This document shows positions 1 to 24,000 of a stretch of DNA of 24,000 nucleotides, in pieces (the first letter of the stretch is position 1; the number at the start of each line of letters is the position of its first letter). The notes beneath the pieces are model-generated. The model did no database searches and was not told where the DNA came from. It worked only from the letters and a program-made list of their open reading frames with translations. Position numbers and translations under genes: made by a program. Where the stretch lies: the NCBI RefSeq assembly GCF_001645765.1, contig NZ_LWUJ01000012.1, positions 147,020 to 171,019 on the forward strand, in the 5' to 3' direction. This DNA comes from Candidatus Mycoplasma haematobovis (GTDB lineage Bacteria; Bacillota_I; Bacilli_A; Mycoplasmatales; Mycoplasmoidaceae).

Positions 1-1106
1 ACGAGTTAATTAATAAACAAAAAACAGATTTTTCAAAAAGCTTGGTTTCTGCTTACGAAGATAACATTGGGGAACGAGTAAAGTTATTTATTACTAATAA
101 CCCTAAAAGAGAAGTTGATGAAATTGTAAACACTATTTTAGATATTAAGAAAAAAGAATTAGCTCCATATAGAAGTTTTGCGGTTCTCTTTCGTAACTGA
201 TCTTTCGGAAGAAAGTTAAGTGAAACACTTACTGATATGGGTATTCCTTTTTTCTCGGAAGACTTGAAAAATATTTGGAATAAAGAAGAAATTAAAGACG
301 CTTTGGCTTATTTGAGTCTAGCTTTTGAAGATGACATTTTAATAGCTAATAAATCATTGTTAAGGGTAATTAATAAGCCAACAAGAGGTTTTGGTCAAAA
401 GAGTTTGCAACTTTTAAAGTCAGAGGCGAATCGTATTGGTATTACTTTATTGGCTTTAATTAAGAGAAGAGCAAGAAAGGATCCTAAGTGCAGAAAACTT
501 TGAAATATCATAGGAGATATTAGGAAATTGGCAAGAAGGAAGTCAAGTTTGCATGTGAGAATGTCAAAAATTTTAAGAGCGTCTGGTTTAATGGATTATT
601 TTGAAAGGTCTGAACCTCAAAGATTAATAAATATTAATTTGTTTTTGAGTTTTATTTTTGAACTTGAAATAGGTGATTTACGAGAAGCCCTAGACAAACT
701 AAAAGAATTAACTAAATTTACTACAGATAGAGATGCAGTTTATTTGTCGACCGTTCATAGTGCTAAAGGTTTAGAGTTTGATTATGTATTTGTGATGCAT
801 ATGGAGGAGGGGAAATTGCCTTCTAAATATTCTCTAGAGAACGATAAGAAAATTGAGGAAGAAAGAAGAATAGCTTATGTAGCTTTTACAAGGACTAAGA
901 AACTGTTATTTTTATCCTCTTCTGGGGGAGAGGAAAAGATATCACGATTTCTTAAAGATATTGAACCACTTCTTTTGAAAACCATTGATTTATCAGAAGA
1001 ATATGAAGAACAGGATGATGAAGATGACGAGTCTTCAAATGAAGATAGAGGCGGTAGCCTCGAAGAGAATGATACATTATTAGATGATGTCTATGAAGAT
1101 GAATAA
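1..1106 (+). CDS. UvrD/PcrA-family SF1 helicase, paralog 1, C-terminal part (5' end outside window), acidic C-terminal tail
   Basis: The frame is open from nt 3. ORFs 237-503 and 528-1106 fuse across TGA at 198-200 and 501-503. Motif V/VI-like [15 protein letters not shown] and RRIAYVAFTRTKK are present. The product is collinear with the 4431-6505 product. Tail: EEQDDEDDESSNED...DDVYEDE. Confidence 0.9.
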
Positions 1107-1322
1107 ATGGCTAGTATGAGTAAGAAATCAAAATTATTATTAATTTAAGATTATTTGCTTATATTTTGTAGTCTTTGATATTAGTTAACTTTTCTAAAGC
1201 TATTGTATTTAAAAATATCCTTATTTTTAGTGCAAAAGGTTTTCTAAAACTTAAGGCGTTAGTCTATCACAATAAAAGATTCATTTTTTCGGATTTTTCA
1301 GTTGAAGTAAGTAAATTTTTTT

Positions 1323-4300
1323 ATGCTTTTTTGACGAAAAAAGAAAATTGAAATTCAAGAAAAACCTACTATTGTCCCTCAGGTCAAAAGGCCTGAACAG
1401 CCAATTTTAAAAAGGCTCTCACTTAAGACCGTTGAAATTCTTTCAAACTTTGATTTTCCCTTAGTAATTCTTACAGAAAAAGAAGAAATTGGCGAAAGAC
1501 TAGCACAAAGGCGTATTAGGTTATTGTCGGAAAAATTAGGTTTTAAACCGACAGAGATAATAGTGTTTTTTAGCTCTTCTTACAAAGATAAATTTTGGAA
1601 AGAGGCAACTTCATTTTGAAGGGTATTTGGTGGTTTGTGTAATAATGATTTGTCTCAAATTAATGATCCCAACAAGAGAAAAAGACTATTCACACTCGCA
1701 AATTTTGAAAAATATAAGGCTTTTATTATACTTGCACCTCTAGAAAGGGGCAATGTTCTCAACGAATTTATTTCAAGAATTAAAGGAGAACATAATAATA
1801 TTCTTTGGCTTGCTAATCAAGCAATACTGTCCCAGAGACAATTTACACTCCCAGATGGACTGTTCTCATTTTATGGTAAAGGTAAAGCACGTGAATTTAA
1901 GGATGGCACCCTCTTACATGTTGACATGTACAAAAGCGAAGTCTTAAATGGCGAAGAAAAAAGTCCCTCAAATTTTGAAACAAAAGTAACAATTGGCTTA
2001 AATAGTGTTGCATGTCAAAGTGCTCCATTTCAATTATCAGCTGAAATTGGAAAATATGTTTCAGAAGATAATTGTTTTTTATTTTCTGAAAATAATAACC
2101 TTTTAAAAGTAATAGCAGAGGAAAGAATAAATAGAATTTCGAAAAATTCTCAAAAAATAAAGATTATTACTTTTTCTCAAAATTGAAAACCTCATCCAAA
2201 TGTAACCTTAATTAATCCACGTTTCTTAAGTAACTATCAAATTGACAAAGCAAGTTTCGAATCTGTTGTTTTTTACGAAGACATTGACGACAACGTAAAA
2301 AACTGTATTGCTAAATGTTTACAGTTAAATATTAAAGTTTTTGTCGCTTTTAGACAAAAGGATTGAGATATTTTAACTATTTTTAAAGAAAATTGTCGTA
2401 GGTTTATTCTTCTTGATTTTGAATCAAAGTTTGCTGGAGATGCAAAAGTATTTTCATCTCCGCTATTGTCGGTAAATTCCACATCCGCTGAAGTCGGAGA
2501 ACTACAACTAGACGCAGAGGTTAAAAGACACGTTTTCGAAAACAACTGTCTTTTTCTCTCTAAAGATTTAAAGGTCCTAGAAAAAATAACCTCAGTAAGA
2601 GTTAACTATTTGAGTCAATTATCAAAAGAAAAATTAAATGTATTGATAATTTCTCCATTGTTTGAAAACTCTGAAATTTTCGAGCTGAAAGGAGAACTAA
2701 ACATAGTTAAACACGACTTCGAGTCCTTCGTCAAAAATTGTATTTTTAAAGATTCTAAGTTATCTTCGGGCTGGGAAGAAGAGGCAAAGAAACAATTAGA
2801 AAAATTTGATGCTTTTATCTTTCTTGAAAAGCCAAGTAGTCTTTTAAATCTTATTATTGCTACTGCTTTAAAGGTTTGTCAAAGTGTCTTGGTTCTTCTT
2901 CAAAAGCAGTCCAAGGATATTCTTGAAATTTTTAAAGAAAATTGTCGACGATTTACTTATTTAAACTTTGAGGAAGATTTTACGGGAAGTCGCAGTGTAT
3001 TTGAAAGGTCTCTTTTATCAATAGGACCCAAAATTTCTGAAACAAAAGAATTACAATTGGATCCAGAGGTCAAGAAATATATCTTTGAAGATAATTGTTT
3101 TGTATTTTCAAAAAATTGGGATGTTTTAAAGCGACTAGTTCAAGAGAGAATAGATAAAATTAAAAATGAGTTAAGCATAAGAATTGTTTCTCCTTTAAGT
3201 AACTGACAAAAAAACCCAAATATTACTTTGATAAAGCCTGAGGTTTTATTAAACAATCATTCTTTACAACAAGATACTGACTTTAATTATTTGGTCGTTT
3301 GTGAAGACGATGGCGAAAATTTATTGAAATTTATCGCCAGATGCTTAAATTCAAATATTAAAGTTTTTGTCGCTCTTAGAAGAGAATCACAATTAACCTT
3401 GTCGACCTTTAAAGTAAACTGCCAAAAATTTGTCTATTTAAATTTTGACAATGGACTTTTAGCTGAGGCAGAAATTTTTCCAAAAACTTTATCTTCGGAG
3501 ACTTCTAGGATCTTAACTGTTAATGAGCCAATTTCTATTTTTGAAGATTATGTACATCCAGAAAAAAATGTGCAAGATAAAGAAGATCCACTTTTTGATG
3601 AAATAAATCCCGAAGTTGCGGGTGGAAGTTTTGAAGTTAAGAAAAATTTAGAAAATAATCCTTCACCTACAGAAAATCAGGATGAAAAACTGTCAATTGT
3701 ACTTGATATTCAAGGAGAAGAATTTTCAGAAAAATCTTTGGAAGTTATTGAGGATTTTTCCAAACCTTTAGCAATCCTTACAGAAAATGAGGAGGTTAGT
3801 AAAAAACTAGCGTTTGAACGTATTTCCTTGATGAGAAATAAATATGGACTTTCTCCAAATCAAATAATGATTGCTTTCAGTTCTTCGTATAAGGATGATA
3901 GTTCATTAGAAGTAGACTCTTTTTGGAAAACTTGTGAAAATTTATGTGACAATGATTTGCATCAAATTTACCACGAATATCAGAGAAGGAGAATTTTTGA
4001 TAGTGTAAATTTTGAAAATAAATACAAGGCCTTTATCATTATTTCAACTTTTGATTGCAACATTGTTCTAAAGGAGTTTGTTAATAGAATTAAAGGTATT
4101 AGCAATGTTCTTTGACTTGCCTGTTATCCAGATCTTTCAGAAGAAAACTTTTTGTTAATTGATGATTTATTACCTACTTATTCAAAGTTTAAGGCAATTG
4201 AATCAAAGGATGGACAGACTATTAATATTGATTCATTTTCTAAGAAAAAACCAGAAGTCAAATCTACTTTTCTTTTTGAAGAAGCTCAGGAAGAAGATTT

Positions 4301-4424
4301 ACTTTTTGAAGATGCGGAATATGATTCATATTCAGAAGTCGATCCACTTTTTGATGATACCCAAGAGTTTAAAGAGTCAGATCCTCCTGATGACGACGAT
4401 GATATAGATGGCGGACTTTTTTAG
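1323..4424 (+). CDS. 1033-aa repeat protein made of degenerate helicase-like modules (2A'-1A'-1A'-1A'-2A') plus an acidic tail; putative pseudo-helicase
   Basis: ATG at 1323 follows an in-frame TAA at 1308-1310. ORFs 1635-2186, 2466-3206, 3228-4115 and 4152-4424 share one frame and are joined only by TGA codons. I found no TAA/TAG over 1033 codons in roughly 30% GC DNA. Internal repeats are visible at protein level. The stop at 4422-4424 lies 6 nt before the next ATG. Confidence 0.8.
1431..1820 (+). repeat. Module A1 (aa 37-166) of the repeat protein, 2A-like
   Basis: VEILSNFDFPLVILTEKEEIGERLAQRRIRLLSEKLGFKPTEIIVFFSSSYKD...KYKAFIILAPLERGNVLNEFISRIKGEHNNILWLAN is collinear with module A2. Confidence 0.75.
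2028..2426 (+). repeat. Module B1 (aa 236-368), 1A-like
   Basis: FQLSAEIGKYVSEDNCFLFSENNNLLKVIAEERINRI...KIKIITFSQNW...SVVFYEDIDDNVKNCIAKCLQLNIKVFVAFRQKDWDILTIFKENCRRFILLDFES is collinear with B2 and B3. Confidence 0.75.
2502..2975 (+). repeat. Module B2 (aa 394-551), 1A-like
   Basis: LQLDAEVKRHVFENNCLFLSKDLKVLEKI...LNVLIISPLFEN...FDAFIFLEKPSSLLNLIIATALKVCQSVLVLLQKQSKDILEIFKENCRRFTYLNFEE. The second half aligns to B1 without gaps. Confidence 0.75.
3051..3452 (+). repeat. Module B3 (aa 577-710), 1A-like
   Basis: LQLDPEVKKYIFEDNCFVFSKNWDVLKRLVQERIDKI...SIRIVSPLSNW...YLVVCEDDGENLLKFIARCLNSNIKVFVALRRESQLTLSTFKVNCQKFVYLNFDN. Confidence 0.75.
3738..4124 (+). repeat. Module A2 (aa 806-934), 2A-like
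   Basis: LEVIEDFSKPLAILTENEEVSKKLAFERISLMRNKYGLSPNQIMIAFSSSYKD...KYKAFIIISTFDCNIVLKEFVNRIKGISNVLWLAC is collinear with A1. Confidence 0.75.
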
Positions 4425-4430
4425 AAAATC

Positions 4431-6505
4431 ATGTCCTCAGATAAATCTAAAGTAATATTAAGATCTTTAAATCCACAACAAAGAGAGGCAGTAACTGCAC
4501 CCCTTAAACCGATATTAGTAGTAGCGGGTGCCGGAACAGGAAAAACGACAGTTCTGATAAAGAGATTTGAGTATCTAGTTAAAGAGAAGAATATACCTCC
4601 AGAAGAAATAATACTTGTTACTTTTACTAAGAAGGCTGCTACCGAAATAAAGAGAAGAATTTCACGTTTATTTCCGGATCCAGAGTTTTTGAAAGATGTG
4701 AGAGTCTCTACTTTCCATAAATTTTGTAGAGAAATTCTTGCCGAGGAAGGAATAAATTTTAAAGTTTGTTTTGAAACTAAAGCAATAGGATGTGTTAAAG
4801 AAGCTATTCAAAAATTAAATCTTCCGCTTAAATCTAATAGTGAATGTGCCAGACTTATTTGAAAAGTGAAGTGATTTCAAAATGTATCAGGAAAACCTGC
4901 TACTGATTGGGATTTAATAAAGGCTGGTAGGATTATTACACGTTCAAATGATGATACTATAGCAAAAAATATCCCTTTAAGGAATTTAAAAAAATTTGGG
5001 CGAAGTATGAAGATATTCTTAAGTCACAAAATTCGCTTTATTATGATGACATATTATTTAGAACTGATAAAATATTAGAGGATGAATCAAAAAGAAGTAA
5101 ATGGGATGGAAAAATAAAAGCAATTTTGTTTGATGAGTTTCAGGATATAGACCCAATACAATTTAGAATTATTTCCAAGCTTTCACAAGATAATAGGAAC
5201 ATTTTCTGTGTAGGAGACCCAGATCAAGCTATTTATGGTTTTAGAAATGCGTTACCAGAGGCTTTTCAAGACTTTAAGAATTATTTTGATGATGCTGAAA
5301 TTGTAAAACTTGAAATTAATTATCGTTCAACTGTTCAAATTCTTGATGTTGCTAATGAGTTAATAAATAAGAAAAAAAACATTTTCTCTAAGTATTTAAT
5401 TCCAGGCTCTAAAGAAAAGAATGGTGAAAAAGTAAGGCATTTTATTACTACTAATCCGGAAAGAGAAATTGAAGAAATTACCAATACTATTCTAAGCTTA
5501 CATAAGCAGAAAAAAGTTCCTTTCAAGAAATTTGCTGTTTTATTTCGTAATTGGTCTTATGGGAGAAGGGTAAATGAAGTGCTTACACAAAAAAGAATTC
5601 CTTTCTTTTCAGAGGATTTGAAGAGACTTTGAAATAGGGAAGAAATTAAAGACTCATTAGCTTATTTAAATATAGCTTTTGAGGATGATATTTACAATGC
5701 CAATAAATCCCTTCTTAGAGTAATTAACAAACCAGCTAGAGGATTCGGCGCAAAGTTTTTGGAAATTTTGACCAATGAAGCAAGAGAATTAGGAAGACCA
5801 CTAATAAAACATATTGTTTCAAAGGAAAAGGTAAATAGCGAACAGAAATGTGAGGATCTTTGCAATATCCTTAAGACTATTAGAAATATAGCCAAAGATA
5901 AAAAAAGACCGCTACACAATAGAGTTACAAGAATCTTAAGAGAGTCTGGATTAATATCTCATTTTCAAAAAGTAGACCCTTTAAGAGTCTCAAATATAAA
6001 TACCTTTTTACAATTGATTTTTGATCAAGATTTAAATGATCTTGAGCAAATTAAAGAAAGATTAAGAGAACTTACAAAATATACAGCAGATAGAGATGTT
6101 GTTTATTTAACCACTATACATGGTGCTAAAGGTTTAGAGTTTGATTACGTATTTGTAATGCATATGGACGAAGGGAAAATTCCTTCAAAGTTTACATTGT
6201 TAGAAAAGGAACCTAATGAATTCGAACAAAGAATTAATGAAGAAAGAAGATTAACTTACGTCGCTTTTACTAGAGCCAAGAAAGCATTGTTCTTATCTTC
6301 GGCTTTTGGACAGGCAATGATTTCTAGATTTGTTAAAGATGTTGAAACTAAAATATTTTCAATAGTGGATTTATTTGCTGATCCAAGCGACGATATGCTT
6401 GATGATCAGCTTTCTGAGGAAGAAATGTACTCAGATGAAGATTTACAGAGAGGTAGTGATCTTGAAGAAGCTAAAGACTTACAGGATGATGACGAAGATG
6501 GATAG
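4431..6505 (+). CDS. UvrD/PcrA-family SF1 helicase, paralog 2; full length only with a -1 shift (or one extra A) at the A6 tract 4964-4969
   Basis: All helicase motifs are present: [60 protein letters not shown]. The N-terminal part (4431-4967) is one frame ahead of the rest (ORFs 5126-5632 and 5759-6505, which fuse across TGA at 5630-5632). Acidic tail: DDMLDDQLSEEEMYSDED...DDDEDG. Confidence 0.85.
4962..4970 (+). other. Frameshift site GCA AAA AAT (A6 homopolymer; also fits an A_AAA_AAT slippery heptamer)
   Basis: Frame 0 reads ...ITRSNDDTIAKNIPLRNL and stops at TAG 5076-5078. Frame -1 reads KKYPFKEFKKIWAKYEDIL. Joining the two as TIAK-KYPF gives a gapless match to paralog 3 ([29 protein letters not shown]). 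Confidence 0.8.
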
Positions 6506-6705
6506 GAAATAAAAAATGGAAGGCAGTGTAATTGTTTTTTTAGATTTGGAACTGGATTAGTGCTCTATATTAGCTTCGGCTTTTGCAAGGATAGGATGAG
6601 GAACAGAGGGGTATTTTTCGTTATTATAAAAGGGGTGGAATAGTCTTGTTGCTCTTACTTTTAGGTTGGTCACACCATCCTATTTAGCTCTCTGGGGGGT
6701 GAGTT

Positions 6706-7311
6706 ATGATTTCAAAACTAAAACTCCCCATTTTAATTTCTCTTTTTTTTTCATTTTCAATGAGTAGCTATGTTTATTTTTCATTAAAGCGTGAACAATT
6801 AATATCTTCTGGAAAAGGAATAGGATACAGATTTGTTGACAAGTATTATCCGCCAGATAAAGCACCAGAAATCTTTAACACAATTTTTACAAATAACCAA
6901 ACAAAAATAAAAAAGTTACTGAAAATAAGTAGTGGAAAAGAATTACAAGGTTGATGTCAAAATGCTACTAAAGGAAAATGGGAATCTGACAGTGGAAAGG
7001 TGCTTATGCACGGATTAAAGTGATGCAGCTTGCCTGTTCATGTAGTTTTATTAAGAAAAAGTAATAAGTTGGATGAAACTAAGTTTGGTAAGCTTTTTCA
7101 GGATGTTGTAGATTCAAAAATTGAATTATTTGTTAAAGAACGTTTCCCCAATTTATGAGATAGCAAAGATCACTCAACACAAGAGAATAAAGCAAAACTT
7201 CTTAGGGGTGTAGTTGCAGGATTTTGTAAAGAGTCCTTAAGTGATGCTTGAACTTTTTATTATGAAAGTCAACGAAACGCTATTGATTCTTTATGTCCGG
7301 AGGGAACATAA
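6706..7311 (+). CDS. Hypothetical secreted or membrane-anchored Cys/Trp-containing protein (201 aa)
   Basis: ATG is preceded by the SD-like GGGGGTGAG. N-terminal hydrophobic segment LPILISLFFSFSMSSYVYF. ORF 6706-6954 extends across four in-frame TGA codons to TAA at 7309-7311. Confidence 0.65.
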
Positions 7312-7418
7312 GGGTTGTAAAATGATACCTCTTATTTGACTGCCTTCAAATTCTCTTTACTTTCCTTATTACCTTATTTCTATTAAACCCTAATAAATAG
7401 AGTTTGTAAGTAAAATTA

Positions 7419-7583
7419 TTAATAAAATTTTCTCTTAATAGCTGCTATCTTTCTTTTTTCTCTTAATCTTAAAGCTGGTCTTAAATAATAACTATATCTT
7501 ATCTTTCTTCTTCTTATCTCACTAAAGTGTTTCCTATACTCTTTAAGAGCTGCATCTACATCATTATTAATAACCTTAACCAT
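7419..7583 (-). CDS. rpsU: 30S ribosomal protein S21
   Basis: 54-aa product MVKVINNDVDAALKEYRKHFSEIRRRKIRYSYYLRPALRLREKRKIAAIKRKFY has the basic S21-like pattern. Its ATG overlaps the rpsT stop (TAATG). The ORF is too short for the supplied track. Confidence 0.75.
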   Translation of the reverse strand: MVKVINNDVDAALKEYRKHFSEIRRRKIRYSYYLRPALRLREKRKIAAIKRKFY

Positions 7584-7816
7584 TATGATAAATTATTTAA
7601 TTTAATAGCATATCTTGATTTAAGTCTATTACACTTATTCTTCTTAATTATTCCTTTTGCTAGTTGACTATCTAAAGTCTTATATACTTCAGAAATATCC
7701 TTTTTTTCTAATGATTGAACTACTACTCTTTTCAATTTTTTCTTACAAGAAATTCTTACAAGTCTTCTGGCTTTGTCCTTTTTTAAGGATTTAGTATTAG
7801 ATAATATATTAGGCAT
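7583..7816 (-). CDS. rpsT: 30S ribosomal protein S20
   Basis: 77-aa basic protein MPNILSNTKSLKKDKARRLVRISCKKKLKR...AKGIIKKNKCNRLKSRYA is typical of S20. Confidence 0.85.
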   Translation of the reverse strand: MPNILSNTKSLKKDKARRLVRISCKKKLKRVVVQSLEKKDISEVYKTLDSQLAKGIIKKNKCNRLKSRYAIKLNNLS

Positions 7817-7822
7817 ACTAAG

Positions 7823-8524
7823 TTGTCTCTAAATACTATTTTAATACAAAACTTACATTCCTTTCTAGTATCCATATTACCAGCTGCTGTATTAATATGG
7901 TTTATTTGGTATTTACAAAAGAAAAAGGCTGAAGAAAGTAGTAAGAGAAGAGGCTTAGGAAGAAAAGGAAAGAAAGATCATCTTTGATTAATAATTAAAG
8001 AATATTTACATTTAAATAATATTCATGGCCAAAGAATACATTCTGCTTATGCTTTTGAAAGACCAGAAAAAGAAGAATTACATGAAGAAATAAAGAAGTG
8101 TGAAATATTTAAAGCAAAGGCTATAGCAAAGAAAAATAAACAAAAGTATATTAAAGAGAAATATCCTGATAGATTTCCAATTGAAGATTATTTTGATGCT
8201 CTAGAGAAAGAAACTGCCGAATTAAATAAGCAATATATTTCTGAACTTAAACATGAATTTAAATCACATAGGAGAGAACTAATAGAGAAGAATAAGAGAG
8301 GATTTAATAAGCGTAGAAGATATGTAATTATTTATAGATTAGAGAATCCTAATAATAATGAAGTTAGTAATTGGTATGCTTTAGAGGCAGAAATATTTAG
8401 TAATTATGATGCCAATTCAAAACTTAAAGATAGAGTAGTTATTAATAAAGAAGTAGATTATGAAAAAGAATTAAGTTGATTATTGCCTCAGAAATTAGAG
8501 AAAGAAAAGTCTAAGAAAAAATAG
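7823..8524 (+). CDS. Hypothetical Lys/Glu-rich protein with N-terminal membrane anchor (about 233 aa)
   Basis: The frame is open from 7805 to TAG 8522-8524 (240 codons, two in-frame TGA). There is no in-frame ATG, so I propose TTG at 7823. TM-like SFLVSILPAAVLIWFIWYL is followed by a highly charged region. Confidence 0.5.
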
Positions 8525-8741
8525 TAATTTGATTGTCATCATTACGATTTATGAAAGCTTTGGGTTCATTTTGAATAGGGGGTGTATATTTATTAGTGCT
8601 CTTCTTTTCAGGAATTCAAGAAGCAGAAAAATTTAATATCTCACCAATTGTGTAAACTAATGCTACAGCCCCTTGAATAATTCCTAATCAAGATCCACCA
8701 CCTCTATATTTATTCTTCTCTAAGTTATTAAGTTTTTTCAT
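8511..8741 (-). CDS. Small hypothetical membrane protein (76 aa)
   Basis: MKKLNNLEKNKYRGGGSWLGIIQGAVALVYTIGEILNF... Its ATG overlaps the stop of the upstream ORF (TAATG). Two in-frame TGA codons. Confidence 0.45.
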
Positions 8742-9076
8742 TAGTAATATCAAGGCATTCCAAAAGTAATAGCACTATTTCAATAGCTTTGTGTAAATCT
8801 AAAGTTTGGTCTTAAAGCAGTCTTGTAAGTATGATATTTTTTCTCTGTTTCAGTACCCTGCACTTTATTTAATAATTCTTGAATAGAGCTAGAAAAGTGT
8901 CCTACAGCAGCAATAGCAGAAACAGATATTAGACCAGCATTATGAAAATAACTATTTCATCTAGTTAAATTAGTAGCTTTACTACCCTTCTTTACGGTTG
9001 TATTTGCTACTTTTTTCGCTTTACTTTCGGCCCCTCCAACTAACAAATATTTCTTATTAAGAGATAATTTTTTCAT
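8741..9076 (-). CDS. Small hypothetical protein (111 aa) immediately downstream of dnaG
   Basis: The ATG is preceded by AAGGAGAT and lies 6 nt after the dnaG stop. Product begins MKKLSLNKKYLLVGGAESKAKK... and has a hydrophobic segment AGLISVSAIAAVGHF. Three in-frame TGA codons. Confidence 0.5.
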
Positions 9077-9082
9077 ATCTCC

Positions 9083-10921
9083 TTAATGTACATTTTTTCC
9101 AAAAAAGGAAGAATTCTTTCTGTATTCTGAACCTTTTTTTTGCACTTCTTTTTGTATTTCTAAATAGCTATTCTTTTTCTTTAATTTCTCAGGAAATTCT
9201 AAGAATTCATCTTTACTAACAATTTCAATTAATTTATCCAAATAAGCCCTATGTAAACTGTAATAATTATCAAAAAAAGTTTCTTTACTCTTTATCTCTA
9301 TTGGTCTCTCTTTTTGAAAAGCACTATTATCGTATGCTGTTGTTATGCCCTCAATAGTATTATTTAATAAATTAAAAAAATCTCTTGTTTCTTCAGAAAA
9401 AGTAGTGCAATCTATAGGCAACTCTACTCTTCATTTTTCACTACTTTCCAATTGATTTAAATTCTTCTCTAAATAAGGAATTAAAGGAAAGTACTTAGAA
9501 AATAATGTACCAAAGAGACTTATTGAAAATTTAGTAGTAGGAGTAATATTGACTCTTACTGTTTTTGTAGGCTCTTGTAATAAAGAGCACATAATAGCAT
9601 TGGAATAACGCTCATATTTCTTATTAATAGCTTCTTGATGTTTAGTTTCAGTAAATAACTTTATTTCTTTATAAAAGTCAAAGATTATTCGTATGGAGCT
9701 ACTAGCATAAGCTAAATCTATACCATGTCTTATCTTAATTTCATCATTATGATCTTGAAATAAGAACTCTAAAGAGTTAGTAATAAGCATTTGCAAATTA
9801 ATTATTTCTTCCAAATTACTCTTCTTTGCAATATATTTTTTGTATCAACTAAAGAAATGAATAGGATTAAGTAGTTTTTCTTCTGCTTCTTTTTGATTAC
9901 TCTTTAAATATTCATCAATATCTTTATGATCACTATCTAATAAATCTACTACTTGAACAGAAAAACCATTTTGAAGTAATATTTTGAAAGTATTAATGGT
10001 TGAATTTCAACCAGCATTATCGTTATCAAAACAACATACTATATTCTTTGAAAATTCTTTCAAAGTACTTAATACTATTGAATTCAAAGAAGTACCCATA
10101 CAAGCAACACTATTCCTAATACCAATCATTTCTGAACTAAGTACATCAAAAAAGCCTTCATATAAATAAATAGGTTTTTGACTCTCTAATGCTTGAATAT
10201 TGAAAATAGTAGCTTTCTTACTAAATAGTACACTAGATCTAATATTTAAATACTTAGGAGTAATATCACCTAATGCTCTTCCAGAAAATCCAACTATTTG
10301 ATTATCTTTATCACATATAGGAAAGATAATTCTATCTCTATAGAATGGCTCCTTTATTCCTTGCTTATTGTAAGAAAAGATACCTGCTTTTTTGAAATCC
10401 TCTTCTTCAAATTTCTCACTTTCATTAGCATCAGAGTAGCTCTTAAAGATACTCTCTAAGATATCTTCTTTAGGAGCATAACCAATTTGATATTTATCAA
10501 TAATCTCTTTATCTAAGCCTCTATTAAGTAAATAATCTAATTGTTCTTTATTATTACTGTTGTACAAACATTTGTTATAGGCCATTGCAGTAAGTTCATT
10601 AATTTTGTATAGTTTGGAATAAGAATTAGAGCTATTTGATAAGTAATCATTAGGATTTAAATTAAGTATTTGTGCTATTTTTTTGATGGCAGCAACATAA
10701 TTACATTTCTCTATTTTCATCACAAATGCAATAGCATCTCCAGAGATATTGCATGAAAAACACTTAAATATATTCTTTTCTGGAGTTACAGAAAGAGAAG
10801 GACTAGTATCTTGATGAAAAGGACAAACACACCAATGATTAGCTCCTTTTTGTACTGTCTTTACAAAGTGCTGAACAACCTTTAATATTGGAAAATTAGA
10901 AGTTGGCTTTGTAGTTTGCAT
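9083..10921 (-). CDS. dnaG: DNA primase
   Basis: ORFs 10007-10921, 9431-9814 and 9083-9421 are in one frame and joined by TGA codons. Zinc ribbon CPFHQDTSPSLSV...FKCFSCNISGD. TOPRIM-like YLYEGFFDVLS and CCFDNDNAG. 612 aa. Confidence 0.9.
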
Positions 10922-12167
10922 TTTCTAGCTCTTCAAGACTTATTCTTTTTTGTTTCATAGTATCTCTATCTCTAATAGTAAATGTTAAATTATTGGGAGT
11001 TGATTCTTGATCTATAGTAATACAATAAGGAGTACCAATAGCATCATTCTTTCTATATCTCTTTCCTATAGAACCTTTATCCATGAAGGCCACTGAAATA
11101 CCTTTCTTAATTAAAGATCTAAATAAATCATAAGCTAAATCTTTTTCATTTTTTGTTAGAGGCAAAATAGCAAAAGAATAAGGAGCTAATTCAGACTTAA
11201 TCTTTAATACTTCTCTACTCTCTCCATTCTCTAATTCCTCTATTACATAAGCATCAGAGACTACCGCAAATAAGAGTCTATTTAAACCAATTGAATGCTC
11301 TACTATATATGGAATATATTTCTCATTAGTCTGGGGATTCAAATAGCTCATATCTTTATTAGAGCTAGTTTGATGCGCTTTCAAATCAAAATCTGTTCTA
11401 TTTGCTAATCCTCATAATTCACCTCAACCATGGGGGAATTTAAACTCTATATCTACAGATCTTGAAGAATAGTGAGCTCTATCTCCTTCACCAATCTCAA
11501 CCACTTTAATATTTTCTTTGTTAATAGCTAATTCCTCAAGTAAGAATGATTTCATCTCTTCCACACACTTCTCAAAACACTTATTAGCTTTATCTTTATG
11601 CACAAATCATTCACATTCCATTTGTTCAAATTCTTTAGTTCTGAAAATAAAGTGTGAAATAGTTACTTCATTTCTGAAAGCTTTACCTATTTGACCTATA
11701 CAAAAAGGTATCTTAGCATTGGAAGCGCGAAGAATATTTTTGAAATTTATGAAAATGGATTGAGCTGTTTCTGGTCTTAAATAGTTATCTTCTTGGGTTT
11801 TGAAAATTAAATTAAAGGATTTACTATCTGTTCAATCAATAACTCCACAATTAGGGCACTTTTGATCTTCTGGCAAATGATCTTGTCTATATCTCTTTTT
11901 GCATTGCTTACAGTCTACTAAGACATCGTTAAAGTGTTGCATATGCCCAGAAGCTTTTCATACATTTTCTGAAGTAAATATTGAAGCATCTAAGAAATAA
12001 GCATTCTCTCTACTACTAATAAAGTACTGTTCTCAAGCTCTCTGTATATTCTTCTTTAATAACACTCCTAAATGGCCATAATCGTAATATCCACTCTTCC
12101 CCCCATAAATTTCATTACCAATTATCACAAAGCCGTATTGCAATAGGTAGTTATTGATATTTGACAT
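10896..12167 (-). CDS. glyQS: Glycine--tRNA ligase (alpha2 type)
   Basis: ATG at 12167. 423 aa read through in-frame TGA codons. Class II GlyRS-like blocks: [76 protein letters not shown]. Overlaps dnaG by 26 nt. Confidence 0.9.
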
Positions 12168-12208
12168 ATTGAAAATTTTAAGTTTATTTGGTTTGTAGGC
12201 TAATTTAA

Positions 12209-12275
12209 AAAGTGGTTGAAAATCCCGAAATAATTAAAAAAAATAAAAAAAGTAGCGAAAAGTGGTAAATTGTGG
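12209..12275 (+). promoter_or_regulatory. Putative MraZ operator: direct repeats AAAGTAG / AAAGTGG / ATTGTGG at an exact 10-bp period, plus an upstream AAAGTGG
   Basis: Boxes at 12249-12255, 12259-12265 and 12269-12275, with another at 12209-12215 (40 bp upstream). The array ends 24 bp before the mraZ ATG, in the glyQS/mraZ divergent intergenic region. Confidence 0.6.
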
Positions 12276-12298
12276 TTAAGATTTTTAGTGAATAATAG

Positions 12299-12748
12299 AT
12301 GTTGCGAAATGAAAAAGGAATTGTCTTTATTGGAGAGCATGAAGTAACAATGGATAGCAAGAACAGAATTACTATCCCTAGTAAGTGGAAAGAAAAATTA
12401 GGACTAGAGATAGTTATCTCTAAGCATTACGATGACTGCTTAGCAATCAGAACTCCAGTTACTTTTGAAAATTATTGTGAAAAATTAATGAGTTACGATG
12501 AGAATGATATTAAGGCTAGAGCATTAAGAAGAGAGACATTAGGTAGATCACATGAAATTGCATTAGATAAATGGTATAGATTTGTAATACCAGGAAGTCT
12601 AGCTACTAATCTTCAGAAAGGTACGCTAGTAATGGTAGGGGTAGGGGATTTAATAGAGGTATGAAGCAAAGAAGCACTGAAAAATTGAAGAGACGATGAA
12701 AGAAATCGTTTGGAAACCGTGGGGCAAGAGCTGTCGCAACAAAAGTAA
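12299..12748 (+). CDS. mraZ: Transcriptional regulator MraZ
   Basis: Two SpoVT/AbrB-like halves: MDSKNRITIPSKWKEKL and LDKWYRFVIPGSL. ORF 12299-12664 extends across two TGA codons to TAA at 12746-12748. Confidence 0.85.
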
Positions 12749-12750
12749 AT

Positions 12751-13686
12751 ATGTCACCATACGTTGCTCATTTTCCAGTAATGGCTAAAGAAACAGTGGG
12801 ATATTTAGCCCACTCTACTGACGGCCTTTATTTAGATTGTACTTTTGGAGCTGGCGGGCATACTAAACAATTACTTTCTGTAATTTCTCCTAATGCTAGA
12901 GTAATAGGACTAGATTTAGATCAAAGAGCAGTTGAAATAGGTAAAGAATTAGAGAAAGAAGATAATAGATTTTCAATAATACATATGAATTTTGCTGACT
13001 ATGTTAAGTACAGAAAAGAACATGACTTACCTAAAGCAAAAGGAGTTATTTTTGATTTAGGGGCTTCTACTATGCAACTTAAAGATAAAGAAAGAGGCTT
13101 TAGTTACAAATATGATGCCCATTTAGATATGCGTATGGATCAATCTTCTTCTTTAACTGCTGCAGAAATATTGAATACTTATCCAAGAAGAGAGCTTAAA
13201 GATATCTTTAAGAAATATGGAGATATTGCTAATCCAGATAAATTAGTTAATTTAATAAGTCTTTATAGAAAACAAAATGATTTCATTGAAACTACAGAAG
13301 TATTTAAAGCTATAGTTGAAGAAGCTTTCTGAAATATAGATGCTATTAAATTTAATAAAGTATTAAGAAAATGTTTTCAAGCTCTAAGAATAGCTGTTAA
13401 TAAAGAGTTTTCTTCATTAGAGAAAGCTCTAGAGTCATTAAATGAAATTCTTGAAGTAGGAGGAATTGCTTGTATTATTACTTTTCACTCTGGAGAAGAA
13501 AGAATAGTTAGAGCTTGAAAAAGTAAATATTGTGACAATATAGAGATTCAAGACTATTCACAAAATATTCTTAATAAATTTAAATTTGTTACTGAGAAAT
13601 ATATAGTTCCTGAAGAATATGAAATAGTAGAGAATTGAGCTTCTAGATCTTCAAAATTATGAGTTATTCAAAAAGTTAAGGATTAA
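12751..13686 (+). CDS. rsmH: 16S rRNA (cytosine1402-N4)-methyltransferase RsmH/MraW
   Basis: HFPVM...[12 protein letters not shown]...[10 protein letters not shown]-like, [22 protein letters not shown]. The ORF extends across four TGA codons to TAA at 13684-13686. Confidence 0.9.
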
Positions 13687-15511
13687 ATTCTAGTAAGTTA
13701 CTTAATTCTTTAATATAGGGAGAGACTTTTCCAGAAGAACTTAAGAATAATTTTTTCTTTGCTCTAGTAAAGGCCACATAAGCCAATCTTCTTTCTTCCT
13801 CGGCCTCTAAAGAATATTTGTAAGGCAACTTTCCTTCATCTAATTTAATTACAAAAACATAATCAAACTCTAGCCCTTTTGCACCATGTATAGTTCCTAT
13901 ATACAATTGATCCTTCTCAACCCCATATTTAGTCATTTCTTCAATATTCTTTTTGATAACATCCAAATCAAACTTCTCTTCATCTAATACATTCTTTAAT
14001 ATCGCTTTAGCTCTATCATATTTTTCCATATCTCTTTCTGACCAATAACTTCAGTAACCACATTTAGTTAATACATTATTTACTTGCTCTACAATACTTA
14101 ATTCTTGATTTACTAAAGAATTAAGTAATTCAGAAAAAGCTTTCACAGCATAATCTTTTGATTTAGTTATTGCTTCTCTCAAAGAGATATTCTCAACTTT
14201 AGCAGTATTCTTTAATATTTCTTGTTTCTTTATGCCTATCCCTCTATTTGGTTTATTAATAACTCTTTCAAGCGCTCTATCTACTTTTTTTGCATCTTTT
14301 TCAAATGCTACTGAAAGATATGCAATCATATCTTTAATTTCTTCTCTTCTTCAAAAGGCATAAAGCTCTCTAGAGATGAAAGGAATTCTTTTGGCTAGTA
14401 ATAAATTAGTTAATTGATTACCAAAACTATTATTTCTGTAAAGTACTGCACAATTCTTAAGAGCAATATCTTCTTCAGTCTGCAATTTAATAATAGTATT
14501 AACTACATATTTGTCTTCTTCTCCCGCTAAATAACAACTTACTTTATTCCCATCAGGATTATTAGTATTTAATTCTTTTGAAAATATACCTCTATTCTTA
14601 TTAATTAAAGTATTAGCTGTCTCTAAGATTTGAGGAGTAGATCTGTAATTAAGCTCTAATTTAAATAATTCTGCATTTTTGTAATGTTCTTTAAATTCTT
14701 CAAAAGAATTCTTTAGAGCCCCTCTAAAGCCATAAATAGCTTGATCTGGATCTCCTACACAAAAAATATTTGCTTCTTTTTCAGTTAATTTCTTAATTAT
14801 TTCAAACTGTATTTCATCAATATCTTGAAATTCATCAAATAATACTGCCTTAAATTGCTGATTTCATATCTCTCTTATTTGTTCGTTATTTAATAATTCA
14901 TTAGCTTTCAAAAGAATATCATCAAAATCTAATTGATTATGTTTCTGTAATTTCTTTTCATAGCTGTTGTAAACAGCTTTCATTTCTTTATATGGAAATT
15001 TATCAAGCACTTTACTTTCTTTAAATCTAGTTATTTCTTTTCCAATATTAACTAAGTCTGCTTCTGTAAAGTCTTTAGTTCTTATTTTTCATTTAATTTT
15101 CCTAATAATATCAGTAGCAAACTTAATATTAGTAATTGATAACTTTAGTTCTTCAGTAATTATTTCTCTTATGTAATATTCAGTTCTCTTAGGAAAACAA
15201 ATAGCAAAACTAAAGCCACTAGACTCTAATAAAGTTTTGGCAAATTTATGAAAAGTAGAGATGTAAGTATTCTTTAGATCTAAATTATTAATAGTTTGCT
15301 CTATTCTTTTTCTCATTTCTTGAGCAGCTTTCTTAGTGAAAGCAATAGCAAGAATATTATTTGGACTTATTCCATATTCTTTAACTAAATATTCATATCT
15401 CTTTACTAATATTGTTGTTTTGCCTGTACCTGCTCCAGCAACAACTAATATTGGTTTAAGAGGTGCAGTTATAGCTTCTTTTTGTTGTTTATTTAATTCT
15501 TCTGTATTCAT
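13676..15511 (-). CDS. UvrD/PcrA-family SF1 helicase, paralog 3 (611 aa, no acidic tail)
   Basis: ORFs 15089-15511, 14051-14329 and 13676-14029 are in one frame. I translated the gaps and found only TGA codons. Motifs [51 protein letters not shown] and [10 protein letters not shown] are present. Its 3' end overlaps the rsmH 3' end by 11 nt (convergent). Confidence 0.9.
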
Positions 15512-15564
15512 ATTTCATTAATGTTTGACAATAGTAAAAAAGGTAGAAATTAAAAGAAAGAGAT

Positions 15565-15888
15565 ATGCGAGTAAGATTTAAGAAGCCTTTAATTGTGCTG
15601 GGTAGTGCTGGGGCAGTTGGAGGAGCTGGTTATTATGCTTTTTCCAGATGATCTAGCGATGAACTTACTGTAGCACCTAAAGTTAGCAATGCTCCTAAAT
15701 GATTTAATAAACTTAAAAATTCCAAAAAAGAATCACTTCCTGTAGATTTACAGGCGGCCCAAATTTGAACAAAATTGGGAGATACACCGGATCATCAAAG
15801 AGTAGCAAGCAACTGAATTGAATTGTTTTGCTCAGAGGAGCCAAAACCTAGCAATAATGAGTATTGTAATAAGGAAAATATAAATTAA
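15565..15888 (+). CDS. Small hypothetical membrane-anchored protein (107 aa)
   Basis: MRVRFKKPLIVLGSAGAVGGAGYYAF, followed by a Trp/Cys-containing region. Four in-frame TGA codons. Divergent from helicase 3 (53-bp spacer). Overlaps the MTase 3' end by 4 nt. Confidence 0.5.
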
Positions 15889-16862
15889 TTTATAGGTGTG
15901 CCATCTAATACTTTTAAGATCTCTTTAGCTATTGCATAAATTACTGGTACTGAGACAGAATTACCAAATTGTTTGTAAGCTTGATTGTCGCTTACAGGTA
16001 TTAGATAATTATCAGGAAATCCTTGTAGTCTTGCGGCCTCTCTAGGCGTTATCTTTCTAGGATTTTTATTTTCCTGCTCTATTAGTATCTCACTACCATC
16101 TTTGTAATATCTTGCAGAAATGGTATTAGTATATCTACTGTTCTTGTTGAATAATGAAAAACCAAACCCTCTACCTTTTGCTATATGTTTGGCTTTTCTT
16201 CTTTGATGCCCTTCCCAAAGTAAATCAGAAATAGTATATTTACTATCTACATTCTGCTCTAATATATTGCCTACATAAGTACTTTCTAAAGTTGGAGTGG
16301 GCATTTTGAATTCTTCATAACTGCTAATCAATCCTTTATTAAAGCCAACAATATATATTCTTTCTCTATTTTGAGGCACTCCAAAGTCTCTAGCTCTAAG
16401 TATAGAATAAGTAACATAGTAGTTTAATTTTTCTAAATTATCCTTAATTATTTTGAATGTTTCGCCTTTATTATGCGTCTTTAAATTCTTTACATTTTCA
16501 AGAAGAAATGATTTTGGTTTCTTATCTTCAAGAATTCTTATTATTTCAAAAAATAATGCTCCCCTTTCATCATTAAAGCCTTTTTTCTTGCCTGCTTGAC
16601 TGAATGCTTGACAAGGAAATCCAGCTACTAATATTTCGTGATCATCAATATCATTAGTATTTATTTCTCTAATATCTCCGGCCGTATCTTCACCAAAATT
16701 AGTTTTGTAAGTGATTTTTGCAAATTTATCAATTTCACTACTAAACACTACTTTAACTTGTCCAGTTAAGTGAAAGCCTAATCTTGTCCCACCAATACCA
16801 GCAAATAAATCAATCATTTTATATTTAGCTTTTTCATTATTAGGGAAAGGTATTGATTTCAT
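15885..16862 (-). CDS. DNA (cytosine-5)-methyltransferase (type II R-M modification subunit)
   Basis: Canonical C5-MTase motifs: I DLFAGIGG, IV GFPCQAFS, VI ENV, VIII QNRERIYIVG, X GNSVSVPV. TRD contains TISARYYKDGSEILI. Confidence 0.92.
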   Translation of the reverse strand: MKSIPFPNNEKAKYKMIDLFAGIGGTRLGFHLTGQVKVVFSSEIDKFAKITYKTNFGEDTAGDIREINTNDIDDHEILVAGFPCQAFSQAGKKKGFNDERGALFFEIIRILEDKKPKSFLLENVKNLKTHNKGETFKIIKDNLEKLNYYVTYSILRARDFGVPQNRERIYIVGFNKGLISSYEEFKMPTPTLESTYVGNILEQNVDSKYTISDLLWEGHQRRKAKHIAKGRGFGFSLFNKNSRYTNTISARYYKDGSEILIEQENKNPRKITPREAARLQGFPDNYLIPVSDNQAYKQFGNSVSVPVIYAIAKEILKVLDGTPIN

Positions 16863-16910
16863 AGTTTGAATTAATATTTTTTTAGTAGTATTGGAAAAGT
16901 TATTTTAAGA

Positions 16911-17822
16911 ATGAACGAACAATCTTTAAAGGAATTTAAAAAATTTGTTAGAGAATGACAAAAACAGCGTTCTAAAGCGGCTTGAGAATTAATTTGTGAA
17001 TTATTTATTGAGTTAGGTTTTAATAAACAAAATAAGAATTATTTTTTAGAGAATGCTAGTACTGTTATTGAAGAAATAAGATGAAAAAGTTTTAAAGAAT
17101 TGAAAAATAGAGAGATATTTTCATTAGATCATGTATTTGAATATTTATTTAAAGAAGCTAAAATTAGTGATCCAAAAACTAAAGAAATAATTGTTAATTT
17201 CTTAAAGCAATTTCATGAACATCTTTATTCATTGAATTTATCCTTAACTCAAAGCAGAAGATCAAGAACCGGAAAGGAATTTGAAAGTATTATTGAATTA
17301 ATTTTTTCTAGTAGCAATATTCCCGTAAATAATCAAAGTGTTATTAAAAATAAAGATTCAAAAAAATTAATAGATTTTATCTCTCCTAGCTCTGTAGAGT
17401 ATCAAATAGACAAAGATAAAGTGATCTTTATTAGTGTAAAGACCACTTTGAGAGAAAGATGGCAAGAAGTAATAGATGAAATAAATAGAGCAGAAATAAC
17501 AAAGATTTTCTTAATAACTTTAGATGAAAAATTAACTAAGAATTTATTACATACTTGTAAACAATTAAATATACAGTTAGTAACGCTTAAATCTGTTAAA
17601 GAGAAATATTATTTTAATAGCAATGAAATAATATCTATTGAAGAGCTATTAAATATTTGCAAAAACAACTTGGTTTATTGGATTAATTATGACTATTCTG
17701 AAAAAGAAAGACAAGAAATTAGAGAAATATTGAATAAACAATTAAAAAAATATTCACAGTTACAAGAAATAAAGGAATACTACTTAAGAAAAATTAAAGA
17801 AGTATCTGAATCTAATCAGTAG
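16911..17822 (+). CDS. Putative type II restriction endonuclease (PD-(D/E)xK-like)
   Basis: ORF 17100-17822 extends upstream across three TGA codons to ATG 16911 (303 aa). It is divergent from the MTase (48-bp spacer). Nuclease-like pattern: RTGKEFESIIE ... IDFISP ... VIFISVKTTLRERWQ. Confidence 0.55.
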
Positions 17823-17856
17823 AGGGTTGAAAAATATCATATTTAGCCTTTGTACA

Positions 17857-17892
17857 GAAGAAAGAAAAAGCGCTACGACTTTTTTCTTTCTT
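17857..17892. terminator. Strong hairpin after the nuclease gene, nested inside a 10-bp inverted repeat
   Basis: GAAGAAAGAAAAAG - loop CGCTACGA - CTTTTTTCTTTCTT (about 13 bp stem with one bulge). Outer arms AGAGGGTTGA (17821-17830) and TCAACCCTCT (17899-17908). Confidence 0.6.
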
Positions 17893-18107
17893 ATTTCATC
17901 AACCCTCTATTAATTCTATGTCTTTTGCATCGCCTTTTAGCCCTTGCAAGCAACCTATTTCTGCATGAAATTTATTTTCATTATTTTTCAATATGATTAA
18001 GTAATTGGTATTTCATTTATCAACATTTGCATCTGTAATTAACTATCTCCATCTGGCTTTTGTTTGATCTAATTACATATCATTTTTGGGTATTTTCTGA
18101 ATCTTTA

Positions 18108-18332
18108 CTATATTTTGAATTCATTATCGTTGTAATTTCTTTCCTCCTTCTTGTCTATTACTTCAATTACCCCAATAGCTTTCTTAATATTCTCTTCATA
18201 TGATTCAAATTCTTCTTGTCATTGAGTAGCTAAATCACTCGAAAGAAAAGAAGAAATTAAATTAAGTCCTTTAGCAAATAAATCTTGACTTACAGTAGTG
18301 GATTTTTGAGACTTAAATAATTTACAGCACAT
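18108..18332 (-). CDS. Small ORF (74 aa), possibly a gene remnant
   Basis: MCCKLFKSQKSTTVSQDLFAKGLNLISSFLSSDLATQWQEEFESYEENIKK... Downstream DNA (17910-18107) has stops in all frames. Confidence 0.25.
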
Positions 18333-18416
18333 ACTGTACTTACACTAGATGCAATCTTTATTAAAGAAACTACTTCTTATTTAGTACTCTAATTTTTAAA
18401 TTTAAATAAATATTTA

Positions 18417-19229
18417 TTAATTTGCTTTGTCCATCGCTACATAGTAATAGTGAATATAGTTCATTAATTCAATATCGTCAGAAAGAGCTTCTCCTTGTTG
18501 TCTTAAATTAAGTCCAGGCAACTTATCTCTATAGAATATTTTTCCTACTCCTCTTTTGTAAATAATAGCTGTAGGAGTACCGCCAGCATTATCTCCAAAT
18601 CTTTCTCTAGCTGCTTTAAATACCTTCCTAAACTCTATAGCAGACTTATCATTTCTCTTGTATTCTCCTTTAATTCTTCCTTTATTTAAATCAGTAGTAT
18701 CTCATGTACTTCAAGGCAATACTCATAAATCATCATTAGTTGTATACTTAGTTACTTCTGGCACATCTTCATACATTAAGAATTTAATATTCTTACTCTT
18801 TAAAGCTTCATTAGTGCGAGTATATTTGTAGGCCTTCATAAAGGCCCCATCACTCATTTTGTCCCTCTTTAAATAAAGATTACCTCTCGATAATTCTTCA
18901 TTACCAAATAAGAAACCAGTACAGTGAGGACACGCTTCAGAACCATAATAGATTACATAATCACCGTTATTGTACCTAGTAGTACCATTAATTAATTCTT
19001 TGTAGGAATAATTAACTTTCTCAATCTCTTCAAATTTTTTTCCATCCATACAAGTATCTGCATTATTTGCATTACAGCCTGATACACTATTTGGTTCAGG
19101 TACTACTCTTAACAAATAAGCACTTTCATCTGGTCTAAGATTAGTAATAGCCATAACACCAACTATTCCTGTTCCTCCAGCCCCCATTAAAATATTCTTT
19201 AGTAAATTAGGATTATCCAGTATTGACAT
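18417..19229 (-). CDS. Membrane-anchored thioredoxin-fold-like protein with CPHC motif (270 aa)
   Basis: ORF 18723-19229 extends across three in-frame TGA codons to TAA (18417-18419). N-terminal TM ILMGAGGTGIVGVMAI. Motif YYGSEACPHCTGF. Confidence 0.6.
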
Positions 19230-19257
19230 ATATTTGTGCTAATATTAATAGATAATT

Positions 19258-19746
19258 ATGAATAAGTTGGAAGTAATTCTTGAGATTTCTAAAGGTTCAA
19301 GACTTAAATACGAAATAAACAAAGAAACAGGAAAATTATCCTTAGATAGGGTGTTACATGGTTCTAATGTATACCCACAAAATTATGGTTATATAGAGAA
19401 AACATTAGATCACGATGGAGATCCATTAGATGCATTAGTTATTTCTTCTGAATCTCTTATTCCTAATACGGTAGTTCCAACAAGAATATTAGGAGCTATG
19501 AAAATGATAGATGCAGGAGATAGAGATACTAAGTTATTAGGAGTAGTTGATGTAGATCCTAGATATAGTGAATTTCAAGATTTAAATGATATTCCTAAAG
19601 CTATTCTTGCAGAAATCAAAGATTTCTTTACTAATTACAAAAAGCTGGAAAATAAAGCAGTTGAAGTACAAGAATTTATAGATAAAGAGGGAGCTTTAAA
19701 GGTATTAGCGGAATGTAGAGATCTTTATAAAAAAAGTATCTATTAA
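19258..19746 (+). CDS. ppa: Inorganic pyrophosphatase (family I)
   Basis: EISKGSRLKYE, YPQNYGYIEKTLDHDGDPLDALV, MIDAGDRDTKLL. 162 aa. Confidence 0.9.
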   Translation: MNKLEVILEISKGSRLKYEINKETGKLSLDRVLHGSNVYPQNYGYIEKTLDHDGDPLDALVISSESLIPNTVVPTRILGAMKMIDAGDRDTKLLGVVDVDPRYSEFQDLNDIPKAILAEIKDFFTNYKKLENKAVEVQEFIDKEGALKVLAECRDLYKKSIY

Positions 19747-19749
19747 AAC

Positions 19750-19825
19750 TGGCACACCTGATAGGATTCGAACCTACAGCCTTTTGATCCGAAGTCAAAT
19801 GCTCTATCCGTTGAGCTACAGGTGC
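19750..19825 (-). tRNA. trnR: tRNA-Arg (anticodon UCG), CCA encoded
   Basis: Reverse complement GCACCTGTAGCTCAACGGATAGAGCATTTGACTTCGGATCAAAAGGCTGTAGGTTCGAATCCTATCAGGTGTGCCA folds as a cloverleaf. Anticodon stem TTTGA/TCAAA with loop CTTCGGA. T-arm GGTTCGAATCC. Confidence 0.9.
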
Positions 19826-19850
19826 ATATAACTTAAAATAATATTAATAT

Positions 19851-20573
19851 ATGGAAAAGCAACTGATTTATCCAGATGTTAACTCTTGGCTATCAGAAGC
19901 TTTAGTAGATTTTTTTAAATCTTTTAGAAATGAAGAGAATTTAACTCTTTGAGATGCACTCAAAGAATATGTTGGCTATCATAATGGTGAATGTGCCTTT
20001 TTAGGTAAAGAATACGAAGGAGAATTAGAACTATATCCACAAGTTGTGTATTATCCAGATACTAAAGTAGCTGTTCTAGATAGATTATTCTTTGTCTCTC
20101 CAGAACCTGAAACTATTATTAAGCATGATTACTTATCACCTAAAAAAGAAAAAATAATAAGTAGGAGTAATATTCTTAGTTTCTTTTTTTCTAGTAAGAC
20201 ACAAGTAAAGCCAATAGAGGAATATCCTATGTTGGAATTTATGGTATTACATAATAGTATTGAGCCTGCTTCAGCTAAAGAAAGACTATTAAAAACTTCT
20301 TATGAAAGACATCATCAAAAAAAGCTATTTGTACTTAAGAATGAAGCAGAAGGAATTAGATACAAAAGCATAAATATTACTAAGATTGAATTTGATTTAA
20401 CTTTTTTAGAATATTGCTCATTTCTTAATGCAGTAAGGTATGCTTCCTTTAAGCAATTACTACCACCTAATTTAAAGTTAAAAATAGCTGTAAAAATGGA
20501 CTTTGATATACCTGACTTACCAAAACACTTAATTAAACATCAAATGCTAGATATTTCAATACTTAAAGAATAA
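19851..20573 (+). CDS. Hypothetical protein (240 aa)
   Basis: ATG at 19851 is in frame with ORF 20046-20573 across one TGA. Its stop overlaps the trxA start (TAATG). I recognised no motifs. Confidence 0.6.
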
Positions 20574-20896
20574 TGGTTAAAGCAAGACAAGCACTAATTA
20601 AAGAAGAAATAGTTGAAGCTTTACAAGAAAAAGAAGCTGTATTACTAATGCTTAGCACTACTATGTGTCCTCCTTGTAAACATTTAACACCTATATTTTT
20701 TGAAATAGCAGAAGGTTATCCAAATATTACTTTCATTAAAGCTAATTTAGATGAAGTACCTGAAATTAATCAAATAGTAAGTACTGGTAGTGTTCCTACA
20801 CTTGTATTCTACAAAAAAGGTATTGAAGTATATAGAACATTAGGCTTTATGGAAGGATCAAAATTAAGAGCTTTAATTGAAAGGCATTTGCAGTAA
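20573..20896 (+). CDS. trxA: Thioredoxin-family protein with atypical CPPC active site
   Basis: 107 aa. LMLSTTMCPPCKHLTPIF...VPTLVFYKKG matches the thioredoxin fold pattern. The usual WCGPC motif is replaced by MCPPC. Confidence 0.8.
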   Translation: MVKARQALIKEEIVEALQEKEAVLLMLSTTMCPPCKHLTPIFFEIAEGYPNITFIKANLDEVPEINQIVSTGSVPTLVFYKKGIEVYRTLGFMEGSKLRALIERHLQ

Positions 20897-21936
20897 TGTT
20901 TTTGGCATTGCTGCAAGACAATGCTATTAATGATAAACATGTCACCTCTGTTTATGCATTAATAGTAAGTACTTTTTTTGCTGTATTACTAGGAAAGAAA
21001 CTCTACTATAGATTTACTACTAATCAAGAATACATAATACTACCTAGATTACAAACTAATGGTATTTCAAGTGTCTCAATGATTACTGCAATGAATATTG
21101 CATTAATTATTACTATTTCAATGTTATCCAATCAAATGATGGGATGACTATTCAAGATTTATCCAGGAGCCCGTTTCTTAGTTGAGAATATTCTTATCAA
21201 AATAGGAGGCATTCTATTTGGCCCCATAATAGGAGCTTTCATAGGATTTAGTACTGACTTATTAACAGTTATTCTTACTTCTTCTGTATTGAATTATGGT
21301 TATTTTGTCTCTGCCATTATGAATGGTTTCTTAGGTGGTCTTATTAATTTACTTATTCGTATGAAAGATCCTAAGAAATATCAACCAGCTGGTTTAGCAG
21401 CTGCTATGGCTATAGGAAGTCTTATTTACTTAGGTATCTTACTATTTTCAAATCATGGAGGCGATTCTCTATATAGAGTGCAATTTCTCTCCCTCTCCTT
21501 CTCTTTACCTTGATCTCTAATCTTTATTTTTGTAACATTTATGCTCTCAATAGCTCTAACATATTTATGAATTTCTGTATTAGCTGTTAATCGTGTTAAT
21601 GAAGAAGAATTTAAAGATGTAGCATGAGTACATAAATATGCTAAGTTATATGAATTCTTTCTTATTTTTGTAGTTAACTGTGCTATTTATTTAATAGTAG
21701 ATATTATTGCTTTACCACTCTTTGATATTAAGCTTTCTGCTCTTCCTTATGAACAATTCTTAGTAGCAAGAATTGTTACTTCAATTCCTTCAGTAATACT
21801 CTTCACTAATATTATTTGGTATATATACCAATTACATAACGATATTAGAGGTAATTTAGCTACTCAAAAGAATCCAACTTGAGGACTTATGCCTATAAAG
21901 AAAAAAGAGAAGAGAGTATTACCAGTATTACTCTAA
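20896..21936 (+). CDS. Multi-pass membrane protein, ECF-transporter S-component-like
   Basis: ORFs 20896-21147 and 21289-21513 are in one frame and extend across TGA codons to TAA at 21934-21936 (346 aa). Several hydrophobic segments. IKIGGILFGPIIGAFIGFSTDLL resembles ECF S components. Confidence 0.6.
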
Positions 21937-21937
21937 T

Positions 21938-24000
21938 ATGTCTTGTGCTGAATTAATCTTCTTATTACTTTCACATAAGAAATCATTACTTAAATTTGTA
22001 TTAGGTAGCTCTATTACTTATGGTGCTTATCTCGGAGCCATAAAGCCCTCTCTTTCTAATTCCATAAGAAAAGTAGAAGGGGCTAATATACAACAAGGTA
22101 AATATAGAGATTCTATAAAGCTCACTAAAGCTCACTAAAGCTCCTATACCTCAAGTGCATAATGCACTTGAATTAAATACATTAAAGAATTTAGATCAAA
22201 ATAAATATAGATTTCATCCTTCTTTAACTAAGTACTTAAATAAGAAAGATATCTTTGAAAAACAGAAATTTAGTTTATGAAAAGCTAATAATGGAAAGAT
22301 TAAAGCAGCTATTTCTAGTGAAGCATATTGTTTATCTTGTGCAACTCTTTCAGATAGAGAATTAATTTATGGAGATACTTATTTTTCTGAAAAAGTAAGA
22401 GAACTTAAAGAAGAGGAATTAGTACAAGATATTTTGTGGTCTTTATGAGAAGAATCAAAATACAATGATACTTTAATACATACTGAGAGCATTAAAGTAG
22501 ATTTACAGTTAAATAAAGATAACAAAATAACAGAAGTTAAACAATTCTCTATTTCATTCAAAGTATCTAATTTAAGCGGAAGAAAAGCACAAGTATTTAG
22601 ATCTATTGATTTAGACCCACATACTCAAACAGAAGTAAATATATTACTAAATAATGCAGAATTAAAAGTAGCACCTGTTGCCGCAGGTATACATGGTCTT
22701 AAATATAGTTCTTGAAATTTATTTCCCAAAAATGACCAATGAAAAGTAGTAAAGAATATTCAACAACCTAATAAACAAACAATTACCTCTACTCATTTTT
22801 CTTTGCAATTAATTTATGGTTCCAGTAGATTCATTCCACACTCTATCTCTCGTGATGAGAAGTTGTATTCTATGTGAATGAAAACAGCTTTCAATACTAT
22901 TGACTATGGCTATATTAAAGATAAATTAACACCTTATTTAACTCGAATAACAGAACAACAAGTTAAAGAAGATATAGAGAGTTGATATGGAGGATATGTT
23001 GCTTATTTAATAAGAACAAGAATAGAGGATATTCAGAATCTTATTGATTTAATGCAAAAGAAAACTATAGAGAATGATAAAGGAATTAAAGAATCCATAT
23101 TTGAACAAGTATTAAATAATTATCAATTCAGAAATAATCTATATCATCACTTTAGACTTAATGATACTTACAAACAAGTACTTAATAAGTTATTAACTAA
23201 TGATAAGAATTCAACAGGTGGAATAAGAATAACAATTGAAGAAGTAATAGGTTTATTAAAGAGTTGAATTTATCAATTAAAGCAAATTCAAGATTCAATT
23301 AGAGTTGAAATTAAGTGAATCGAAACACCTAGAAGAGTTTATTCCCAAGCAGGACAAAGTGGAGATTTTCCTAATTTTGCCTTTAGTTTTGAACAGAAAA
23401 TTATTTGAACTAAAGAAATGAAAATACCTTTGAAAGGTGTATGGAATATTAGTGAAAATAAATATGAAGAGTTAAAACAACAACAAACAGAAAGTGGTAA
23501 GTACAAATTTGATCTTACAAATAAATTAATAAATCTTAAAGAGGTATTAACTCCTTTAACTGGCTTAATATCTGGAATTAATGGAGGTAAGTTTGGGGAT
23601 ATTGATATTATGAATAGCTTAATTCCTGATGTTGGTAAATTTATTGGATTAGAGTCACTAAAGATTAATAAAGACGAAGCAATTACTTACACTTATAAAA
23701 CTAATGGAACACCTTTAACTTTAGCACTAGATGAAACATCAGATTTACAGGGTAAATTATTTCCAAGAATGAGTATAGGATGAAAAGCTTTAGATGTTAG
23801 TGCAGGTTTAGATTTATCTAAATTTACACAACTTTTCTATTCAATCTATGAGAAATTTGATTTAGGTTCAGAAAAAGATAATCCTTTAAGCTACAACGAT
23901 TTATTTCAACTTGAAGCAAAATTAAATCAAAGCCCTATTACTTTCATTGCTCATGCTATTAACTCTATATTTGATGAGAATTACAAAAAAAGTCACAGAA
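21938..24000 (+). pseudogene. Large putative surface or membrane-anchored protein gene split by a 10-bp tandem duplication; 3' end outside window
   Basis: A 66-codon N-terminal fragment with hydrophobic anchor (SLLKFVLGSSITYGAYLGAI) ends at TAA 22136-22138. The main frame is open from 22119 to 24000 (only TGA codons). Removing one 10-bp repeat unit fuses the two frames exactly. Confidence 0.7.
22117..22143 (+). repeat. Tandem 10-mer AAAGCTCACT x2 plus partial AAAGCTC
   Basis: Read directly: ttctat-AAAGCTCACT-AAAGCTCACT-AAAGCTC-ct. Confidence 0.95.

What the first reader, a model, noticed from the sequence alone, without database searches (positions are those of the whole stretch)
1..6505. 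Helicase / pseudo-helicase / helicase cassette, apparently produced by tandem duplication and tightly coupled
The gene order is helicase paralog 1 (ends 1106), a 216-bp spacer, the repeat protein (1323-4424), a 6-nt spacer, then helicase paralog 2 (4431-6505), all on the + strand. The two helicases match closely in conserved blocks. An example at DNA level is gctaaaggtttagagtttgattatgtatttgtgatgcatatgga vs gctaaaggtttagagtttgattacgtatttgtaatgcatatgga. Paralog 1 starts outside the window, so the unit [repeat protein + helicase] may recur upstream. The 6-nt junction suggests co-translation of the repeat protein with helicase 2, meaning a two-component module rather than unrelated neighbours. UvrD-like helicases paired with a large partner are a recurring layout in anti-phage systems (for example GajB with GajA in Gabija). 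The partner here has no recognisable nuclease or ATPase motif.
Basis: partly seen in the sequence, partly recalled or inferred. Interest (0 to 1): 0.65.

Follow-up and report, generated by a model that had tools for sequence, protein, structure and literature searches.

The report
Helicase copies paired with dead-motor partners
In a cattle blood parasite (a hemoplasma), duplicated DNA-helicase genes each sit directly behind a lineage-specific partner gene built from inactivated motor-like domains; this gene pair has not been described before, its function is untested, and some copies are already decaying.

Summary
The window uses genetic code 4 and comes from 'Candidatus Mycoplasma haematobovis'. 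It carries the C-terminal part of helicase 1 (3-1106), a 216-nt spacer, a 1033-aa repeat protein (1323-4424), a 6-nt spacer and helicase 2 (4431-6505).

Helicase 2 is not one open frame. A -1 frameshift at an A6 run (4962-4970) splits it, although all its helicase motifs are intact.

The predicted upstream repeat of the unit exists. Full-length helicase 1 is preceded, again by 6 nt, by a 238-aa paralog of the repeat protein.

The repeat protein is laid out A-B-B-B-A' plus an acidic tail ending GGLF. The B domain models as a RecA-like P-loop fold without a Walker A loop. The exhaustive search of about 1.8 billion cluster representatives (of roughly 15 billion proteins) found one homolog, the 238-aa paralog.

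A related hemoplasma has the same layout with other copies truncated. M. haemofelis lacks the array at the syntenic site and keeps only the helicase 3 ortholog.

No Gabija partner or other defence signature was found. My best reading is a lineage-specific helicase plus dead-motor cofactor module undergoing duplication and decay. The cofactor role is an inference. Novelty is moderate.

The parts
3..1106 (+). C-terminal 367 codons of helicase 1. The full protein is P0056, 677 aa, with all SF1 motifs intact and an acidic tail. Its start lies upstream of the window.
   Evidence: Table-4 ORF. Pfam UvrD_C E 5e-46. Full-length sequence and motifs.
1107..1322 (+). 216-nt AT-rich spacer between helicase 1 and the repeat protein. 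No RNA family was found and no convincing terminator.
1323..4424 (+). Repeat protein, the 'dead-motor' partner (P0001, 1033 aa). Its layout is A, B1, B2, B3, A' and an acidic tail ending DDDDDIDGGLF.
   Evidence: ORF. Internal repeats at 27-48% identity with E down to 7e-31. No hit in Pfam, NCBIfam, PADLOC or PDB sequences. The chance of no stop in 1033 codons at this base composition is 5e-30.
1413..1967 (+). Domain A (aa 31-215). It is 44% identical to A'.
2016..3527 (+). Three tandem B domains (aa 232-390, 392-573, 575-735). The predicted fold is RecA-like/ASCE P-loop, with the Walker A loop replaced by 'SKN' and an invariant acidic residue at the Walker B position.
   Evidence: Alignments. 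AlphaFold2 model with pLDDT 79.5 and pTM 0.79. Foldseek matches to VirB11, PilT, a RuvB-like helicase and RadA at E about 3e-4 and TM about 0.55. Matches to viral P-loop NTPases.
3723..4277 (+). Domain A' (aa 801-985). It shows weak, in-register similarity to the helicase N-terminus, where GAGTGKT is replaced by TENEEVS.
   Evidence: hhalign P 0.0046, A' 1-51 aligned to helicase 13-63. Smith-Waterman against helicase 3 gives z 2.9, reached by 4 of 300 shuffles. The AlphaFold2 model failed with pLDDT 45.
4278..4421 (+). Acidic C-terminal tail. It holds a DPLFD motif and the conserved tip D-I-D-G-G-L-F-COOH.
   Evidence: The same tip occurs in P0002 (DISGGLF) and in the relative's partner (SMGGLY).
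4425..4430 (+). 6-nt junction (AAAATC) between the partner's TAG stop and the ATG of helicase 2. No Shine-Dalgarno-like sequence is present.
   Evidence: A 6-nt spacer also occurs at the P0002-helicase 1 junction.
4431..4967 (+). Helicase 2, N-terminal reading frame (Q motif, Walker A, motif Ia). If read on, this frame stops at 5078.
4962..4970 (+). Frameshift site GCAAAAAAT (an A6 run). Seven A's, or a -1 ribosomal slip, would restore the frame.
   Evidence: The junction DDTIAKKYPFKEF aligns to helicase 1 DEEIRNKYPFESF.
4967..6505 (+). Helicase 2, -1 frame (motifs II-VI and an acidic tail). Public annotation carries only truncated products of 459 and 496 aa.
13676..15511 (-). Helicase 3 (611 aa, intact, no acidic tail, no partner gene). 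It is the paralog kept at the syntenic position next to rsmH in M. haemofelis (61% identity).

Best explanation
The region is part of a tandem array found only in the bovine-hemoplasma lineage. Upstream of the window, the order is P0002 partner, 6 nt, helicase 1. Inside the window it continues with a 216-nt spacer, the repeat-protein partner, 6 nt, and helicase 2.

The helicases are duplicates of the hemoplasma UvrD/PcrA-type SF1A helicase that is represented by the conserved, partner-less helicase 3. They lack the PcrA C-terminal domain and carry acidic tails instead.

Each partner consists of one to five catalytically dead RecA-like domains followed by an acidic tail with a conserved GGL[F/Y]-COOH tip. 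There is no Walker A loop. The domains were probably derived from the helicase's own motor domain 1A.

The array evolves by duplication, gene conversion and decay. In this genome helicase 2 carries a single frameshift. In the related hemoplasma the orthologs of helicase 1 and helicase 2 have each lost their N-terminal half, while a different partner-helicase pair is intact.

Inferred mechanism, not shown here. The partner is translated together with its helicase by termination-reinitiation across the 6-nt gap. It then acts as a non-catalytic cofactor. Its dead motor domains would dock on the helicase, and its acidic tail and aromatic tip would act as a docking or DNA-mimicking peptide. This would activate or restrain a monomeric UvrD-like helicase that is poorly active on its own. 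The likely setting is recombination or repair in the paralog islands of these genomes.
For: Anatomy and paralogy.

The unit recurs. P0002, a 6-nt gap and the start of helicase 1 lie on L002, and that start matches the N-terminus of P0056. Locus tags A6V39_04225 and A6V39_04240 place both on the same 212-kb contig.

The partner family is tiny and always helicase-linked. An exhaustive phmmer search of 1.84 billion representative proteins returned only P0002.

Conserved tail tip and tight junctions in three units from two species.

Partner domains. The B domain models as a RecA-like fold without a P-loop. The relative's 199-aa partner aligns to helicase motifs II-III with hhalign probability 75% and E 2.6e-5, and it has a sub-threshold PF00580 hit. 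A' aligns in register with the helicase N-terminus at P about 0.005.

The partner ORF is maintained. Its repeats have diverged to 27-48% identity, yet 1033 codons carry no stop (P about 5e-30).

The helicases are catalytically complete. They form a hemoplasma clade with helicase 3 and the M. haemofelis protein P0057.

The syntenic relative shows the same layout with different copies truncated. M. haemofelis has only the helicase 3 ortholog at this site.

A similar theme appears in 'Ca. M. haematohominis'. There, acidic-tailed helicase paralogs are tightly flanked by degenerate-helicase repeat proteins of 1000-2000 aa.

Literature: UvrD/PcrA homologs flank paralog islands in M. haemofelis (PMC3146833).
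Against: There are no expression, interaction or activity data, so the cofactor role is pure inference.

Sequence similarity of the window's A and B domains to the helicase is not significant on its own.

Foldseek's best matches are generic RecA-like ATPases, not UvrD domain 1A. The A-domain model failed.

The helicase paired with the large partner in this window is frameshifted. This particular pair may therefore be non-functional, or the partner may serve helicase 1 or act alone.

Genome-collection scans found no further loci, so the distribution rests on two Logan contigs and three NCBI genomes.

L001 is identical to the window and stops before the frameshift, so the frameshift has no independent confirmation.
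Confidence: 0.5

Rival explanations
1. It is an anti-phage or anti-mobile-element defence system, either Gabija-like or a new type based on a UvrD-like helicase. The helicase would sense or unwind foreign DNA, and the large partner would be the effector or sensor.
For: The helicases hit GajB and DRT-associated helicase models in PADLOC. The array sits in a variable locus that holds type I restriction S-subunit genes in M. haemofelis. A type II restriction-modification pair lies beside helicase 3 in the window. Fast turnover and a narrow distribution are typical of defence genes.
Against: Neither partner has any PADLOC hit, and no GajA-like ATPase-Toprim nuclease or any nuclease domain was found. 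The GajB scores (about 235-256 bits) are lower than the PcrA/UvrD scores (about 357-390 bits), so they only show family-level similarity. The helicases are recent duplicates of a conserved hemoplasma UvrD/PcrA-type gene. From general knowledge, no phages of hemoplasmas are known.
Confidence: 0.1
2. It is by-product debris of segmental duplication in hemoplasma paralog islands. The helicase copies and their partners were co-amplified with neighbouring surface-protein paralogs, and they are drifting to pseudogenes with no function as a module.
For: Helicase 2 and helicase 4 are frameshifted. The relative's helicase 1 and helicase 2 orthologs are truncated, and a B-domain remnant is fused to one of them. 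Small membrane-protein paralogs are interspersed. UvrD/PcrA copies are known to flank paralog islands.
Against: The partner has an uninterrupted 1033-codon ORF although its repeats are old (P of no stop about 5e-30). Helicase 1 and the relative's 686-aa helicase are intact with all motifs. The tail tip and the partner-to-helicase junction are conserved across paralogs and species while the rest of the tail diverges. Each genome keeps at least one intact pair.
Confidence: 0.2
3. The break in helicase 2 is regulatory rather than a defect. Either the A-run acts as a phase-variable on/off switch, or a -1 ribosomal or transcriptional slip on A-AAA-AAT produces some full-length helicase 2.
For: The shift lies exactly in a homopolymer, and the heptamer A AAA AAT has the X XXY YYZ form. 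Every motif downstream is intact. The assembly came from Illumina HiSeq reads and SPAdes, so a homopolymer miscall is unlikely (PMC4939789). From general knowledge, homopolymer phase variation is common in mycoplasmas.
Against: Six A's is short for efficient replication or transcription slippage. No stimulatory structure or Shine-Dalgarno-like element was examined or is evident. The zero-frame stop is 37 codons downstream. Helicase 4 is broken at a site that is not a homopolymer, and the relative's ortholog is simply truncated. Both fit ordinary decay.
Confidence: 0.12

Closest known systems
RecBCD (RecB with RecC) and AddAB: a UvrD-like SF1A motor paired with a partner that is a degenerate, non-motor helicase fold
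   Same: An active UvrD-family helicase is encoded next to a partner built from helicase or RecA-like domains that have lost their catalytic motifs. The partner probably arose by duplication of the motor.
   Different: Neither protein here has a nuclease domain. The partner is a string of one to five single RecA-like domains rather than a full 1A-1B-2A-2B helicase body. It carries an acidic tail with a GGLF tip. There is no sequence similarity to RecC or AddB. The genes occur as a multi-copy decaying array, not as a core operon.
PcrA/UvrD/Rep housekeeping helicases and their activating partners (RepD, MutL, RNA polymerase)
   Same: Domain content (PF00580 plus PF13361), all seven SF1A motifs, and best family-model scores against PcrA and UvrD. 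From general knowledge, these helicases are weak as monomers and need a partner or self-assembly.
   Different: Scores are far below the equivalog cut-offs (357-390 bits against 911-1144 bits). The proteins are 611-691 aa long, and their alignments stop at position 610-627 of the 725-position PcrA model. The C-terminal RNA-polymerase-binding domain is therefore missing, and helicases 1 and 2 have an acidic tail in its place. At least five paralogs sit on one contig.
Gabija (GajA with GajB)
   Same: A UvrD-like helicase is encoded next to a larger partner, and PADLOC GajB models match the helicases.
   Different: No GajA-type ATPase-Toprim nuclease is present, and the partner has no PADLOC hit. 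In canonical Gabija gajA precedes gajB, as the partner precedes the helicase here, but gene order is the only likeness. The helicases are closer to PcrA than to GajB.
UvrD/PcrA copies flanking paralog islands in hemoplasmas (Barker et al. 2011, PMC3146833; Guimaraes et al. 2014, PMC3958358)
   Same: The organism group is the same, multiple UvrD/PcrA-like genes are present, and they sit next to small membrane-protein paralogs, a C-5 methylase and restriction-modification genes.
   Different: Those papers list the helicase copies but do not describe a dedicated partner gene, its dead-motor domain repeats or the conserved tail. That pairing is what is new here.
Acidic C-terminal tails ending in an aromatic residue, such as the bacterial SSB tip (...DDDIPF)
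   Same: A long acidic, probably disordered tail ends in a conserved hydrophobic or aromatic C-terminus (DIDGGLF, DISGGLF, SMGGLY). From general knowledge, in SSB such a tip is a docking peptide for genome-maintenance proteins.
   Different: There is no OB fold. The tip has GG where SSB has P. The resemblance comes from memory and was not tested.

Membership tests
UvrD/PcrA/Rep SF1A helicases (helicases 1, 2 and 3) | UvrD-helicase N-terminal domain (PF00580) and UvrD_C domain (PF13361) above the gathering score | tested here: met
   Helicase 3 scores 230 and 176 bits. The two frames of helicase 2 together cover both domains. The helicase 1 C-terminal part scores 158 bits for UvrD_C.
UvrD/PcrA/Rep SF1A helicases (helicases 1, 2 and 3) | Conserved motifs Q, I (GxGxGKT), Ia, II (DExQD), III, IV, V and VI | tested here: met
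   All are present in helicase 1 (P0056) and in frameshift-corrected helicase 2. Helicase 3 has all but a strict match to my motif Ia pattern.
PcrA or UvrD equivalog (housekeeping ortholog) | Score above the NCBIfam equivalog cut-off, and presence of the C-terminal domain | tested here: not met
   The PcrA model gives 357-390 bits against a cut-off of 911. Alignments end at position 610-627 of the 725-position model.
Intact protein-coding gene (helicase 2) | A single uninterrupted reading frame from start to stop | tested here: not met
   There is a -1 frameshift at the A6 run 4962-4970. Public annotation holds only truncated products of 459 and 496 aa.
Gabija | A GajA partner (ABC-type ATPase fused to a Toprim nuclease) adjacent to the helicase | tested here: not met
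   The repeat protein and P0002 have no PADLOC or Pfam hit.
Gabija | A helicase that is specifically GajB-like rather than generically UvrD-like | tested here: inconclusive
   GajB models score 235-256 bits, and PcrA/UvrD models score higher at 333-390 bits. No phylogeny including GajB was made.
RecBCD/AddAB-type motor plus dead-helicase partner | The partner has a helicase or RecA-like fold without catalytic motifs | tested here: inconclusive
   The B-domain model is RecA-like with no P-loop. The relative's partner aligns to helicase motifs II-III at E 2.6e-5. The window's A and B domains are not significantly similar to the helicase by sequence, and the A model failed.
RecBCD/AddAB-type motor plus dead-helicase partner | A PD-(D/E)XK nuclease domain in at least one subunit | tested here: not met
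   No nuclease family was detected in the helicases or the partners.
Two-gene co-translated module | Partner and helicase are adjacent with a minimal spacer in independent copies or species | tested here: met
   The spacer is 6 nt in the window, 6 nt at P0002-helicase 1 and 20 nt in the relative. Co-transcription and co-translation themselves cannot be tested here.
Two-gene co-translated module | A single transcript across partner and helicase, and physical interaction between the two proteins | not testable with these tools
   This needs RNA-seq of infected blood and recombinant proteins.
SSB-like C-terminal docking tail | An acidic tail with a conserved aromatic C-terminus | tested here: met
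   23 of the last 60 residues are D or E. The tip GGL[F/Y] is conserved in three proteins.
SSB-like C-terminal docking tail | Binding of the tip to a partner pocket | not testable with these tools
   This is a resemblance from memory only.

The most novel reading that the evidence does not exclude
Hemoplasmas have evolved a previously undescribed class of SF1-helicase cofactors by duplicating and inactivating the helicase's own motor domain. These cofactors are strings of dead RecA-like domains with an SSB-like acidic, aromatic tip. They would assemble on and switch UvrD-type helicases that drive recombination among the paralog islands used for antigenic variation. The giant degenerate-helicase repeat proteins next to helicase paralogs in 'Ca. 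M. haematohominis' would be a second, independently diverged form of the same system.
Probability: 0.15. Interest if true: 0.7.

Novelty: new variant of a known kind. Interest (0 to 1): 0.45.

Why it matters
UvrD/PcrA-type helicases are nearly inactive as monomers, and how partners switch them on is an active question. A natural cofactor made from dead copies of the motor domain, with a conserved docking tail, would be a compact new case. It could be tested with recombinant proteins even though the organism cannot be cultured.

For hemoplasma biology, the finding ties the long-noted extra UvrD/PcrA copies at paralog islands to a specific partner gene. It also shows that these arrays turn over quickly between close relatives. 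That is relevant to how these pathogens reshuffle their surface-protein repertoires.

If the module is only decaying duplication debris, the finding is just a caution for annotation: code 4, a frameshifted helicase, and an orphan ORF.

Tried and rejected
1. Sequence searches for the repeat protein found nothing. This covers Pfam, NCBIfam, PADLOC and PDB sequences. The word-indexed search of 5.8 billion proteins returned only the protein itself. The exhaustive phmmer search returned one real homolog, P0002, and one spurious RTX-like hit, P0003, which I rejected on inspection.

The queries were the repeat protein and helicase 2. The back-translated patterns were too specific, and the source genome is apparently not searchable there. 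Synteny in M. wenyonii and other close relatives could therefore not be surveyed.

3. Thin profile-profile comparisons of the A and B domains against the helicase were not significant. Pairwise Smith-Waterman tests with shuffles were at most z about 3. I do not claim sequence-proven homology for the window's own domains.

4. The AlphaFold2 model of domain A, made from a two-sequence alignment, failed (pLDDT 45) and was not used.

5. An independent check of the helicase 2 frameshift failed. The Logan contig L001 is identical to the window but ends at 4526, where a sequence shared with helicase 1 begins.

6. Promoter and terminator scans gave no more hits than shuffled sequence, so they say nothing about operon structure.

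7. The Rfam, tRNA and tandem-repeat scans found nothing within 1-6505.

8. The Gabija and other defence-system reading was considered and set aside for lack of any partner signature.
Full report
**Source and genetic code**

Under table 11 the region breaks into short ORFs. Reading TGA as Trp (code 4) gives long ORFs. G+C content is about 30%.

Protein look-ups place the window on a 212,034-nt contig of 'Candidatus Mycoplasma haematobovis', also called 'Ca. M. haemobos'. This is an uncultivated bovine hemoplasma with A6V39_ locus tags. Its draft genome was assembled with SPAdes from Illumina HiSeq reads (PMC4939789).

**Checking the observation**

The layout is as described:

| Feature | Coordinates |
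|---|---|
| Helicase 1, C-terminal part | 3-1106 |
| Spacer (216 nt) | 1107-1322 |
| Repeat protein (1033 aa) | 1323-4424 |
| Spacer (6 nt) | 4425-4430 |
| Helicase 2 | 4431-6505 |

- Both quoted 44-mers exist at 762-805 and 6125-6168, with none expected by chance.
- DNA blocks of 124-135 nt are 73-81% identical between the two helicases.
- The proteins are 53% identical over the windowed part and 59% over the full length.
- Both carry the Pfam UvrD-helicase and UvrD_C domains.

One correction is needed. 4431-6505 is 2075 nt, which is not a multiple of three. The frame from 4431 stops at 5078, and the rest of the helicase is in the -1 frame, which is open from 4931. The switch maps to GCAAAAAAT at 4962-4970. 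One more A, or a -1 slip, gives a 691-aa protein. Its junction DDTIAKKYPFKEF aligns without a gap to DEEIRNKYPFESF in helicase 1. All SF1 motifs on both sides of the break are intact. Public annotation holds only truncated products of 459 and 496 aa.

I could not confirm the A6 run independently. The only other assembly of this locus, Logan contig L001, is identical to the window and stops at 4526.

A third paralog, helicase 3, lies at 13676-15511 on the minus strand. It is 611 aa long and intact.

**The repeat protein**

Self-comparison gives the layout A (about aa 13-219), B1, B2, B3 (about 208-735) and A' (about 788-986). An acidic tail follows and ends in ...DPPDDDDDIDGGLF. A and A' are 44% identical. 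The B copies are 27-43% identical.

The protein has no hit in Pfam, NCBIfam, PADLOC or PDB sequences.

An AlphaFold2 model of B3, built from a four-sequence alignment, was unexpectedly confident (pLDDT 79.5, pTM 0.79). Foldseek matched it only to RecA-like/ASCE P-loop ATPase domains. In the PDB these were VirB11, PilT/PilF, an archaeal RuvB-like helicase and RadA, at E about 3e-4 and TM about 0.55. In the viral library they were P-loop NTPases.

In the model, strand 1 (CFVF) runs through 'SKN' straight into helix 1. There is no glycine-rich Walker A loop. An acidic residue after the Walker-B-like strand is invariant. The B domain is therefore best described as a dead P-loop/RecA-like domain.

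For the A domains the evidence is weaker:
- hhalign places A' 1-51 on helicase 13-63 in the expected register, at P 0.0046. Here GAGTGKT is replaced by TENEEVS, and [14 protein letters not shown] corresponds to YGLSPNQIMIAFSS.
- A Smith-Waterman score against helicase 3 is reached by 4 of 300 shuffles.
- The A-domain model failed (pLDDT 45).

**Relatives of the partner and recurrence of the unit**

The exhaustive search of 1.84 billion representative proteins found one true homolog, P0002 (238 aa, E 1.8e-7). P0002 is one B-type domain plus an acidic tail ending in DDDEDISGGLF. It is A6V39_04240, on the same contig.

On Logan contig L002, P0002 is followed by TAG, 6 nt and the ATG of a helicase beginning [32 protein letters not shown]. 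That is exactly the N-terminus of P0056, the full-length helicase 1. P0056 is 677 aa long and has all motifs.

The order is therefore P0002, 6 nt, helicase 1, 216 nt, repeat protein, 6 nt, helicase 2. Both members of this partner family sit directly in front of a helicase paralog.

A further paralog, helicase 4 (P0005, A6V39_04225), lies a few genes upstream. It is also frameshifted. A more distant UvrD-like gene, P0060, is on the same contig.

**Comparison with other hemoplasmas**

A 14-kb Logan contig from a related hemoplasma (L003) shares the right-hand context: S20, DUF5385, dnaG, glyS, mraZ and rsmH. Its left-hand content, in order, is:
- a B-domain remnant abutting a helicase 1-like gene that has lost its N-terminal half;
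- a membrane protein with an acidic tail;
- a 199-aa protein ending ...SMGGLY, followed after 20 nt by an intact 686-aa helicase with an acidic tail;
- a helicase 2 ortholog (68% identity) that has lost its N-terminal half.

The 199-aa partner aligns to the helicase profile across motifs II-III (IIVFDEFCDD...IIFGVVN against ILFDEFQD...NIFCVGD). hhalign gives probability 75% and E 2.6e-5, and a second co-linear match covers the N-terminal region. It also has a sub-threshold PF00580 hit. This is the clearest evidence that the partners derive from helicase domain 1A.

In M. haemofelis the syntenic locus runs trx, ppa, DUF6856, helicase, rsmH, mraZ, glyS, dnaG..., S20 and then hsdS genes. It holds only the ortholog of helicase 3 (61% identity) and no array.

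In 'Ca. M. haematohominis', two acidic-tailed helicase paralogs are packed between repeat proteins of 1000-2000 aa that have no Pfam hit. The N-terminal 420 residues of those proteins align co-linearly with the helicase, at hhalign E 0.002 for helicase 204-436 and E 0.015 for helicase 10-82. They show no detectable similarity to the window's partner.

A rough neighbour-joining tree puts all these helicases in one hemoplasma clade. Helicases 1, 2 and 4 appear there as lineage-specific duplicates.

**Interpretation**

Shown:
- There is a tandem, partly decayed array of UvrD/PcrA-type helicase genes.
- Each of two copies in this genome, and one in a relative, is immediately preceded by a gene for dead RecA-like domains with a conserved acidic tail and aromatic tip.

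The partner ORF is maintained. It has 1033 codons and no stop, although its repeats are old (P about 5e-30 at this composition). The tip and the junction are conserved while the rest of the tail diverges.

Inferred:
- Translational coupling across the 6-nt gap. No Shine-Dalgarno-like sequence is visible there.
- A non-catalytic cofactor role for the partner. This is by analogy with RecC and AddB, which partner UvrD-like motors, and with the general need of UvrD/PcrA/Rep monomers for an activating partner. Both points are established knowledge, not tested here.
- A possible link to recombination in paralog islands. This rests only on the reported position of UvrD/PcrA copies at island borders in M. 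haemofelis (PMC3146833; PMC3958358).

**Rivals**

- Defence system. PADLOC finds nothing for either partner. The GajB hits of the helicases are weaker than their PcrA/UvrD hits. Only the variable-locus context and a nearby restriction-modification pair speak for it.
- Neutral duplication debris. This fits the frameshifts and truncations, but not the long intact partner ORF, the intact pairs or the conserved tip.
- A regulatory frameshift or phase switch in helicase 2. This is possible but weakly supported, because A6 is short and other copies decay by other routes.

**Verdict**

The helicase 2 frameshift was missed, and the Gabija analogy is not supported.

The partner family is an orphan with two members in the public protein space searched. 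The pairing of a helicase with a dead-motor partner is a new variant of a known design, not a member of any named system.

Interest is moderate. The function is untested, the organism is uncultivable, and part of the array is decaying.

Noticed in passing
window 4498-4527 and onward; L002 1777-1806: Helicase 1 and helicase 2 share an exact DNA tract starting at GCACCCCTTAAACCGATATTAGTAGTAGCG. Their proteins are nearly identical over residues 20-66, against 59% overall. Both Logan contigs break exactly there. This suggests recent gene conversion between the paralogs.
   Followed up: partly
L004 1-2538 (Logan SRR10198112_2518; A6V39_04225): A fourth helicase paralog (P0005) lies a few genes upstream of the window on the same contig. 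Its Walker A-containing N-terminus is in a different frame from the annotated 543-aa product. The frameshift is near ACAGGGAAATAAAG, which is not a homopolymer. Motif III is altered to VGNPNQ.
   Followed up: partly
L007 10159-18169; L008 1-7981 and 10084-13209 ('Ca. Mycoplasma haematohominis'): Repeat proteins of 1000 to more than 2000 aa with no Pfam hit tightly flank acidic-tailed UvrD-like helicases. Their N-termini look like degenerate helicases (for example SGWNKQET in place of GAGTGKT; hhalign E 0.002 and 0.015, co-linear). This may be a parallel pseudo-helicase expansion.
   Followed up: partly
window 15885-16862 (-) and 16911-17822 (+): A divergently arranged type II restriction-modification pair sits beside helicase 3. 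It consists of a C-5 cytosine methyltransferase (PADLOC MTase_II, E 1e-128) and a type II restriction enzyme (E 6e-54).
   Followed up: partly
window 3585-3599 and 4341-4355 (repeat protein aa 755-759 and 1007-1011); P0002 aa 211-215; L003 partner aa 183-187: A short motif DPLFD (also DPNFD and DALFS) recurs about 25 residues before the C-terminal tip in the partners, and once in the linker before domain A'. It may be a second linear docking motif.
   Followed up: no
L003 2449-2931: In the related hemoplasma, a 160-aa ORF with an N-terminal membrane segment and an extremely acidic tail ending ...DSDDGFEGY lies just upstream of the partner-helicase pair. It has no counterpart in the window.
   Followed up: no
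window 6688-7311 (+); L002 116-733 (-); L003 41-658 (-) and 7096-7731 (+); L004 2017-2538 (-): ORFs of about 200 aa with an N-terminal membrane segment are interspersed with the helicase units. They resemble the surface-protein paralogs described for hemoplasma islands.
   Followed up: no
window 19750-19825 (-): This is the only RNA gene found in the window: tRNA-Arg (anticodon TCG).
   Followed up: yes
window 9083-13686: A conserved core block holds dnaG (-), glyS (-, overlapping dnaG by about 29 nt), mraZ (+) and rsmH (+). It anchors the synteny with the relative and with M. haemofelis. The helicase array lies on its variable side.
   Followed up: partly

What the first reader, a model, noticed from the sequence alone, without database searches (positions are those of the whole stretch)
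1323..4424. A 1033-codon ORF that looks like an array of catalytically dead UvrD-helicase half-domains
With TGA read as Trp, four track ORFs and an ATG at 1323 fuse into one ORF. It has no TAA/TAG over 3.1 kb of roughly 30% GC DNA, which chance or a long-decaying pseudogene cannot explain. It contains two A modules and three B modules. By eye, the B modules align to the N-terminal (1A) half of the flanking helicase. Examples: [19 protein letters not shown] vs LDPEVKKYIFEDNCFVFS; EIILVTFTKK vs KIKIITFSQN; [36 protein letters not shown] vs SVVFYEDIDDNVKNCIAKCLQLNIKVFVAFRQKD; FKNYFDDAEIVKLEINYRS vs FKENCRRFILLDFES. The A modules align to the 2A half. Examples: ITTNPEREIEEITNTILSLHKQKKVPFKKFAVLFRNWSYG vs ILTENEEVSKKLAFERISLMRNKYGLSPNQIMIAFSSSYKD; [15 protein letters not shown] vs EFISRIKGEHNNILWLAN. 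Every catalytic signature is lost. There is no GxGxGKT. DEFQD has become YEDID/CEDDG/FLEKP. GDPDQ has become FRQKD/LRRES/LQKQS. There is no TIHGAKG and no FTRAK. The last B3-A2-tail unit mimics a complete helicase, including its acidic tail. I do not know of a maintained multi-domain pseudo-helicase encoded next to its active relatives. It could act as a scaffold, regulator or decoy for those helicases.
Basis: partly seen in the sequence, partly recalled or inferred. Interest (0 to 1): 0.82.

Follow-up and report, generated by a model that had tools for sequence, protein, structure and literature searches.

The report
Array of dead helicase-like domains
A genuine 1033-codon gene of the cattle blood parasite Candidatus Mycoplasma haematobovis encodes five tandem copies of a motor-less domain, probably derived from a helicase, plus an acidic tail; it sits directly in front of a UvrD-type helicase gene, so it is most likely a non-catalytic partner of that helicase.

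Summary
With TGA read as Trp, window 1323-4424 (+) is one 1033-codon ORF, NCBI hypothetical protein A6V39_04250 of Candidatus Mycoplasma haematobovis. It has no TAA/TAG where about 65 are expected. Its codon usage matches neighbouring genes. Its internal repeats (A1/A2, B1/B2/B3) have diverged with dN/dS of 0.2-0.5. An independent sequencing run reproduces it exactly.

No Walker A or DExQ motif is present, and no Pfam UvrD hit is found. A and B are variants of one module. That module best matches the N-terminal (1A) motor domain of the flanking helicases with subdomain 1B removed, and not 2A. The AlphaFold model of B3 has a generic P-loop-NTPase/RecA-like fold. The link to helicases is suggestive rather than proven.

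The strongest support is context. Three genes ending in an acidic tail plus GGL[F/Y]-COOH each lie 6-23 nt upstream of a UvrD paralogue. One of them (P0125, in a sister species) is clearly derived from 1A.

The protein is an orphan with no orthologue found. The most likely role is a non-catalytic, co-expressed partner of the downstream helicase, but this is inferred. Dead helicase partner subunits (RecC, AddB) are already known, so this is a new variant of a known kind.

The parts
3..1106 (+). 3' part (367 codons) of UvrD/PcrA-type helicase H1 (A6V39_04245, 677 aa in full). It has intact motifs and an acidic C-terminal tail.
   Evidence: (P0003).
1107..1322 (+). 216-nt AT-rich spacer between H1 and the ORF. 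It has no convincing promoter or + strand terminator.
   Evidence: counts do not exceed the shuffled expectation.
1323..4424 (+). ORF1033 (A6V39_04250), 1033 codons in table 4, with stop TAG at 4422-4424.
1323..1409 (+). Basic N-terminal leader, aa 1-29. It is not a signal peptide.
   Evidence: sequence inspection.
1410..1949 (+). Module A1, aa 30-209.
   Evidence: A-family against helicase 1A (1B excised): P 9e-4, z 5.9.
2004..2465 (+). Module B1, aa 228-381.
2478..3002 (+). Module B2, aa 386-560, with an insertion of about 20 aa.
3030..3497 (+). Module B3, aa 570-725. The AlphaFold model has an alpha/beta, P-loop-NTPase-like fold with no P-loop.
   Evidence: (pLDDT 74.7 overall; most core 10-residue blocks 88-93).
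3498..3677 (+). Acidic linker, aa 726-785, pI about 4.2.
3678..4262 (+). Module A2, aa 786-980.
   Evidence: The structure prediction failed.
4263..4421 (+). Acidic tail, aa 981-1033 (about 40% D+E), ending DDDDDIDGGLF-COOH. It is homologous to the tail of A6V39_04240 (P0122).
   Evidence: (z 7.9).
4431..6505 (+). UvrD/PcrA-type helicase H2 (A6V39_04255/04260). Its ATG lies 6 nt after the ORF1033 stop. It has intact motifs I-VI and an acidic tail. The reading frame is broken once.
   Evidence: (P0002).
4964..4969 (+). A6 run where H2 shifts frame. An A7 run would restore ..IAKKYPFKEF.. as in H1.
13679..15517 (-). Third UvrD paralogue H3 (611 aa, no acidic tail). It is the orthologue of the single M. 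haemofelis uvrD next to rsmH and has no upstream accessory gene.

Best explanation
**What it is**
- ORF1033 is a genuine, selection-maintained gene for a non-catalytic protein.
- It is built from five tandem copies (A-B-B-B-A) of one alpha/beta module of about 150-180 aa.
- The module has a RecA-like/P-loop-NTPase fold but no P-loop and no DExx box.
- The module most probably descends from the N-terminal motor domain (1A, with subdomain 1B removed) of the neighbouring UvrD/PcrA paralogues.
- The array ends in an acidic tail of about 50 aa whose tip is GGLF-COOH.

**The family it belongs to**
- It is the expanded member of a small hemoplasma family: 'dead 1A-like domain + acidic tail + GGL[F/Y]'.
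- Genes of this family always lie immediately upstream of a UvrD paralogue: A6V39_04240 before H1, ORF1033 before H2, and P0125 before P0004 in a sister species.

**Inferred mechanism (not shown)**
- It is co-transcribed and co-translated with the downstream helicase and binds it as an inert partner.
- The dead domains would act as a surrogate second protomer or scaffold. Five modules would allow several helicases or DNA contacts at once.
- The acidic tail with its terminal aromatic residue would act as a docking peptide or ssDNA mimic, like the SSB C-terminal tip. This would tune helicase loading or activity.
For: **Shown: a real coding gene**
- P(no stop) is about 5e-30. Repeat pairs have pS 0.61-0.79 against pN 0.33-0.42, giving dN/dS 0.2-0.47. 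Identity by codon position is 2nd > 1st > 3rd for three of the four repeat pairs (3rd exceeds 1st in B1-B2).
- Codon usage correlates at r 0.89. An independent run gives the identical sequence.

**Shown: no catalytic motifs**.

**Shown: one module type**
- A against B by hhalign: P 0.005, z 4.7, 0/100 shuffles reach the score. The MAFFT alignment is collinear.

**Suggestive: origin from 1A**
- A against 1A(delta-1B): P 9e-4 over 164 of 187 columns, z 5.9.
- A+B against 1A: P 0.007, z 4.2. A+B against 2A: z 0.7.
- A2, A1 and P0122 rank in the top 1-4% of 116 real-protein decoys.
- Motif positions agree across the A, B, P0125 and helicase alignments.
- The B3 model (mean pLDDT 74.7; most core 10-residue blocks 88-93) hits PilT, PilF, FlaI, a RuvB-like helicase, RadA and VirB11, all P-loop ATPases, at E of about 1e-4 and TM of about 0.5.

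**Context**
- P0122 has one B module (E 3e-25 to a B1-3 HMM) and a homologous tail (z 7.9). It ends 6 nt before the H1 start codon.
- P0125 ends in MGGLY, lies 23 nt before helicase P0004, keeps 'VFDEF', and matches 1A at P 8e-7, z 12.4, with 0/116 decoys reaching it.
- GGL[FY]-COOH occurs only in these three of 274 ORFs. The expectation is 1.5e-5 per protein.
- The ORF1033 stop and the H2 ATG are 6 nt apart.
Against: - No Pfam, NCBIfam, PDB-sequence or plain-HMM hit links ORF1033 itself to UvrD.
- B1-B3 taken singly are indistinguishable from decoys.
- Column-shuffle nulls are lenient. A true 2A profile scores z 3.2 against 1A.
- Foldseek finds only a generic P-loop-NTPase fold, not one specific to SF1 helicases.
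- The A module could not be modelled (pLDDT 36).
- P0125 is not detectably similar to A or B outside the tail tip.
- No orthologue exists in 5.8 billion and 1.84 billion protein libraries, in GTDB genomes or in JGI metagenomes.
- The sister species (L004) lacks the gene, so it is dispensable there.
- The presumed partner H2 carries a frameshift.
- There are no expression or interaction data, so the function is pure inference.
Confidence: 0.5

Rival explanations
1. One reading: B modules are dead 1A halves and A modules are dead 2A halves, so B3-A2-tail imitates a complete helicase.
For: - A against 2A(delta-2B) by hhalign gives P 0.021, z 3.0, with 1/120 shuffles reaching the score.
- The by-eye matches to the 2A start and to motif VI are plausible.
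- In Ca. M. haematohominis, real dead-2A modules do exist.
Against: - A fits 1A better (P 9e-4, z 5.9).
- A aligns to B (z 4.7).
- The joint A+B profile matches 1A (z 4.2) but not 2A (z 0.7).
- A does not match the Ca. M. haematohominis dead-2A profile (z 0.2).
- A z of about 3 is the cross-talk expected between the two RecA-like halves.
- The tail is not like the helicase tails.
Confidence: 0.1
2. A lineage-specific repeat protein made of generic Rossmann/flavodoxin-like alpha/beta modules with no descent from helicases. On this view its position beside UvrD genes reflects a shared hot-spot of duplication, or a functional link without homology.
For: - No HMMER-level similarity to UvrD.
- B1-B3 do not rise above decoys.
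- Foldseek hits are to many P-loop ATPases and not to SF1 helicases.
- The region is full of lineage-specific paralogues.
Against: - hhalign alignments are consistent, full-length and collinear in motif order, for both A and A+B against 1A.
- The same gene slot and the same rare GGL[FY] tip are shared with P0125, which is unambiguously derived from 1A.
- Hemoplasmas demonstrably make dead UvrD domains next to UvrD genes.
Confidence: 0.22
3. A non-functional relic: debris of helicase-gene duplication that merely happens to be still open, with no role.
For: - The cluster is visibly decaying. H2 is frameshifted.
- In the sister species the H1 and H2 orthologues are truncated and ORF1033 is absent.
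- The protein is an orphan.
Against: - 3.1 kb without a stop in 30% GC DNA has P of about 5e-30.
- The repeats diverged to 27-48% identity with dN/dS 0.2-0.5 while staying in frame.
- Codon usage is native.
- The tail tip is conserved between paralogues.
Confidence: 0.07

Closest known systems
RecC (RecBCD) and AddB (AddAB): inactivated SF1 helicase-like subunits
   Same: Both are helicase-derived proteins that have lost ATPase motifs, are kept by selection, are encoded beside an active UvrD-like SF1A helicase, and work as its non-catalytic partner (PMC3321194, PMC1185551, PMC4614115).
   Different: - RecC and AddB keep a paired 1A-like + 2A-like core that forms an ssDNA (Chi-scanning) channel, and they carry a nuclease or nuclease-like domain. 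Their partners RecB and AddA carry a nuclease.
- ORF1033 has five 1A-like modules only, no 2A, no nuclease, and an acidic tail.
- Its partner resembles PcrA and has no nuclease.
- No sequence homology to RecC or AddB was detected.
UvrD/PcrA/Rep domain 1A (PF00580 N-terminal RecA-like domain)
   Same: The order of secondary-structure elements and the motif positions match (Q-motif helix, beta1, alpha, Ia strand, II strand, III strand, IV region). The profile similarity is weak but consistent.
   Different: There is no Walker A, no DExQ, no GDxxQ and no 1B insertion. It falls below every family threshold.
A6V39_04240 (P0122) and P0125: small 'dead domain + acidic GGL[F/Y] tail' genes upstream of UvrD paralogues
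   Same: - P0122 has one B module (E 3e-25) and a homologous tail (z 7.9).
- P0125 occupies the same slot, has the same tail tip and is clearly derived from 1A.
- All three lie 6-23 nt upstream of a helicase.
   Different: They carry one module, whereas ORF1033 carries five of two subtypes. P0125 is not detectably similar to A or B in its domain.
Ca. M. haematohominis large ORFs flanking UvrD (L007, L008)
   Same: They are proteins of 950 to about 2000 aa with no Pfam hit, made of dead UvrD domains, adjacent to active UvrD genes in another hemoplasma.
   Different: - They contain a dead 1A plus 1-3 dead 2A modules and a distinct C-terminal domain.
- They have no acidic GGLF tail.
- Their homology to UvrD is clear (P 1e-10 and 3e-7).
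- They have no detectable similarity to ORF1033 modules.
SSB C-terminal acidic tip (..DDDIPF)
   Same: Both have a disordered acidic tail that ends in a hydrophobic residue and then Phe-COOH. In SSB this tip docks genome-maintenance proteins (PMC4137731, PMC5531588; the rest is from general knowledge).
   Different: The tip here is DIDGGLF rather than DDDIPF, and there is no OB fold. The resemblance is a lead only and was not tested.

Membership tests
SF1A UvrD/Rep/PcrA helicase | Walker A / motif I GxGxGKT | tested here: not met
   The regex finds no [AG]xxxxGK[ST] or GK[ST] anywhere in the protein.
SF1A UvrD/Rep/PcrA helicase | Motif II DExQD and motif III GDxxQ | tested here: not met
   The aligned positions read YEDID/CEDDG/LEKPS/STFDC and FRQKD/LRRES/LQKQS/CYPD.
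SF1A UvrD/Rep/PcrA helicase | Significant match to PF00580/PF13245 (N-terminal) and PF13361 (C-terminal) profiles | tested here: not met
   No hit even at E <= 10. Local 1A and 2A HMMs give no hit at E < 0.01.
SF1A UvrD/Rep/PcrA helicase | Paired 1A + 2A RecA-like domains with 1B/2B insertions | tested here: not met
   All modules match 1A(delta-1B) best, and none matches 2A.
Domain descended from UvrD 1A (homology only) | Profile-profile similarity to 1A above chance, collinear in motif order | tested here: inconclusive
   - A: P 9e-4, z 5.9. A+B: P 0.007, z 4.2. B: P 0.009-0.05.
- In the decoy test A2 is reached by 1/116 decoys, A1 by 5/116, P0122 by 3/116 and B1-B3 by 27-88/116.
Domain descended from UvrD 1A (homology only) | RecA-like/ASCE alpha/beta fold | tested here: met
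   For B3 only. The model has pLDDT 74.7. Foldseek top hits in PDB and BFVD are all P-loop ATPases at E of about 1e-4. The A model failed.
RecC/AddB-type inactive helicase subunit | Encoded next to an active SF1A helicase and lacking ATPase motifs | tested here: met
RecC/AddB-type inactive helicase subunit | Nuclease or nuclease-like (PD-(D/E)XK) C-terminal domain, and a partner helicase that carries a nuclease | tested here: not met
   ORF1033 has no such Pfam domain. The best NCBIfam matches for H1 and H3 are PcrA, UvrD and Rep, and these helicases are only 611-691 aa long.
RecC/AddB-type inactive helicase subunit | Forms a stable complex with the helicase | not testable with these tools
   Needs co-purification or a complex prediction.
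Hemoplasma 'dead domain + acidic GGL[F/Y] tail' family (A6V39_04240 / P0122) | B-type module recognised by a non-circular HMM | tested here: met
   An HMM built from B1-B3 finds P0122 at E 3e-25 and L004 1067-1465 at E 1e-10. phmmer of the whole library finds P0122 at 1.8e-7.
Hemoplasma 'dead domain + acidic GGL[F/Y] tail' family (A6V39_04240 / P0122) | Acidic tail ending GGL[F/Y]-COOH, with the gene immediately upstream of a UvrD paralogue | tested here: met
SSB-type C-terminal docking tip | Acidic run followed by a hydrophobic residue, any residue, then Phe-COOH, which binds partner proteins | not tested
   Only the sequence resemblance was seen (DDDDDIDGGLF against DDDIPF). Binding cannot be tested here.

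The most novel reading that the evidence does not exclude
Hemoplasmas have evolved, at least twice, a previously undescribed class of helicase-derived pseudoenzymes that are co-expressed with UvrD paralogues: the 'dead 1A + acidic GGLF tail' family here, and the dead 1A+2A arrays in Ca. M. haematohominis. ORF1033 would be a multivalent version in which five inert motor domains and an SSB-like docking tail assemble or gate several helicase molecules on DNA. That would be a new way of regulating SF1 helicases in minimal genomes that lack RecBCD/AddAB.
Probability: 0.3. Interest if true: 0.65.

Novelty: new variant of a known kind. Interest (0 to 1): 0.5.

Why it matters
- SF1 helicases such as UvrD, Rep and PcrA are weak as monomers and are switched on by partners or by self-association. 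A family of inert domains derived from 1A, with a conserved docking tail and hard-wired upstream of UvrD paralogues, would be a natural experiment in that kind of regulation.
- Together with the clearer Ca. M. haematohominis arrays, it shows that part of the large 'hypothetical protein' fraction of hemoplasma genomes is degenerated DNA-repair machinery rather than surface antigens.
- Practically, it gives an annotation for A6V39_04250 and A6V39_04240 and flags several Ca. M. haematohominis ORFs of about 950-2000 aa as UvrD-derived.

Tried and rejected
**Searches that found nothing**
- Pfam and NCBIfam on the whole protein gave only sub-threshold noise (DUF1831, NET2A). PADLOC gave no hit.
- Profile searches of the PDB sequences with the A and B alignments returned only weak hits to EngB and to de-novo 'P-loop fold' designs.
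- BLASTP of the ORF against the flanking helicases gave only A2 against the H3 N-terminus at E 0.006.
- Homologue searches in the 5.8-billion and 1.84-billion protein libraries, GTDB genomes and JGI metagenomes found no orthologue. The hit to P0123 is a spurious repeat protein. The B alignment was too divergent to be used for a genome scan.

**Structure**
- AlphaFold of A2 with only 2 sequences gave pLDDT 36 and is unusable.

**Ideas dropped**
- The B3-A2 linker as a relic tail (..EVAGGSF): not significant, z 1.1.
- The L004 'B-like ORF followed by UvrD_C' as proof that B occupies the 1A slot: rejected. It is better read as a deletion fusing the P0122-like and H1-like genes, with an in-frame stop and a frameshift.
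- ORF1033 modules compared with Ca. M. haematohominis dead-1A and dead-2A profiles: no similarity.
- The genes upstream of the housekeeping-like PcrA (P0009, L006) are membrane proteins, not family members.
- Promoter and terminator scans were uninformative.
Full report
**Source and observation**

The window is from Candidatus Mycoplasma haematobovis (syn. 'Ca. M. haemobos'), a hemotropic mycoplasma of cattle that uses genetic code 4. The ORF product is identical to NCBI hypothetical protein A6V39_04250. The draft genome is described in PMC4939789.

In table 4 the frame is open from 1311 to 4421. The first ATG is at 1323 and the stop is TAG at 4422-4424, giving 1033 aa. There are six in-frame TGA and five TGG codons.

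From base composition about 65 TAA/TAG would be expected, so P(no stop) is about 5e-30. Four of the other five frames carry 57-64 such stops and the fifth carries 12. Codon usage in this frame correlates at r = 0.89 with dnaG, glyS, rsmH and other genes of the window. Wrong frames give 0.44-0.56.

A separate Illumina run of bovine blood DNA (SRR10198112, an Anaplasma marginale project; PMC6838627) assembles window 1-4526 at 100% identity. The sequence and its repeat structure are therefore real.

**Internal anatomy**

BLASTP of 120-aa windows against the protein confirms two A modules. They span aa ~30-209 and ~786-980, at 42-48% identity and E down to 4e-31. It also confirms three B modules at aa ~228-381, ~386-560 and ~570-725, at 27-43% identity.

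Around the modules lie a basic 29-aa leader, an acidic linker (aa 726-785) and a 53-aa acidic tail. The tail is about 40% D+E, has pI 4.05, and ends DDDDDIDGGLF.

Nei-Gojobori comparison of the repeat pairs gives pS 0.61-0.79 (saturated) against pN 0.33-0.42, so dN/dS is 0.2-0.47. Identity by codon position is 2nd > 1st > 3rd for three of the four repeat pairs; in B1-B2 the 3rd position exceeds the 1st. The copies therefore diverged for a long time as coding sequence under purifying selection. That excludes a fresh pseudogene.

**Is it a dead UvrD?**

Catalytic motifs are absent. No Walker A, GK[ST] or DExQ-like box is present.

Standard homology tools see nothing:
- Pfam and NCBIfam.
- PDB sequence profiles.
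- HMMs built from the flanking helicases' 1A or 2A domains.

I then compared module profiles with an alignment of 20 UvrD/PcrA helicases from which 1B (H2 residues 109-221) or 2B (396-547) had been cut out. Significance was calibrated with column shuffles.

| Comparison | P | z | Shuffles reaching the score |
|---|---|---|---|
| A vs 1A | 9e-4 (164 of 187 columns) | 5.9 | 0/120 |
| A vs 2A | 0.021 | 3.0 | 1/120 |
| B vs 1A | 0.009-0.05 | 2.6-3.2 | 1/120 and 3/100 |
| B vs 2A | not significant | 0.5-1.1 | 31/120 and 14/100 |
| A vs B | 0.005 | 4.7 | 0/100 |
| A+B vs 1A | 0.007 | 4.2 | 0/100 |
| A+B vs 2A | 0.36 | 0.7 | 21/100 |

The A, B, P0125 and helicase alignments put the same elements in register:
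- PLAILTENEEV / NCFVFSKNWDV / [13 protein letters not shown]
- IMIAFSSS / IRIVSPLS / ILVTFTKK
- YKAFIIISTFD / FNYLVVCEDDG / IKAILFDEFQD
- NVLWLACYPD / KVFVALRRES / [10 protein letters not shown]

A harder null used 116 windows of 175 aa taken from real non-helicase proteins of the same loci. Against the 1A profile, A2 is reached by 1/116 decoys, A1 by 5/116 and P0122 by 3/116. B1-B3 are reached by 27-88/116.

As positive controls, the dead modules of Ca. M. haematohominis score P 1e-10 (2A) and 3e-7 (1A). A true 2A profile gives z 3.2 against 1A. Values near z = 3 are therefore only 'RecA-like cross-talk'.

AlphaFold2 of B3 with a 6-sequence family alignment gives mean pLDDT 74.7, with most core 10-residue blocks at 88-93. 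The order of helices and strands matches that of 1A. Foldseek finds PilT, PilF, FlaI, a RuvB-like helicase, RadA and VirB11 in the PDB at E of about 1e-4 and TM of about 0.5. In BFVD it finds DotB, FtsK-like proteins, packaging ATPases, DnaB, RecD-like and UvrD-like proteins. This is a generic ASCE/P-loop-NTPase fold without a P-loop, not a fold specific to SF1 helicases. The A2 model failed at pLDDT 36.

My conclusion is that A and B are one module type, most likely a degenerate 1A lacking 1B. I put the probability at about 0.7-0.75. The 2A assignment of A and the 'complete pseudo-helicase' reading of B3-A2-tail are not supported.

**Context**

The exhaustive HMMER scan of 1.84 billion representatives finds only one true relative, P0122 (E 1.8e-7). 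P0122 is A6V39_04240, the gene immediately upstream of helicase H1.

P0122 is one B module (E 3e-25 to an HMM built from B1-B3). It carries an acidic tail ending DDDEDISGGLF that is homologous to the ORF1033 tail (z 7.9, 0/500 shuffles).

The locus therefore reads as follows. P0122 is followed 6 nt later by H1. A 216-nt spacer then leads to ORF1033, and H2 starts 6 nt after the ORF1033 stop.

In a sister species (Logan contig L004) the housekeeping proteins are 84-87% identical to those of the window. There, a 208-aa gene (P0125) ending ..DDGVSMGGLY lies 23 nt upstream of the intact UvrD P0004.

Its domain keeps 'YKIIVFDEFCDD' and is unambiguously derived from 1A:
- hhalign P 8e-7, z 12.4.
- 0/116 decoys reach its score.
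- Plain HMM E 9e-6.
- A weak PF00580 hit at E 0.03.

GGL[F/Y]-COOH occurs only in these three of 274 ORFs of 80 aa or more in all loci. The expectation is 1.5e-5 per protein. The ORF1033 tail is not specifically like the helicases' own acidic tails (z <= 1.6).

The housekeeping-like PcrA (P0009) has no such upstream gene. Neither does H3, nor its orthologue, the single M. haemofelis uvrD.

The cluster evolves fast. In L004 the P0122/H1 pair is fused by a deletion and carries an in-frame stop and a frameshift. Only the C-terminal half of the H2 orthologue survives, at 68% identity. No ORF1033 orthologue is present. No orthologue was found in GTDB genomes or JGI metagenomes.

**Mechanism (inferred)**

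What is shown is an inert, maintained, multi-domain protein with a conserved tail tip, in a two-gene cassette with a UvrD paralogue at spacing typical of translational coupling.

From established knowledge, UvrD, Rep and PcrA monomers are poor helicases that are activated by self-association or by partners (MutL, RepD, PriC). Acidic tails ending in an aromatic residue, such as the SSB tip DDDIPF (PMC4137731, PMC5531588), act as docking peptides or DNA mimics.

I therefore commit to this reading. ORF1033 is a non-catalytic partner (scaffold or regulator) of the downstream helicase. Its dead 1A modules provide surrogate protomer or DNA contacts, and its tail docks on the helicase or another genome-maintenance protein.

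Overall confidence is about 0.5. It is high for 'real, non-catalytic, module array'. It is moderate for '1A-derived'. It is low to moderate for the specific role.

Several points count against the partner model:
- H2 is frameshifted at an A6 run (4964-4969).
- The sister species lacks the gene.
- No expression data exist.

**Comparison with known systems and novelty**

Maintained dead SF1-helicase proteins beside active relatives are well known. RecC and AddB are inactivated helicase-like subunits working with RecB and AddA (PMC3321194, PMC1185551, PMC4614115).

ORF1033 works like them in principle but fails their defining features. It has no paired 1A/2A channel and no nuclease(-like) domain. 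Its partner also lacks a nuclease.

Another hemoplasma, Ca. M. haematohominis, has ORFs of 950 to about 2000 aa with no Pfam hit flanking UvrD genes. These are clear arrays of a dead 1A ('GWNREET' in place of GAGTGKT) and one to three dead 2A modules. They show that this kind of protein recurs in hemoplasmas. They are not detectably related to ORF1033.

Hemoplasma genome papers mention DNA helicase paralogues, and a possibly horizontally acquired UvrD/PcrA, but not these proteins (PMC3958358).

I class the finding as a new variant of a known kind, of moderate interest (0.5).

Noticed in passing
window 4964-4969 (within helicase H2, 4431-6505): H2 is split into two ORFs (4425-5075 and 4931-6502) by a -1 shift in an A6 run. 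An A7 run would restore ..IAKKYPFKEF.. as in H1. This could be a phase-variable tract, a real pseudogene or a homopolymer error in the draft genome.
   Followed up: partly
L007 8159-11467 and 11480-14169; L008 1-2862, 2862-5981 and 8084-11209 (Ca. M. haematohominis): ORFs of about 950 to 2000 aa with no Pfam hit flank active UvrD genes. They contain an N-terminal dead 1A domain (GWNREET replaces GAGTGKT; hhalign P 3e-7) and one to three compact dead 2A modules (P 1e-10). They appear to be undescribed.
   Followed up: partly
L005 988-1704 (A6V39_04240, just upstream of the window): A 238-aa protein made of a single B module plus an acidic tail ending DDDEDISGGLF. It ends 6 nt before the start of helicase H1. 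The window therefore holds the second of two tandem 'accessory gene + UvrD' cassettes.
   Followed up: yes
L004 1-7731 (sister hemoplasma, Logan SRR32406774): The same cluster is heavily rearranged even though housekeeping proteins are 84-87% identical. A B-like 133-aa ORF is fused, through an in-frame stop and a frameshift, to the C-terminal half of an H1-like gene. An extra cassette (P0125 + P0004) is present. Only the C-terminal half of the H2 orthologue remains.
   Followed up: partly
window 15888-16904 (-) and 16911-17819 (+): A C-5 cytosine DNA methylase (PF00145, E 3e-110) and an EcoRII-C-like endonuclease (PF09019, E 6e-22) form a type II restriction-modification pair. The pair lies between H3 and the DUF6856 gene, which are adjacent in M. 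haemofelis.
   Followed up: partly
window 6688-7308 (+); L004 44-658, 691-1050, 5717-6061 and 7096-7728; L005 119-742: A family of Cys-containing proteins of about 110-210 aa, each with an N-terminal hydrophobic segment, borders and interrupts the helicase cluster. They have no Pfam hit and diverge fast (51% identity between sister species, against about 85% for housekeeping genes).
   Followed up: no
window 19750-19825 (-): tRNA-Arg (anticodon TCG). This is the only Rfam or ARAGORN hit in the window.
   Followed up: yes
window 22119-23999 (+), running off the end: A large ORF of more than 627 aa. It lies at the position syntenic to the 909-aa and 940-aa proteins of M. haemofelis (L002 834-6398), which have no Pfam hit. 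It was not examined.
   Followed up: no
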